Position numbers and translations under genes: made by a program. From Candidatus Poribacteria bacterium (lineage in GTDB: Bacteria > Poribacteria > WGA-4E > WGA-3G): a stretch of 64,000 bases of DNA. The DNA lies in NCBI GenBank assembly GCA_963665235.2, contig CAXXLX010000001.1, positions 992,001 through 1,056,000 on the forward strand, in the 5' to 3' direction. The notes under the pieces were generated by a model, which saw only the letters and a list, made by a program, of their open reading frames with translations, made no database searches and had not been told where the DNA came from. Positions 1 to 64,000 of the stretch are shown one piece after another (positions within the stretch are counted from its first letter, which is position 1; each line of letters opens with the position of its first letter).

Positions 1-1
1 C

Positions 2-1687
2 GGACAAGAGTGGGTCAGTAGTGTCGCGCTCAGTCCAGATGGGAAAATAATCGCAAGTGGCGGTGCATGTGTGGAAGGTATGTGCCCAGGAATCACATTA
101 TTGGATACGCAAACAGGCGGACAGCTCAAATCATTTGGAGGTTCCTATACTCCTTTGAGTGTATGTTTCAGTCCGGATGGAAAAACGCTCGCGAGTAGTG
201 GAGATGAATGGGACAGCAACATCCGCTTGTGGGATGTTCAGACTGGCGAACTCCTCAAAACTCTCAAAAAACGTACGGCTTTTGAAGATTTTGAGGGGCG
301 CGATGTCAACAGTGTCGTTTTCAGTCCAGATGGAAACACTATCGCCAGCGGCAGTGGTAATGGAACCATCCGCCTATGGAATCCCCACACCGGTGAATTC
401 ATCAAATATCTTGAAGGACATACGAAGGCTATCAGCAGCGTGGCTTTCAGTCCAAACGGAAATACGCTTCTTAGCGCAGGTGCGGAGGGTTTCTGCTTAT
501 GGGATGTCAACACCGGTGAATACATCGCCCTCGAAGACATTGCAACTCATGCGGCCAGCGCAGCTTTCAGTCCAGATGGAAACACATGCGCGATTGCAAG
601 TGAAATGGGTATATTTGTACATAATGCTCATACTTTTCAATTCCTCGAAATTCTTACGAGAAATACAGGTTCAGAAGATGAATTCAGAGGAAAAGACATA
701 GGTTCAATCGGAAGTGTGGTTTTCAGTCCAGACGGAAACACTATTGTTAGTTGTGGGGGGAACAATATCCATCTATGGGATGCCCACACTAATCAACTTC
801 TCAAAACGCTGATAGGGCATAGGGAGTCTGTCAACAGTGTCGTTTTTAGTCCGGATGGAAACACAATCGCAAGTGCAAGTGCCGACAGAACGATTCGCCT
901 ATGGAATGTTAACACACGGGAACTCCTCAAAACGTTGATGGCACATGCGGCTTCGGTGAGCAGTGTCGTTTTCAGTCCAGATAGCAAGACAATCGCCAGT
1001 GCGGGTAACGACAGAACTATCCGCTTATGGAATGCACACACGGGCGAACTCCTCAAACCCCTCATTGGACATGTAGAAAACGTCAATACTATCGCCTTTA
1101 GTCCAGATGGAAAGATTATCGCCAGTGGCAGTGGCAGGTTAGTATATTTGGGAGGGGGTGAGGATTCGGGTACGTGTGTGGGTCAAGAAATTCGCCTATG
1201 GAATGCCAACACTGGCAAACATCTCAAAACCCTTAAGGGGCATACCTCTGTAGTCAATAGTGTCGTTTTCAGTCCAGACGGGAAAACAATCGTCAGTGGC
1301 AGCGGGCATTGGAGAGGCTATGAAGGCAAGGCGAGTGCGGGTGAGGAAATCCGTTTGTGGAATGCCTACACCGGTGAACTCATCAAAACTCTCAAAGGAC
1401 ATAAAGATGTAGTCTCAAGCGTGGCATTCAGTCCAGATGGAAATCTTATCGTTAGTGGAGACTGGTATGATTGGGATGGATATCTCAGTAGTGGAACTTG
1501 GACCGGAGAAATCCGTGTGTGGGATGCTCACACAGGTGAACACCTCAAAATCCTCAAAGGACATACGGGGGGTGTCTCAAGCGTGGCATTTAGTCCGGAT
1601 GGAAAAACGCTCGCCAGCGGGCGCACAGATGGCACAATCCTGCTGTGGGACTTCTCTGAACTAACAAAACAGGAGATGAAGCAATGA
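2..1687 (+). CDS. WD40 repeat protein (5' partial)
   Basis: Many repeats of GH..V.SV.FSPDG..IASG..D.TIRLW; frame is open from position 2. Confidence 0.92.
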   Translation, partial: GQEWVSSVALSPDGKIIASGGACVEGMCPGITLLDTQTGGQLKSFGGSYTPLSVCFSPDGKTLASSGDEWDSNIRLWDVQTGELLKTLKKRTAFEDFEGRDVNSVVFSPDGNTIASGSGNGTIRLWNPHTGEFIKYLEGHTKAISSVAFSPNGNTLLSAGAEGFCLWDVNTGEYIALEDIATHAASAAFSPDGNTCAIASEMGIFVHNAHTFQFLEILTRNTGSEDEFRGKDIGSIGSVVFSPDGNTIVSCGGNNIHLWDAHTNQLLKTLIGHRESVNSVVFSPDGNTIASASADRTIRLWNVNTRELLKTLMAHAASVSSVVFSPDSKTIASAGNDRTIRLWNAHTGELLKPLIGHVENVNTIAFSPDGKIIASGSGRLVYLGGGEDSGTCVGQEIRLWNANTGKHLKTLKGHTSVVNSVVFSPDGKTIVSGSGHWRGYEGKASAGEEIRLWNAYTGELIKTLKGHKDVVSSVAFSPDGNLIVSGDWYDWDGYLSSGTWTGEIRVWDAHTGEHLKILKGHTGGVSSVAFSPDGKTLASGRTDGTILLWDFSELTKQEMKQ

Positions 1688-2427
1688 ACGTTTTACTGAT
1701 AGGTGGTTCAGGCCATGTCGGAACAATGACGCTCCCTTATATGAAGTCCCACCACAATTTCAGAGTGCTTGACATCGCCCCTCCCAAAGACGAATCGGTA
1801 GAATATATTCAAGGCTCCGTTACGGATGCGGACATTGTACAGGAAGCGTTGAAGGGTATGGATACCTTTGTCTATATGGTAATGCTGCAACCGACGAGCG
1901 ACCGGTCCTCTGTTGCGGATTTCAGTGACATTGTTGCAAACTACGATGTGAACGCGAAGGGGCTTCATCTCGTACTGCATGCTGCGAAAGCGGCAGGAAT
2001 TCGCCACGGTGTTTACACAAGCACGTTCACCGTGCATGAACGCACCCGGAACAGTTTTCCTTATGAAGATGTTGTGCCTCGCGATAACCCCGGCGTTTAC
2101 GGGTTGACCAAGGGGTTCGGTGAGCAGGTATGCGAATACTTCGCTCGCGAACACGATATGTCCCTTATTGCGTTGCGAATTACGGGGCCGTCAACACGAG
2201 CACAGTGGCTTGAACGGCGCACCCAACCGAAAGATTCTTCAGTGCATATCTGGTGGACAGATGAAGAAGACCTGGCACGAGCGTATCTCGCCGCTATTTC
2301 GGTCGAACATCAGGGTTTTGATGCAGTCTTTATTGCGGGAGACCATGAACAGAAGGAGATTAACCTGTCAAAAGCGAAACGGTTGCTCGGTTGGATGCCG
2401 TTGACGCATACGTCAATTGGCAAATAG
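1684..2427 (+). CDS. NAD-dependent epimerase/dehydratase (uronate dehydrogenase-like SDR)
   Basis: GGSGHVG Rossmann motif, YGLTK catalytic motif; ATGA overlap with upstream gene. Confidence 0.85.
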   Translation: MNVLLIGGSGHVGTMTLPYMKSHHNFRVLDIAPPKDESVEYIQGSVTDADIVQEALKGMDTFVYMVMLQPTSDRSSVADFSDIVANYDVNAKGLHLVLHAAKAAGIRHGVYTSTFTVHERTRNSFPYEDVVPRDNPGVYGLTKGFGEQVCEYFAREHDMSLIALRITGPSTRAQWLERRTQPKDSSVHIWWTDEEDLARAYLAAISVEHQGFDAVFIAGDHEQKEINLSKAKRLLGWMPLTHTSIGK

Positions 2428-3038
2428 CAGGCAGTTCTGGTGTGCAACCGTGTGTGTATTGTCAGAATCGCGGATTACACAGAGGACACGGAAGGCACGG
2501 AAAAAGAGGTTTTTGGCTAACATCTACGCATTTTGTGAAGGACACAGAGAACACGGAAAATACCTGTCTGAATCGCGGAAGACATAGGACACATATCACC
2601 CCGATGGGGCTAGGTTGTGTTTTGTTTGCGTTTTCTATAAACATACCGCCCCGCTGGGGCTGAACTCTTGCACATCGGGGTCTATTTTTCTGCTATTTGT
2701 CCTTGTGTGAGGAACGTAGAGAAAAATCAGAAATGCTTTGAAATCGGGCATCAACCTCACAGATATTGTCCAAACTGTAGTAGATGTTATCTTGTGAAAT
2801 CCAATATAGAAGTCACATAAGCCCTTTCTGCGTTTTCCGTGTTCTCCGTGCTAATCCGCGATTTGCTGCGTATTCGCCCAAATGCGACGTGCATTCAGAC
2901 AAAAAAGATGTAACATAATAGCAGCAGAAACTGCTCCTTCTATTAGTGGTCTGCTCGCTAAGTTTATATGGTAATATGGACACGCCATCGTCGCAAGCAC
3001 GGTAGTCTGTCCCGGCTATTATCTGGAAATTCAAATAA

Positions 3039-3150
3039 TACCATTTTTATTAATTATTCTACCATTACCAGTTGTTAGAAATGAAACGGAGAACGGCACA
3101 AACTGGAAGTTTATGCTACAAGAAAGAGACATTTTCAATTAGAAATGGTA
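3039..3150. mobile_element. 112-bp MITE (TWA family), copy 1
   Basis: TIR TACCATTT...AAATGGTA with TAA duplicated on both flanks; same sequence as 31936-32047. Confidence 0.85.
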
Positions 3151-3390
3151 TAACATAAGAATTTACCGAGTGAACCAATTAGTCCCGTAGGGACGATATC
3201 TTTATAGCAGCCGAGACCGCTCCTTCTGTTAGTCCCGTAGGGACGATATATTTATAGAGGTTAGTGCAAACGGATATTTATTATCAAGCTCACGTTAGTA
3301 TAGTAGGATTTAGAATTAATCGGACATTGTCCGCATCTCGTTTACGAAAGTGCACTTACCGGGGATGTTGTAGAACAAATTTTATGAAGA

Positions 3391-3505
3391 TAGGGTTTAC
3401 GCAGGGCGTTGATAGACTCTTATGATAGTGGAATCTAGAGCGAGACATAGCGGGCGGGGAGACCCCGCCCCTACGAGGCTTAGTCCTAAATTTGCGTAAG
3501 TCCTG
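3391..3505. mobile_element. MITE-like element with CAGGACTTACGCA-type TIRs containing a GTAG REP
   Basis: Inverted homolog at 27205-27318; ends tagggtttacgca / tgcgtaagtcctg. Confidence 0.65.
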
Positions 3506-3758
3506 GAAGATTAATTTTTAAATTCGGTAATTTCAGAACGGGCGATGAATCGCCCTACTACAAACGGGTGTACAAAAACTTTACACACCCGTTTGCACCT
3601 AAAATGCAAGTATGTTATACTAGTTGTACACTCAGAAACTTTTCACTATTCTGCCCCGTTATGTCAAAAAACGCACTACTAACACGATAACGCCAGGGGC
3701 AACCGTTAACTTGAGCTCGCGACCGTGTCAGCAATTTAACTACGAGGTGATTTTTTTT

Positions 3759-4703
3759 ATGATACAGACTATTTTAAGACCCAAGTTGACCTATACATGG
3801 GCAAATTTCGCGCTTACCTTAACGTTGCTACTGCTCCTGTCCATACCCCTCAGCGGCTGTGGGCTCAGCAAGCTCTCCAAAATTCAGGAGGAAGGCGACT
3901 TAGTGGTGGTCGAAACCACCCTAGAGAAAAATCTCAAGACGCTTGAACGTCTCTCCAAATTAGGCAATAAATCTCTGATTGTCAAAACCGCCCGCGCCCA
4001 TGCATCTTATAGCGGATTCCTTGAAGATAAGATGGAAGAGGCTGAAATCGCAGGGGACACTGAAACAGCAGCCGATATGCGTACACAAGCGATTGAACAC
4101 TATGCACGCTCCGAGATGTATGCGTTCAAAGCACTCGCGAAATCCGATAAAACCTTCAAAAATGCACGAAATGTTAATACGGACACCTTTCAAAAAGCAC
4201 TTCAGAAATTGAAAAAAAAGGAGGTCGAACCCCTATTTTGGGCAGCGTACGCTATAGCCCGCGGTATCAGTCTGCAGAAGGATGACCCGATGCAAGTCAT
4301 TGACCTAGCACGCGTGGAATTCATGATGAAACGTGTCCTGGAATTAGACGAAACCTTCTACTTCGGGGGTGCACATCTGTTCTATGTTGTCTATTACGGC
4401 GACCGACCGCCAGCAATCGGGGGTGACCCTGAAAGGGCAAAAGAACACCTCGACCGGGTTGATGAGATTAATAACGGCAAACTCCTTTTGAACAAATTCT
4501 ATCGCGCCCGATACTACGCCTATCCAAAACAGGATGTTGAACTTTACAAAAAATCTTTACAGGAAGTTATTGACGCACCTGCCGATGTATATCCCGGGCA
4601 AGAGGCAGCAACTTCAATCGCAAAAGCCCGAGCTAAACGTTGGCTCTCACAGACCGATGTACTTTTTAACTTAGAAACGGAAGAAGGAGAAACCGAAGAA
4701 TGA
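3759..4703 (+). CDS. TRAP (TPAT) transporter TatT-family lipoprotein
   Basis: Lipobox LSGC; LELDETFYFGGAH and PPAIGGDPERAKEH motifs; overlaps a dctP-like gene. Confidence 0.8.
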   Translation: MIQTILRPKLTYTWANFALTLTLLLLLSIPLSGCGLSKLSKIQEEGDLVVVETTLEKNLKTLERLSKLGNKSLIVKTARAHASYSGFLEDKMEEAEIAGDTETAADMRTQAIEHYARSEMYAFKALAKSDKTFKNARNVNTDTFQKALQKLKKKEVEPLFWAAYAIARGISLQKDDPMQVIDLARVEFMMKRVLELDETFYFGGAHLFYVVYYGDRPPAIGGDPERAKEHLDRVDEINNGKLLLNKFYRARYYAYPKQDVELYKKSLQEVIDAPADVYPGQEAATSIAKARAKRWLSQTDVLFNLETEEGETEE

Positions 4704-5728
4704 ATCGTAAAATCCGAATCGCAAGTATAGTGAACCTGCTCCTTATAATTGTGAGCATGCTCTGTTTATCAATAGCCGCTCACGCCGCCGAGTTTATTAA
4801 GTTTGCTACACTCGCGCCCAAGGGGTCCACCTGGATGAAGAATTTTGAGGCGATGGCAAAAGAAATTACCGACAACACGGATGACCAACTCAAGTTCCGA
4901 TTCTATGCAAACGGAATACAGGGTGACGAACTCGATGTCATCCGAAAGATGCGTGCAGGACTGCTTCATGCAGGAGCTATGACCGCCACCGGACTTGGCG
5001 AAATACAGGAAGAAATCTTAATCTTTCAACTGCCCCGATTGTTCAAAACCTACGAAGAACTCGACCATGTTCGCAACTATCTCCGAGATGACCTAGACAA
5101 AGCCTTTTTAGATAAGGGATACGTCCTGCTCGGAATGGGAGACATCGGGTTTTATTACATTTTCAGCAATCAACCCATTAAGAACATCGAGGACCTACGG
5201 TCGACAGCTGTCAAGATGTGGGTACGAACCAGCGACAAGATAGGGATTGAATTTTATAAACATGCCAATGTCGCAACTGTGCCGAGAGAGGTTACACAGG
5301 TGATGTCTTCTCTCTATTCCGGACAAATCAACGCAGTGACCGTCTCCCCTTATGTGACCATTGCACTCCAGTGGCACGACAAATTCAAATACATGACGAC
5401 CCTACCGATAAATGTTGGGGTTGGCGCGACGCTGATTACAAAGGAGAAGTTCGATAAACTGACTCCTGAACAGCAAAAAGTTTTACGTGAAACCGGTGCC
5501 AAATATCAGCAGATGTTGATTCAGAGCGTTCGAAAAGATAATGAAATAGCAGTTGAAGCGTTGACAAAGAAGGCCGGTATTAAGCTCGTTGAGTTTGAAT
5601 CGGATGCACAGGAGGCGTGGGACATCCTCGCGACCGAAACGCACAAAACGCTTGTCGGTCAAATATACTCACAAGAATTCCTTGACAAGATAAACAATTT
5701 GCTAAAGGAATATCGCGAGAAGAAATAG
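4700..5728 (+). CDS. dctP: TRAP substrate-binding protein DctP/TatP
   Basis: IKFATLAPKGSTW, GDE..VIRKMR motifs; signal peptide. Confidence 0.88.
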   Translation: MNRKIRIASIVNLLLIIVSMLCLSIAAHAAEFIKFATLAPKGSTWMKNFEAMAKEITDNTDDQLKFRFYANGIQGDELDVIRKMRAGLLHAGAMTATGLGEIQEEILIFQLPRLFKTYEELDHVRNYLRDDLDKAFLDKGYVLLGMGDIGFYYIFSNQPIKNIEDLRSTAVKMWVRTSDKIGIEFYKHANVATVPREVTQVMSSLYSGQINAVTVSPYVTIALQWHDKFKYMTTLPINVGVGATLITKEKFDKLTPEQQKVLRETGAKYQQMLIQSVRKDNEIAVEALTKKAGIKLVEFESDAQEAWDILATETHKTLVGQIYSQEFLDKINNLLKEYREKK

Positions 5729-5897
5729 TTCTCAAAAACAGGAGGGGCTCATGTAAAGAATTCAGTGCGAATGAAAACATTTAACTTGTGTGGCCATTGC
5801 TTTCATAAAAAAAACCGCACACACTTTTTACATGAGCGTCGCTGTACAATCTCTTGAATAGTGGTTGGGTTTTCCATTGTGTGGCCTCCTTTTCGGT

Positions 5898-7334
5898 TTA
5901 ATTTTCAAACTGGACATATTCAGCAATTTTAAGTTTTTCGTTCGCTGCCCATCTGTCCAAGATGGATTTTTCTGATAGTGTGGGGATCCGATTTCGCCTG
6001 CCGCGAACTTGCCGGATTACCTTATCGGCGAGTAAGAGCTCAATTGTTAAGACTTTGCGCCGGCCATCGGCATCTTCTCTCTCCATTGTCCAGATAGATT
6101 TCTGCCCGGCGTGGCAGGACTTGGCATAACTTCTGACGCAGTGCCCCATTCTACGTCCCTCATCACTTAGTTCGCCTGTGCTGAGCAGTTCACGAATATA
6201 CCAGAATTTGAGGTTGCGTTTCTCCTTACTTCCCTGTCGAAGCTGGAATTCGCCGATATCTGAATGTGCCCACTGTAAGTTCCCCATTCGTGTTTCTCTA
6301 CCGAGTTCCGTATGCCATTCGTCAACCTGACGGAGCAGTGTCTCAGGCGTTCTGCCCCTCATACTGAAGTTAGGTTGCGCCGGTCCAATATCTTCTGCAA
6401 CGCCTCTCTCAACAAAAATGTGTCGGTTTTCAAATTTTTGGTTCCAGATAAAATCGATAATCGGATGTACGTGACTGACATCTAACATCGGATTTGCGAT
6501 AAAAAAACGGAAGACATTGAGCCAGAAATCGTCGTTGCCAAAATCTCCGATGAGACGTGTCCCGCGGAGTGCGTCCGCTAAACGTCTATCCCCGCCGAGT
6601 GCGTGTACTTGTCCCCAGCGGAGTGCTTCTTCAACGGTGTACTGCTTGGGTGCCTGCAGGAAATGGTGTGCCATCTTTTTTGTGAGCGATGTAGGTATAT
6701 CTGGAGCAGTTCGGATGTTTTGACCTGCCCCGATGTGTTTGTACCAATTCTGATATGTTTCGTTTTCAGTAAACCACACCTGCTCCATGAAGGTAGGCAC
6801 GTGATATTCGGCGAAAAGATGCCGAGCTAGCTCCGCGAACTGTCTATCGCGGTTATGGCTTTTGACCTGCCATGTCTCAAGGGGCCGGAGCCAGTTTTCG
6901 GCGTGATTGGCAATCGCTGCGATACCCTCAATATAGGTTTCATCCTTTAAGAGTTCGGAGTTTTCTTCAAGGTATAACAGCAGTTGTAGGAGCACTTTCG
7001 GGGTGCTGCTATTCTGAAAAGCGTCTGCGATTTCTTCTGTGGTGACGTTCCGCAGTTTTTTGCCTGACAGTTCACCGCTATAAATTTTGGGGATGACCTC
7101 TTTCAAGTTGCGCTCTTTTTTCTCACTCGCCATAATCTCGGTGGCTTTGGTCACGACCACAAGCTCAAGTTCTTTTTGGCGTTGCCGTGAATTTTTGTTC
7201 AAGCTGCAGCTGAAATTGTGTTGGCGGCACCAATTTTTATAACGTTCAATTGAGGGTAAACCGAGTCGTAGGAGATGCTCTCGCATGCCCTCGGAGAGTT
7301 TTTCTATTTGTGTCTGTTTTTTTCTTTTCGCCAT
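5898..7334 (-). CDS. PcfJ domain-containing protein
   Basis: C-terminal EL..EGRRMGHCVRSY...TIEL...IRQVRGRRN pattern typical of PcfJ. Confidence 0.8.
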   Translation of the reverse strand: MAKRKKQTQIEKLSEGMREHLLRLGLPSIERYKNWCRQHNFSCSLNKNSRQRQKELELVVVTKATEIMASEKKERNLKEVIPKIYSGELSGKKLRNVTTEEIADAFQNSSTPKVLLQLLLYLEENSELLKDETYIEGIAAIANHAENWLRPLETWQVKSHNRDRQFAELARHLFAEYHVPTFMEQVWFTENETYQNWYKHIGAGQNIRTAPDIPTSLTKKMAHHFLQAPKQYTVEEALRWGQVHALGGDRRLADALRGTRLIGDFGNDDFWLNVFRFFIANPMLDVSHVHPIIDFIWNQKFENRHIFVERGVAEDIGPAQPNFSMRGRTPETLLRQVDEWHTELGRETRMGNLQWAHSDIGEFQLRQGSKEKRNLKFWYIRELLSTGELSDEGRRMGHCVRSYAKSCHAGQKSIWTMEREDADGRRKVLTIELLLADKVIRQVRGRRNRIPTLSEKSILDRWAANEKLKIAEYVQFEN

Positions 7335-7371
7335 CTGTTACGTTCTCCGATAAATCGTTCGGGACGCGTTA

Positions 7372-8358
7372 TCACAAGTCCGCGTCCGGTAAATTGCGAC
7401 ACTCTTTCAAATGGGGACTTTCCGCCATATTGAGGGTAAGGAAATTTGTCTGAAATTTCCCGGTTCGGGTTCTATCGAAGAGATCAAAACCTCGTTCGAC
7501 TCGGATAATAGCATGTTCTGTTTGCAAATATCTTGCATGGAATATACGATTAGCATCGTTTTTTACATGCAATTTTACCGGCCACGACGGGAATCTACGT
7601 TTTACTGGATTTATGAGGTCCCTGACAACTATTTGATGTTTAGCCCGATTTTGTGATCGCTTACTTCTTTTCAAACCTGCTGCGTCACTGTTTAGAATTC
7701 GCCTTGCACTACAAGTAAATATTTTCACACTTTGCTGACCTGCAAAAAAACCGTGTTTCTCCCAGAGAGATAAAATGTATTCAATACCTCTTCGGTAATA
7801 GCTTGTCCTGTCCCCCTTACCAATCTGCGGGTCATAAAACCGCAACCATTTTGAAAAGCGGACAGCACGAATGATGAGCTCGTCCACTGTTGCCTTGGGA
7901 AGCTTGTCTATTGCTCCAAATTGGTCCTCATATCGCCCCCGGTTTTTCTCAAAAGTGCTGGTGCGGTAGCCAGATAACGGGATAACATCTGCCCTAGCAG
8001 CCTTTAATGTTTTCAAGCTATCGTCCCCGACAATTAAGGCATCAGCCTCGGTATCGGTTCTCAAATTGTATCCTAACTCTAAAAGGGGCGTGGGATGTGG
8101 TGAAACGGGACATTCGACAACTCGCTGTGTTTTATTTTTCAAGAGCTCTTCAAACAAAATTTGTAATCGCTGCCCATACTTGATTGGGACCGCCTTAATC
8201 CGTGTAGTGAGGGCAGTTTGCAACCTTTTTTCCGAATCAAGAATCAGTAATCCGTTTTTTTCTATCCCTTTTAAGAAATCTTCCGCTTGTATCCGATAAA
8301 GTGCATCAAAATATTTCTTGTCAAACGCGGTCGGATCGGGGACTGCACTGACTAGCAT
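7372..8358 (-). CDS. Hypothetical protein with C-terminal PLD-like (MIT_C-like) motif
   Basis: ATG at 8358 with GGAG RBS; FHARYLQTEHAIIRVERGFDLF motif. Confidence 0.6.
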   Translation of the reverse strand: MLVSAVPDPTAFDKKYFDALYRIQAEDFLKGIEKNGLLILDSEKRLQTALTTRIKAVPIKYGQRLQILFEELLKNKTQRVVECPVSPHPTPLLELGYNLRTDTEADALIVGDDSLKTLKAARADVIPLSGYRTSTFEKNRGRYEDQFGAIDKLPKATVDELIIRAVRFSKWLRFYDPQIGKGDRTSYYRRGIEYILSLWEKHGFFAGQQSVKIFTCSARRILNSDAAGLKRSKRSQNRAKHQIVVRDLINPVKRRFPSWPVKLHVKNDANRIFHARYLQTEHAIIRVERGFDLFDRTRTGKFQTNFLTLNMAESPHLKECRNLPDADL

Positions 8359-8375
8359 GTATGCAACTCCTTCCG

Positions 8376-9979
8376 TTATCTCAGTTCGCGAAGTCGTTCT
8401 GGGAAAAAACCGTTGGGCCATTCATCGATAAAATCTCCCTCTTCGTCAATGTGTAAACGTTGGGATTCTGCTCCATCAGGACCACGGCTGACGTAGATAA
8501 CCGAAATATCTTCAGGCTTAATCTTTTGTTCATAGACTAAGCGCTGCAGCCGCAAGATTAGATGCTCACTGTGGGTTTCAATAATGAATTGATTTTGGCG
8601 AGGCTCCTTAATAGCTTCCGCTAAGAGGTCCCCGAGGTCTGCTTGTAATTTCGGATGCACGTGAACTTCCGGCTGCTCAATGGAGATAATCTGTTTCTCA
8701 GCAACCAAACTCTGAACAACGAAAGGAAGAAGTTGGCTAATACCGAAACCGACATCTGGGAGTGCAACATTTACGCGGTCTTCTCGACGTGTATCTATGA
8801 GTCTGACCTCAAAAAGATCACCTGAATCACTTCTCCTACCGGTTTCACTGCTAACTCATATCCCATGTCAAGACGTTGAAGCCATTCGTTTGTATCCTTA
8901 ACCAATTCAGGGCGACGAAAGAGCAGATCTGGGAGCAGGTCCCCCCGGTATCCGACATCTTGAGGACTGGTCCCTCTAAAAATGTACCATCTTTCCGGCG
9001 GACTCCGAAAAGGTCCCATTGGAAAAAGATAATCCAAAGTTCGTTCCAACGCCTCGCCTGCTGCTATAACCAATTGAGCGACATCGAAGTTTCTATATCA
9101 TCAGATTGACGATGTAATAAGAAGCGTGATTCTATTATCCAACGATTCCTTCTCTATACATAATTTAATGGAAGGAAACCCAGCAACCCAAGACCTGTGT
9201 TCATCTCCTCCTTGTGCCTCTTGGAGATATAAGCTTTCAAATCAAAATTTGAAGAGAAAAATTTAATATCATCTGCTAAGGAGCTGAGCTCTTCGCGAGG
9301 TTTGTTCTTGCCTTCCTCGTCAGCATTATGTTGTAGTAAATCCGTCAAATCTTTCCTTGAGCGTGTCAAGTATCGACTCCCTATTCTCTTGACACCAATC
9401 AAATTCCGGTTTCCAATACGCTGCTGCCTCTGTTAACCAAACGCACTCCATTGTAGTTAATTTTGAAGGTGGAAGACCGGGCAGATGTCGGAAAAATCCT
9501 CTGCCTATCACAAATTCCGGATCTTCCCCGATTGAGCCCGATGGCCGAAATTTGGCGATACGCTTAGCGGATTTTCCATCGTAAATGCTAATTTCATCTA
9601 AAAGGACCTCTTCCTTAAGTGAGGGACGCTCGAAACGAAATTCAATGCCTATTTTGTTTTTCCTATACGATGATGCTAGAATTGCCTTTTCTCTATCATT
9701 CATCGTAGTTTCAACACGAATAGAGAGTGTTCGTTCTAGGTCATGGTCGAAAATCATCTCCTGAAAGCTTCCGAGATCGACAATACCGTTTTCAGCGCGA
9801 GGGAGTAGCACAGCACCAGCCTCCCGGCTTTCTACCGTCTGCTTAAGTAGATTGAGTGCCTGCAAGATACTACTTTTTCCAGCACTATTCTCACCGAAAA
9901 TTAGGGTTATCGGTGCAAAGGGGATTTTGGCACGTTTTCCGAACGCCTTGAAATTCTCTAATTCTAGTGCATGAATCAT
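8376..9979 (-). pseudogene. ABC/AAA ATPase with DUF3696-type C-terminus, broken into at least 4 fragments
   Basis: LENFKAF start, Walker A GENSAGKS, DVGFGISQLLP, Walker B IISIEQPE, ETHSE and WPNGFF, distributed over different frames. Confidence 0.85.
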
Positions 9980-10061
9980 CAGATTTCTCCTACCGGAACG
10001 GGGGGTATATGTCGGGTTTTTCTCGTTTTCGATGCAAAATGATTTTGTCTACATAGGTGTA

Positions 10062-10090
10062 ATTATAGCATATCCCAAAAACTTTTTCAA
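10062..10090 (-). promoter_or_regulatory. sigma70-type promoter of the ATPase locus
   Basis: TTGAAA-17bp-TATAAT. Confidence 0.55.
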
Positions 10091-10107
10091 ATTAAATTCA
10101 TTTGTTT

Positions 10108-10527
10108 TCGCGTGCAAAGCACGCTCCTACAGAGGAGGGGTATCGCGTGCGAAGCACGCTCCTACAGAAGAAAACCCGCGAAATCCGTGTAATCCGCGAT
10201 AATCCTCGATTTGCGGTGGACTCGTCCAAATGCGACGTGCATGCAGACAACACACACAACATCACTTAAGCACAAAACTTTCCGTGTCCTCTGTGTCCTC
10301 TGTGTAATCCGCGATTCAGACAAAAAAGACACAATACCCTTAATCACAAAACCTTGATGCGGACACCTCTTAAAATCCGCGTCATCCGTGTAATCCGCGA
10401 TAATCCGCGATTCAGACAAAAAAGATGTAACATCAGGACAAAAACTTTACGCATCCATTTGTTTTCGCGTGCGAAGCACGCTCCTACAGAAGAAAGGAGG
10501 GTATCGCGTGCGCAGCACGCTCCTACA
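10108..10527. repeat. Cluster of GTAG-type REP palindromes (CGCGTGCGAAGCACGCTCCTAC) and AATCCGCGAT repeats
   Basis: Four near-identical REP copies; related repeats at 2461-2600, 35577-35740 and 44095-44210. Confidence 0.7.
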
Positions 10528-10532
10528 GCTCG

Positions 10533-11399
10533 TCAGTAAGAAAGGCGGACTGAAAAGAGGGAGGTCTGCGCAGCATAACCGCCACTCACAAAGGCGTAAT
10601 CCAACGCGATGTTGCTGTACTGATAGCCAAATCCTGCGGTGAGGCCGCGGGATAAACCCTGCGTCCATCGCCACCCCACTCGCGCTGTGAATGTGCCGTT
10701 GCTGGCATCATGTTGATACTCACAACCGATAAGCGGGTTGCCGTTGGCTATCTCAACAGCTGCTAAGAGAGCATCCCATTTCTTTATCGCACAACCGATA
10801 CGCCACTCCGCTATGAGCGATTCGTTATACCGTTCTGCCGCCTCGCGGCGATAGTAGAGCTGCGAAACAAGGTTGGGAAGCATAATCCCTATTGCAACCG
10901 TCTCTTCCAACAACGCGTAGTGAATGCCGAGGTCTAATCCCCAGCCAACGCCTCGTCCCAGCGGCATGCGTTCAAGGTAGGTGGCAGTAGAGAAATATTT
11001 GGCGTTGACTCCTACCCGTAGGCGGTTGACGATAGGCACCGCAGCGGATAGCATGACGGTCCGCTCTTGGGATATGCCTTCGGTATCGCTTGAGCTCAGG
11101 ATTGCAGCACCGACGGTTTGCCCGGGTCGTATCGGGTGCGCCCAACCGACAAAGCTATAGCCGAGCAATCCGTAGAGTTCCAGATAACTTACACTAATTT
11201 CGGGAGTGGGCAGTTGTGCTAAGCCTGCTGGATTCCATACTATCGCGCTTGTGTCGTGTGCAACAGCTGAATATGCGCCGCCCATGCCCATCGGTCGCGC
11301 CATAATGCCGATATTTTCAAATGCCGACTCGGCCTGTGGGCTCAAGAGAAGAAGGAAAGTGCATAGTAGGTAATGCCAAATTAAATGTAAAGGGTTCAT
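10533..11399 (-). CDS. PorV/FadL-like outer membrane beta-barrel protein
   Basis: ARPMGMGGAY.AVA.D.SAI.WNPAGLA motif; alternating beta-strand C-terminus ending in Y. Confidence 0.7.
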   Translation of the reverse strand: MNPLHLIWHYLLCTFLLLLSPQAESAFENIGIMARPMGMGGAYSAVAHDTSAIVWNPAGLAQLPTPEISVSYLELYGLLGYSFVGWAHPIRPGQTVGAAILSSSDTEGISQERTVMLSAAVPIVNRLRVGVNAKYFSTATYLERMPLGRGVGWGLDLGIHYALLEETVAIGIMLPNLVSQLYYRREAAERYNESLIAEWRIGCAIKKWDALLAAVEIANGNPLIGCEYQHDASNGTFTARVGWRWTQGLSRGLTAGFGYQYSNIALDYAFVSGGYAAQTSLFSVRLSY

Positions 11400-11437
11400 A
11401 TTGCTGATGGCATTCGGAACATGCCTACTCCCTTTAA

Positions 11438-12715
11438 TTATTTTTTGACAGCACCAAATGTAACGCCTCGCAAGAGGTGGCTTCGCATTAAGAAGGTGAA
11501 AATGGCGACAGGGAGTAGGAACACAAAGGTGGCAGCAGCGATTTTTCCCCAGTCCATGCCTGCTGACCCTGTGGCACTCGTAATAGAGGGAGGGGCGGTC
11601 ACAGCAGTGCCACCGGGATTTGTGAGTACAAGCGCAAATGCAAACTCGTTCCAGGCAGTAATTAGACAAAATACCGCGGTTGCTGCAATACCGGTTACCG
11701 ATTGCGGGAGGACAACCTTCAGAAAGGTCTGAAATCGGGTGTATCCATCAACGAGGGCGGCATCCTCATATTCACGTGGGATTTCGTCAATGAACCCCTT
11801 CATGAGCCAGACCGCAAACGAAACGTTGAATGTAGTGTAGAGGAGTATCAAACCGAAATGGGTGTCCTGCAACTTAAGCACGGTATACATAAGATAGATA
11901 GGAATTACTACGACAATAGGGGGCAGCATCCGTGTGCTGAGGATAAAAAAGAGGAGGTCATCCTTGCCAGCGATATTGAACCGGGAAAAAGCATACGCGG
12001 AGAGTGTGCCTAACCCGACTGCGAGGACTGTACTCCCCCCGCCAATGATAATGCTGTTGAGCAACTGATAGAAATACTTTGAGCCGCCATTTGCTAAGGC
12101 GATACAGCCTCCGATTGTCGCAAAGATAACAGGAATCACAAAAGCAAGTCGCCCCCTTTTGTTAACGACTAAATTCCCCCCGGAACTGTCGTACGTTGCC
12201 GGGATGTTTTTCTTCCACGGAACGAATAGGAGATAGGCGATGATGTTGCACGCTATCAACGTTAAAAAGTGGAAACGGACATCAATATGTGCCCGCCCGG
12301 GGAGAGGCTGCGTGCTGAAAAACCCGTAGAGGCACGTTCCGATGAAAAGGATGTTCCAGAGTATACCGATGCTTCGAACCGAAACGCCGCGGTACCATGC
12401 AGGTTTGCCAAGTGAAAAAAAGGCAAAGAGTAGCAGTCCCACGAGCATTTGCGCGATAAAGAGATACGTCACGTTAGGTATATTCTCTGTTGGCAGCAAT
12501 TTTTGATAGTTTTCCAACGATATGTTAAAGAAAAACTTCGGAACTTTGGTGTTGATGTCCGGTGATGCCTTCAGGGAGGTTACCGCAATCCAGTAAATCG
12601 GCAGAATGTAGACAATAAGCGCGAGAACAATAAGTGCCATGAGGAGAAGGAATACAACCTGCTTGGTTATGTTGCGGCGGAATCCGAACCGTTCGTTTTT
12701 TGAATAACGTGCCAT
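11438..12715 (-). CDS. Carbohydrate ABC transporter permease (MalG-like, with insertion)
   Basis: EYEDAALVDG EAA loop, AWNEF motif. Confidence 0.9.
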   Translation of the reverse strand: MARYSKNERFGFRRNITKQVVFLLLMALIVLALIVYILPIYWIAVTSLKASPDINTKVPKFFFNISLENYQKLLPTENIPNVTYLFIAQMLVGLLLFAFFSLGKPAWYRGVSVRSIGILWNILFIGTCLYGFFSTQPLPGRAHIDVRFHFLTLIACNIIAYLLFVPWKKNIPATYDSSGGNLVVNKRGRLAFVIPVIFATIGGCIALANGGSKYFYQLLNSIIIGGGSTVLAVGLGTLSAYAFSRFNIAGKDDLLFFILSTRMLPPIVVVIPIYLMYTVLKLQDTHFGLILLYTTFNVSFAVWLMKGFIDEIPREYEDAALVDGYTRFQTFLKVVLPQSVTGIAATAVFCLITAWNEFAFALVLTNPGGTAVTAPPSITSATGSAGMDWGKIAAATFVFLLPVAIFTFLMRSHLLRGVTFGAVKK

Positions 12716-12719
12716 AAGA

Positions 12720-13625
12720 TTATGTCTCCCCCTTCACACGATTTAAATATTTCACATAGATGTTGCTGAGCGCGACAATAATAATCAGTAGAATGTATGC
12801 CATAGCACACGCTTTCCCCGTGTTGTAGTTGCGAAATGCTAGTTTGTAGAGGTTCATAGAAACGGTTTCGGTGACACGGCCGGGGCCGCCTTCGCGCGTG
12901 AGGACATAGACGATGTCAAACATCTTGAAAGCGTCCATTGTCCGAAACAGAAGCGCGATGAGCAGAAGTGGTGACACTAACGGCAGGGTAATCCATCGGA
13001 ATTTGAACCATGCAGAGGCGCGGTCAACATCGGCAGCTTCATAGAGATATTTGGGGACCGCGCTCAACCCTGCCAGCGCAATCAACATCATAAATGGCGA
13101 CCACATCCACGTATCAACAATGACCACTGATAACATTGCCACCTTGGGATTGGTGGTCCAGCCGATAGGTGATTTGAGGAAAGGTTTGAGGAAAAAGTTA
13201 AGCACCCCCGCGTTATCGGAAGCGAGAATGAACCGCCAAAAGAGGCCAACGACGACAGGCGATAACATCATCGGCAACAGGAGCAGCGTTGTTACGATGC
13301 CTTTCGCACGAAACTGACGATTTAATAAGAGGGCAAGCCCGAACCCGATAAAGAATTGAGCGGTTACGGCTAAAACAACGAAATAGGCGGTTGTTCGGAA
13401 ATACCCCCACATATCGGGGTCGGTTAGAAGACGGGTGTAGTTGCGTCCACCGATAAACTTTGGCGCGATGCCGGGTGCCGAGGCTTTATAGCGGTGGAAA
13501 CTCAAGTAGAGCGACCATAGGAGCGGAAAGATGTTCATCAGGATGAGCAAAATCATCGTCGGCATGATGAATGCCATCTTAAGTTGGTAATCACTCATTC
13601 CACGCGAGAAACGGTTGGTTTGCAT
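12720..13625 (-). CDS. Carbohydrate ABC transporter permease (MalF-like)
   Basis: LYEAADVD...FRWITLP EAA motif. Confidence 0.9.
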   Translation of the reverse strand: MQTNRFSRGMSDYQLKMAFIMPTMILLILMNIFPLLWSLYLSFHRYKASAPGIAPKFIGGRNYTRLLTDPDMWGYFRTTAYFVVLAVTAQFFIGFGLALLLNRQFRAKGIVTTLLLLPMMLSPVVVGLFWRFILASDNAGVLNFFLKPFLKSPIGWTTNPKVAMLSVVIVDTWMWSPFMMLIALAGLSAVPKYLYEAADVDRASAWFKFRWITLPLVSPLLLIALLFRTMDAFKMFDIVYVLTREGGPGRVTETVSMNLYKLAFRNYNTGKACAMAYILLIIIVALSNIYVKYLNRVKGET

Positions 13626-13742
13626 ACTTTTTAGTCTGGTCCGTAATAATGTGCGGGGACGCGAGGCACATATCGATACGCCGCTGTAGGCAAGGTTTGA
13701 AACCTCGCCTACAGTAATAGTTGACAGAACACTATAACGTCC

Positions 13743-15062
13743 TTAGTCGTCGTAGTAGCCAGCGTCCTCAAAGATTTCCTCGTGTTTGCGTGCGATTGCA
13801 TTGAGGGCCGCTTTTGCGGATTTGAGTTTGGAGATAGCTTCACTCCAGTTCGTCTGACAGACCTCTAACAGTTCGGCGTATTCCGGGACAGCCCAGAAGT
13901 CTCGTAGGTACGGAAAGCTTTCAGCGAACGCTTTGTTAAAGGGGGTCGCTGTCGAGAACGCATCGGATTGCAAGACCTCTTTATGTGGGGTGAATCCTCC
14001 CAATTGTGCCCATTTTTCCTGGACCGGTTTCTGCATAAACCATTTGAGGTATTGCTTGGCGATGTCCTGATTTTTAGAGTACGCAGAAATAGACATGCCC
14101 TGTCCTCCGATGCTGACATAATGTCCTTTAGGCCCAGCAGGTGCAACAAAGAAACCGCTTGTGTCATGAGAGGTAGGATTCTTTTCTGGGTCAACAACGC
14201 CGGGGAAAAAGGCGAAATAGTTCATTGCCATGGCGACCTTGCCAGAAAGGTAGGCATCCAAGGTTTCCGACCAATAGTAATTGGGCGCACCGGGGGGGGC
14301 AAATTGAAGCAGGTCTGTGTAGAACTCAAGTGCTTTGACAGCGTCTTGGTTATTGATATGCCCATCAACCTTATAGGTATTGGCATCGCCGTAAGAGGCA
14401 CCGAAACTCCACAGGACCTGTTGGAATCCCATCGTAATGCCGTCATATTCTTTGCTGTACCAGGTTGCAATGCCGTAGAGCTCTTTGTCGGGTCGTGTAA
14501 AGAATTCAGAAATATCACGGAGTTGACTATATGTTTTTGGGGGGGCAAGCGCGTAGCCGTATTTTTCTTGGAACGCTTTCATCTCCTTCGGGTCTTCAAA
14601 AAGGTCTTTGCGATAGACGTACCCGGCGGCATCTACTTGAGCGGGCAGTGCCCAGTACTCTTCGCTCCCTTTCGGGTATTCCGCAAAGGCGGTCATCGCG
14701 GGCCCGTAGATAGAATCAACGTCTATATTCGCTTTAATCCACTTGGTTAAGTCAATATAGTGTCCGCCGACAGAGTTTCGACCGAGCCATTGACTATCCC
14801 CAATTACGATGTCATAAATATCCTGCTTCCCGACGAAGGCTGTGAAGACCTGATCTTGAAAACTGGGCCATGGTACCTGCACGACATCAACGGTTATGCC
14901 CGTTTCAGCAGTAAAATCCTTAGAGAGTTCCTGTAAATAGTTAGCGGGATCCCATTCTGCCCACACGATTGTTAGCGATTTTTGTGCGTCAGCAGGTAAG
15001 GGTACCCCTATCATCGCTACCATCAACACAAGAACAGTCCCTATACATAATAATTGTTTCAT
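13743..15062 (-). CDS. Sugar ABC transporter substrate-binding protein
   Basis: Signal peptide, SBP family 1 motifs (YRKDLF), first gene of the ABC operon. Confidence 0.88.
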   Translation of the reverse strand: MKQLLCIGTVLVLMVAMIGVPLPADAQKSLTIVWAEWDPANYLQELSKDFTAETGITVDVVQVPWPSFQDQVFTAFVGKQDIYDIVIGDSQWLGRNSVGGHYIDLTKWIKANIDVDSIYGPAMTAFAEYPKGSEEYWALPAQVDAAGYVYRKDLFEDPKEMKAFQEKYGYALAPPKTYSQLRDISEFFTRPDKELYGIATWYSKEYDGITMGFQQVLWSFGASYGDANTYKVDGHINNQDAVKALEFYTDLLQFAPPGAPNYYWSETLDAYLSGKVAMAMNYFAFFPGVVDPEKNPTSHDTSGFFVAPAGPKGHYVSIGGQGMSISAYSKNQDIAKQYLKWFMQKPVQEKWAQLGGFTPHKEVLQSDAFSTATPFNKAFAESFPYLRDFWAVPEYAELLEVCQTNWSEAISKLKSAKAALNAIARKHEEIFEDAGYYDD

Positions 15063-15153
15063 TTCTATCACTCCTTTGTTTTTTGCAAGCGGCACTGGAC
15101 GCGTCGCGCCTTTAACGCGCTAAGCGGTCCAGCATCTTCTATTTTCTTTTATG

Positions 15154-15182
15154 ATTATAGCAAATTGCAAGAATTTTAGCAA
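15154..15182 (-). promoter_or_regulatory. sigma70-type promoter of the sugar ABC operon
   Basis: TTGCTA-17bp-TATAAT. Confidence 0.55.
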
Positions 15183-15233
15183 GGAAAAAATCGATTAAAA
15201 AAGGAGTGCCCCTCTACAAATGACATCAGATTG

Positions 15234-16622
15234 TTAATCGTTGCGATGTTTCAACTGGATATCTCCCCCGGTGCTGCGGAGGGCGAGGAGGGGACCGCCG
15301 CCATTTACGAGTCCTTGCAATTCTCCTTTAACGTCTATAGCTACCGGAAAACTGCTTATGACCTTGCCCCCATTGCTTTTGGCATCAATTTTAACCGCAG
15401 CTTCGGGAATGAGTGAGACCGTGATGTCGCCTCCGGATGTCTCTAAGATTGAATCGTCTTGGAGCTGTCCCGATATGGCCGCCTTGATAGAGCCACCAAC
15501 GGTTTTGGCAGTGATAGGTCCATCGTTTTCTATCTCTATACTGCCGCCTGAGGCCTGAACGTTTGCGCCCCCTCTACAGCCGCTGAGTTGAATGTTCCCG
15601 CCGGATGTTTCCGCAGAAATTTCTCCGATAACATCGGTACACTGGAGATTCCCGCCGGATGCTTCCGCATTAACACTCCCCCCGATATTCACGTTAACGT
15701 CAATGTCGCCACGCAACGTATCTACCTGAACATCCCCTGTACAGGTAGTCAACCTGACGTTACCCCGAGCTGTATGTCCTAATATGGGGCCGGTAATATT
15801 GTCAAACTGTAGTTCACCTTCAGCGGTGCGGCTCTGGACCATTCCATTGACATTGACAACAGAGATATCGCCACCCCCGGTTTGCAGAATTATTTGATGT
15901 AACCGCTTCGGTACTGTGATTTCAAAACGGATGTCCAACCGGTTGGCTACTTTTCTCCAATGCCGTTTCTCATCTTTGAACGCTGCGTGAATAGACAGTT
16001 CTTGGTCCTGCCGGTCGAAGGTTACGTTGAGGTTCCTGAGCATGTTAGCAGCTTGTCTATCCATATTCAATTGCGCTGTGCGTTGGATGCTGACGCTGAC
16101 AACATTAGTTTCTGCTGTTTGCACGTCAATCGTTCCGAGTGCCGTTTTCACGGATACAACTGTCGTTGGACCGACGTTGAACGTTTCGTTGATGTCGTCC
16201 AATGTGGTTTCCATCAGGAATTCCGGGATAGATTTGCGTATTAAATCACCGATTTTGTCCTCCTCGAACGAGTAACTGATGTTTTTTATGACCTGTGTGC
16301 CAAGGAGGTTAGTCATCCATCCTTTGAAATTGGCAGCTGCGCTGAGGTCTTCGCTAAGGTAAGCAGCAAGGTGATGACATGCAACGGTAATCTCACCAAA
16401 AGTGGCATCCGTTTGTAATGGATCGAAGAGCCCATTCGGTACAGCGTTGATGTCGTTTAACCGTGCTAAGACCTTGTTAAATTGCGTGATGCATCGGTTT
16501 TCACTATCTGTGAAGGTTTCTGTCAATATGGCATGTTCTGCGATTTCTACTGTTTGCTCTAACATTTGAAAGAGACGTCGGATTTCTTGGTGTCGTTCCT
16601 GTTCCATGGGATACCTCTCCAT
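15234..16622 (-). CDS. DUF4097 beta-strand repeat protein
   Basis: Repeated TSGGNI/TGGGDI motifs; downstream of an ECF sigma gene. Confidence 0.8.
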   Translation of the reverse strand: MERYPMEQERHQEIRRLFQMLEQTVEIAEHAILTETFTDSENRCITQFNKVLARLNDINAVPNGLFDPLQTDATFGEITVACHHLAAYLSEDLSAAANFKGWMTNLLGTQVIKNISYSFEEDKIGDLIRKSIPEFLMETTLDDINETFNVGPTTVVSVKTALGTIDVQTAETNVVSVSIQRTAQLNMDRQAANMLRNLNVTFDRQDQELSIHAAFKDEKRHWRKVANRLDIRFEITVPKRLHQIILQTGGGDISVVNVNGMVQSRTAEGELQFDNITGPILGHTARGNVRLTTCTGDVQVDTLRGDIDVNVNIGGSVNAEASGGNLQCTDVIGEISAETSGGNIQLSGCRGGANVQASGGSIEIENDGPITAKTVGGSIKAAISGQLQDDSILETSGGDITVSLIPEAAVKIDAKSNGGKVISSFPVAIDVKGELQGLVNGGGPLLALRSTGGDIQLKHRND

Positions 16623-16661
16623 TTTTAATTTAAGGGCCTCCAATTTTCTGTTATCAGCATC

Positions 16662-16732
16662 GTAGGGGCGAGGTTGCCTCGCCCTGCTAAAGAAAGGGCC
16701 CTTATAGGCGGGCGGGGTTTCCCCGCCCCTAC
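16662..16732. repeat. Inverted pair of GTAG REP elements
   Basis: GTAGGGGCGAGG..CTCGCCC ... GGGCGGGG..CCCCGCCCCTAC; similar pair at 24875-24940. Confidence 0.7.
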
Positions 16733-16753
16733 AAGTCCTTTATGCGATACGCT

Positions 16754-17338
16754 CTAGTATTCCTCACCATATCCTTGCCTTTTGAGGAGGGTTTCGAGCA
16801 GTTCTTTTGCTTTGTGGAGCCTCCATTTCACGGTTGTCAAGGGGAGCGATAGAACTTCCGCGATGCGTTTCTGTGGCATTTCCGCCCAATAATAGAGGCT
16901 GATAACCTCCTGAAATTCAGCAGGTAATGTCCCAATTGCGTCTCTGACCGCTTGGTGCGTTGATTCCCGGAGGGAAATCTGTGCGGGGTCAGACGTAGCC
17001 TGTTCAGCTGCGAGATTGAATTCCGCCTCCACATCTTCGTGGAGTTGATACCGCGCTTCCCGTTGTACAGTGCGAAGCGCGTGATTGCGTGTAATTGAAT
17101 AGAGCCACGCGCCGAAGCGGTTGAGGTCTTCGAGCTGAGGCAATGCTTCGAATGCGCGTATCAGCGCGTCTTGGACGATATCTTCAGCGTCCATCGGATT
17201 TCGGACGATCTGTTGTGCCACTGCCAGCATCCCACGCCGATAGCGAAAAACTAATTCGCCAAATGCTTCGTGATTGCCTGCAAGGGTTGCTATTACGAGT
17301 TCCGCATCGTCAGCGTTTTGCAATTCTTCTAATACCAT
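16754..17338 (-). CDS. ECF sigma-70 factor (start codon supplied by MITE end)
   Basis: DAEDIVQDA..A, F.AWLY.I.RN, TVKWRLHKAK; ancestral ATG at 17487 cut off by the MITE. Confidence 0.88.
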   Translation of the reverse strand: MVLEELQNADDAELVIATLAGNHEAFGELVFRYRRGMLAVAQQIVRNPMDAEDIVQDALIRAFEALPQLEDLNRFGAWLYSITRNHALRTVQREARYQLHEDVEAEFNLAAEQATSDPAQISLRESTHQAVRDAIGTLPAEFQEVISLYYWAEMPQKRIAEVLSLPLTTVKWRLHKAKELLETLLKRQGYGEEY

Positions 17339-17478
17339 TTTTATTAATTATCCTATCATTACCGGTCGTTAGAAATGAAACGGAGAACGGAAGACACAAA
17401 CTGGAAGTTTATGCTACAAGAACGCACAAACTGGAAGTTTATGCTACAATAAAGAGACATTTCCAATTAGAAATGGTA
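17333..17478. mobile_element. TWA-family MITE, copy 2 (two internal units)
   Basis: TIRs plus TAA TSD at 17330-17332 and 17479-17481. Confidence 0.85.
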
Positions 17479-17617
17479 TAAGTTCATGAAACGTTCGCTC
17501 CTCCTCTTGCATATTAGAGACGCTGCGACCCGAAAAAGATAGTAAAAATTGGCTTATGGCTGTTGGCAAGAGGAAGAAACAAAGGGGAGAGAAAGAGTTC
17601 TCTTTCTTATATTTCTT

Positions 17618-17680
17618 GCTAATTGCTAATCGCCAATTGCCAATTGCCAATTGCCAATGAGCTAATCGCCAATCGCCAAT
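17618..17680. repeat. Heptamer tandem repeat (AATTGCC/AATTGCT/AATCGCC)
   Basis: Direct observation; similar tracts near 21120, 30025 and 48270. Confidence 0.7.
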
Positions 17681-18184
17681 CTAGCTGGGTTTATAGAGCA
17701 TAACGAGACATCCGCCAATTGCGGCGAGCAAAATGCCGAGAAGGAATGGCCATCGCTCCATGCTCCACCCTCCTGCGGGTGGATGCCATAACAATGCCAC
17801 GACAGCATTCACGATAGGAGCCCCCGCAAAAACAATGGACATCACAACCGCGGGTCTCCCGCCTGCCCCAAATGCAAGTAAAACCCCAAACGCGCCAACA
17901 GCACCGACAATCCCTGCTAGGAAAGACCAGGATACGCCACCGCTAGTAAAGGTCCACTCAGCACCGCTTAGGAGGAGCATTAGCGCGGAACCGATGACAG
18001 CTGTTAGCAGATAGGCGAGCCCTACAAATAAAAATGCTTTGTAGCGATTATGTGTCCGCTCCTCTGGAGACATCTCGCCTTTATCAGAAACCCCCATAGA
18101 GGCCTGCCCTTGATGTAGAAAAACACCGTAAAGTCCCCAGGATGCGACGGTCATGACGACAAAAATTATCCACGTTTTAGCCAT
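17681..18184 (-). CDS. Small multi-pass membrane protein (DMT/EamA-like)
   Basis: About 5 hydrophobic segments; SWGLYG and VFAGAPIVN motifs. Confidence 0.65.
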   Translation of the reverse strand: MAKTWIIFVVMTVASWGLYGVFLHQGQASMGVSDKGEMSPEERTHNRYKAFLFVGLAYLLTAVIGSALMLLLSGAEWTFTSGGVSWSFLAGIVGAVGAFGVLLAFGAGGRPAVVMSIVFAGAPIVNAVVALLWHPPAGGWSMERWPFLLGILLAAIGGCLVMLYKPS

Positions 18185-18223
18185 AATTTATTCCCCTTTC
18201 TGTGTTTTGCAGCATCTGAAATG

Positions 18224-19513
18224 CTACAGATATTTTTCAAATACCGTTAAGAGTTGCTGCGCAATTGCTTCGTCGTTAAACTTCTGATGCACGTTAGTCT
18301 TTCCCATTTTTCCCATGTGTTCCCGTTTTTCGGTATCGTTGTAGAGTTCCAGGATGCCTTCAGCAACAGCCCCAACCGATTCCGGTTCGATGAGAATTCC
18401 GCCTTCGGTTGCATTAATCATTTCAGGGAATGCGCCGTGTCGGGGTTGAACAACCGGTACACCGTTCGCTAGGGCTTCCAGAATAGATAAACCTTTGGAT
18501 TCGCGGTAAACGGTGGGGACAGAGAAAACGTGCAGCTGGTTGAGGAAATCAATTTTTTGTGACCGTGTCACCTCACCGTGATGAACAAAACTGTCTGTCA
18601 ACCCCCATGCATCAATTTGTTTTACAAGTTCTTCGAAATAGGGTTTATCTTTTTTGCCGAGGTATCCGGCGACATGAAGTTGAACGTTATCTGTCCCTAA
18701 TTCGGTTGCCAATGTGTGGAGCGCGCTTACCAAGAGATGTAACCCTTTTTCGGGGCAGATGCGTGCCAAATAGCCAATCGTGAAGGGAGGCGGCTCCGGT
18801 TTTTCGACAGGAACGCCGTGCCCTTCTAAGTTCAAACCGAGGGGTACAACATCAATTGTATCAACAGGTACTTTAAGATATGCGTCTGCCATAAACTGTG
18901 CATAGTAGTGGCAGGATGCAACAAATCCATCTGCGTCTGTAGCCCGTTCCCCAAGGAGCATTAGTGCCTCTGTTTTATAAGGTTCGATTAGGTTCCGTAG
19001 GAAGATGTCTTCACCCTGAAGGGCGCAGATAACTGGAACCTCCAGCGCGCTTTTAATTTCTCTGGCAAATCCGACGAGCATAGAGTTGGTAAGATAGACG
19101 ATATCCGGTTTGTTGTCTTCTCGAAGCCAGGCAACCAATTTGTCCAACTCCTTCTTCTGATACCCTTGTTCAGCACTGAGCATGGATACTGTGAGTTCAC
19201 CGAGGTCTCGTGCGCTGGTTGTGCTGCTGAAACGTGATAATCCGTTCAGCAGCGTTGGGTTATCGAGCAGTCTATCGAATGCCCATGGGGTATGTCGGAA
19301 GAGGGACAATTTTTGTTGAAGATAGACGTTAACGCCGCCGAAGAAAACGCGGTTCATGCTGACATTGACCTCATCGGTTCGGGTGGGGGTATATGTCGGA
19401 ATCAGCGCGACGTTGTGTCCCTGTTTTTTGAGTTCTGTTGCGACCGTATTGTCGTGGATGCAGGTCCCGCAGTACATGCCAGCGGCCCCGGCTGTGATGT
19501 AAGCAACTTTCAT
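18224..19513 (-). CDS. Glycosyltransferase family 4
   Basis: YLARICPEKGL; ESKGLSILEALANGVPVV (EX7E). Confidence 0.88.
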   Translation of the reverse strand: MKVAYITAGAAGMYCGTCIHDNTVATELKKQGHNVALIPTYTPTRTDEVNVSMNRVFFGGVNVYLQQKLSLFRHTPWAFDRLLDNPTLLNGLSRFSSTTSARDLGELTVSMLSAEQGYQKKELDKLVAWLREDNKPDIVYLTNSMLVGFAREIKSALEVPVICALQGEDIFLRNLIEPYKTEALMLLGERATDADGFVASCHYYAQFMADAYLKVPVDTIDVVPLGLNLEGHGVPVEKPEPPPFTIGYLARICPEKGLHLLVSALHTLATELGTDNVQLHVAGYLGKKDKPYFEELVKQIDAWGLTDSFVHHGEVTRSQKIDFLNQLHVFSVPTVYRESKGLSILEALANGVPVVQPRHGAFPEMINATEGGILIEPESVGAVAEGILELYNDTEKREHMGKMGKTNVHQKFNDEAIAQQLLTVFEKYL

Positions 19514-19611
19514 GTTTTTGTTCTACTATTGATGTCCGCTATTTTGGGTATTGCTTTCTCATATCAATAGTATACCATATTTTGTTAAAAAACGGTTATC
19601 AAATTTTATCT

Positions 19612-21087
19612 TTACCCGATTTTTGTTGATGAATTGAAAAACTTTTCAAGCGTTTGTGAAGTCGGTGGCTTCGTAAGGAGTGAAACGACTATCAAGGTTG
19701 CCGAAGAGACAAGGATGATAACGGCAACGGGCATGATACCGCTGCCCCCGACGGTATACCCCGGGGTCTGCCAATGCCGCAGAAAGAAGTAGAGCCATAA
19801 TACAATGACGCTTACGATTGCAGCGAACACACCGTGTTTTGTACTACGCTGCCAGAACAGCGCAGCGACCACTATCGGGAGAAGTCCTGAAAATCCGGTG
19901 AAACACCAAACTGCAAGCTTAAAGATGCTCGGTGTGGCAATGAGGGAGATGAGATAGGTGATGCTGAGCACACATACTATGAAAAACCGTCCTATCCATA
20001 CCTGCTGTTTTTCGGTTGTCTGTTCGCGTCCGCGTTTTCTACGGTAGTGCAGGAAAATATCGTGTGTGAACATACTTCCGAGGGAGAGCGATTGCGAATC
20101 GAGCGATGACATAATCGCTGCGAAGACACCCGCACCTAAGAAACCGGCTAAAACGCCTGGGGCATGTGCACCAATCATCTGAATTAGCACATTGTTGGCT
20201 TCCGGTCCCTTGAGTCCGGGAAAATCTACATTCCCCAATATTCCAAGCAGCACACTCGGAATCCACACAATTGCGATACAGAGCGGATAGAAGATAATCG
20301 GATAGCGGAACGACTCGACATCTTTTGCTGTCAAAAAATGTGTAAAAATATGGGGAAACATACCGACAGAGAGCGGAATACAGGTATATGTTAGGAGTTC
20401 CAGCGGTTTTATGTGGTCCGTCTGCATCAACAGACCGGGGTCCACAGCAGCAAGCGCGTTTGAAAACCCACCCATCCGCTTGATGATGATAAAAAAGGTA
20501 ATTCCACCCAACGTCATGAAGACGAGGGTTTGAAAGGTGTTAACCCACGCTGTGCCGCGCATACCGCTATAGGTGACATAACAGAGCACAACCGCACAAA
20601 TCAGCAACCCGCCTACCCATGAAGGAATTGTGCCTTCGGTTATTGTCGCCAGCGTACCGCCACCCCCCATGACACCGATGAGTAGATACGGGATAAGCAG
20701 TAAGACAAGCACAATGAAGAGGAGCAGTCCCAAACCCTCCGATTCCCATCGGTCGCGGAAGTATTGCACCTGCGTTATATAACCGAACTGTTTGCCGAGC
20801 CGCCATATCCGTGTCCCAATAAAGAGAAAAACACACGGCACCACAAGCGCGGAGGAGGATGCCATCAGCGCGAAAACGCCGATACCCCTGTGGTAACCTT
20901 CACCGGAGGCACCGAGGATAGTAAAGGCTGTCATGTGCGTACCGAAAAGCGTCATCAAAAGGATAAACCAATTAATCGTCCGGCTCGCGACAAAGTAATC
21001 CTCACCGGTGGCACGGAAAAACTTGTGACTTAGGACACCGAGGCTTAGCACTAAACCGAGATAAACAAAAATAACAACAAGACTCAT
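19612..21087 (-). CDS. Sodium:solute symporter
   Basis: DYFVASR, GMRGTAWVNTFQ and AAIMSSLDS motifs. Confidence 0.9.
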   Translation of the reverse strand: MSLVVIFVYLGLVLSLGVLSHKFFRATGEDYFVASRTINWFILLMTLFGTHMTAFTILGASGEGYHRGIGVFALMASSSALVVPCVFLFIGTRIWRLGKQFGYITQVQYFRDRWESEGLGLLLFIVLVLLLIPYLLIGVMGGGGTLATITEGTIPSWVGGLLICAVVLCYVTYSGMRGTAWVNTFQTLVFMTLGGITFFIIIKRMGGFSNALAAVDPGLLMQTDHIKPLELLTYTCIPLSVGMFPHIFTHFLTAKDVESFRYPIIFYPLCIAIVWIPSVLLGILGNVDFPGLKGPEANNVLIQMIGAHAPGVLAGFLGAGVFAAIMSSLDSQSLSLGSMFTHDIFLHYRRKRGREQTTEKQQVWIGRFFIVCVLSITYLISLIATPSIFKLAVWCFTGFSGLLPIVVAALFWQRSTKHGVFAAIVSVIVLWLYFFLRHWQTPGYTVGGSGIMPVAVIILVSSATLIVVSLLTKPPTSQTLEKFFNSSTKIG

Positions 21088-21227
21088 ATCTCCACTCCAA
21101 ATTTATGTAAAAGTAGCAAATAGCAGTTAGCAATTAGCAAGATGTTGTGATTATAAGCAGATTTTTGACGCGCGTCAAAAACCTCTTCCTTGTGCCAATC
21201 GCCATAAGCCAATAGCCAACAGCCAAC

Positions 21228-21413
21228 TCACATTGTGTATTTCACCAGGGCTGCCATGAGCAGGGTTGCGGCGAAACAGAACGCTATATGATAGAGCAAT
21301 CCTACCGGTATGCCGAGGACAAGTTGTGGGGTTTTCCAAAACCAGAAATCGTTGTGAAGTAGGAACAGTAGGACGAGCAGACTGTAGAGCGTCCATTTAA
21401 GCGTACGTTTCAT
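21228..21413 (-). CDS. DUF3311-like small membrane partner of the SSS transporter
   Basis: LHNDFWFW...LGIPVGLLYH; directly upstream of the SSS gene. Confidence 0.7.
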   Translation of the reverse strand: MKRTLKWTLYSLLVLLFLLHNDFWFWKTPQLVLGIPVGLLYHIAFCFAATLLMAALVKYTM

Positions 21414-23466
21414 GATTTGCCTCCGTTTTTTGCCAATTATAGAAGAAAATGAAAACACTCCCAAGGATTGCTATGCCGTGTATCAACAGGAACGGCATGT
21501 GCGTAGGGGTGAAAAAGAGAATTACCACAGCAACGAAAAGTCCCCAACGTTCCCACTGAGAGAGCGGTTTGAAGGCGTATCCAGCAACCCCCGCCGCGAA
21601 GATAAAGGTGCCAATCAGTGTCAGTGAGAAATTCATGAAGACCAACCACACCGCCGGGCCGCCAGCATCCGTGCTGAGCCACAGCAGCTCTGGCCGTAAC
21701 ACAAAGGCGTAAGGCAGCGCGAACCCAACAAGCGCAAATCTGAACGCGGCGAAGGCTGTTTGCATGATACCCGCGTTCGCAATTGCCGCGGCGGTATACG
21801 CAGCTAACGCCACCGGGGGCGTGACCATTGACATCATCCCGAAATAGAAGATGAAGAAGTGGGCTGCAAGCGGAACGACCCCTAAATCCAGCAACACAGG
21901 TCCGACCAAAATCGCCATGAGTAGATAACAGACAGAGGAGGGCAGCCCCATCCCGAGAATAATTGTGGAAATCATCAGGAGGAAAAGGGCTAAAATGAGA
22001 TTCGTTTTCGCAAGCGGTAACAGGGCTGCAGGCAGTTTTGAACCAACACCTGTGAGTGTGACAATTCCCAAGATGATTCCCACACATGAAGCGGCGGCTA
22101 TCAGAGACACACCACTCTGTGCAGCGTTTTCCATCGCTTTTAAAACGCCGGGTATGCCGACGCGGGTCTGTTTGTGAAAGAGGCTTACGACCAACACGAC
22201 CAGTAAACTCCAACTGACTGCACGGAACGGCGTAGCTCCCTGCAGTAGGAACACTATTAGCGTGATAAACGCCGAGAAAAAGACTACGCCTTGCATCTTG
22301 GAAAGTTTGCTTGTGTGTTCCTCCGATGTGTCGGTGTCCGCCTGGGTGTGATTCACGGGGGTGCTACTGATACGTTTTGCATAGAAATGGACGATGCATA
22401 GCAGGGCAGTATAGTAGAGAATCGCTGGCAGGAGCGCGGCTTTGATGATTTGCAGGTATGTAACAGCAGGTTCAACGATTTCCAGCATCATATAGGCACC
22501 CGCGCCCATAATCGGTGGGACTAACGCGCCCCCGGAACTCGCCGCGGCTTCAATCCCACCCGCAATTGTCGGCTTAAATCCGACACTCCGCATCAACGGA
22601 ATTGTAAAGGTGCCGGTCGTCGCCGTATTGGCAACGGCTGAGCCTGAAAGCGAGCCCATCATCCCGCTTCCAATTACTGCTACCTTTGCTGGACTCCCCG
22701 CGCTGCCGCCGAATATTCGTCGCGCTAAGTTTAAGATGTACGCGGTGGCACCGGTCTGCTCCAGAAAGGTACCGAATAGCACAAAGAGGAAAACGTAGGT
22801 GAACATAACCCGTAGTGCAATACCGAATACCCCTTGGCTATGTAAAAACGTCTGACTTGCGATACGTTGCAAGGAATACCCCTTATGCGGAAATAGCCAG
22901 TCCGGCATAAACTGCCCGAAACCTGCATAGAGCAAAAACAGGAGGGCGAGAATTGGAAGGGTTATGCCAATAGCGCGGCGGGTCGCCTCTAAGACTAAAA
23001 TAAGTCCAACTCCGGCGACGAGGTAATCCGTGAAACGTTCGTTCGCTGCGCGGTCCCCGAGGAATTTGCCATCTAACCAGAACGTTTTAAAAATAGGTTC
23101 GGTTTGGAGGATAATGTAACCGAAACAGAGAATTACAGTGCTGACTAGCACAAAATCGAGGAGCTGACAGGCACGGTTGTCGGCAAATCGCGGATGAAGT
23201 GGGTATTTCAAAAAGACGACTATTAACCCGAACATCGCGAAGAGTGCCAACTCGGATTGCGGATTCAGCAACGGATAGTTGACTTCGGCTAAGATAAAAA
23301 GACTTAGCAGCACTGCAACTGACAGAATAAGGGGTTGTTTTAGCTGTTCCAATAGATTAGATGATGTGTTCCGGTGACGTTTTAAGTTCAGACAATAGAC
23401 TTCTCTTAAAGTGTAGCAGAAAATGTGAGGGGTGTCAACTAAAAAGATAGAGATGGGCAGGGCCAT
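21397..23466 (-). CDS. TRAP transporter fused 4TM/12TM permease (start uncertain)
   Basis: SGSAVAN..TTGTFTIP, EAAASSGG.LVPPIMGA, GMGLP and TPPVALAA motifs. Confidence 0.88.
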   Translation of the reverse strand: MALPISIFLVDTPHIFCYTLREVYCLNLKRHRNTSSNLLEQLKQPLILSVAVLLSLFILAEVNYPLLNPQSELALFAMFGLIVVFLKYPLHPRFADNRACQLLDFVLVSTVILCFGYIILQTEPIFKTFWLDGKFLGDRAANERFTDYLVAGVGLILVLEATRRAIGITLPILALLFLLYAGFGQFMPDWLFPHKGYSLQRIASQTFLHSQGVFGIALRVMFTYVFLFVLFGTFLEQTGATAYILNLARRIFGGSAGSPAKVAVIGSGMMGSLSGSAVANTATTGTFTIPLMRSVGFKPTIAGGIEAAASSGGALVPPIMGAGAYMMLEIVEPAVTYLQIIKAALLPAILYYTALLCIVHFYAKRISSTPVNHTQADTDTSEEHTSKLSKMQGVVFFSAFITLIVFLLQGATPFRAVSWSLLVVLVVSLFHKQTRVGIPGVLKAMENAAQSGVSLIAAASCVGIILGIVTLTGVGSKLPAALLPLAKTNLILALFLLMISTIILGMGLPSSVCYLLMAILVGPVLLDLGVVPLAAHFFIFYFGMMSMVTPPVALAAYTAAAIANAGIMQTAFAAFRFALVGFALPYAFVLRPELLWLSTDAGGPAVWLVFMNFSLTLIGTFIFAAGVAGYAFKPLSQWERWGLFVAVVILFFTPTHMPFLLIHGIAILGSVFIFFYNWQKTEANHETYA

Positions 23467-23655
23467 TTAGTTTTAAGAATTTTCATGTGATGAGGTTAAC
23501 TGTGAGTTTAGGTTTTGAGGCGAAAAATCGTATTGCCTCGGTGATTTTGGTATACCCTGCAAATCGTAAGACCGCCAGTGCGGTGTTGTGCAAAGCTGCC
23601 AAGACTTGGGGGATGCTGCCTGTTCTCGCTTTTAGTGTCACATTCTCCTGTTTTG
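23458..23655 (-). pseudogene. ISAs1-family transposase C-terminal remnant with terminal repeat
   Basis: RTGSIPQVLAALHNTALAVLR..G...I..A.R motif followed by ATGGCCCTG end. Confidence 0.65.
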
Positions 23656-23722
23656 GGGTGTGTAAAGTTTTCGTATGTCTGCGATATTTTTTATGAAGAA
23701 AAATGAAACAGTTCGCAACTAA

Positions 23723-24264
23723 TACCATTTTTATTAATTATTCTATCATTACCGGTTGTTAGAAATCAAACGGAGAACGGGAGACCCAAACTGGAAGTTT
23801 ATGCTACGATAAAGCGCACAAACTGGAAGTTTATGCTACGATAAAGCGCACAAACTGGAAGTTTATGCTACGATAAAGCGCACAAACTGGAAGTTTATGC
23901 TACGATAAAGCGCACAAACTGGAAGTTTATGCTACGATAAAGCGCACAAACTGGAAGTTTATGCTACGATAAAGCGCACAAACTGGAAGTTTATGCTACG
24001 ATAAAGCGCACAAACTGGAAGTTTATGCTACGATAAAGCGCACAAACTGGAAGTTTATGCTACGATAAAGCGCACAAACTGGAAGTTTATGCTACGATAA
24101 AGCGCACAAACTGGAAGTTTATGCTACGATAAAGCGCACAAACTGGAAGTTTATGCTACGATAAAGCGCACAAACTGGAAGTTTATGCTACGATAAAGCG
24201 CACAAACTGGAAGTTTATGCTACGATAAAGCGCACAAACTGGAAGTTTATGCTTAGAAATGGTA
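23723..24264. mobile_element. TWA-family MITE, copy 3, expanded by tandem array
   Basis: TIRs plus TAA TSD at 23720-23722 and 24265-24267. Confidence 0.85.
23787..24252. repeat. Perfect 32-bp tandem array, about 14.5 copies (CAAACTGGAAGTTTATGCTACGATAAAGCGCA)
   Basis: CTGGAAG recurs every 32 bp from 23791 to 24239; no spacers. Confidence 0.95.
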
Positions 24265-24832
24265 TAATATAACAGCATCCCAAAACATTTTTGGGAGGAA
24301 AGCGGCACGGTTTGCAACTAACCTGATGCGCCCCCGATAGCGAAAGTGTCACATTTCATTTTTTTTTGGAAATCGTCCAAAGGGGGTGTAAACGGCTTAC
24401 AAAGCTATGCGTGTCGTGAGTTTAGGCAAATGCAGCCCCGGGAACCAGATGTCACACTTTGTGTCGAAAAGTGTAACATTTTCACCGGAACCGGTCTCAA
24501 AAAGTAGGAGGCAGAACGCTAAAAAAGTTGTCAGGACAGATACCCGAAATCGGCCGTTGAAATGACACACTTCGTTTTTTTTGTGTTTCGAAAGAGAGAG
24601 GACAAAACGGCTTTCAAAGCTATGCGTGGCGTGCGTTCATGCACATTCAGCACCGAAAACCGAAAGTCACACTTTGTGTCGAAAAGTGTAACATTTTCAC
24701 CGGTTTTGTACAAAAACTTTACACACTCTTGAGATAGTCAACTTAACGGTGGTTTACCTTATTTGCGAGGTTCCGTGTCAATGGAGATGTTTTTGACATC
24801 CTTAAAATCGGGCAAGCGGAACCCAGTATCAT

Positions 24833-24995
24833 TAGACATTATGATGATTTAAACGGAGTATGCTTGTGAACCTTGTAGGGGCGAGGTCCCCTCGCCCTAT
24901 GACCATGGCTTCAAATCGGGCGGGGGGACCCCGCCCCTACGCACCGCCACTGCTAACGAACTAGAAATGCTACAATTAAACCGGCATAATGTCTA
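24833..24995. mobile_element. MITE-like element with TAGACATTATG TIRs enclosing a REP pair
   Basis: tagacattatg ... cataatgtcta. Confidence 0.55.
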
Positions 24996-25171
24996 TTATT
25001 TAGGCGAAAACTCTCTCGTCAAAGTGGTAAATATCTGATTGATACTGACATAGTCGTTTGACAAAAACTTTATGCCCTCTCAAAAAACCTTGATTTTTGA
25101 TAGTGTTTATGCTAAAATGTTTACAACAAATTCGGTACGTGCAGAAAGTAAACCGAAAAGGAGGCTACACA

Positions 25172-25396
25172 ATGGACAATTTGAAAACAGAACTTCTCGA
25201 ACAGATAGAAAAACTTACACCCCAGCAACAGAAACAGGTTTTGGATTTTGCCCTAGAACTTTCGGGTGAACTAGCAAAGCGTTACCCCGGAAAAAATCTG
25301 CTTCAATTTGCGGGAACGATTTCGCCAGAAGACTTGGAAATCATGAAGCAGGCAATTGAAGAAGGGTGTGGACAAGTTGATGAATCAGAGTGGTAG
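25172..25396 (+). CDS. Putative antitoxin (VapB/DUF2281-like)
   Basis: 74-aa acidic protein overlapping a PIN toxin gene; GGAGG RBS. Confidence 0.7.
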   Translation: MDNLKTELLEQIEKLTPQQQKQVLDFALELSGELAKRYPGKNLLQFAGTISPEDLEIMKQAIEEGCGQVDESEW

Positions 25397-25775
25397 GTAT
25401 CTGCTTGATACGAATATCGCAATTGCCTTGTTTTCCGAGGAGGTAGAGGTACAAGAAAGAGCCAAAAACGCAGGAGTTGTGGCACTGGCACCCCCTATAA
25501 TCGGTGAACTTTACTACGGGGCCCAGAAGTCGCACAAAGTCTTGGAAAACCGCCACAAAATAGACAGTTTTGTGCAACAAAACGCTTTTTTTCCTTGTGA
25601 TTTGGAAACGGCGCAGTGGTACGGAATCATCAAAGACCAACTGCGAAGGAAGGGCCGCCCCATCCCCAACAACGATATCTGGATTGCAGCAATCGCCATG
25701 CAATATGATTTAATTCTCGTCACGCGAGACGCACACTTTAATCATGTAGAATCTCTTCAGACAGAACGTTGGTAA
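25380..25775 (+). CDS. vapC: VapC PIN-domain toxin
   Basis: YLLDTN, GELYYG, NDIWIAA and LVTRD.HF motifs. Confidence 0.92.
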   Translation: MNQSGRYLLDTNIAIALFSEEVEVQERAKNAGVVALAPPIIGELYYGAQKSHKVLENRHKIDSFVQQNAFFPCDLETAQWYGIIKDQLRRKGRPIPNNDIWIAAIAMQYDLILVTRDAHFNHVESLQTERW

Positions 25776-25809
25776 CGTTATGAACAGGAATGAACACCCC
25801 TAGACGAAA

Positions 25810-26172
25810 TTGAGAAATATGTTAGCATCAGAACATAACCCCACAAACGAGGCACTTAACACTCTTCGCGAAAAACTCCGCGAAATGTTCCACTTTGCAC
25901 ATACCGACCTAGACTTCGGCATCTTCCGTATCCTCAAAATCAAACGCAATGAAGTCAATCAATTCATCGATGACAAACTAACAGAAATCGTCCAAACCGC
26001 ACTCGCTGATGTAACAGAGGCTCTTTACGACAACCAACTGACACAGGTCAGGGAATATGTCACCGAAGAAGGCAGCCGTAGACAACGGGACTGGCTTGAG
26101 GATATCAAAGAGAATACCCCACAACTCGGCGCAAATATCGACAATTGGATGCCTCTGGTTAGAACAGTATGA
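25810..26172 (+). pseudogene. N-terminal remnant of a type III R-M methyltransferase (Mod)
   Basis: LREMFHF...DLDFGIFRIL resembles Mod N-termini; ORF ends after 120 aa with no catalytic motifs. Confidence 0.6.
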
Positions 26173-26311
26173 GGATGTCCTCAATAATATCACTTTACCG
26201 ACCACTTTATAAATATTAAGTATTTTGATGGAAATTCAGATAACATTCATCTTCTTGTGTTGTGGTTATGATCCATCCATTCAACACAGTCGCATGGAAT
26301 GGATAGATTAT

Positions 26312-26811
26312 TTGACATACTCTCCCAGCTAAAGCAAGGGAGATTCTTTTAAAAAGTTCCGCTACGCGTTAGCTATTGGATTGTGGTTTTCAGACGTGTG
26401 AACGTCCGAGGTCCCATCGAGGACATCCTCAACGGAGATGCTTGGGCTGTTCCAAGTCTTACTGCCCCTAACTCAAAGGACAAGGTTTCCCTGCCCTCGT
26501 GCTTCGCACCTTCTTTATGCTTGTGAATCAGTGCTTTGGTATCCAATGCAGCATGACCCGTCTTTTGGATACCGAAAGCATTGCACAAAAATGTGGATAT
26601 TGACTGGGTATCGCCAGAACATCAGCACACAACCCTACCATAGGTTGAGGTTCGGAACTTCAACATTGGTGGCGTTGAAGGTGGTAATCCGAACCACTGA
26701 TGATATATATATTATACCACATTTTAATGCAAAAGTCAAATTAAAAACATAAGCTTATGTTCCTACTACATCCCCCAGCTAAAGCACGGGGGTTTTGTAG
26801 CGGAAGACTTG
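26312..26811 (-). mobile_element. Non-autonomous IS200/IS605-family element, no tnpA/tnpB
   Basis: Inserted after TTAT; LE hairpin CCCCCGTGCTTTAGCTGGGGG; RE hairpin CTCCCTTGCTTTAGCTGGGAG ending TCAA; removing it restores a host ORF. Confidence 0.8.
26711..26739 (-). promoter_or_regulatory. Internal sigma70 promoter of the element
   Basis: TTGACT-17bp-TATAAT. Confidence 0.65.
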
Positions 26812-27204
26812 ATAAAAGTCCTGTTTCTTGGAGGAGTCTGCTACGAGATGCACTACCGTGTGGCTCAAAAAGATATGGACAATCTAACATTTTATGATAG
26901 TAGATGTCTGTTAAATCGATAAAACCTGTTATACCCTTAATATTTGTGGTTTCAACCGTTCGATAATAACCATGTATTCTGAGCAGTTCCTTACGTTTTT
27001 TACGTTGTATTAGGTGGATGACCTTATACCAATTTAGAAGTAGAAATAAAGGAATTCCAAATACAAGGCAAGTAACAACAACGTTTAGTAAGGTAACATC
27101 GGACATACTGTATTGTGGATTGGCAGCAACACCAATCAACCCAAAAGTTAAAATTACTGCAAGTGTGACTAACACAGGTTTAATAAGCATTTTGCTATCT
27201 TGAT

Positions 27205-27318
27205 CAGGACTTACGCAAATTTAGCAGAAACCTCGTAGGGGCGGGGTCTCCCCGTCCGCTATGTCTCGCTCTAGATCCCACTGTCATTAGGGTTTATCAA
27301 CGCGCTGCGTAAGTCCTG
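27205..27318. mobile_element. MITE-like element with perfect 13-bp TIRs
   Basis: caggacttacgca ... tgcgtaagtcctg; inverted homolog of 3391-3505. Confidence 0.7.
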
Positions 27319-27339
27319 GTCAAGTTAAGAATCAATGAC

Positions 27340-27566
27340 GAGTGCGTAAAGTTTCTGTACAAGTTAATCTATTGATGTTTAAAACGCCCTACTCCTACAG
27401 TGCGACTCATTGCTCAGCAGAACGGTGCTCGTAGTAGGGAAACCATTTATTGCCTGTCAGCGTAACATTTTTCGTAGTGTGCCTCATTGTTCGTCAGAGT
27501 CCTACACAACACGACGGGCGATGAATCGCCCTACTACAAACGCGTGTACGAAAACTTTACACACCC
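27340..27566. mobile_element. MITE with G(A/G)GTG(C/T)GTAAAGTTT TIRs and 9-bp TSD (IS256-like)
   Basis: ATCAATGAC duplicated at 27331-27339 and 27567-27575; same ends at about 3570-3590, 23656, 24728 and 48033. Confidence 0.75.
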
Positions 27567-27690
27567 ATCAATGACTTTTTGCAAGTCCAAAACGACTTAT
27601 TGCGAATATTAAATCTACATTCGGACCGAAATGAGCCAAGTGCGATTAAGAACTCCAACACCACCCCCCTATCTTCTTAAAAATTGACAC

Positions 27691-28713
27691 CTATGAACCC
27701 GCTCCAGCTCTTCCCTTAAACACCGCGTACAAATACCAGAACGCAGGCACGAGCAGCACCCCACCTACACCCACAACAATCAGCACAGGCCGAAGCACAG
27801 CATCGGAGGCGGCAGTGTTTGAAAACGTTAGATTCGGTGTAACAAGATAAGGAAATTGCGCCAATCCCCAACCGAAAATAATCAGCGTGACCTGTATCGG
27901 CACAAGCACGCGTGCGAGTCTAAAGTGCCGTTTCCAAATCGCCCAAATGCCGCTGATGGCGACAGCCCCGGTTAAGATATGAAACGGAATTGACCAGACG
28001 CTACTTCCTAAACCGCGTCGTATTGCGGGCGCGCCTTCCGTTGACAAGATAAAACTGAGTCCTGCCATTGCGCCCACACTCACTGCTGCAATGAGCGCGC
28101 GCCGCCGAAAATCTGCCTGTAACGCCGCATCTGCCGTTTCCAATGTAAGATAAACAGCCGCAAGCAAGGCACAGAGGGATAAGGTGAAAAAACCGATAGC
28201 AAACGGAAATGGCGCAAACCACGATGAAATAAAATCTGTTTCTACATGTCCGCTTTCGGCGTTACCCTGAATTGTGCCGGAGGCAACCGCTCCTAAGGTT
28301 ACGCCTAGCATCACAGGCGTGATAACACTTGCAATTGCGAAGACGCGGCTCCAGCGACGATAGGTCGTGTCCGATTGGTCGTCATAAGTGCGAAAGACAA
28401 AGGCGGTGCCGCGAAGCACAATGCCGATGAGCATTAAGGTGAGCGGAATGTGCAAAGCGGTGCCGATTGTTGCGAACGCCACCGGAAACGCCACAAAAAG
28501 CAGCACCACAATTACGATTAACCAAACATGGTTGGCTTCCCAAATAGGTGCGATTGCCTGGGTGATAAGGTCACGTTGTGCTTTCGCGCGCGGGCCTGTT
28601 GCAAACAAATCCCAGATGCCGCCGCCGAAGTCTGCCCCGCCTGTTAGCATATACAGAATCAGCGAGATGAGCATCACGCCAGCAACCCATATTTCAAGTT
28701 CAAGTCCGAACAT
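27691..28713 (-). CDS. cydB: Cytochrome bd oxidase subunit II
   Basis: GGADFGGG and IAPIWEANHVWLI motifs; follows cydA. Confidence 0.92.
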   Translation of the reverse strand: MFGLELEIWVAGVMLISLILYMLTGGADFGGGIWDLFATGPRAKAQRDLITQAIAPIWEANHVWLIVIVVLLFVAFPVAFATIGTALHIPLTLMLIGIVLRGTAFVFRTYDDQSDTTYRRWSRVFAIASVITPVMLGVTLGAVASGTIQGNAESGHVETDFISSWFAPFPFAIGFFTLSLCALLAAVYLTLETADAALQADFRRRALIAAVSVGAMAGLSFILSTEGAPAIRRGLGSSVWSIPFHILTGAVAISGIWAIWKRHFRLARVLVPIQVTLIIFGWGLAQFPYLVTPNLTFSNTAASDAVLRPVLIVVGVGGVLLVPAFWYLYAVFKGRAGAGS

Positions 28714-30022
28714 CGGTCTCCTCCGCTTCTTGGGGATGCTGGAAAATCTGACGACGTAGCAGGATAACAACGATAATTGATAGGAAAATGTAAAGCACGG
28801 TGAAACCGATGAACGGAACAACGAGATTCGGCATCGGTGTTACCGCCTCCGCAGTCCGCATATAGTTGTAGATAATCCACGGTTGCCTGCCGACCTCTGT
28901 CACTGTCCATCCCGCTTCAATGGCGATGAAGCCGAGTGGGGCACAGAACGTGACGAATCGCAGGTACCACCTGTTGAGCGGCAACCCTTTCTGTCGCCAT
29001 GCAAGCCACCCGCCTAGTAGGCCCGCGACAATCAGCACCATGCCGCACGCTACCATAATCTGAAATGCAATATGCACAATTGCCACAGGCGGACGATTTT
29101 CCGGTGGCACCTCCTTGAGTCCCATAATTTCAGCGTTCGGGTCGAAGTGTGCAAGGAAGCTGAGTGCTTTCGGAATTTCAATTGCAAATCGGGTTTCTTC
29201 AGCGTCCTCATCGGGAATCCCGCCGATACGTAGCGGTGCCCCGCGTTCCGTTTCCCACTGTCCCTCCATCGCTGCCAATTTGATCGGTTGATATTTGGCG
29301 AGACGCTTGGCACTGATGTCCCCAGAAATCGGTTGGAGAATTGCAATGATACCGCCGACGCTAAGCGCAATCGCAAACGCCCGCCGATGGAAAGGGTTAT
29401 CCGGGTCACGCCGCAGAAAATAGGCGTGGATACCTGCAACTGCAAAGCTGACAGCGAGAAAAGCTGCCAACGTCATGTGGAGAGCTTGACTGAACGAAGA
29501 GGGATTTAGCATCGCCGCAATAGGGTCAATGTCCGTAACCTGTCCATCAACAACCGTAAATCCGGCAGGCGTATTCATCCATGCATTCGCTGTGACAACG
29601 AAGATGCCCGAAAAGATGCCCCCTAACATCACCATGATGCCTGAAAACCAGTGGACATTTTTCGGCACCCGTTCCCAGCCGTAGAGGTAAATGCCCAAAA
29701 AGATTGCCTCTACAAAGAACGCGAGCCCCTCCAACGAGAACGGCATACCGATAATCGGACCAGCGTAAGCCATAAAACCGGGCCACAATAAACCGAGTTC
29801 AAAAGAGAGCACGGTGCCAGAGACTGCCCCGACAGCGAACAGAATCGCCGTACCTTTTGACCACCGCTTTGCAAGCGTGAGGTACACTTCGTCTCCTGTT
29901 TTCAACCACAACCTTTCGGCGATGACCATCAGGAGTGGCATCGCTATCCCGGCGGAGGCAAAAATGATGTGAAAGGCGAGGGACATCGCCATTTGTGCGC
30001 GTGCTGCCAATAGGTCTGTCAT
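28700..30022 (-). CDS. cydA: Cytochrome bd oxidase subunit I
   Basis: FHIIF, QPIKLAAMEG and EVGRQPW motifs. Confidence 0.95.
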   Translation of the reverse strand: MTDLLAARAQMAMSLAFHIIFASAGIAMPLLMVIAERLWLKTGDEVYLTLAKRWSKGTAILFAVGAVSGTVLSFELGLLWPGFMAYAGPIIGMPFSLEGLAFFVEAIFLGIYLYGWERVPKNVHWFSGIMVMLGGIFSGIFVVTANAWMNTPAGFTVVDGQVTDIDPIAAMLNPSSFSQALHMTLAAFLAVSFAVAGIHAYFLRRDPDNPFHRRAFAIALSVGGIIAILQPISGDISAKRLAKYQPIKLAAMEGQWETERGAPLRIGGIPDEDAEETRFAIEIPKALSFLAHFDPNAEIMGLKEVPPENRPPVAIVHIAFQIMVACGMVLIVAGLLGGWLAWRQKGLPLNRWYLRFVTFCAPLGFIAIEAGWTVTEVGRQPWIIYNYMRTAEAVTPMPNLVVPFIGFTVLYIFLSIIVVILLRRQIFQHPQEAEETDVRT

Positions 30023-30316
30023 AATTAGCAATTAGCAATTGGAAACCAGAAATATAAGACGCGGGTCACAGATATTGATAACGCCGCAAACTCTTGCTAA
30101 AGGTTTCCATAGGTTTCCATAGGTTTCCAAAATCCAACATTTTTGTGCTAGTAGTGAGAAAAAACGGTGACAGACTAAATCAAGTCGGTGTCACAACAAA
30201 GTGCCGGTATTCAAAAGGACTGAGGACTGTTGCTGCATTGCTAACCATATAGCTATTGACATCCAAACTGAAGATGGATGTTGTGTCATAGCTACGTCCG
30301 CATCAGGAACGACAAA

Positions 30317-33300
30317 TCATTGCGCCGCTTGAACGGTGATATTGACCCATCTGCTTTTTGCGGAACCTGCAGCGTTGGTCGCTGTAAATTGAAGACCACG
30401 CTTTTCAACTCCTGACACCGTGCCACTTAAAACACCATTCCCAAATGACAAGCCAGCAGGAATACGCCCAGCTGTCTTCGTTATCGTCGGACTTCCTGAC
30501 ACATAACTCTTTAAGTCTAAACGAAAACTATCCCCCACAGTGAGCGTGAAGGGAGCTGGTATATCACTCCAAACCGGGGCTGCCACTGCGGCTTGGGGCG
30601 TTACAACGACTTTAGACGAGGCTGAACCCGAACCCGCACTATTCACAGCACGCACCCGAAACGCATAAACCGTGTTGTTTGTTAAGCCTGTTATCGTAAC
30701 GGATGGGCTGCTGCCGCTGCCTGTAGAAACCCAACTTCGCCAGGTGCCATCATTGTTGGTATCTCTGCGATATTCGTAATCGGTTATTGTACCGCCACCA
30801 TCTGAAGAGGGCGCGTACCAAGATAGCGTGACCTCTCCATCCCCTGCGGTTGCCTGTAGATTCAGAGGTGCCCCCGGCGTGGATACTATAAAGCGCGGTG
30901 TAGCGGTAGCCGTATACGAGGCTGACCCTGAACCCGCACTATTCACAGCACGCACGCTAAACACATAAGTTGTGCCGTTGGTGAGACCACTAATTACTTT
31001 ACCTGTTAAAGTCCAACCTACTGATGTCCACGCCCCCCAAGTCGTGGCACTATTTTCTCTATACCGGTATTCGTAATCCGTAATTGTAGCACCGCCATCA
31101 TCACTTGGGGCTTCCCATATCAAGGCGACCCCTCCATCGCTGCCAAAGGCTTGCAAATTACGCGGTGCCCCCGGCGCGAATATTGGAAGTTCCGGGGTTG
31201 CCCCATACGGTCCACTCCATGCACCACCCCCCACGCTATTCTTCGCACGCACCCGGAATTGGTAAAACGTACCATTCGTGAGCCCTGTTACAGTCTCCGA
31301 TAGGTCGGTGCCGGCGGATATCCACGGACTGAAGTAACCGCTGGTACCGACACGATAATCGTATTCGTAAACGGTAATCACAGTACCACCATTAGAAATA
31401 GGGGATTCCCAGGTAAGGGTTACCACACGATCTCCTGCGGTCAACGTTAAATTTTGCGGGGCAGTAGGCACAGTCGCCGGGGTTGCATAGGCGGTATTCG
31501 AGACTACGCTTTTACCCGCACTATTAACAGCTCGCACCTGGAATTGGTATTGGACACCGTTGGTTAGACCAAAAACCGATGCTAAGGTGTTGGTATTACC
31601 CCACGATGTCCATGCGCTATAGGTCTGATAGGTGCGACTATATCGGTATTCGTAATCGGTAATCGTAGCACCCCCATTGGAGCTAGGAGCTATCCAGGAT
31701 AAGCTGACCCATAGCAGCTGTCCAAGAGAGGCGGACTTGACCATTCCCTGCCGACATACTTAAACCGGTTGGCGAGTCTGGTAGCGCGGGCGTATTCGTA
31801 GCACCGTCATCGCCTGAATTCTGATTTTGCTGATTGTCACTATCATCGGTGTCTGGTGGTGTCCACTGCGGTTTCGTTTTACGAAGCGGATTGGCTTTAG
31901 AGTTCTGACCCCGATCTGCCGCATTAACCATATTATACCATTTTTATTAATTATTCTACCATTACCAGTTGTTAGAAATGAAACGGAGAACGGCACAAAC
32001 TGGAAGTTTATGCTACAAGAAAGAGACATTTTCAATTAGAAATGGTATTATATTGTTTCTTGTGTAGCTTGGCGGGATACGGGTAACCAGCTTGATGTAA
32101 TTTTTCGACGATATCAGCGTAATCCTCACGTTTTTCATTGTCCGACAGTTTGGTTCCATCGTTCCACTTGTCAGCTACTTCCGTATCCTGCATAATCGAA
32201 TGACCGTGTCGTTCATTATAATGCTTTTCTTGTAATTCATCTGTTGCATGGTCTAATTCAATACAGTGTCCAATTTCATGTCCAATAGTTCCCTTCAATT
32301 CTTCGAGGTAGTAGTTTTTATAATAATTATCTAAGTCCGGATGCTTATCTATCCGTTGCAAGTCCTTTGCAATACGATGCGGATACACGCGACAATATTG
32401 AACAAGATATGGCACGGTGGCCCGCGGTGCCACGACACCCTGGTCCCCCTGATGCGAATCCTTAATCTCGTCATCAGCGGAAGCATTTACAACATAAACG
32501 GCACTTTGAGGGTTTGGAGTACCACCCCTGATAGGTACATACCTTTTGCCATTTCCACAAGTATAACGACTTATCCGTCTGTTGTTAGATGCCATATTAT
32601 TTTTATCAATGAGGTGAATGGTAAATACGTCCGGAAGGTTTGACGCATAGCCATAACCTTCATCAAACTCGCTGTGAACAAAAAGGTCTTTTTCAGATGA
32701 CGGATCTGTGTCAACATGCTCACCACCGATCCAGAACCCGCGATACTCTTCAAAAACGGTAAGCCCATCTCCATTGTTTGTATTGCCATTGGGGCCGGCT
32801 TCGTCATCTCCCCACGGGTCGTAACCGGCGCGTCCTTCAATTACAAATGTATTATCCTCCCTCCAACCATCGGCAATGTCGTTGCCGTTATTGTCTTTAG
32901 GTATTGAAAGACTCGCATTCGCGGTGTCATTATTAGTGGGGGTATTATCTAGCTCCTGACCGTTCTCTCCTTTTTTCTCATTGAGACTTACGTTTCCATC
33001 GAGTATACCGTGGGCACCATAGTCATCAACAAAAACATATATCGGAATTCCTGTATGAGGCGATTTGCAGTAAACTGTCAATGTATCACTCGTTTTGCTA
33101 ACGCGATACTGTAATTGGTCCGTGTCTTTGGGTTGGTCACTTTGCCGGAAGTAAATATCCTTTTTATCGCCGGACTGGGGGCCCTCATTCATACAGAACC
33201 CTGTGTAATCGGAGACCTCTGTCAGGCTAAAAGTATAGTGAGTCGATGTAATGGCATCTATTGCATCTGAATCGGCCTCGATAGAAGCATTAATTACAAG

Positions 33301-33477
33301 CACTGTATCGTGTTCCGGTGTCCATGACTCCCACTTGGCGGGTGGCTTCAGGTCTAACGTAAAAGTGGTAGCGGGTTGCGTAGGCACCGCATCTGCTGCG
33401 TGAGTGGAATTAGTCAAAATAGATGAACAGATAAGAACCAGCGGTAAGAGTGAAACACTTAGATATTTGCGTATCAT
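30317..33477 (-). pseudogene. Secreted HExxH metallopeptidase-like / fibronectin type III repeat protein split into 3 ORFs
   Basis: Signal peptide and HEIGH in 32032-33477; linker and FN3 start in 31683-31931; FN3 repeats in 30317-31744; MITE removal fuses the first two in frame. Confidence 0.8.
31936..32047. mobile_element. TWA-family MITE, copy 4
   Basis: TIRs plus TTA TSD at 31933-31935 and 32048-32050. Confidence 0.88.
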
Positions 33478-34415
33478 CTGTTTTCTTCTTCACTTTTTCG
33501 TTTCATAGCGGGTTGTTCACGGATGAGATGTTTATACAAAGAAAGTCTTTTCATAGGTCCTGTAAACACTTCAGCCGCTTCAAAGTATGATAGTGCCTTT
33601 TCATATTCCCCCAAACTGTAGTAGGTTAGTCCTAAAACAAAGATAGGATCATACCACCACGGGTTTTGCTGATATGCTTTTTCGAGATAAGGTATCGCTT
33701 CGCGGGGTTCAGGATGGTGATAAGTTAGGTGGCATGCTAATTTATATAGAGCTTCTATTGAGTCTGGACGTAGTTCAACGAGCCTCCGACGTATCGCTTC
33801 CCCCTCATCCGGATTTTTATCTTGTATCATGGCACAATAGTAGCTAAGCGCACGAAAGTTATCGGGGTTTTCTGACAGCACTTCTTCAAACAGTTTCTTT
33901 GCTTCCGCTTTCCAACCAGCCAATTTCATAAGATATGCGCCGGTTGCGACCTTGTCTAACCCTTCACCGACAAGTGCTATGAACCTTTGTTCATTCACTT
34001 CGTCCGGAAGATCAATATCATAAGCAAACCTCTCTATTTTTCTCCATTTTTCTGTGCCTTCTCTAAGATGCCAGAAACCTTTATCGTCCACTCTTCTAAA
34101 GTGTTCCGGGTATTTTTGAACGAAATCGGGCGGTGGAAACGGAGACTTTGGCAGTCTATAGTGTCCATCGGGGCGATGTGGTGGGGTCTTTGGGAACTGT
34201 ATCGTTGTAAAAAAGGTATCGCCCGGCGGAGCTTCGGGCACCTTCGTGTATGCGGTGCTCCGGTGATGCTCGTGAGGCAGTGAACCGGCTGGTGTGTTTT
34301 CATCAGCAGCGGGTGCGCTCTTTTCTACGGTTTTCTGGCCGCACCCGGCACACCCACTGAGTAAGATTATCATTGTCAGAAATAACGTTGTAAGGTTTCC
34401 ACTGTGAAGGTTCAT
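33474..34415 (-). CDS. TPR lipoprotein (paralog 1)
   Basis: Lipobox LSGC; TPR motifs EAIPYLEKAYQ, LGLTYYSLGEYEKAL. Confidence 0.78.
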   Translation of the reverse strand: MNLHSGNLTTLFLTMIILLSGCAGCGQKTVEKSAPAADENTPAGSLPHEHHRSTAYTKVPEAPPGDTFFTTIQFPKTPPHRPDGHYRLPKSPFPPPDFVQKYPEHFRRVDDKGFWHLREGTEKWRKIERFAYDIDLPDEVNEQRFIALVGEGLDKVATGAYLMKLAGWKAEAKKLFEEVLSENPDNFRALSYYCAMIQDKNPDEGEAIRRRLVELRPDSIEALYKLACHLTYHHPEPREAIPYLEKAYQQNPWWYDPIFVLGLTYYSLGEYEKALSYFEAAEVFTGPMKRLSLYKHLIREQPAMKRKSEEENR

Positions 34416-34530
34416 GACGTTTCTCCTATTTTTCAACGCCTATAATCCATTGTTCGGCGGAACGTTGCGTCTGTTAAAAGAAAACTGATGACCAATAATA
34501 GAGGTCAAGTGAAAATAAGATGTTGTCGTG

Positions 34531-35481
34531 TCATTGTATGGCGATTCCTTTATTCTGTTTGGCTAAAATTATTCGGATAAGAGCAATACGAGTAGACGCG
34601 ACACCAGGGTGATTTCCTGCGAACCTTTGAAACCCTTGGAAGTATCTCAGTGATTTCTCAAACTCCCGTAATTCAAAATAAACTTGACCTAAAATCAAAA
34701 TAGGATCTGCCCAGTCCGGTTTGAGTTGATACGCTTTTTCAAGATAAGGTATCGCTTCACGGGGGGTGTCTTCGTTCTCCAAAATGAGCTGCCCTAAACT
34801 ATATAAGATTCTGATGTCATCAGGACGGGTTTGTAGCATGCGGAGATAGGTCGCTTTCACCTCATCCGGATTATCAAGTGAATGATACATACACCAATAA
34901 ATAAGCACCTCATAATCATTTGGATTTTGGGCGTATGCTTTATCTACCAATTCTTTCGCATAATCATTTGAGACATGTTTTGCCGCTATAAACAAGGCCC
35001 CAACAAGTGGGTCTAATCCTTCCGATAGTGCTTCTGCCAATTTTCTTCGATAGGCTTGTTCTGTGATTCCTTTAGAGCCGAATTCACCCTGCACTTGCGA
35101 CCATTTTTGAAATAATTCTTCCGTTTCATTGACACTCCAATATCCGTTTTCATGTATGACGAAGAGATGCGGGTTGTCTTTGATAACATTCGGGATTTCA
35201 AATGGATTCTTTGGTCTGTAGTGTCCATCGGCAGAGAGTTGTGGTTTGTCCGGGAAAACGATACTTTCAAAAAAAGTGTCGTTTTCAGGGGCTATGGGCT
35301 CCGTTGTATCTGGTGCGGGATGCCAGTGTCCATCGTGCCAGTATCCATTCGCTGTGTCTTGTTGCTCTGCTTCAATAGGTGTCTGCTCAGCGTTTTTCAC
35401 GCTACACCCACTACAGCCTGCTAACAAGAACAATGTTATCAGTAGCATTATGGTTGTGAAAGGGTCTATACGATATTTCAT
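34531..35481 (-). CDS. TPR lipoprotein (paralog 2)
   Basis: Lipobox LAGC; shares DTFF..I.FP..P...DGHYR and PREAIPYLEKAYQ with paralog 1. Confidence 0.78.
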   Translation of the reverse strand: MKYRIDPFTTIMLLITLFLLAGCSGCSVKNAEQTPIEAEQQDTANGYWHDGHWHPAPDTTEPIAPENDTFFESIVFPDKPQLSADGHYRPKNPFEIPNVIKDNPHLFVIHENGYWSVNETEELFQKWSQVQGEFGSKGITEQAYRRKLAEALSEGLDPLVGALFIAAKHVSNDYAKELVDKAYAQNPNDYEVLIYWCMYHSLDNPDEVKATYLRMLQTRPDDIRILYSLGQLILENEDTPREAIPYLEKAYQLKPDWADPILILGQVYFELREFEKSLRYFQGFQRFAGNHPGVASTRIALIRIILAKQNKGIAIQ

Positions 35482-35859
35482 CGGTTTTCTCCTTTTTTCA
35501 GGACTATTTAGTTTGAGGAGCGGGCTTGTCGCCCGCATACTACTCTTTTATTTTATAGCATTTTGAATGGACAGTCGCGAGCACAGCGCGTTCCTACAGA
35601 AGACTTTGAACAGAAATAGGTCTACCAGGCGGTTTTTCTCAGGCGTGAGCACAGCTCGCTCTTGAGGAGCGGCAGATTGCCCAGTATTCGGGCAAGCAGC
35701 CCGCTCCTCGTACTAAAAGAGTCGCGAGCAGAGCTCGCTCGGACAGAAGAAAACGATTGAAAATATGGAGAACTAGATGACCCTGCCACCCCTTATCAGG
35801 GAGACGACGTTACATACAAACGGTGAGTGCCTTTGAATCGGCACTTATTGCGGAATATA

Positions 35860-36684
35860 TCAAGCCACCCACGGCTCAAGCCCGAGAAGTTTTTTCCCTA
35901 GCGGGGTTAGTTCAGCTGTTTTGCCTTGGTGATGCTCCTTCTCTTTCTTGTTTCCACCGAGACCGGTTAAACGTTCACGCCATCCTGTCACCCGGTGTTC
36001 GCTTGTCTCTGTGCCGTTATTCGGTGCGGGTGACATCGTGATGTATTGCGCCATCCGTGGACGTTCAGCAGAGTTCGGGCTGCTGCCGTGCGGCAATGCG
36101 CTGTGCCAGATAACCAAATCCCCTGCGTTTCCCGCAACCGGCACCGCTTCCGATTGATATTCGCGTATCACCTGCTGTGGGGGGGTATCTTCAGGCAAGG
36201 TCTTTAACCACGCCTCTAATTTCTTATGGAAACCGGGGATACAGGTAAACGCTCCCTGATTACTGGGGGTATCCGCGAGGTATAACACACCTTGTACCCT
36301 TAGACGCACCGGCATATCGTTCAACGACATATCCCAATGCAGATAGGGGCCGGTGAACTTCCACTCTGGCCGTTCGGGCGGGTTCATACTTGCGCGGTCA
36401 AAACTAACCCAGAGTTTATCATTTCCCCAGATTTCAGTGAACGCTTGATGGATGCGCGGATATTGGCGGTTGTTCCACAACGCTTGATGTTGATAAATTT
36501 CCACCATAATCGTCCGCCGAGGGGGGTCGGGGTACCAGCTCTCCGGGTCATCGCCATTCATCTCAAGGAAATCCCAGACCGCTTGCTCAGCGGCGCGGCA
36601 ATTTTCAAGCGGAACGGCTTCCGGTACAACAACGTAACCATTTTCTTCCCAAAATTCTAAAGCTTCTGCATCAAAAACAGGCAT
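35860..36684 (-). CDS. Phytanoyl-CoA dioxygenase (PhyH) family protein
   Basis: LHWD, IPGFH and GDLVIWHSALPHG motifs. Confidence 0.88.
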   Translation of the reverse strand: MPVFDAEALEFWEENGYVVVPEAVPLENCRAAEQAVWDFLEMNGDDPESWYPDPPRRTIMVEIYQHQALWNNRQYPRIHQAFTEIWGNDKLWVSFDRASMNPPERPEWKFTGPYLHWDMSLNDMPVRLRVQGVLYLADTPSNQGAFTCIPGFHKKLEAWLKTLPEDTPPQQVIREYQSEAVPVAGNAGDLVIWHSALPHGSSPNSAERPRMAQYITMSPAPNNGTETSEHRVTGWRERLTGLGGNKKEKEHHQGKTAELTPLGKKLLGLEPWVA

Positions 36685-36741
36685 AATTTTTCTCCAATAT
36701 ATAGTAGTAGGCACGAGGTGTGTGCTGTTAACTCTCTTGAT

Positions 36742-37425
36742 TTAGGATATAAAATGCTGTCTTGCATATTCAAGTCGTTCCGGCACACCGATATCAATCC
36801 AGTCCGTTTCAACTGTGTGAACATAGAATTGTGTTAGGTGTGGGAAAACATCGTGTTCAATAGAAAAGGTATCGCTTTTTGGAAAAGCGTCAACAATAGC
36901 ACGGTTGAAAAGAAAAACTGCCCCGTTTGCACAACCGGGGCGTGCCTCCTGCTGTTTCTCGCGAAACTCGGTTATACGGCCCTGTGCGTCAGCGACGATT
37001 TCACCGTAGGAGCGGAGGTCATCCACTGAAACACCGAGCACTAACCCCTCCATTTCAGGACGCAGGCGGGCAAGCATGTCAGCCAAAGCGATATCTTTCA
37101 ACAAAATATCACCGTGTAAAACAAACACAGGAAAGCTGCGTACATAGCGGAACGCGTTCTGAATTGCACCACCGGTACCGAGCGGTTTCTCCTCTTGTGC
37201 ATACAGGATTTTCACACCAGCATAGCTGTCACCGACATGCTCATAAAGCACATCGTGCAAGTGTCCGGAGGCGAGAATCACTTCTGTCACCCCCGCCGCT
37301 TTTAGGAGTGCTACCTGCCATTCCAAAACGGTGCGTTCCCCAACTTTGAGGAGGATTTTCGGCAGCTTTTCCGTTGTTTTTCCGAGTCGGGTGGACAGGC
37401 CACCACAAAGAATAACCGCTTGCAT
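36742..37425 (-). CDS. Sugar-phosphate nucleotidyltransferase
   Basis: AVILCGGLSTRL..PK, EEKPLGTGGAI and WIDIG motifs. Confidence 0.88.
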   Translation of the reverse strand: MQAVILCGGLSTRLGKTTEKLPKILLKVGERTVLEWQVALLKAAGVTEVILASGHLHDVLYEHVGDSYAGVKILYAQEEKPLGTGGAIQNAFRYVRSFPVFVLHGDILLKDIALADMLARLRPEMEGLVLGVSVDDLRSYGEIVADAQGRITEFREKQQEARPGCANGAVFLFNRAIVDAFPKSDTFSIEHDVFPHLTQFYVHTVETDWIDIGVPERLEYARQHFIS

Positions 37426-37532
37426 GATTGGTAATTGGTAGCGTTCCGTAATGGCTAGCCGATGATATTAACCTGTATATTGAAGAGCAGGCTGTTTGCC
37501 TGAAGCCTGTGCAATACTATGTATTTCACATC

Positions 37533-39119
37533 TTATACGGTTTGCAAGTTGCTTATAGAAAGCAACCAGGGTTCATCTACCAAAGCACGCAGGAATATCC
37601 CGCGTGCGCCATTCAAATCTCTGTCCATCTTAAGACCTGTGCTATCTTTGATAACTTTAGCCCCGCCTAAGTTTTTGACAATCTCGCCTGTCCAAGACAC
37701 TGTTTTTGACGTGTAAGCCTCACAGACATCCAGCACAAGACATCCAGTTTCTTTTGCTTTATGCCTAAGGAACTGTTTGAAACGGTAATGGGAGAGAGTC
37801 AACATTTGGCGGACTGTTCTTTTATGGAGTTTGCGTCCACTTTTACAAGTCTTATGAGAAGTCTCAAAAGTGGGGAGTAAGATAATATCAAAGTTATCGA
37901 CAAGCCACCGTGCGACTTTCTTATGCAACTCATCCACAAGGTTTCTAATCCGTTTTCTGATACGATTTGCGGCACGTCTCATGTTCTTCTTTGCCTGTTG
38001 CTTAGTTGCTTTAGAGGCACGGGATAATAGGTCGTCAAGATATGAACAAAGTCGTTGAATACGATTAATCGCATGGTGTCCGAGCCAGCCGAACCCATGC
38101 TCATGAAAATATGTAAGGAATGTCCTAACACCGGGGTCAAGTGCGACGACACGTCCGTTTGGTTTTCGCTTTCGTATCGTCACACTATAACTGACACACA
38201 AATAATAGTGTGTGCCATCTTTGACCAAGCGGGAGTCTTTGATATTTTCAGGGAGACGCTCACTCAGTCGAAGTTTTCCTAACTTTGTGTGATAAACACC
38301 CTTTTCAGATATGGCAGCTTTGGGTATAAAGATACTATCTGAAGGGTTTCGTTTAGATTTAAAAGAAACAGATTGAAACTGTCCTATTTTCTGACATTTC
38401 TGCTTCGCTGCGCGAACAGCAAGACAGGCATCACGGATAGCAACTGACTTAATTTGATAAGGAACAGGGGTTGCCCAATCCGGCAGGGCATCAAGGATAC
38501 CTGTCTTAATCGCTATCCAGTTGGCATGTGTGTCCGTGTCGTTCAACAAAGCAACCGTTTTGTTGTAGGTCCAACGTGCTGTGCCTATCCATTGCCGCAG
38601 TGTCTCACGTTGTTCGCTTGATGGATAAACTCTTATCCTCTTTGATTTTATCACGGGAACTTCGGAGTCCATGCAGTCTGCAACTGAAGACATGCAGGAT
38701 GGCGAGAAGATCCGACTTGAGCTCTTCTTCCGGGCTGTGTTCTGTTTGGTCAAGAACCACGAGTTCGCCACCGTTTTGTTCAACGAGGTATCGTATAAGG
38801 TCGATACCGAACCGGGCGAGACGAGCCCGATGGGCAATAACAACCTCGAACTTATCACCTTGCATAAGCCGGTCCAGTAAGGTTTAGGTCCCTTTTCTTT
38901 TGAAGTTAAGACCGCTTCCGATGTCTCTAATAATTTCTGCTTCGGGGTAGATACTTCGCATAAAAGCGACTTGGCGTTCAAGGGCGTCTCTTTGCTTGGT
39001 GCTCGATACCCGGCAATAGCAAACAGTGGCAACTGATTTGGATTGGCTTTTGATGTATCTGTCAACATCGTAGCGTCTGTGTCCGCCTCCAGTGCGGATA
39101 ATATCAATCTTTCCTTCAT
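37533..39119 (-). CDS. tnpB: TnpB RNA-guided nuclease (IS607 / pro-Fanzor-like); start uncertain
   Basis: ALDPG, IILLP, CEAYTSKT and DRDLNGARGI motifs. Confidence 0.88.
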   Translation of the reverse strand: MKERLILSALEADTDATMLTDTSKANPNQLPLFAIAGYRAPSKETPLNAKSLLCEVSTPKQKLLETSEAVLTSKEKGPKPYWTGLCKVISSRLLLPIGLVSPGSVSTLYDTSLNKTVANSWFLTKQNTARKKSSSRIFSPSCMSSVADCMDSEVPVIKSKRIRVYPSSEQRETLRQWIGTARWTYNKTVALLNDTDTHANWIAIKTGILDALPDWATPVPYQIKSVAIRDACLAVRAAKQKCQKIGQFQSVSFKSKRNPSDSIFIPKAAISEKGVYHTKLGKLRLSERLPENIKDSRLVKDGTHYYLCVSYSVTIRKRKPNGRVVALDPGVRTFLTYFHEHGFGWLGHHAINRIQRLCSYLDDLLSRASKATKQQAKKNMRRAANRIRKRIRNLVDELHKKVARWLVDNFDIILLPTFETSHKTCKSGRKLHKRTVRQMLTLSHYRFKQFLRHKAKETGCLVLDVCEAYTSKTVSWTGEIVKNLGGAKVIKDSTGLKMDRDLNGARGIFLRALVDEPWLLSISNLQTV

Positions 39120-39192
39120 TTGCTAATCTCCGTAAGTGTGCCGGGGTATAATCAAGCAACTCGCTCGCTTTTTTTGCTGATACATAAGTCAT
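38605..39192 (-). pseudogene. tnpA: IS607 TnpA serine recombinase with in-frame TAA
   Basis: MerR-like HTH (GGHRRY), YCRVSS, DIGSGLNFKRKG; stop at 38884-38886, same frame resumes. Confidence 0.85.
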
Positions 39193-39267
39193 TGTATATA
39201 TGATAACACAAATATCGCGAAATGTAAAGAAATATACAGATTTTATGCTACTGTTCCGCTACCTTCA

Positions 39268-39642
39268 TTAGGCTTGGAACTCAAATGCATTCTCAATTTG
39301 TTCAAGCCGTAACAATTCACACTGCGGTGACAAGTAGATAGCGATAACATCAAAGCGGCAAGGTGCGTTCAATAGATTTTGTGCCTGCAAATACGCCAAC
39401 GCAATTTTGGAAATTTGCCGCTGTTTTCGGCGTGTCACCGCAGCTTGAGGCAACCCAAACTTCAGGCTGCGCCGCGTTTTAACTTCCACAAAAACGATAC
39501 GCTCCCCATCTTGTGCAACTAAATCAATCTCGCCACGTTGGAAACGATAGTTCTGTGCAAGGATTTGATACCCTTGTGTCTTGAGATGCTCCACTGCGAA
39601 CTTTTCGCCAAGCTTTGCAACGTCCAGCCGTGAATGACGCAT
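39268..39642 (-). CDS. yraN: YraN family endonuclease
   Basis: GEIDLVA, FVEVKTR and RFDVI motifs. Confidence 0.9.
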   Translation of the reverse strand: MRHSRLDVAKLGEKFAVEHLKTQGYQILAQNYRFQRGEIDLVAQDGERIVFVEVKTRRSLKFGLPQAAVTRRKQRQISKIALAYLQAQNLLNAPCRFDVIAIYLSPQCELLRLEQIENAFEFQA

Positions 39643-39687
39643 GTGTGCTTTCCAAATTGTACGAAAATAGCTATCGGCACCCGGCGG

Positions 39688-40317
39688 TTAAAACCAGAAC
39701 GTATCCGGGAGCAGTTTAAAGGTGGACCGATGAATCTCTGATGGACCAAATTCAGCAATTGCCTGACGATGCTGCCGTGTAGGGTACCCTTTATGTTGCG
39801 CGAACCCGTAGTTTGGGTACGTCTGATGTAGTTCAATCATCAGTCTATCGCGTGTTGTTTTAGCGATAACGGAAGCCGCCGCGACGGAGCAGCTGAGGCT
39901 ATCCCCCTTCGGAATCGCTTTTCCGACAATACCTGTGTCAGGCAGATGTAAACCGTCAACAAGCAGATAGTCCGGTTGCGATGTGAGTTGCCCAACCGCT
40001 TCCTTCATCGCCACTAACGTCGCACCTAAAATATTGTGCCTCGCGATAACATCGGGGCTCGCTGAACCGACACCTACTGAAACAGCCACACGTTGGATTT
40101 CGGCAAACAGCTGCGCCCGTTGTTTTGGGGTCAACTGCTTTGAATCCCTCAAACCGGTAATGTGGCAATTGCGCGGGAGAATAACAGCAGCAGCGACAAC
40201 CGGTCCAGCCAAAGCTCCCCTGCCTGCTTCATCAACCCCCGCGAGCTGTTTGTAGCCGTTCTGATAGCATTCACGTTCAAAAACGTTCAGCTGATTAGCG
40301 TCTACGTTCTTTGACAC
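39688..40317 (-). CDS. rnhB: Ribonuclease HII
   Basis: [22 protein letters not shown] and HKGYPT motifs; GTG start inferred. Confidence 0.93.
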
Positions 40318-40639
40318 GTGCTGCCCTTCCAGAGCGGTCTCGCAAATAATATAATTTCGCGCGTCGGACCGCACCGTACCGAACGACCTGAATACTGTCA
40401 ATATTCGGTGAATGGAGTGGAAATGTCCGTTCACTTCCCTCGCCAAATGCGACGCGACGCACCGTAAATGTGGCGCGCAAGCCGCCGTGTGCCCGACGAA
40501 TTACAGTGCCTTCGTAAGCCTGAATTCGTTTCTTCTCTCCCTCGCCGATAAGGGTATTCACCCGAACAACATCGCCAGGGCCAAACTCAGGAATATCACT
40601 CTTCATATATTCACTTTCAACGGATTCAATCAAATTCAT
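40295..40639 (-). CDS. rplS: 50S ribosomal protein L19
   Basis: RIQAYEG and [10 protein letters not shown] motifs. Confidence 0.96.
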
Positions 40640-40666
40640 TTTCTTCTCCTCCTTGTAGTTAATATT

Positions 40667-41389
40667 TTAGTCCACTTCCGCCTTGAGAAACGCAAGCTCC
40701 TCATCTGTCAGTTCTAGCTGCTGTAGTAAATCTGGGCGGCGTTCTGCTGTCCTTTTAAGCGATTGTGCATGTCGCCATTTCTCAATATTGTCATGATGTC
40801 CACTCAATAGAACGTCCGGAACATGCATGCCCTCAAACGCCGCGGGCCGGGTGTAATGCGGATGATCGAGTAAATCTTGGCTGAACGAGTCGACCTGTGC
40901 CGATTCGTAGTCGCCTAATGCGCCGGGTAACACGCGCCCGATAGCGTCAATTAGCACAAGCGCAGCGATTTCGCCGCCACTCAACACATAATCCCCGATA
41001 GAAATTTCGGTTGTCACCAACTTTTGGCGGACACGCTCGTCAACCCCCTTGTATCGCCCACATATAAAAATGAGGTGGGTTTCCAAAGAGAGGGTTTCCA
41101 CGAGGGATTGCGTCAGCGGTGTGCCTTGTGGCGTTAAATAGACAACCTGCGCGGTTGCCTCTGTCCTTAATTCAGCGATAGCCGCGAAGAGTGGTTCCGG
41201 CTTGAGAATCATTCCCGCACCGCCGCCGTAAGGGTAATCATCAACCGATTTATGCTTATCCGTTGCCCAATCTCGCAAGTTGCGAACCTGAATGGTTAAT
41301 TTGTCAGTCTCCTGAAGCCGCTTGAGGATACCTGTTTGCAAGGCAGGTAAGATTATCTCTGGAAATAGCGCGAGCACATCCATCTTCAT
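40667..41389 (-). CDS. trmD: tRNA (guanine-N1)-methyltransferase
   Basis: [23 protein letters not shown] and YTRP motifs. Confidence 0.96.
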
Positions 41390-41399
41390 TGTTCCGTCG

Positions 41400-41654
41400 C
41401 TATTCTTCGGTGGTCCGTGGGGTCTCGATTAACTCAAGAATTACCTTTTTATTCGCTCGCAGCCCTGCGGTATAAAGCACAGTTCTGATAGCTCTCAAGG
41501 TACGCCCATATCTGCCGATAATTTTCCCCAGATCTTCTTCTGTGACAGTTAACTCAATAATAACCACCTTTTCGCCAGTCACTTCACGGACAACCACTTG
41601 GTCAGGGTTATCGACCAGGGCTCTTACTACGTATTCAATCAAATCTTTGAACAT
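41400..41654 (-). CDS. khpA: KH domain RNA-binding protein
   Basis: LVDNPDQV and [15 protein letters not shown]; position after rpsP. Confidence 0.88.
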
Positions 41655-41823
41655 AATTCACTTTCGAGGGTTAACAACGTGAAACATGCGAATAGGCAGG
41701 AATATTTCGTTTTCCTGTCCCCGCGTGCGTTATTATTTGTAGGCGCGCTTTTGAAGCGTGCACCATGTCTCTCGTCCATTCCGGACTCTCACTCGGTTTC
41801 CACCAGATGTTAGAGCATCAAAG

Positions 41824-42400
41824 CTACTCTTCTTCAGAGGTCTCAGGAGAAGCCTCTGCTGCCGGTGCGTCTGCTTCTTCGGGTGCAGTTTCCGCTGCTG
41901 GTGCCTCTGTTTCCGCTGCCGGTGCATCCGCTTCTGCTGCTGGTGCGTCTGCTTCTTCGGAGGCTGTTTCTGCCTCCGGTGGTTTCTTCAGAGGCTGTTT
42001 CTGCCTCCGGTGCATCCGTTTCTTCAGAGGCAGTTTCTGTGAGAAGTGCTGCCTGTTCCTGCTCTACTGAGGCGGCTTCCCCGTCTTCGGGTGTATCCGA
42101 AGCGTCAGCCACTTCGTCCTCAGGTAGCGGTTTTCCGAGTTTTTCATACGTAAATTTTTTCCAGATACCACTTTGGGATAGCAACCGTTTCGCTGTATCG
42201 GTAGGTTGCGCTCCCCGCCTTAACCATTTCAGTGCTTTTTCCTCGTCAATAAGGACATCAGCTGGGTCGGTTAAGGGATTGTAATGGCCGAGGCGTTCTA
42301 AAAACACACCGTCTCGCTGTGCCCGCGCATCAGCCGCGACAATTCGATAGAAAGGCCGTTTTTTTCTACCGTGCCGTTGTAATCTAATTCTAACTGCCAA
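41824..42400 (-). CDS. rpsP: 30S ribosomal protein S16 with long acidic tail (tail frameshifted)
   Basis: [22 protein letters not shown]; TTG start; Ala/Glu tail continues in another frame to 41824. Confidence 0.93.
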
Positions 42401-42535
42401 AAAATACCTCCTGGTATATATCGTATCGTCGATAAATGCGAAATGTTGGTTCCGCGTAAATGCTCAAATATTGTTTTCAAATGATGCCCGGCAAATAGCG
42501 TGATAGCACCGTTGCTATCCATAGCTCCGTTAGCA

Positions 42536-43948
42536 TCACTTGCGTTTTTTCCGTTTCCTTGGCTTTCGTGCCTTCCGCTTTGTTCGTGGCCCCCCCCCAA
42601 TTTTTGTGCGTGGGAGCCCACCGATTTTCGTTCCTTTCTGTAGCATCGCCATTGATGGCTGCTGATCGAACATGCTATTCATCATCCGGAGTTGCGAAAT
42701 CAGTTGATTCACCTGATTCACACTCGTTCCACTCCCGTTAGCAATTCGGAGTTTTCGGCTTCTATCCAGCAGTGGCGGATTTTTCCGTTCTTCAGGTGTC
42801 ATCGACTGTATAATCGCTTTTGCGTATTTCAGCTGACTTTCATCCGGCTTAAGGTCCTTGATAGGCAATTGGTTCTTAAAAGGGACCAAATCCAGCAGTT
42901 GGTCTAAGGGGCCCATATTTTTTATCTGTTCAAGTTGAGAGAGAAAATCGGTAAAATCCAGTCCTTTCTTTTCTAAGAGTTTGCGTTCTATTTCCTTCGC
43001 TTGGTCTTCGCTGAAGACGGCTTCGGCTCTTTCCACGAGCGTCTGAAAATCGCCTTGCCCGATAATGCGTGATGCCATCCGCTCCGGGTGAAATTCCTCA
43101 AGTGCCGTCGCCTCAATCCTTTCCCCAACGCCGATAAACTTAATCGGTTTCTGCGTAATAGACCGAATTGAGAGGGCTGCGCCGCCGCGTGCATCGCCAT
43201 CCATCTTTGTCAAGACAACGCCATCAATCTCCAAATCGGTATTGAAGCTCTCCGCAACGTTGACTGCATCCTGCCCAGTCATCGCATCAACGATTAATAG
43301 GATTTCAGCGGGGTTCACCGCTGCTTTGATAGCTTGAAGCTCTGCCATCAACGTTTCATCAATATGCAAACGCCCGGCTGTGTCAATAATCACGCGGTCG
43401 CAACCACGGCTCAATGCATCTTGCACCGATGCCTTCGCAATATCAACCGGGGAGACCTCCGTGCCGAGCGAAAAGACCGGCGTATCTGTCTGCTCACCAA
43501 GCAGTTGTAGCTGTTTAATTGCCGCAGGACGGTAAACATCCGCAGCGACCAGCATCGGGTTACGGCCCTCCTTCTTAAATCTGAGCCCTAATTTCGCTGC
43601 GACTGTCGTTTTACCTGACCCCTGCAATCCTACTAAGAGGATAACCGTCGGGCCACTCGGCGCGACCTGAATCTTGGTCGACTCCCCGCCCATCAACGTT
43701 GTCAATTCTTCGCCGATAATCTTAGCAATCTGGAGCTCCGGCGTGAGACTGCCTATCACCTCTTGACCGAGGGCCCGCACCTTGATATTCTCTATAAAAT
43801 CGCGGGTGACCTTGTAGTTCACATCCGCCTCGAGAAAGGCGCGACGCACCTCACGCAGCGCATCAGAGATATTGTTCTCCGTTAATTTTCCCTGTCCTTT
43901 CAACTTTTTGAAAGTACTTTGCAATCGGTCGCTCAAGCTTTCAAACAT
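42536..43948 (-). CDS. ffh: Signal recognition particle protein
   Basis: GLQGSGKTT, DTAGR and TKMDGDARGGAALS motifs. Confidence 0.97.
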   Translation of the reverse strand: MFESLSDRLQSTFKKLKGQGKLTENNISDALREVRRAFLEADVNYKVTRDFIENIKVRALGQEVIGSLTPELQIAKIIGEELTTLMGGESTKIQVAPSGPTVILLVGLQGSGKTTVAAKLGLRFKKEGRNPMLVAADVYRPAAIKQLQLLGEQTDTPVFSLGTEVSPVDIAKASVQDALSRGCDRVIIDTAGRLHIDETLMAELQAIKAAVNPAEILLIVDAMTGQDAVNVAESFNTDLEIDGVVLTKMDGDARGGAALSIRSITQKPIKFIGVGERIEATALEEFHPERMASRIIGQGDFQTLVERAEAVFSEDQAKEIERKLLEKKGLDFTDFLSQLEQIKNMGPLDQLLDLVPFKNQLPIKDLKPDESQLKYAKAIIQSMTPEERKNPPLLDRSRKLRIANGSGTSVNQVNQLISQLRMMNSMFDQQPSMAMLQKGTKIGGLPRTKIGGGPRTKRKARKPRKRKKRK

Positions 43949-43982
43949 GATTTGCATCCTTAATGAAATAGTTAATTAAAGT

Positions 43983-44011
43983 ATTATAGCAGATTTTATT
44001 GCGTCTGTCAA
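43983..44011 (-). promoter_or_regulatory. Consensus sigma70 promoter of the ffh-rpsP operon
   Basis: TTGACA-17bp-TATAAT. Confidence 0.75.
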
Positions 44012-44355
44012 GTTTTTTTTAGAGAGGGGTAAATATTTTTGTCGAAAGAGTTGAGGGGGAAGAGTGGAAAATTTGGAAGGGGCGAAATTATCTAAATCGC
44101 GGCATCCTGTAGATGACGCAGGAGGGTTTCCCGCAAACTAACAGTTTACAGTCCGACGCGATAATCCGCGATTTGCGGCGTATTCGCCCAAATGCGACGT
44201 GCATTCAGACAACACACGCCAAATCCACTCTTCCACTCTTCCACCCTTCCACCTATCCGTTTGATAAAAACTTTACCCCTCCCCATAAAATTGTCCAAAG
44301 TTTAGCAATTTTTTAAGTACTTGACAAAAATTCTTGTGTATGATACAAATAACGT

Positions 44356-45372
44356 ATGCAAACAACTACGAAAATTATATCTTTACTCTTTTTAACATTT
44401 TTCTATTTCGGATGCCAAGGCGGACTGTTCAATCTTAACACCACCGACACTAACGGAAATATTATAGAGAAATCCGGAGAATTGACAGAAAATGAGGTGT
44501 GGGATGGAATGGTGTACGTCACCGATACGGTCGTCGTTCCGGAGGGCATAACATTGACTATCCGGTCAGGGGCCATCATTGGGTTTGAACCGATGGACAC
44601 ACCGACCGGGCTTATCGTGCACGGTGAACTTTACGCGGAAGGCGCACCGGACCGAATGATAGTTTTCGGCTCCTTAGGGGCACAACAAAACGCCCCGGAA
44701 ACCCCGCAGGTGCAGATACCGAAAATCGGAACCGAAACTGTACCAACAACACCCACAAAAATCACACTTCCAGCAAAAGTGGGAGATTGGGAAGGAATTC
44801 AGATTGAGGCGAGCAGTCCCAACAACCGTTTAACGTATTGCCGTATCCAACATGCAAATACAGGCATTACATGCCGAACAGACGCTGTCCAAATTGAGGG
44901 ATGTCTCTTCAGCGAAAACAGAATCGGAGTGCTTGCTGAAAATAGCAATCCCACAATTACCAGTAGCGAGTTCAACAAAAATGAAACAGGTGCCCAATTC
45001 CGAGGTGCTGCTGCACCGGAGGTAGAATACAACGCGTTCGCCGCCAACGAATTTGGACTTGTATGTGAGGACGATTCTCGACCGCGCATCCATCACAACG
45101 AAATCCGCTCAAACTATCAACATGCAATCGCCTGCTACTCCACAGCTTCACCAGAGATTGTCTCCAACAATATCACGTTGAACAGTGGATGGGCAGTCTA
45201 CGATGGCGGAAGACTCCGAGACAATTTTATCAACGGAAACAAGCAGTTGGGCCCCAACGTCACTGACCTCGGAATCGGCACAGAAAGCGAGCAGTTTTAT
45301 GGAGTAGACGAGGTATTTGAACCGAGACCCTCTCCCGTACCGGAGGCGGGTATACCCCGGGAAACGTTTTAA
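44356..45372 (+). CDS. Right-handed beta-helix lipoprotein
   Basis: Lipobox-like FGC; repeated N..GI.....S.P.I..N. Confidence 0.7.
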   Translation: MQTTTKIISLLFLTFFYFGCQGGLFNLNTTDTNGNIIEKSGELTENEVWDGMVYVTDTVVVPEGITLTIRSGAIIGFEPMDTPTGLIVHGELYAEGAPDRMIVFGSLGAQQNAPETPQVQIPKIGTETVPTTPTKITLPAKVGDWEGIQIEASSPNNRLTYCRIQHANTGITCRTDAVQIEGCLFSENRIGVLAENSNPTITSSEFNKNETGAQFRGAAAPEVEYNAFAANEFGLVCEDDSRPRIHHNEIRSNYQHAIACYSTASPEIVSNNITLNSGWAVYDGGRLRDNFINGNKQLGPNVTDLGIGTESEQFYGVDEVFEPRPSPVPEAGIPRETF

Positions 45373-45376
45373 TCTC

Positions 45377-46333
45377 ATGCGTCAATTCAGAGCCTATCTT
45401 GACCTTATCCGCTATCCGCTTTTTGCAATTCCGATCGTTGCGACACTCCCTGGTGCGCTGATTGCAAGTGAGGGACATTTCACGTGGCGCGTCGCAGCGG
45501 CACTCGGCATCGCGTTAGGCGGCTACTTCGCCGGGATGATAAAGAACGACTATTTCCATCGTGAAACAGACGCGCTCACGAACCCGGAACGGCCGCTTCC
45601 CTCGCAGCGACTAACACCTCGGCAGGCACTTGTACCCGCAAGCACTCTCTACGGATTATGCGTAATCGCTGGATTCTGGCTTGACCGTAACGCAGGGTTT
45701 GTAGTCATGGGCTTAGTCGCCATTTCGCATCTTTACAACGCCTTTTTCAAGGCGCGCGGCATACTCGGCAGCCTCACGTTGCCCTTAGGCATTGGATTAC
45801 TGAATATCTTCGGCGCATTAGCCGTCAGCGGCACCGTCCCACGGTTGGTGTGGTACGCCTTCGCAGCGACGACCCTTTATGATTTGGGCACCCACATCAC
45901 AACGACCTTTAAGGATATCGCACGTGATGAAAAACTCGGTATTACAACGACACCCCTGCAGCTCGGTATCCGCCCGGCACTTTTGCTCGCCGCAGTCGCA
46001 ACGGGATTAGCATTCGTTATCGCATTGTTACCCTATTGGTTAGAAGAATCCCTGCACCAGAAATTCCACGCCGTTTGGGTAATCTTAGGACTGATAGCCG
46101 CCGTGGGGAGTCGTATTCCGCTCTATCTACAGCCGAACGAGAAAAACGGTTATTTTGCACTGAAGGGGTCAATGATAGGGTCAATCCTCTTTTTTCCGTG
46201 TCTCATCGGCGCGCAGGTGTCTATTGCTTGGACCGCAACGGCAATTGTCCCGTTGCTGCTTGTAACGCTGCTTTTGCTAAAAACAACACAACAGGAGGTG
46301 GCAATAAATTATTGGCAAGATGTGGCAGATTAG
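45377..46333 (+). CDS. UbiA family prenyltransferase
   Basis: NDYF.RETD..NPERPLPS and KDIARDEKLG..T.P motifs; hydrophobic. Confidence 0.85.
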   Translation: MRQFRAYLDLIRYPLFAIPIVATLPGALIASEGHFTWRVAAALGIALGGYFAGMIKNDYFHRETDALTNPERPLPSQRLTPRQALVPASTLYGLCVIAGFWLDRNAGFVVMGLVAISHLYNAFFKARGILGSLTLPLGIGLLNIFGALAVSGTVPRLVWYAFAATTLYDLGTHITTTFKDIARDEKLGITTTPLQLGIRPALLLAAVATGLAFVIALLPYWLEESLHQKFHAVWVILGLIAAVGSRIPLYLQPNEKNGYFALKGSMIGSILFFPCLIGAQVSIAWTATAIVPLLLVTLLLLKTTQQEVAINYWQDVAD

Positions 46334-46574
46334 CGTTAGAGAATAGTTGTTCAACAAACCTCTTCGGTAAGAGCGAGCTGTGCTCGCGATATTAACAGAC
46401 TAAACCCCAGTATTCGGGCAAACAGCCCGCTCCTTAAGGGTGATATGTTTATAGAAAACTATAACGCAAAAACTCTTAGTCCCATAGGGACGATATCTTT
46501 ATAGGGGTTAGTGCAAACCGACATTTATTATCAAACTCACGTTTGCTAACAGCCAACAGCCAAAGGAAATCACC

Positions 46575-48023
46575 ATGAAAAATATCGTTTTGCTTATTAC
46601 GGATACGTTTCGCTATGACAACCTCGGGGACCGAGCAGAACGTCCTATCCGAACCCCGATGCTTGATAAATTTGAGGCGGAACGCGCAACTGCAATTGAT
46701 AAATTCTATATGAGCAGTTTTCCCACCGTCCCGCATCGCACCGATGTCGCAACAGGGACGGTCGGATGGCCCCACTATCCGTGGCAACCTATCGACCAGA
46801 GTGGGCCGAATCATATCGCAAGACTCTTGGGGGCACAAGGGTACGCAACACAACTGATTTGTGATTGCCCGCATCTGTTCAATACACGGTTCCAGCACGG
46901 TTTCGATGCCGCTTTCCAGCACAGAGGACAGGAGGGCGACAAACCGTTGCTGCACCTCAACGACGACATCCGAACCGTTATGCCCGACGAGAAAACGCGT
47001 CCGCACCCCGCATTCCGCGGAAATACCTTGCCCAATACACACAGGTGGACAAACCGCTACTACCAATATGAAGCGGAAACGTTTTCCAGTAGAACGGCAC
47101 AAACCACAATCCGATGGTTGGAAGAGAACTGCAACGCCGGCCCCTTCTTCCTCTGGGTCGACTTCTTCGACCCCCACGAACCCTGGGACCCACCCGAATA
47201 CATCGTCAAACGTTACGACCCGGATTATACGGGACCACCGATGCTACATCCGAACTACGGCCGCTCGTCACTCTACACGGAGGCTGAGTTGCACAACCTC
47301 TGGGCACACTACGCAGGTGAATCGGAACTCGTTGACCGGCACATCGGACGTATCCTTGAAAAAGTAGAAGACCTCGAACTTTGGGACGATACCCTCATCG
47401 TTGTCATGTCCGACCACGGAATGTCCATCGGAGAACACGGCAGGACAGGGAAGTCTAACATTGACCCGGAAGACCCGCGTTATTGGCCCACCTATCCAGA
47501 GATTAACCATGAGATGTTCTTAATTGCAGGCGGAGACGTGCCACGGGGCCAACGGCTTGACCTAATTGCACAACCGATGGATATCCTGCCGACACTCTGT
47601 GAATTAGCGGGTGTCACCGTTGAACCGCGCAAACCTTTTGAGGGCAGGTCTTTTGCTGATGCACTACGCAACGGGGATTCGCAGCATAGAGAATACGCGG
47701 TAACAGGAACACATATCGGCTCAAGAAACGGGACCGTGCCACGCCGCGCAACAACGCCGTTCCTCGTCACGGAGCGTTGGGGATATGCCCCCGTCGGCCA
47801 AGATGGCACACCCGAACTGTTTGACCTAACCGTTGACCCGATTGCAACGAACAATATCGCTGAAGACAACGCTGCACTTGTCGCAGAGCTGCATCAACTT
47901 TTTATGGCGCACCTTTTGGAACACAACGCCCCAGACAATTTCCTCGCACTCTGGCAGGAAACACCTTCAGGAGACGGACGCGGCAAATGGTCAATTGACT
48001 ATCCGGAAGAGTCCAAGGAATAA
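46575..48023 (+). CDS. Sulfatase-like hydrolase (alkaline phosphatase superfamily)
   Basis: NIVLLITDTFRYD, FDPHEPW and SDHG motifs; active-site motif TVPHR. Confidence 0.85.
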   Translation: MKNIVLLITDTFRYDNLGDRAERPIRTPMLDKFEAERATAIDKFYMSSFPTVPHRTDVATGTVGWPHYPWQPIDQSGPNHIARLLGAQGYATQLICDCPHLFNTRFQHGFDAAFQHRGQEGDKPLLHLNDDIRTVMPDEKTRPHPAFRGNTLPNTHRWTNRYYQYEAETFSSRTAQTTIRWLEENCNAGPFFLWVDFFDPHEPWDPPEYIVKRYDPDYTGPPMLHPNYGRSSLYTEAELHNLWAHYAGESELVDRHIGRILEKVEDLELWDDTLIVVMSDHGMSIGEHGRTGKSNIDPEDPRYWPTYPEINHEMFLIAGGDVPRGQRLDLIAQPMDILPTLCELAGVTVEPRKPFEGRSFADALRNGDSQHREYAVTGTHIGSRNGTVPRRATTPFLVTERWGYAPVGQDGTPELFDLTVDPIATNNIAEDNAALVAELHQLFMAHLLEHNAPDNFLALWQETPSGDGRGKWSIDYPEESKE

Positions 48024-48328
48024 GGCTTAAAATGGGTATGTAAAGTTTCTGTACAAGTATAAATTGAATAGCGGCCTGTTTCTGTATTAGTCCCAGTATT
48101 CGGGCAAACAGCCCGCTCCTCAAGGACGATATATTTATAGAAAGACCCCAATAACCTCCGCTTTAGTCCCGTAGGGACGATATATTTATAGCGTCATGGA
48201 AACCGTTGGAAACCTATAGCAAGAAGTCTCTGACGCGCGTCAAAAACATCATTAGAATAACAACATCTTGCTAATTGCTAATTGCTAATCGCCAATCGCT
48301 AATAAGGAATAAGGAAAACAACGAACGT

Positions 48329-49639
48329 ATGGAAACTTCAAGCGCGCTGCACAATGAACTCAGGCATATTGTTGACGAGACAGGCATCCTTCCGATAGAG
48401 CAGGCTTCGGATTACACCTTTGATGGCTGCGTTCCGAAGGCAGTCGTTTCACCAGCATCTGTCCAAGAAATGCAAGCTGTCCTCCGCCTTGCCAGGGCAC
48501 AGCAATTCTCTGTTATCCCCGCGGGTGCCGGCACAAAACTCGGTATCGGTAATACACCTCAAAAAGTGGATGTCGTCTTGGTCACAACACGTCTAAACAA
48601 CGTGGTAGAATATGAACCAGCAGATTTAACCGTAACCGTAGAGGCAGGTATTCGGTTGGCAGACCTCCAAGCCGAGTTGGCACAACATCGACAATTTTTC
48701 GCATCGACTCCACCTTACGCTGACAGATGCACTATTGGCGGACTCGTTGCAACAAACAGCAGCAGTACAATTCGCCTTCGCTACGGCACCGCGCGAAATC
48801 AGGTATTAGGGATGCGGGTTGTCCTTGCCGACGGTACCGTTGTCAAAAGCGGCGGCAAAGTCGTAAAAAACGTCGCCGGCTACGACCTAAACAAACTCTA
48901 TATCGGTGCTTTCGGCACACTCGGTATCATTACCGAAATAGCCCTCAAATTGGCACCGCTTCCCGCACGGCGGGCAATACTTGCCGCACAATTTCAAAAC
49001 GTTCAAGACGGTGTTGACGCAGGCTTAAGCGTTTTGCGCTCACAAGCACTCCCCACCTTCGTGAACCTCTTTATGAACACCGATATCGACTATTTCACGG
49101 AGACAAAACCAGGGCTAATAGTAGAATTCGGCGGTGATGCCGAAACTGTAACATGGCAACTCAACCACGTCCAAACACTTATGGAACAAAACAGCACGAT
49201 AGGTGTCGAAATTGTAGAGGGTGAATTGCAAGAAAATCTTAATCAAACCGTTCAGAAATTTCCAGAGGCTAATAGGCACGCCGATACAGTAATTGCAAAA
49301 GTCAACCTAAAGCGGACAGATATCGTTAAATTCGTTGAGCAGCACCTAAAATCGGGTGAAGAGATGATGGCACTCTTAGGGAGTGGCGTACTCTATCTCA
49401 AAACGCCTATAGATTCCGGGACGGACCTTCAAGCACTTGCGTCAACACTCACACAGCTGCGTCAACATGCTATGGCGATGCAAGGCAATCTTACCATAGC
49501 GGCTGCCCCGCCTGAACTCAAACAGCATATCGACGTTTGGGGCCCCATTGGCAGCACGCTTCGCCTGATGAAACAGGTTAAAGCGAAATTCGATGCAGAC
49601 GGTTTGTTGAACCCAGGGCGGTTTGTCTCAAATCTCTAA
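48329..49639 (+). CDS. FAD-binding oxidoreductase (GlcE-like)
   Basis: EYEPADLTVTVEAG, GGKVVKNVAGYDL and FD..GLLNPGRF motifs. Confidence 0.88.
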   Translation: METSSALHNELRHIVDETGILPIEQASDYTFDGCVPKAVVSPASVQEMQAVLRLARAQQFSVIPAGAGTKLGIGNTPQKVDVVLVTTRLNNVVEYEPADLTVTVEAGIRLADLQAELAQHRQFFASTPPYADRCTIGGLVATNSSSTIRLRYGTARNQVLGMRVVLADGTVVKSGGKVVKNVAGYDLNKLYIGAFGTLGIITEIALKLAPLPARRAILAAQFQNVQDGVDAGLSVLRSQALPTFVNLFMNTDIDYFTETKPGLIVEFGGDAETVTWQLNHVQTLMEQNSTIGVEIVEGELQENLNQTVQKFPEANRHADTVIAKVNLKRTDIVKFVEQHLKSGEEMMALLGSGVLYLKTPIDSGTDLQALASTLTQLRQHAMAMQGNLTIAAAPPELKQHIDVWGPIGSTLRLMKQVKAKFDADGLLNPGRFVSNL

Positions 49640-49685
49640 CGTTCCGTGTATCAGCACCGCCAATTGCCAAAGGAGAACTCACAAA

Positions 49686-51578
49686 ATGTTCAAAAACACC
49701 AAATTTTATAAGTATTCGACCTGGACGCTGCTAGTGCTACTAACAGTGATGTTTCCGATTCAGACACCAGCACAGTTAGAAGACTTCGGACTTTTCGAAG
49801 GCGCAGCACCAGAAATACTCAGTGCAAAAGGCTATCTCTCTCTAGACAAGGCACAACCCGGCACACAACTCCAGGTTGCCATTGTCGTGAAAATTGCTGA
49901 AGGGTGGCATGTCAACGCGAATCCCGCAGGCGAAAATCTTATCCCGACCGAGGTGCTACTTCCCGACTCCCAACATATCACCTTTGGCGAAGTCGTATAT
50001 CCCATCACAGAGGACACGCTAGACATCATAGGAATTGGAGAGGTGCCGGTCTATCACGACACCATCACTATCGGGATGCCAGTGACCCTGCTGAAAACCG
50101 TCCCAATTCAATCCCTGACGTTAGATGTCCAGCTGCGTTATCAAGGGTGTAACGATGAACAGTGTCTGTTACCGGAGACGTTAGATGTTCCCATACCGAT
50201 TGAAGTCGTTAGCATGGCAGAACTTGTGAAACCGGTGAATGAAAACATTTTTTCCGGCATCGCCTTTGGTAGCACAAATGAAGGCACGAATGAAGAGGGA
50301 CTTGCAGGAGCCTTTGCAGGAGCCTTATCGGGAGGCAACATAGTGCTTGCCCTGCTCCTCGTATTCGCGGCGGGCATCTTGACAAGCTTAACACCGTGTG
50401 TGTACCCGCTCATACCGATAACCGTCTCAATCTTCGGTGCAAATGAGTCCGCAGGTTTGCTAAAATCCTTTCTGCTCTCACTTGTCTATGTGCTGGGTAT
50501 CGTAGTGATGTATTCAACTTTGGGCATTGCTGTTGCGTCAACGGGTGCGGTGTTCGGTCAAATAATGTCGAATCCGTGGGTTGTCGGTTTTATTAGCGTA
50601 ATCCTAATTTCGCTCGGGTTGTCAATGTTCGGGGTTTTTGAAATTCAGCTTCCGGCTTCCGTGCAGGGTCGGCTTAACACCGTCGGGGGTGCAGGATTTG
50701 CTGGCGCGTTTGGGATGGGAACTGTTGCGGGAGTCATTGCTGCACCCTGCACAGGACCGGCGTTGGCAGTTCTTTTAACCTACATTGCAACAACAGGCAG
50801 CATATTCCTCGGTTTTTGGCTTATGTTTACCTATGCCCTCGGCATGGGGTTGCTGTTCATCGCTATCGGGACGTTCTCTGGGCTGCTCTCCGCGCTACCC
50901 CGTTCCGGGGGCTGGATGTACGTCTTAGAAAACATCTTCGGTATTGCGATTATCACCATGGCACTCTACTTTCTCAAAGATGTCTTTGAGCCGTTAAAAA
51001 GTTTTCTACAGAACTCGGTTCCGTTTTTCGCGCTTGCGGGTGTCCTCATTCTACTTGGATTATGGCTTAGCAAGCTAACACAACGTTTTAGTGGGATTCC
51101 GCGTTCCACGAAGTTACGAAAAGCGTCTGGCATCCTGTTAGCGGTCTTAGGATGTTATATGATAATTGGCGGCATTCAACAACCTGCTGGCCCCCACCTC
51201 GACTGGATTGACAATGAAACCGAGGCTTTGGAGATTGCCCTCCGGGAGGACAAACTATTGATGCTTGACTTTTACGCCTCCTGGTGCGTCGCTTGCAAGG
51301 AACTTGACCACAAAACTTACGCGGACCCGGCAGTTGCCGCAAAACTCGATAATTACGTCAATGTCAAACTCGATTTTACCCGGAGCTCTGACATCACTAA
51401 AGCACTCACAGAGAAATATCAGATTCCGGGATTGCCTGTTGTCATCTTTATGGATGCACAAGGCAACGTTTTCAAACGAATCACAGGTTTTGTTGATGCC
51501 GAGGAGATGTTAGACATCCTTGAAGAAGTTGAGCAGAAGCAGAAATCGGCGAGCTCCCCTGAAGGCGGAATGCTTTAG
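49686..51578 (+). CDS. dsbD: Thiol:disulfide interchange protein DsbD
   Basis: CNDEQC, TPCVYP, APCTGP and WCVAC motifs. Confidence 0.92.
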   Translation: MFKNTKFYKYSTWTLLVLLTVMFPIQTPAQLEDFGLFEGAAPEILSAKGYLSLDKAQPGTQLQVAIVVKIAEGWHVNANPAGENLIPTEVLLPDSQHITFGEVVYPITEDTLDIIGIGEVPVYHDTITIGMPVTLLKTVPIQSLTLDVQLRYQGCNDEQCLLPETLDVPIPIEVVSMAELVKPVNENIFSGIAFGSTNEGTNEEGLAGAFAGALSGGNIVLALLLVFAAGILTSLTPCVYPLIPITVSIFGANESAGLLKSFLLSLVYVLGIVVMYSTLGIAVASTGAVFGQIMSNPWVVGFISVILISLGLSMFGVFEIQLPASVQGRLNTVGGAGFAGAFGMGTVAGVIAAPCTGPALAVLLTYIATTGSIFLGFWLMFTYALGMGLLFIAIGTFSGLLSALPRSGGWMYVLENIFGIAIITMALYFLKDVFEPLKSFLQNSVPFFALAGVLILLGLWLSKLTQRFSGIPRSTKLRKASGILLAVLGCYMIIGGIQQPAGPHLDWIDNETEALEIALREDKLLMLDFYASWCVACKELDHKTYADPAVAAKLDNYVNVKLDFTRSSDITKALTEKYQIPGLPVVIFMDAQGNVFKRITGFVDAEEMLDILEEVEQKQKSASSPEGGML

Positions 51579-51597
51579 CACACGTCGTTTGCCGAAA

Positions 51598-52740
51598 ATG
51601 CCAGAAAATGCAAAGAAACCTTGGACGCAGAAAAACCCGATGGAGAAAATTAGCATGGCAACTGATAGACAGCTTGAAAAGAAATCGTTCCTATTATCAC
51701 GGCCCTACCTTTTTTATTTAGAGGTTTTTGTGCTCATCGGTTTTGTGGCACTCGCCGCGCTGCACATCCGGCGCGGCGGCGCACAACCTGAACCGCTATC
51801 CCAACAACCCGATAGCTTGCTTGCCGAGGCGGATGCACACTTTGACAAACAGGATTTGAGCCCCGCCTTACGTCTCTATTGGCAAGCATTGCAAGCATTC
51901 GTAGCCGAAAAGTCAGAAGCGAACGCACCTGCCCGATTGCACGCGAACCTCCGCATCGCAGAGATCTACTCACAGAGCAATTGGTTGAAAGATGCAAAAG
52001 CACGCCTAGAATATGCAGCACGTATCCAACCCGAACATGGAGCAGTTCGACTCCTACGCGGCAAACTGTTTCGCAATGAAGGGTTGCTAGAGGAAGCGAC
52101 CGAAGAATTTCTTGCAGTAGTAGAGAATAACCCCAACCACGCTGAAGCGCACTACCTACTCGGTGTACTCTACCAAGGAAACAGGCAGTTTAAACAGGCC
52201 GCTGCCAGATACCGAAGGGCAATTGAAAGCGACCCAAACCTCCAAAACGTAGCCTCCGAAAAAGCCCCTATCGGAATACTCGCCCGACTTCAATTATCCC
52301 GAACCTACAACAGAATGCTTCAGAGCTATATAACCGCGGACCGTGAGCTTACACCTGAAGACTTCAAAGAGATTGCGCGGCTTGAAACACAAGCAATTCT
52401 ACGCTTAGAGCAGGCACTTGAAAAATGGCCCACCCTTAGTGAAATCACCGATGACCTCATCCGCCTGCTCTATGTACGTGCCAAAGCACTTGAACGGGAA
52501 GGCGCAACCCGCCCCTACGCTGACGCACTTCAGGTCTATGAACGTATCGTGGAACTTGACCCAGAAGAGCTTGGAGCCTGGGAACGCATGGCAGAAATCT
52601 ATTACAGCTATCTGGGGAATAAACGGAAAGCCCTGGAAATATACCGGAAAGTCTATGAACTTTCACCCCACCCGAGTACCCTAGCGAACGTCAAATCGCT
52701 TGAAAGAGAGCTAGGAATCGACACAGAATCGACGGAATGA
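51598..52740 (+). CDS. Membrane-anchored TPR protein (start uncertain)
   Basis: One TM segment, then TPR motifs (PNHAEAHYLLGVLY). Confidence 0.75.
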   Translation: MPENAKKPWTQKNPMEKISMATDRQLEKKSFLLSRPYLFYLEVFVLIGFVALAALHIRRGGAQPEPLSQQPDSLLAEADAHFDKQDLSPALRLYWQALQAFVAEKSEANAPARLHANLRIAEIYSQSNWLKDAKARLEYAARIQPEHGAVRLLRGKLFRNEGLLEEATEEFLAVVENNPNHAEAHYLLGVLYQGNRQFKQAAARYRRAIESDPNLQNVASEKAPIGILARLQLSRTYNRMLQSYITADRELTPEDFKEIARLETQAILRLEQALEKWPTLSEITDDLIRLLYVRAKALEREGATRPYADALQVYERIVELDPEELGAWERMAEIYYSYLGNKRKALEIYRKVYELSPHPSTLANVKSLERELGIDTESTE

Positions 52741-52791
52741 TACGGAAACAGAATTCGGGGTGAAACCCCGCTCCCCAAAATGCCCCCGCAT

Positions 52792-53742
52792 TCATGACTG
52801 CTCTATGAGCACTTTAACAGGCTCGCCAAACGTTTCCTCCAAGCGCGTCTTTGTTATTGCTATTGCACTGGCAGCGTTATCAATTCCAATCCAACGACGG
52901 TTCAGTTGTTGAGCTGCATGTAGCGTTGTGCCACTTCCACAAAACGCATCTAACACAATATCCCCCTCTTGACTGGAGGCGGTTATGATTCGTTTCAAGA
53001 GCTTCAACGGTTTCTGTGTCGGATACCCCAAACGTTCCGTATTATTTCTAAAAAGGGGACGAATATCCTCATCCGGAATTAAGCCGGTATCAACCCACCA
53101 ATCGCGCATCTGGACGTATCTATATTTCTGAAGTTCGTCCCGTTTAACGCCTAAACGTTTCCCGCTCGGGGTATGCGGTTCAGGGAGTGTAGGGGTATAG
53201 CTTTTCTGCCGTTGCAGATTTATGTGTGTATCAGCGGCTGTTTTGCTAGATTTCGTATAGAGGTGGAGAATATCATGTTTTCGTGCGAAACCAACGTTGC
53301 GTTGTGGTGTCCCGCCAGTTTTATAACCCCAGACGATTTCGTTCTGATAATTTTGCTCACCAAAAATCGCGTCAAGTAACACTTTGAGATAGTGGCTGGT
53401 AGTTGGGTCACAGTGGAGATAGAAGCAGCCTGCCGGTTTTAAGACACGGTGCAGCTCCAATAAACGGCTCGCCATCATCGTGAGGTATGCCACTTTGTGG
53501 TCGTCTTCAAAGGTTTGACGAAACGCAGTTAGCAGCATGGCAACAGGTTTATGTCCATTCTGTAATTCGGTATAGGCCGCCTCTGTTTCCGAATTCCAAT
53601 GCCAAATATCTCTGAACGCGCCTTTGTAATCGATATGTGAATTGAAGGGCGGGTCTGCATAGAGCAGGTCCACACTTTCATCTCGAATATATTGTCTTAA
53701 AATGTGGAGGTTGTCCCCGTGGTAAAGCACGTGAGTCTGCAT
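52792..53742 (-). CDS. Site-specific N6A/N4C DNA methyltransferase (beta class, apparently orphan)
   Basis: DPPF, YPTQKP and DAFCGSGTT motifs. Confidence 0.9.
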   Translation of the reverse strand: MQTHVLYHGDNLHILRQYIRDESVDLLYADPPFNSHIDYKGAFRDIWHWNSETEAAYTELQNGHKPVAMLLTAFRQTFEDDHKVAYLTMMASRLLELHRVLKPAGCFYLHCDPTTSHYLKVLLDAIFGEQNYQNEIVWGYKTGGTPQRNVGFARKHDILHLYTKSSKTAADTHINLQRQKSYTPTLPEPHTPSGKRLGVKRDELQKYRYVQMRDWWVDTGLIPDEDIRPLFRNNTERLGYPTQKPLKLLKRIITASSQEGDIVLDAFCGSGTTLHAAQQLNRRWIGIDNAASAIAITKTRLEETFGEPVKVLIEQS

Positions 53743-53757
53743 CGGTTTGAATCATGT

Positions 53758-55526
53758 CCGATGATATTAACCTATCTATTTCCGTGGAATACTATGTATT
53801 TCACATCTTAGACGGTTTGCAAGTTGCTTATAGAAAGCAACCAGGGTTCATCTACCAAAGCACGCAGAAATATCCCGCGTGCGCCGTTCAAATCTCTGTC
53901 CATCGTCCGACCTGCGCCATCTTTGATAACTTTAGCACCGCCTAAGTTTTTGACAATCTCACCTGTCCACGACACGGTTTTTGATGTATACGCTTCACAA
54001 ACATCTACCACAAGACACCCCGTTTCTTTTGCTTTATGCTTAAGGAACTGTTTGAAACGGTAATGAGAGAGGGTCAGCATTTGGCGTGCGGTTTTCTTAT
54101 GGAGTTTGCGTCCACTTTTGCACGTCATTTGAGAAGTCTCAAAAGTGGGGAGTAAGATGATATCAAAGTTATCTACAAGCCAGCGTGCGACTTTCTTATG
54201 AAGTTCATCAATAAGATTGCGTATTTTGCGGCGAAGCCGTTTTGCTGCGTTTCGCATATTGCGGCGTTGTGGGCGTTTTGCTTTTGCAGCCCGGCTGAGT
54301 AGGTCGTCGAGATATGAACAAAGTCGTTGGATTTTATTGATAGCGTGGTGTCCAAGCCAGCCGAAGCCATCTTCACAAAAATAGGTGAGAAACGTTCTGA
54401 TACCGGGGTCAAGTGCGACAACACGCCCGCTTGGTTCTCGCTTTCGTATCGTCACACTATAACTGACACACAAATAGTAGTGTGTGCCATCTTTGACTAA
54501 GCGGGAGTCTTTGATATTTTCAGGGAGACGCTCACTGAGTCTAAGTTTTCCTAACTTTGTGTGATAGACACCCTTTTCAGATATGGCACCTTTGGGTATA
54601 AAGATAGACTGTTTATCGTTTTTCCGACTACGGAACTTCACGCATTGAAATGTGCTTCTCTGCTGATAGTCTATTTTCGCGTTCTGGACAGCTTGACAGG
54701 CATCCCGAATAGCAACTGACTTGACTTGATAAGGAACAGCCTTCGCCCAATCGGGTAAGTCGTCAAGGATACCTGTCTTAATCGCCATCCAGTTCGCTTT
54801 TGTCTCAGGCTGACGCAAATAGTCAATCGCTTTGTTATAGACAAAACGAGATGTGCCTATCCATTGACGCAGCGTCTCACGCTGTTCCGGTGTCGGATAG
54901 ACTCTTATCTTCTTTGATTTTGTTACGGTAACTTCGGAGTCCGCGCAGTCTGCAACTGAAGACAGGCAGGATTGCGAGAAGATTGGATGTGAGGTCTTCT
55001 TGTCGACTGTGTTCTGTTTGGTCAAAAACCACGAGTTCGCCAACGTTTTGTTCAATGAGGTATCGAATAAGGGCGATACTGAACCGGGCGAGACGAGCCC
55101 GATGGGCAATAACAACCTAGAGCTTATCACCTTGCATAAGCCGGTCCAATAAGGTTCTAACCCCTTTTCTTTTGAATTTGAGACCACTACCGATGTCTCT
55201 AATGATTTCTGCTTCGGGGTAGATACTTCGCATATACGCGACTTGTCGTTCAAGGGCATCTCTTTGGTTTGGGCTGGACACCCTGCAATAGCAAAGAGTG
55301 GTCCTTGGTTTTGATTTGCTTTTGATGGACCCATCAACATCATAGCGTCATGTCCGCCTCCTGTGCGGGTTGTCCCAATCTTTCCTTCATTTGCTAATCT
55401 CCTTAAGTGATTCGGGGTCCAATCCAGCATTTCCGATGCTGGACGGCGCGGATACATAAGTCATATATATTGTAACACAAATATATTGAAATGTCAAGAA
55501 AAATATAGATTTTATGCTACTGTTCC
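53758..55526 (-). mobile_element. IS607-family element, copy 2
   Basis: Same ends and gene content as copy 1; tnpA carries indels and a TAG. Confidence 0.9.
53808..55457 (-). CDS. tnpB: TnpB (IS607 / pro-Fanzor-like), in frame with the TnpA HTH segment
   Basis: N-terminal ASEMLDWTPNHLRRLANEGKI..RTGGGH matches the copy-1 TnpA HTH; ALDPG/CEAY/DRD intact. Confidence 0.88.
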   Translation of the reverse strand: MYPRRPASEMLDWTPNHLRRLANEGKIGTTRTGGGHDAMMLMGPSKANQNQGPLFAIAGCPAQTKEMPLNDKSRICEVSTPKQKSLETSVVVSNSKEKGLEPYWTGLCKVISSRLLLPIGLVSPGSVSPLFDTSLNKTLANSWFLTKQNTVDKKTSHPIFSQSCLSSVADCADSEVTVTKSKKIRVYPTPEQRETLRQWIGTSRFVYNKAIDYLRQPETKANWMAIKTGILDDLPDWAKAVPYQVKSVAIRDACQAVQNAKIDYQQRSTFQCVKFRSRKNDKQSIFIPKGAISEKGVYHTKLGKLRLSERLPENIKDSRLVKDGTHYYLCVSYSVTIRKREPSGRVVALDPGIRTFLTYFCEDGFGWLGHHAINKIQRLCSYLDDLLSRAAKAKRPQRRNMRNAAKRLRRKIRNLIDELHKKVARWLVDNFDIILLPTFETSQMTCKSGRKLHKKTARQMLTLSHYRFKQFLKHKAKETGCLVVDVCEAYTSKTVSWTGEIVKNLGGAKVIKDGAGRTMDRDLNGARGIFLRALVDEPWLLSISNLQTV

Positions 55527-55654
55527 GCAACCTCATAGTCGGCTATTGCAATTGTTAGAAGTGGATCGATACAAATAACAAGTTATGCGCCTCACTTTGT
55601 CACAACCCGCCTGCCAACAGCGGCGGCAGGCGAGCGGAGGCCATGATTCAAAAT

Positions 55655-55999
55655 CTTGAGTTGAGAATAAGCCGGATTCTGTATATGATGGTCATTCATC
55701 TGGGATTAATGTTTCCACTAACCTCAAGCGGTTACCTGGGAACGAGGCGGGCACGCCTTCGAATGTCCCCTATTTTACCTTGCTCCAGATGGGGTTTACC
55801 GAGCCCCATAAGTCACCTTATGGGCTGGTGCGCTTTTACCGCACCGTTTCACCTGTACAACGTTTTGAGGCGTTGTAGTCTACTCTCTGTTGCACTTTCC
55901 ATAGCGTCGCCGCTCCTGGGTGTTATCCAGCATCCTGCCCTGTGGAGTCCGGACTTTCCTCATCCCGTTTTCGGGACGCGACCATCTACTCAACTCAAG
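55655..55999 (-). ncRNA. rnpB: RNase P RNA (bacterial type A)
   Basis: GAGGAAAGTCCGGACTCC and ACAGAATCCGGCTTAT universal motifs; P1 CTTGAGTTGAG/CTCAACTCAAG; TTGCTA-18bp-TATAAT upstream. Confidence 0.95.
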
Positions 56000-56162
56000 T
56001 CTTTTTATTATACCATATATAGGTTCTTCCTAGCAATACCAATTTTTTGCGGACGCTTTGTGCACTACTTTAGTGGCTATTTGTGGGTGGCTCACCCCGT
56101 TTGCATGCGCGCCTACGAAGCGCGCCTACAAACGGGTAAAGGAGCCCAGGGATACTAAAAGT

Positions 56163-59100
56163 TTAAGAACAACCACTAGTTGCGCCGCAATTGGTGCATC
56201 GGTGGCAATTTCCGCTGCGCATCATAAGGGAACCGCACACGTGACACGGAGGAGCATCAGCGTGCAGGAGGAAAACCTGCTTCTCATGGGCTGCCCAGGA
56301 ATCGGTATCTCCGTTATTGCCGTGTCCAAATGGGTGGAGTGCTTCAGGGAGTGCCAGCTGTTCATCAAGTTTGAAAACATCGGCAGATTCATCAGAATCT
56401 AGAAACTCCTTACCGAGCCATCGGAAGACATAATCAATAATTGATTTCGCTCTCGGGATTTCCGGATTCTGTGTGAAACCTGACGGTTCGAATTGTACAT
56501 AGCTGAACTTATTGACCAGCGATTCCAAAGGCACACCGTATTGCAACGCGACGGAGGTAAGGATTGCGACCGAGTCCATGAGGCCCGATATCATAGAGCC
56601 CTCTTTGCTCATTCGGATGAAAACTTCCCCCGGGGGGCCATCTTCATAAAATCCGACGTGTATATACCCTTCATGTCCGGCGACGCTGAATTTGTGTCCG
56701 ATAGCTCTGCGTGTGTCAGCGAGACGTTTCCTGACGGGTCGTTCAGTCGGTGCGTCAACGACTTCAGCCGTTTCGTCCTGCGCCTCCTGCTGACTCTGCG
56801 TTGAGAGGGGCTGGCTGCCTTTGCTGCCATCCCGATAAATCGCAAGACATTTAACATCGCGGCGCCACGCCTCCACATACAGCGTTTTTATATCGTTCAC
56901 TGTCGCATCATGCGGGACGTTCACTGTCTTGGAGATAGCCCCAGAAATAAAGGGCTGCACGGAGGCCATCAATTTGAGGGGGCCCATGTGATTAATATAG
57001 CGCGTGCCATGTTTACCACATTGCACAGCACAATCAAAGATAGGGTAATGCTTCGAAGAGAGATGCGGTGCACCTTCAACGGTACCAGTACCACAGATGA
57101 TTTCTTCAGCCGTCGCAATTTCGTCCGGGTCAAAACCGATTGTCGTCAGGAGGTTAAAGTTAGGCGCTGCCGCTTTCTCGGCTGCTATGCCTAACCGCTC
57201 CAAGCATTCATCGCTGAGGAAACCGGGGGCGAATGCGAGAGTGAGGTCAAACGCGCTTGGCAACCTCTCCTCAACGCACGCGATGTCTTCGTCCGTGAAA
57301 CCCTTCGCTTTGAGAGCCTCCGGATTGATATACGGGGTACCTTCGAGCGTTCCGGTCCCAACGAGGTGTGTGACAATCGCCTCAATCTGTTGCGGCATGT
57401 AACCGAGTTTGCTCAGGGCATCGTGAACGCTTTGGTTAACAATCTTCATGTAACCGCCACCTGCCAACTTCTTGAATTTGACGAGTGCGAATTCCGGTTC
57501 AATTCCGGTTGTATCACAATCCATCAAGAGGGCGATTGTGCCTGTCGGTGCGATGACACTAATTTGGGAGTTCCGATAGCCCCACTGTTCACCGTTTTGA
57601 AGGCAGATATTCCAATCCTCATGTGCTGCATCTAGAAGGCTCGGCGGGCAAACAGTCGCATCAAGTTGGTATGCTGCTTCGCGGTGCATACGGATGACCG
57701 CTAACATCGAGTCTCGATTCTCCGCGTATCCTTCGAAAGGTCCGATACTTTTCGAAATTTCCGCACTAGTTCTGTAGCCGTGTCCACTCATAATCGCGGA
57801 GATAGCACCAGCATAAGCGCGCGCTTCAGGGCTGTCGTAAGGAATACCCAAGCGCATCAGCATTGCCCCTAAGTTCGCAAAACCGAGACCGAGAGGGCGA
57901 TATTGGTGAGAACGTTCCGCTATTTTTTCTGTCGGGTACGAAGAAAAATCAACGATGATTTCCATCGCAGTGATGAAAACGCGTACCGTTGCGCGGAACC
58001 CTTCAACGTCAAAACTGTTATCCGCATTTAGAAACTTTGTGAGGTTAATGCTGGCAAGGTTGCACGCGGAGTCGTCTAAAAAGAGGTATTCGCTGCACGG
58101 ATTACTTGCATTAATTCTGTCTGTCTCCTTACAGGTGTGCCATTTTTGAATAGTGTCGTCAAACTGGACCCCAGGGTCAGCACAAGCCCATGCAGCATAA
58201 GCGATTTTTTCCATGAGGGTTTTTGCTTCGTACTCGGCAGCGACTTTGCCACTTGTGCGATAGGTTGTCTTCCAGGATTCACCTTCTAGATAAGCCTCCA
58301 TGAAAGCATTCGGAATTCGGACAGAGTTATTGCTATTCTGACCACTGATAGTACTGTATGCTTCCCCGTTGAAGTCGGCGGGGTATCCGGCGGCGATAAG
58401 TGCTTTCGCCTTTTTTTCCTCCTTCAGTTTCCAGTCGATATAATCAACGATTTCTGGGTGGTCCATGTCGAGAATAACCATCTTCGCAGCGCGGCGCGTT
58501 GTACCACCGGACTTAATACTGCCTGCCCACCGGTCGAATCCTTCAAGGAAGGAGAGCACGCCGGAACTTTCACCACCGCTGGAGAGGTGTTCACCTTTGG
58601 CGCGCACCTTGCTGAAATTTGAACCGGTGCCACTTCCGTACTTAAAGAGACGCACCTCGGAGCGTTGCAGCTCAAGCATAGAGTCCAAAGAATCGTCAAC
58701 GCTCTGTATAAAACAGGCAGAATTCTGAGGGTGCTGATACGCATTAGTGGAAACCCCCACTTTTTGGGCATCCGTGTCCCAGAAGTAGTTGCCACCGCCA
58801 CCCTCAATGTCGTATTCATGCCATAGACCACAGTTAAACCAAACAGGGGAATTGAATGCACCACGCTGGGTGACAAGGATATGTGTCAATTCCATTTCAA
58901 ACGTTTCAGCGTCTTCAGGGGTAGCGAAATAGCCGCCGAATTCCTCACCGACGCGGCGGAGCGTACGGGCAACACGCGTCACCAATTGGCGGACGCTGTC
59001 CTCCGCATCAACCTCCGGAACCCCCGCTTTCCGGAAATATTTAGAGGCAGCAATATCGGTTGCCAGCTGTGTCCAAGCGGTCGGCACTTCAACTTGGTTC

Positions 59101-59282
59101 TGTTTAAAGATAACATCGCCCTTCTCGTTGTAGATAGCGGCATCACGGCGTTCCCACTCAAGCGATTCGTATGGGTGAACCCCCGGGGTCGTAAAGTAAC
59201 GGCTGAAGGCGAGCCCCATCCGGTTACCTGCTTCCGGATGTTTTCCCTCTTCACCAATTTCTTTGGGCGTATTAGAGGCCAT
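56163..59282 (-). CDS. nrdJ: Class II (B12-dependent) ribonucleotide reductase
   Basis: SACFI, GGTTRRAA, NPCSE, APTGT, C-terminal TSCPD-type and Cys-rich domain. Confidence 0.95.
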   Translation of the reverse strand: MASNTPKEIGEEGKHPEAGNRMGLAFSRYFTTPGVHPYESLEWERRDAAIYNEKGDVIFKQNQVEVPTAWTQLATDIAASKYFRKAGVPEVDAEDSVRQLVTRVARTLRRVGEEFGGYFATPEDAETFEMELTHILVTQRGAFNSPVWFNCGLWHEYDIEGGGGNYFWDTDAQKVGVSTNAYQHPQNSACFIQSVDDSLDSMLELQRSEVRLFKYGSGTGSNFSKVRAKGEHLSSGGESSGVLSFLEGFDRWAGSIKSGGTTRRAAKMVILDMDHPEIVDYIDWKLKEEKKAKALIAAGYPADFNGEAYSTISGQNSNNSVRIPNAFMEAYLEGESWKTTYRTSGKVAAEYEAKTLMEKIAYAAWACADPGVQFDDTIQKWHTCKETDRINASNPCSEYLFLDDSACNLASINLTKFLNADNSFDVEGFRATVRVFITAMEIIVDFSSYPTEKIAERSHQYRPLGLGFANLGAMLMRLGIPYDSPEARAYAGAISAIMSGHGYRTSAEISKSIGPFEGYAENRDSMLAVIRMHREAAYQLDATVCPPSLLDAAHEDWNICLQNGEQWGYRNSQISVIAPTGTIALLMDCDTTGIEPEFALVKFKKLAGGGYMKIVNQSVHDALSKLGYMPQQIEAIVTHLVGTGTLEGTPYINPEALKAKGFTDEDIACVEERLPSAFDLTLAFAPGFLSDECLERLGIAAEKAAAPNFNLLTTIGFDPDEIATAEEIICGTGTVEGAPHLSSKHYPIFDCAVQCGKHGTRYINHMGPLKLMASVQPFISGAISKTVNVPHDATVNDIKTLYVEAWRRDVKCLAIYRDGSKGSQPLSTQSQQEAQDETAEVVDAPTERPVRKRLADTRRAIGHKFSVAGHEGYIHVGFYEDGPPGEVFIRMSKEGSMISGLMDSVAILTSVALQYGVPLESLVNKFSYVQFEPSGFTQNPEIPRAKSIIDYVFRWLGKEFLDSDESADVFKLDEQLALPEALHPFGHGNNGDTDSWAAHEKQVFLLHADAPPCHVCGSLMMRSGNCHRCTNCGATSGCS

Positions 59283-59614
59283 ATTTCTCCTTCCTTATAT
59301 TAGGATAGGCTCAGGGCATCCCTTTCGGGGCACTAAGCGAATGAAGCGTTCTGTACACACACCTCTAGCGCATGTTTGGAACGGTTTTTGTTCTGTTGGC
59401 TTGCTTCGGAGGCACGCGCAACGTCCGGTTTTTGCCATCTAGAATCTCGCGATATGTGAAAAAAATATGATTCCTATTGCGTACAAAAGATGACATTTTT
59501 TTGAATTTATGCTATAGTAATATGATACTAGAAAACGCGAAATTTTGCAAGAAAAAAATACGATTTTTTATTTTTTCCGACAAAAATTTCCATCAGCGTA
59601 AACGAAGGATTTCA

Positions 59615-60976
59615 ATGAGAAAAACGCGGGGCGATTTGACCCAAGGGGGACTTCTGCAGCATCTGTTACGGCTTGCTGTCCCGATGACATGCGGCTACAT
59701 TCTCCAAGATGCATTTAATGTCGTAGATATGATTTTCGTCGGAAGGCTCGGGCCAGCTGCTATCGCCGCAGTCGGGGTGAGCGGGAATTTACTGAGGTTA
59801 ATCAGCGTTTTCTCACTCGGAATTTCAACCGGTGCTGGAATTATAGTGGCACAATACCTCGGCGCGCGGAACCATGCACAAGCAGCACACGTAGCGATGC
59901 AGGCAATTCTATTAGCAATCCTATTCGCTATCGGCATCGGCATTATCGGTTATCCGTTAGCAACACACGGTTTGCGGGCAGTGAGAATAGAAGACCCGGA
60001 GGTGCTACGGCTCGGTACAACCTATATGCATATTATTCTCGTCGGCATTAGCACAATGTTTTTGTCGATGACGCTCGGTGCTATCTTCCGTGCCGGGGGG
60101 GATGCCGTTACGCCGATGGTCGTCCTGATTTTCTCAACGGCGATTAACATTATCCTCGACCCGCTGCTGATTTTTGGAATAGGCATATTTCCGAAACTAG
60201 GCGTAGCCGGCTCAGCTTATGCAACGCTTATCGGGCGCGGTATAGGCGTAGTTGTACTGCTTTACATATCCTGGCGCGGACGCGCACCTATCTCCTTACG
60301 CTATGTTCAATACCGCATGGACCTCATAGAAATGCTTGACATTTTACGGTTAGGCGTTTATAGTTCTATGCAAGGATTTTGGCGGCATTTATCACGACTC
60401 GGTTTTTTATGGGTCATCGGACCGTATGGAAAGTACGCGGTCGCAGCCTATACAATTTGTATGCGCCTCCGGATAGTCGTGATGAACCCCGGCTTCGGAA
60501 TTGCCAACGCAGTCGCACCGTTAGTCGGTCAAAACTTGGGAGCAAACCAGCAGGGCCGCGCCGAAAAAGCAACCCGATTAGGCAACATATTAGGCACAAC
60601 GCTTATGGCAACGGTCGGCGCACTTTTTCTTATTTTTCCGCAGGTGTTCCTCCAGATTTTTACCGAAGACCAGCAGGTTATCAAAATCGGGACTGTCTAC
60701 CTTCAGTTTCTATCGCTCACATTCGGATTTATCGCCTTCTCGCTTGTGCTAGGCAAAGCACTCAACGGGGCCGGAGATACGTTCTCGCCCATGATTATTA
60801 CCCTAGCATCTCAGATGGGAATCGGCTTAGGGCTAGTGCTTCTGTTTTCACACATGATAGGACTTCAGGGGGTCTGGCTCGGCATCGCACTCTCAAACGT
60901 TGTGCAAGGTATCGCTATGTGGTTCTGGTATCGTACCGGAAAATGGAAAACAAAGAAGGTAATTAAAAATCGGTAG
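59615..60976 (+). CDS. MATE family efflux transporter
   Basis: VDMIFVGRLG..AIAAVG, NIILDPLLIFG and VGQNLGA motifs. Confidence 0.92.
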   Translation: MRKTRGDLTQGGLLQHLLRLAVPMTCGYILQDAFNVVDMIFVGRLGPAAIAAVGVSGNLLRLISVFSLGISTGAGIIVAQYLGARNHAQAAHVAMQAILLAILFAIGIGIIGYPLATHGLRAVRIEDPEVLRLGTTYMHIILVGISTMFLSMTLGAIFRAGGDAVTPMVVLIFSTAINIILDPLLIFGIGIFPKLGVAGSAYATLIGRGIGVVVLLYISWRGRAPISLRYVQYRMDLIEMLDILRLGVYSSMQGFWRHLSRLGFLWVIGPYGKYAVAAYTICMRLRIVVMNPGFGIANAVAPLVGQNLGANQQGRAEKATRLGNILGTTLMATVGALFLIFPQVFLQIFTEDQQVIKIGTVYLQFLSLTFGFIAFSLVLGKALNGAGDTFSPMIITLASQMGIGLGLVLLFSHMIGLQGVWLGIALSNVVQGIAMWFWYRTGKWKTKKVIKNR

Positions 60977-61034
60977 GTAGATGTACCTATCTGCTAAGGA
61001 CGCGCACACTTCATCGCGCAAAGGAGAATTTTAA

Positions 61035-61874
61035 ATGACATACAAAGGCTACGAAAACCCACAACTAATTATATCCGCAGCGGAACTGAAAGAGGCACTA
61101 TCAGACGAAACGTTCTGTATCGTCGACACACGGCCGACGTACGAATACATGCGTGGACATATCCCCGGCGCACTTCACCTCGACCTCTTCGGCTTGAGCC
61201 TCATCAACACCCGTAAGGAGACATTTGATGCATTTATGTGGATGATAGCTTACCTATTCCAACAACGGGGACTTGACCCAAGGAAACCAATCGTGTGGTA
61301 CGAGGACATTTCGGGAACCCGTGCCTCGCGCGGTTTCTGGTTCTGCGAATATTTGGGACACTCTGAAACACGGCTGCTGGATGGCGGGTTTAGAGCATGG
61401 TTAGCAGCAGAAGGGGCCATCAGCACGGATGGCGTTGAACCACCAGAGGTGCCGCAATTTCCGATAACAGCACAACACAATACACACATGGATGCTGATG
61501 TCATTCGTGTGCTGCTGAATCGCGAGGATTTTATCCCGCTGGATACACGCACGGCTGATGAACACTACGGTAAGGTGGCACGGGCCGAACGCGCAGGAGC
61601 TATCCCAGGGTCCATCCATGTGGAATGGCTCAATAACCTCGACGAGACAGGCGCGTTCAAACATGCAGATGCGCTCCGGGCGATGTACGACGCTGTCGGC
61701 ATCACACCAGAGAAACAGATAATGTGCTACTGACAAGGGGGATACCGCTCCTCCCAAACCTACGTGGCGTTACGGCTCTTGGGTCATCCAAAGGTAAGCA
61801 ACTACATAGGGTCTTGGAAAGAGTGGGGAGACCGGCTGGATTTGCCGGTCGAAATTCCTGAAGCAGAGGCATAG
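61035..61874 (+). CDS. Tandem-domain rhodanese/sulfurtransferase with in-frame TGA (probable selenocysteine)
   Basis: GHIPGA, LDGG..AW, GAIPGS; after TGA at 61731 the frame reads [15 protein letters not shown] to TAG at 61872-61874. Confidence 0.85.
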
Positions 61875-61879
61875 AGACA

Positions 61880-62623
61880 CTAAAACGTGAACGCTGGAAA
61901 TGCACGGGACGCACCGACCTCTACGATTTCTGCAACTTCAGAGGGACGCTCATGCGGGAGATAATGTCCGGCGTTCGGTATCCATATCCACTCAACATTG
62001 GGATTGGGCGGAATACACAACTTATCCTCGGTTAAACTGTTCCGCCCCATACCCCCAAAGACTTCACAAATAGGGATACGTGCATCCTGAAGGTAGGGAT
62101 AGGCATCGAAATTCTGCACAGATGTCCAGAAGCTGTGCCAGACTTCGGAACTGAAACGGGCACGTGTCTCCGCAGCCTTCCGCCGAATACGCGCAACTTC
62201 GGTTTTGGACAGCCTACCGTACAACCGTCCTGCATCAAAAGCACGGCTTGCAGCGGAGAGGCTTGTCCACCCCTCTAACAACACAAGCCCGGCAACACAT
62301 GAGGATTGACTTGCAACCGCCATCGCAACCATGCCGCCAAGGCTATGTCCAACAAGCAGCACCTCCTGAAGCTTCATAGTCTCTATAAAGCATAAGACAT
62401 CCTCAGCGAGGTTTGCGAATGTAAACGGCTCGGTAGGCACACTGCTCTGTCCATGCCCCCGAAAATCCAGGGCTATGCAACGTAGGGTGTCCGGTATTTT
62501 CGCAAGCACTGCTGTCCAATCCGACACGTCACACCCGGTGCCGTGTAAGAAAAGGATTGGCACCCCCGATTCCCCCGAATTGACGTAAGCCATTTCACCC
62601 CAATATGTTGTAAACGTTTTCAC
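61880..62623 (-). CDS. Alpha/beta hydrolase
   Basis: FLHG, DFRGHGQS, GHSLGG and AGHYLP.E.P motifs. Confidence 0.9.
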   Translation of the reverse strand: MKTFTTYWGEMAYVNSGESGVPILFLHGTGCDVSDWTAVLAKIPDTLRCIALDFRGHGQSSVPTEPFTFANLAEDVLCFIETMKLQEVLLVGHSLGGMVAMAVASQSSCVAGLVLLEGWTSLSAASRAFDAGRLYGRLSKTEVARIRRKAAETRARFSSEVWHSFWTSVQNFDAYPYLQDARIPICEVFGGMGRNSLTEDKLCIPPNPNVEWIWIPNAGHYLPHERPSEVAEIVEVGASRAFPAFTF

Positions 62624-62626
62624 TTG

Positions 62627-63832
62627 CTAATCCAAAAATTGGGCATCCACTGTAGCCCCTGCTGCCAATTTTGCACCAGCGGGTATTGTAATCAATCCGT
62701 TTGCTAGGACGAGCGAATGGAGAATGCCTGAACCTTGTGGGCCAGTTGTTTTAGCGGTATAGTGTCCATCCTGCTCGGTGAGAATTGCACGCATATAATT
62801 AACGCGTCCATCTCTATTCTTGACGCTTTCCGCTAAGACCGCTTTGAAGGTTGGACGTAGTAGGTGGGTATGGCCCGCCATTTTCAGGAGGGCAGGTCTC
62901 ACAAAAAGCTCGAAAACCACTAGGGACGAAACCGGATTACCGGGCAATCCAAAAATCGGTTTTCCATCAGCGATACCGTAAGCCTGCGGTTTTCCGGGTT
63001 TCATTGCGACGCGCCAAAAATTAATCTCACCCAATTTCGCCAACACACTTTTCACCACGTCGTGCTCACCTACGGAGACACCCCCACTAGTAATCAGCGC
63101 GTCAGCCTTTGCCAGCGCGTCCCGAAAAATTCGCTCTGTTTCCGCTTCGTCGTCAGGAGCGATGCCCATATCAATCGGCACACCGCCTGCTTCCTCGACC
63201 TGTGCATAGAGACCGTAGCGGTTGCTGTCCCGAATTTTTCCCGGTTCAAGCCGTTCACCCAACGGTGTCAGCTCATCCCCCGTCGAGACAATCGCGACAG
63301 TCGGTTTTCGATGCACGATAACCTCCGCACAATTGAGAGAAGCAAGCATAGATATCTCCGGCGCACGGAGCAGCTTTCCGGGGGGCATCACCTCTTCCCC
63401 CGCTTTGACGCTCTCTCCTGCAAAACGGACGTTCTGATTTTCCGAGACGTTTTCAAAAATCTTAACACTGTCGCGTGAGAACAGCTCCGTCACTTCTTGC
63501 ATGACAACCGCGTCTGCCCCTTCAGGCATCATCGCACCTGTCATGATACGTGCCGCTTGTCCTGACAAGACCTGTTTTGTAGGGGCATGCCCCGCGGCAA
63601 TGGTTTCCACAACCGAAAGTACGGTCGGATTCTCTTCAGTGGCGGCTTTTACATCTACTGCCCGAACAGCAAAACCATCCATCGCTGAATTGTCAAACGG
63701 CGGGATGTGCTCCGGGGCAGATACCGCCTCGGCAAGGACATAGCCGGCACAATTGAGTATCCCGCGCTTCTCTGTAGATAAAACGGGAATGGTATTTAGC
63801 ATCCGTTGACGCGCTTCATCAACACTTAGCAT
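62627..63832 (-). CDS. moeA: Molybdopterin molybdotransferase
   Basis: PPFDNSAMDGFAV, STGDEL, SGGVSVG, KPGKP and GLPGNP motifs. Confidence 0.95.
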   Translation of the reverse strand: MLSVDEARQRMLNTIPVLSTEKRGILNCAGYVLAEAVSAPEHIPPFDNSAMDGFAVRAVDVKAATEENPTVLSVVETIAAGHAPTKQVLSGQAARIMTGAMMPEGADAVVMQEVTELFSRDSVKIFENVSENQNVRFAGESVKAGEEVMPPGKLLRAPEISMLASLNCAEVIVHRKPTVAIVSTGDELTPLGERLEPGKIRDSNRYGLYAQVEEAGGVPIDMGIAPDDEAETERIFRDALAKADALITSGGVSVGEHDVVKSVLAKLGEINFWRVAMKPGKPQAYGIADGKPIFGLPGNPVSSLVVFELFVRPALLKMAGHTHLLRPTFKAVLAESVKNRDGRVNYMRAILTEQDGHYTAKTTGPQGSGILHSLVLANGLITIPAGAKLAAGATVDAQFLD

Positions 63833-64000
63833 TTTAATCTTTCTCCATTTGTCATAATAAGGTACTCGGACATTTTGTAGCATAAACTTCCTAGTTTGTG
63901 CGGATGCGGAGACAAACTAAAATTTTGTTCTACAACATCGCCGGTAAGTGCCGTTTCGTATACGACAGGCTTACAATGTCCAATTAATTCTAAATCCTAC

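What the first reader, a model, noticed from the sequence alone, without database searches (positions are those of the whole stretch)
26312..26811. Protein-free IS200/IS605-ended cassette that looks built to express a large structured RNA
Seen: exactly 500 bp between a TTAT target and a TCAA right end, with IS605-type subterminal hairpins and no tnpA/tnpB. A near-consensus TTGACT-17-TATAAT promoter (26739-26711) fires toward the right end. The approx. 390-nt transcript is packed with stems: a long CAGTGCTTTGGTATCCAA/TTGGATACCGAAAGCATTG stem (26529-26583), CTTCAAC/GTTGAAG, GTGGT/ACCAC, CAACC/GGTTG, CTTGG/CCAAG, plus a competing GGTTCGGA/TCCGAACC pairing. Known: IS605 right ends encode the omegaRNA scaffold, and the flanking DNA becomes the guide. 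Inference: a mobile stand-alone guide or other ncRNA cassette, acting with a nuclease or transposase in trans; predicted guide starts ATAATCTATCCATTCC.
Basis: partly seen in the sequence, partly recalled or inferred. Interest (0 to 1): 0.75.

Follow-up and report, generated by a model that had tools for sequence, protein, structure and literature searches.

The report
Protein-less transposon carrying a guide RNA
This 500-bp stretch is a small mobile element of a sponge-symbiont bacterium that has lost its nuclease gene but keeps a promoter, a folded leader and the guide-RNA scaffold, so it probably borrows the cutting and moving enzymes of sister elements; elements of this kind are already known.

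Summary
Window 26312-26811 is a 500-bp IS200/IS605-family element with no gene.

- **Boundaries:** public contigs from 3 of 4 laid runs join 26311 directly to 26812. This gives the exact ends and the TTAT target.
- **Copies:** the genome (Candidatus Poribacteria) has 9 full copies at 8 distinct sites and 1 decayed copy.
- **Partners:** ten 1.4-kb TnpB-only elements share its ends, and there are at least 8 open Y1 TnpA genes.
- **Origin of the interior:** it is a collapsed tnpB element on the minus strand. It has a near-consensus promoter, a roughly 90-nt pseudoknotted leader, a few tnpB start codons and a long hairpin. Its last 166-190 nt are homologous to tnpB 3' ends, the omegaRNA region (E about 1e-19).
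- **Conservation:** homologs in four other genomes keep the helices through compensatory changes, in 20 of 90 pairs against 2-4 in slid controls.

Best reading: a PATE-like, guide-only cassette that uses TnpB and TnpA in trans. Meers et al. 2023 already state this concept (passage read), and this scan noted a similar orphan guide in a phage (e1-5917372).

The leader pseudoknot appears to be undescribed. It matched no Rfam family and was found in 97 of 112 family genomes.

Expression and TnpB binding were not tested.

The parts
26812..26815 (-). Target / transposon-adjacent motif TTAT (minus strand), which stays in the empty site
   Evidence: Empty-site contigs join 26311 to 26812. TTATCAA precedes 24 of 25 related left ends, and T stands one base further upstream in 18 of 25.
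26312..26811 (-). The whole 500-bp non-autonomous IS200/IS605-family element. The left end is at 26811 and the right end at 26312.
   Evidence: There are 9 full copies in the genome at 8 distinct flanks.
26772..26792 (-). Left-end subterminal hairpin (CCCCC, 11-nt loop, GGGGG)
   Evidence: Direct repeat of the right-end hairpin (D3). Conserved in all copies.
26711..26739 (-). Sigma-70-type promoter TTGACT-17-TATAAT with TG extension. Predicted start near 26704.
   Evidence: The same promoter lies upstream of tnpB in autonomous elements and in cassette homologs of other genomes.
26615..26705 (-). Pseudoknotted leader. P1: 26696-26702 with 26620-26626. P2: 26688-26695 with 26649-26656. P3: 26674-26680 with 26658-26664. 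P4: 26643-26647 with 26630-26634. Pseudoknot: 26682-26687 with 26635-26640.
   Evidence: The same architecture forms the 5' UTR of tnpB genes.
26606..26622 (-). Remnant of the tnpB start (ATG and about 6 codons, reading ..RYPV)
   Evidence: Translation compared by eye with TnpB N-termini MRLTFRYPV. The frame is not kept in G107 or G087.
26529..26583 (-). Long hairpin (about 18 bp with one bulge). Its role is unknown; it may be the 5' part of the guide-RNA scaffold.
   Evidence: (I12). The stem top changes CCAA/TTGG to CCGAA/TTCGG (G107, G087) and to CCGTC/GGACGG (G114).
26312..26502 (-). omegaRNA-like scaffold, ending at the right-end boundary
   Evidence: Model R2, built from cassette copies only, matches here. 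It also matches over its full length the 3' ends of all 10 TnpB elements of the 1.4-kb family (about 100 bits, E about 1e-19). Shared helices are seen.
26407..26430 (.). 24-nt secondary insertion inside the scaffold, present in 3 of the 9 full copies and partly in a fourth
   Evidence: It belongs to a roughly 30-nt repeat with 20 hits in the genome.
26321..26343 (-). Right-end subterminal hairpin (TCTCCC, loop, GGGAGA)
   Evidence: The stem covaries among element families.
26292..26311 (-). Predicted guide: the flanking DNA read through from the right end, starting ATAATCTATCC. Its length is assumed.
   Evidence: Position only. In the empty site this stretch directly follows TTAT. No RNA data.

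Best explanation
This is a PATE-like, protein-less derivative of a TnpB-type IS200/IS605 insertion sequence. It keeps only what is needed to be moved and to make a guide RNA.

What is shown:
- It has IS605-type ends and inserts after TTAT without a duplication.
- It is present at this site in some public assemblies and absent in others.
- It occupies 8 distinct sites in this genome.
- Its minus strand carries, in order: the promoter of the parent element, the parent's pseudoknotted 5' leader, a stub of the tnpB start, a long hairpin, and a roughly 170-190-nt domain homologous to the tnpB 3' end and right end, where omegaRNAs are encoded.
- These RNA helices are kept by compensatory changes in four other Poribacteria genomes.

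What is inferred:
1. The promoter makes a transcript of about 390 nt that runs through the right end into the flank.
2. TnpB from the ten sister elements binds the 3' scaffold and trims off the 5' part.
3. TnpB then uses the flank as a guide to cut the empty TTAT-plus-flank site left when Y1 TnpA, encoded by full IS605 copies, excises the cassette.
4. Repair from a sister chromosome restores the cassette.

On this reading the cassette is a guide-only hitchhiker on its relatives' homing system. The leader most likely protects the 5' end of the transcript or sets its level. That is the weakest step.
For: Element and mobility:
- An exact 500-bp skip 26311->26812 is seen in contigs of 3 of 4 runs; the filled junctions are seen in the fourth.
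- Word depth over the interior is about 200-350 against 13-26 in the flanks.
- There are 9 full copies and 1 decayed copy.
- TTATCAA stands before 24 of 25 left ends.

Partners:
- There are 10 full-length copies of a 400-aa TnpB, 9 of them without stops, carrying Pfam OrfB_IS605 and the Cas12f1-like TNB domain. They share about 113 nt of the left end (including the promoter) and 43 nt of the right end.
- Y1_Tnp gave 13 matches, 8 of them over most of the model in open frames.
- Two of these lie beside left ends whose first 22 nt are identical to the cassette's.

Guide-RNA scaffold:
- R2, built from 7 cassette sequences, matches at full length 9 cassette copies (133-169 bits).
- It also matches all 10 TnpB 3' ends (88-102 bits) and further tnpB 3' ends. 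In all there are 34 matches at E<=0.01.

Structure:
- Of 90 consensus pairs, 20 have changes on both sides. Shuffles gave 7.3 +/- 1.8 (0 of 500 reached 20) and slid controls gave 2-4. 97.7% of cells are paired.
- Several G-U pairs make the fold specific to the minus strand, and the minus strand folds better.

Leader:
- In 14 sequences, 22 of 27 pairs change on both sides.
- The 7-nt pseudoknot is complementary (score at least 5) in 10 of 12 independent leaders, against 7 of 132 non-cognate combinations. No permutation of 10,000 reached the observed mean.
- Of the 9 best non-cassette hits examined, 7 are followed within about 20 nt by a TnpB ORF.

Literature: Meers et al. [quoted passage not shown]
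Against: - There is no RNA evidence, so transcription, processing and RNA ends are predictions.
- Apart from the last 43 nt, the scaffold is clearly diverged from that of the resident TnpB elements. Mean column identity is 60% over 10 sequences, and the TnpB ends score about 100 bits against 133-169 for cassette copies. Recognition by that TnpB is therefore not assured.
- In G107 and G114 the cassette is single-copy, and no other match to R2 at E<=1e-6 was found. There it may be an orphan without a partner.
- Three of the 9 full copies, including this one, carry a 24-nt foreign insertion inside the scaffold. This could damage it.
- Only about four independent lineages carry the cassette, so the covariation counts rest on few events.
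- The alignments behind searches were fitted to the model and lean toward it.
- Perfect hairpins can also be kept at the DNA level.
Confidence: 0.68

Rival explanations
1. An inert deletion derivative. TnpA moves it because it has good ends, but its RNA does nothing. The promoter, leader and scaffold are leftovers that have not yet decayed.
For: - The interior descends piece by piece from a tnpB element.
- Some copies carry insertions and deletions inside the scaffold.
- The cassette is single-copy, with no detected partner scaffold, in G107 and G114.
- It is rare: 5 of 112 family genomes.
Against: - All lineages share the same deletion architecture, so they descend from one ancestral cassette. 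They have since diverged to 71-84% identity.
- Over that divergence they kept 97.7% of pairs, with 20 double-sided compensations.
- The promoter hexamers are kept as well, whereas the coding remnant lost its frame.
Confidence: 0.2
2. A regulatory or decoy RNA. The cassette transcript acts on the sister elements rather than as a guide. It could soak up TnpB, or it could pair with tnpB mRNA leaders or start regions to hold down nuclease levels.
For: - The cassette carries the same leader as tnpB mRNAs.
- A predicted long-range helix pairs the tnpB-start remnant (UGGCGAUAC) with the right-end tip (GUAUGUCA).
- The stretch just before the start codon of several tnpB genes (UUGAUAUAC) is likewise complementary to that tip (read).
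Against: - That helix never varies, apart from one one-sided change, so there is no covariation for it.
- No data show any interaction.
- The full scaffold and the read-through into the flank fit a guide better.
Confidence: 0.08
3. An IStron-like self-splicing element (a group I intron fused to IS605 ends) that removes itself from host transcripts.
For: It has IS605 ends, a large structured RNA and no gene. It sits inside the 3' end of a small ORF on the same strand.
Against: - No Rfam intron or ribozyme family matched, even at E up to 10.
- The conserved promoter lies inside the element, downstream of the would-be 5' splice site.
- The structure is fully accounted for by leader plus scaffold.
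- The element ends in A. Group I introns end in G (recalled rule).
Confidence: 0.02

Closest known systems
PATE-like non-autonomous IS200/IS605 elements that encode omegaRNAs (Meers et al. 2023, PMC10055086; passages read)
   Same: No protein gene; IS605 left and right ends shared with TnpB elements; an omegaRNA region at the right end; needs TnpA and TnpB in trans; multi-copy.
   Different: - It has its own near-consensus internal promoter and a roughly 90-nt pseudoknotted leader inherited from the tnpB mRNA.
- It is conserved across genera with compensatory changes.
- An empty-site allele is documented in public data.
- I could not see that paper's extended-data figures or supplements, so I cannot say how its PATEs are built.
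TnpB-only IS605-group elements with 3' omegaRNA. Examples: the resident 1.4-kb family in this genome; ISDra2 (recalled, Karvelis et al. 2021); sotRNAs of IS1341-type genes (Gomes-Filho et al. 2015, PMC4615843, start of abstract seen in the listing).
   Same: Same target motif, same right-end tip and hairpin, same order of scaffold helices, same promoter position.
   Different: - The 1.2-kb tnpB ORF is missing.
- The scaffold beyond the last 43 nt is diverged.
- The leader of the resident 1.4-kb family looks simpler (read by eye).
Orphan TnpB guide-RNA relic noted earlier in this scan in a T4-like phage (e1-5917372)
   Same: Promoter plus omegaRNA scaffold without a nuclease gene.
   Different: That one was judged immobile and single. 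This one is mobile, multi-copy and has both transposon ends.
IStrons (Zedaveinyte et al. 2023 preprint, 10.1101/2023.11.20.567912; passages read)
   Same: IS605/IS607 ends around a large structured RNA, with the omegaRNA at the right end.
   Different: No group I intron core was detected. Transcription starts inside the element.

Membership tests
IS200/IS605-family non-autonomous element (PATE-like) | Subterminal hairpins in direct orientation at both ends, no terminal inverted repeats | tested here: met
   family D3 (26321-26345 and 26771-26795). Conserved in all copies.
IS200/IS605-family non-autonomous element (PATE-like) | Insertion 3' of a short specific motif, without target-site duplication | tested here: met
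   The empty-site contigs join 26311 to 26812 with no shared letters. TTAT(CAA) stands before 24 of 25 left ends.
IS200/IS605-family non-autonomous element (PATE-like) | No protein-coding gene; ends shared with elements that carry tnpB or tnpA | tested here: met
   (no protein signal). (shared ends; TnpB and Y1 TnpA genes present).
IS200/IS605-family non-autonomous element (PATE-like) | Mobilised by a Y1 transposase as single-stranded DNA | not testable with these tools
   Indirect only: presence/absence polymorphism and 8 distinct insertion sites.
TnpB omegaRNA | Encoded at the 3' end of the element, ending at the right-end boundary, homologous to the region overlapping the tnpB 3' end | tested here: met
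   R2 matches window 26312-26502. It also matches the 3' ends of 10 of 10 resident TnpB elements of the 1.4-kb family at full length. Alignment.
TnpB omegaRNA | Conserved secondary structure | tested here: met
   Helices 11-13 and 16 each have pairs with double-sided changes. The first scaffold stem covaries between cassette and TnpB elements in 5 of 8 pairs. The middle helices were compared by eye only.
TnpB omegaRNA | Transcribed, bound and processed by TnpB, and directs TAM-dependent DNA cleavage | not testable with these tools
   No run on record as RNA holds the stretch.
Curated Rfam families (HEARO, IS605-orfB motifs, group I/II introns, known ribozymes) | Match to the family covariance model | tested here: not met
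   No match at gathering score or at E up to 10 over 25900-27400. The exception is HgcC at 14.7 bits (cut-off 50). Nothing was found for the leader or scaffold in 11 related loci at E up to 1.
IStron (group I intron in an IS605/IS607 element) | Group I catalytic core, with splice sites at the element boundaries | tested here: not met
   No intron model match. The promoter lies inside the element.

The most novel reading that the evidence does not exclude
The pseudoknotted leader is a functional RNA module of TnpB transposons that has not been described. It is present in well over a thousand copies across Poribacteria. The guide-only cassette keeps it because guide-RNA production or loading depends on it. 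On this reading the cassette is a hyperparasite: a transposon reduced to promoter, leader and guide that survives by programming its relatives' nuclease to home it. Its spread to 8 sites only in the genome that also holds ten matching TnpB copies would be the signature of that dependence.
Probability: 0.3. Interest if true: 0.7.

Novelty: new member of a known kind. Interest (0 to 1): 0.5.

Why it matters
It is a clean natural example of the modular logic proposed for IS200/IS605 elements. The guide RNA, the nuclease and the transposase sit on separate mobile units in one genome. An empty-site allele fixes the boundaries to the base.

Two points go beyond the textbook case:
- The cassette lineage has kept its RNA folds by compensatory change across genera, which argues that a guide without a nuclease gene is under selection.
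- It exposes a compact pseudoknotted leader shared with tnpB mRNAs that matches no curated RNA family and is very abundant in this phylum.

Both points can be tested with ordinary expression and cleavage assays. They could inform how TnpB guide RNAs are expressed and stabilised.

Tried and rejected
- **Decayed protein:** tblastx of the element against 15 resident tnpB regions gave only the shared right end. Pfam on the two internal ORFs gave nothing.
- **Rfam:** nothing beyond a sub-threshold HgcC hit.
- **Wider homolog hunt:**
  - A pattern scan of genome contigs found 4 loci: the three Poribacteria loci already in hand and one chance hit in a Planctomycetota MAG.
  - Two pattern scans of metagenome contigs found 0.
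  - A DNA search of 61 relatives with the whole element found only end matches outside this genome.
  - A search with the G087 homolog was swamped by an unrelated 24-30-nt repeat that sits in that copy.
- **RNA evidence:** no RNA holder was listed. The four runs laid are contigs of unknown library kind and say nothing on expression.
- **First boundary reading, wrong:** I first placed the left boundary after TTATCAA, which would give a 497-bp element, because all copies share those letters.
- **Automatic alignments:**
  - MAFFT put leader helices P1, P3 and the pseudoknot of tnpB leaders out of register.
  - MAFFT also left the middle scaffold helices unaligned.
  - A first crude pseudoknot parser misassigned helices in several sequences. 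It was replaced by the column-based test.
- **R1:** the model built from cassette copies alone found no tnpB leader in this genome with default filters.
- **Papers:**
  - A search for Poribacteria with TnpB returned 0 papers.
  - A search for tnpB, UTR, pseudoknot and IS605 returned 5 papers, of which 4 were listed. Judging by those titles and abstract starts, none is about a tnpB 5' leader. I did not read them for this point.
  - Supplements were not available.

Full report
**1. What is there**

The region was read. A DNA search of the window's own genome (5.3 Mb, 4 contigs) with 26250-26870 gave 43 matches.
- Nine matches cover the element end to end at 84-100% identity. These include the window's own copy and a copy on contig C3 that shares both flanks with the window.
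- One further match is a decayed copy at 73% identity.
- Aligned with 60 nt of flank, the copies stop being alike exactly at the two ends. That gives 8 distinct insertion sites.

Many further matches cover only the ends: about 43 nt at the low-coordinate end and about 113 nt at the high-coordinate end. In ten places these two pieces lie about 1.4 kb apart. Between them, on the window's minus strand, is a 400-aa ORF with Pfam OrfB_IS605 and the Cas12f1-like TNB domain.
- Ten full-length copies at 95-100% identity exist, nine of them without a stop.
- tnpB therefore reads on the minus strand.

**2. Exact boundaries and mobility**

All 25 related left-end starts in the genome are preceded by the same seven letters, TTATCAA in 24 of 25. 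I first took this as a 7-nt target and a 497-bp element. Public data corrected me.
- When Logan contigs of four runs were laid on 25900-27300, contigs of three runs (two studies) joined 26311 directly to 26812. The joint skipped exactly 500 bases, with no letters that fit both sides.
- The fourth run has contigs across both filled junctions.
- The element is therefore 26312-26811. It follows TTAT, begins CAAGTC and ends GTCAA on the minus strand.
- It makes no duplication, and it is present in some near-identical strains and absent in others.
- Word depth over the interior is roughly ten times that of the flanks, in line with the copy count.

The two subterminal hairpins are a direct repeat, as expected for IS200/IS605 elements.

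Y1 transposase genes are present: 13 matches, 8 of them over most of the model in open frames. Two of these sit beside left ends whose first 22 nt are identical to the cassette's.

Record titles of homologous loci name the organism group as Candidatus Poribacteria.

**3. What the interior is**

It is not recognisable protein. The internal ORFs have no Pfam hit, and tblastx against 15 resident tnpB regions found only the shared right end. It is not a curated RNA family either. The answer came from relatives.
- Among 112 genomes of the family, homologs of the interior were found in only four others. G107, G087 and G114 have one copy each. G105 has fragments at contig ends and a deletion derivative.
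- These homologs align over the whole length, from the promoter to the right-end tip, at about 71-84% identity.
- They share the same architecture, so they descend from one ancestral cassette.

Piece by piece, on the minus strand:

(a) *Promoter.* The promoter is TTGACT-17-TATAAT with TG, 11 of 12 matches. It is the promoter that precedes tnpB in autonomous elements.

(b) *Leader.* The next roughly 90 nt form a leader with four helices and a pseudoknot.

(c) *Start-codon remnant.* An ATG follows, with a few codons reading ..RYPV, like TnpB N-termini MRLTFRYPV. The frame is broken in G107 and G087.

(d) *Hairpins.* A short hairpin and the long 18-bp hairpin (26529-26583) come next.

(e) *Guide-RNA scaffold.* The last 170-190 nt align with the 3' end of the resident tnpB genes and the right end.
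- A covariance model built from seven cassette sequences only (R2, 166 positions) was run on the whole genome.
- It matched the nine cassette copies (133-169 bits).
- It also matched, over its full length, the 3' ends of all ten 1.4-kb TnpB elements (88-102 bits, E 1e-19 to 1.6e-16).
- More weakly, it matched other tnpB 3' ends, including that of an IS605 copy with tnpA. In all there were 34 matches at E<=0.01.
- From the literature, this is where omegaRNAs are encoded.

The cassette is therefore a tnpB element in which almost the whole ORF has been removed, leaving promoter, leader and guide-RNA scaffold.

**4. Is the RNA structure real?**

The minus strand folds at -140.4 kcal/mol (z -5.3 against shuffles). 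The plus strand folds at -128.1 kcal/mol (z -2.5).

RNAalifold on 12 full-length sequences (11 distinct) predicts 90 pairs, 20 of them with compensatory changes on both sides. Counted against controls:
- 97.7% of cells pair.
- 20 pairs have double-sided changes. Shuffles gave 7.3 +/- 1.8 (0 of 500 reached 20), and the structure slid by 1-3 columns gave 2-4.
- Invariant G-U pairs make the fold strand-specific.

Caveat: only about four lineages are independent, so these are few evolutionary events.

One predicted long-range helix pairs the tnpB-start remnant with the right-end tip. It does not vary, so it is neither supported nor excluded.

**5. The leader**

The same architecture forms the 5' UTR of many poribacterial tnpB genes.
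- A model built from cassette leaders alone (R1), run without filters, found nine such UTRs at E<0.05, at the expected place and strand.
- On the resulting 14-sequence alignment, 22 of 27 nested pairs change on both sides and 95.5% of cells pair. Slid controls gave 8-12 pairs. This alignment was fitted to the model and leans toward it.

The pseudoknot was tested without relying on loop alignment.
- The 7-8 nt between the 5' arm of P2 and P3 were compared with the 8-nt loop of P4.
- Among 12 leaders kept after dropping two near-duplicates, the cognate pair scores at least 5 in 10 of 12. Most are perfect 7-mers, with nine different sequences.
- Non-cognate combinations reach that score in 7 of 132.
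- No permutation of 10,000 reached the observed mean.

A broader model (R3) matched in 97 of 112 family genomes. In a phylum-wide sample it matched in 94 of 151 genomes at E<=1e-5, almost all in the same family and one neighbouring family.

Of the nine best non-cassette hits that I looked at, seven are followed within about 20 nt by an ORF with TnpB domains, and two by no ORF. Other protein-less derivatives therefore exist.

No Rfam family matches the leader. My paper searches returned nothing on Poribacteria with TnpB, and the 4 listed of 5 papers holding tnpB, UTR, pseudoknot and IS605 do not, by title and abstract start, concern a tnpB leader. I did not read them for this point.

**6. How it most likely works**

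Shown: the anatomy, the mobility polymorphism, the homology of the 3' domain to tnpB 3' ends, the conservation of the folds, and the presence of TnpB and TnpA genes elsewhere in the genome.

Inferred from established knowledge of IS200/IS605 elements (Meers et al. 2023, passages read; Nety et al. 2023, abstract start seen in the listing; Karvelis 2021 and Altae-Tran 2021, recalled):
1. The promoter drives a transcript of about 390 nt through the right end into the flank.
2. TnpB from the sister elements binds the scaffold and trims the 5' part.
3. The flank (starting ATAATCTATCC) then serves as the guide.
4. After TnpA excises the cassette, the empty site reads TTAT followed by exactly that flank. 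It is therefore a target for cleavage and for repair from a sister chromosome that still carries the cassette.

In the cassette the leader cannot be regulating translation of tnpB, yet it is kept. The simplest role is protection or dosing of the transcript, since its first helix starts within a few bases of the predicted 5' end. This last step is a guess.

**7. Against, and open**

- No RNA data exist for this organism in what I could reach.
- The scaffold differs substantially from that of the resident TnpB family outside the last 43 nt.
- Three of the 9 full copies, including the window's, carry a 24-nt foreign insertion in the scaffold.
- In G107 and G114 no second R2 match at E<=1e-6 was found, so no obvious partner is present there. 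G087 has other matches, including one 1.1-1.2 kb downstream of a leader on the same strand.
- The cassette has multiplied only in the one genome that also has ten matching TnpB copies. That fits dependence on a partner, but it is a single observation.

**8. Comparison with what is known, and verdict**

The concept is in print. Meers et al. describe PATE-like elements without genes in Geobacillus and state that PATEs often encode omegaRNAs that must be used in trans. This scan also noted an orphan guide in a phage (e1-5917372).

The element passes every sequence-level test for a non-autonomous IS200/IS605 element and for an omegaRNA-type right end. It fails the tests for IStrons and for curated RNA families.

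I file it as a new member of a known kind. Three extras are worth recording:
- base-exact boundaries from an empty-site allele;
- cross-genus compensatory conservation of a guide-only cassette;
- an abundant, apparently undescribed pseudoknotted leader shared with tnpB mRNAs.

Interest 0.5.

Noticed in passing
window 27196-27327: A separate small repeat with 22-nt inverted arms (91% complementary). A 146-nt query around it gave 106 BLAST hits in the genome, mostly about 113 nt at 91-96% identity. Word depth in public contigs there is about 80 times that of the flank. It looks like a high-copy MITE.
   Followed up: partly
window 26407-26430; also L063 about 1645-1670: A 24-nt insertion inside the cassette scaffold belongs to a roughly 30-nt repeat with 20 hits in this genome. 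The G087 cassette carries a different 23-nt insertion in its long hairpin loop. That insertion is a very common short repeat across the genus: it drew matches in 44 of 65 genomes of that genus. Tiny repeats seem to target hairpins in these genomes.
   Followed up: partly
L157 (= L127) and L154; G000 C1:490753-491347 (L021); G000 C2 near 751,000 (L030): Other leader-bearing elements have no ORF downstream of the leader, including a 595-bp element in this genome. Guide-only or gene-less derivatives of other TnpB families probably exist.
   Followed up: partly
tnpB leaders in L117, L118, L120 (about 10-20 nt before the ATG) and window 26606-26614 with 26313-26320: The stretch just before the tnpB start codon (UUGAUAUAC, often as a near-duplicate of the P1 3' arm) is complementary to the right-end tip GUAUGUCAA. 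In the cassette the start remnant is predicted to pair with that tip. Both sides are invariant, so this could reflect regulation or shared junction-like sequence. Unexplained.
   Followed up: no
window 26744-27220 (minus strand): The cassette sits about 20 codons before the end of a small ORF (149 aa from its ATG) with no Pfam hit. In the empty form the frame runs on to 26250 (157 aa stop to stop, against 159 aa in the filled form). The insertion therefore swaps the C-terminal tail.
   Followed up: partly
window 25810-26172: A 120-aa ORF ends 140 nt before the cassette. It has only a sub-threshold DUF6279 hit (23.8 bits, cut-off 27.7). Public contigs diverge from the window around 25905-25967, so this neighbourhood varies between strains.
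   Followed up: no
contig C3 of the genome, 14349-14944: A second copy of this very locus, with the same flanks on both sides, at about 94-95% identity and with its own deletions. It is either a strain variant co-assembled into the bin or a segmental duplication.
   Followed up: no
window 26302-26418 and L015 188-300 (minus strand): Sub-threshold matches to Rfam HgcC (14.7 and 22.4 bits, cut-off 50) fall on the right-end region of both the cassette and the TnpB element.
   Followed up: no
window 55653-55997 (minus strand): Bacterial RNase P RNA class A, 299 bits.
   Followed up: no
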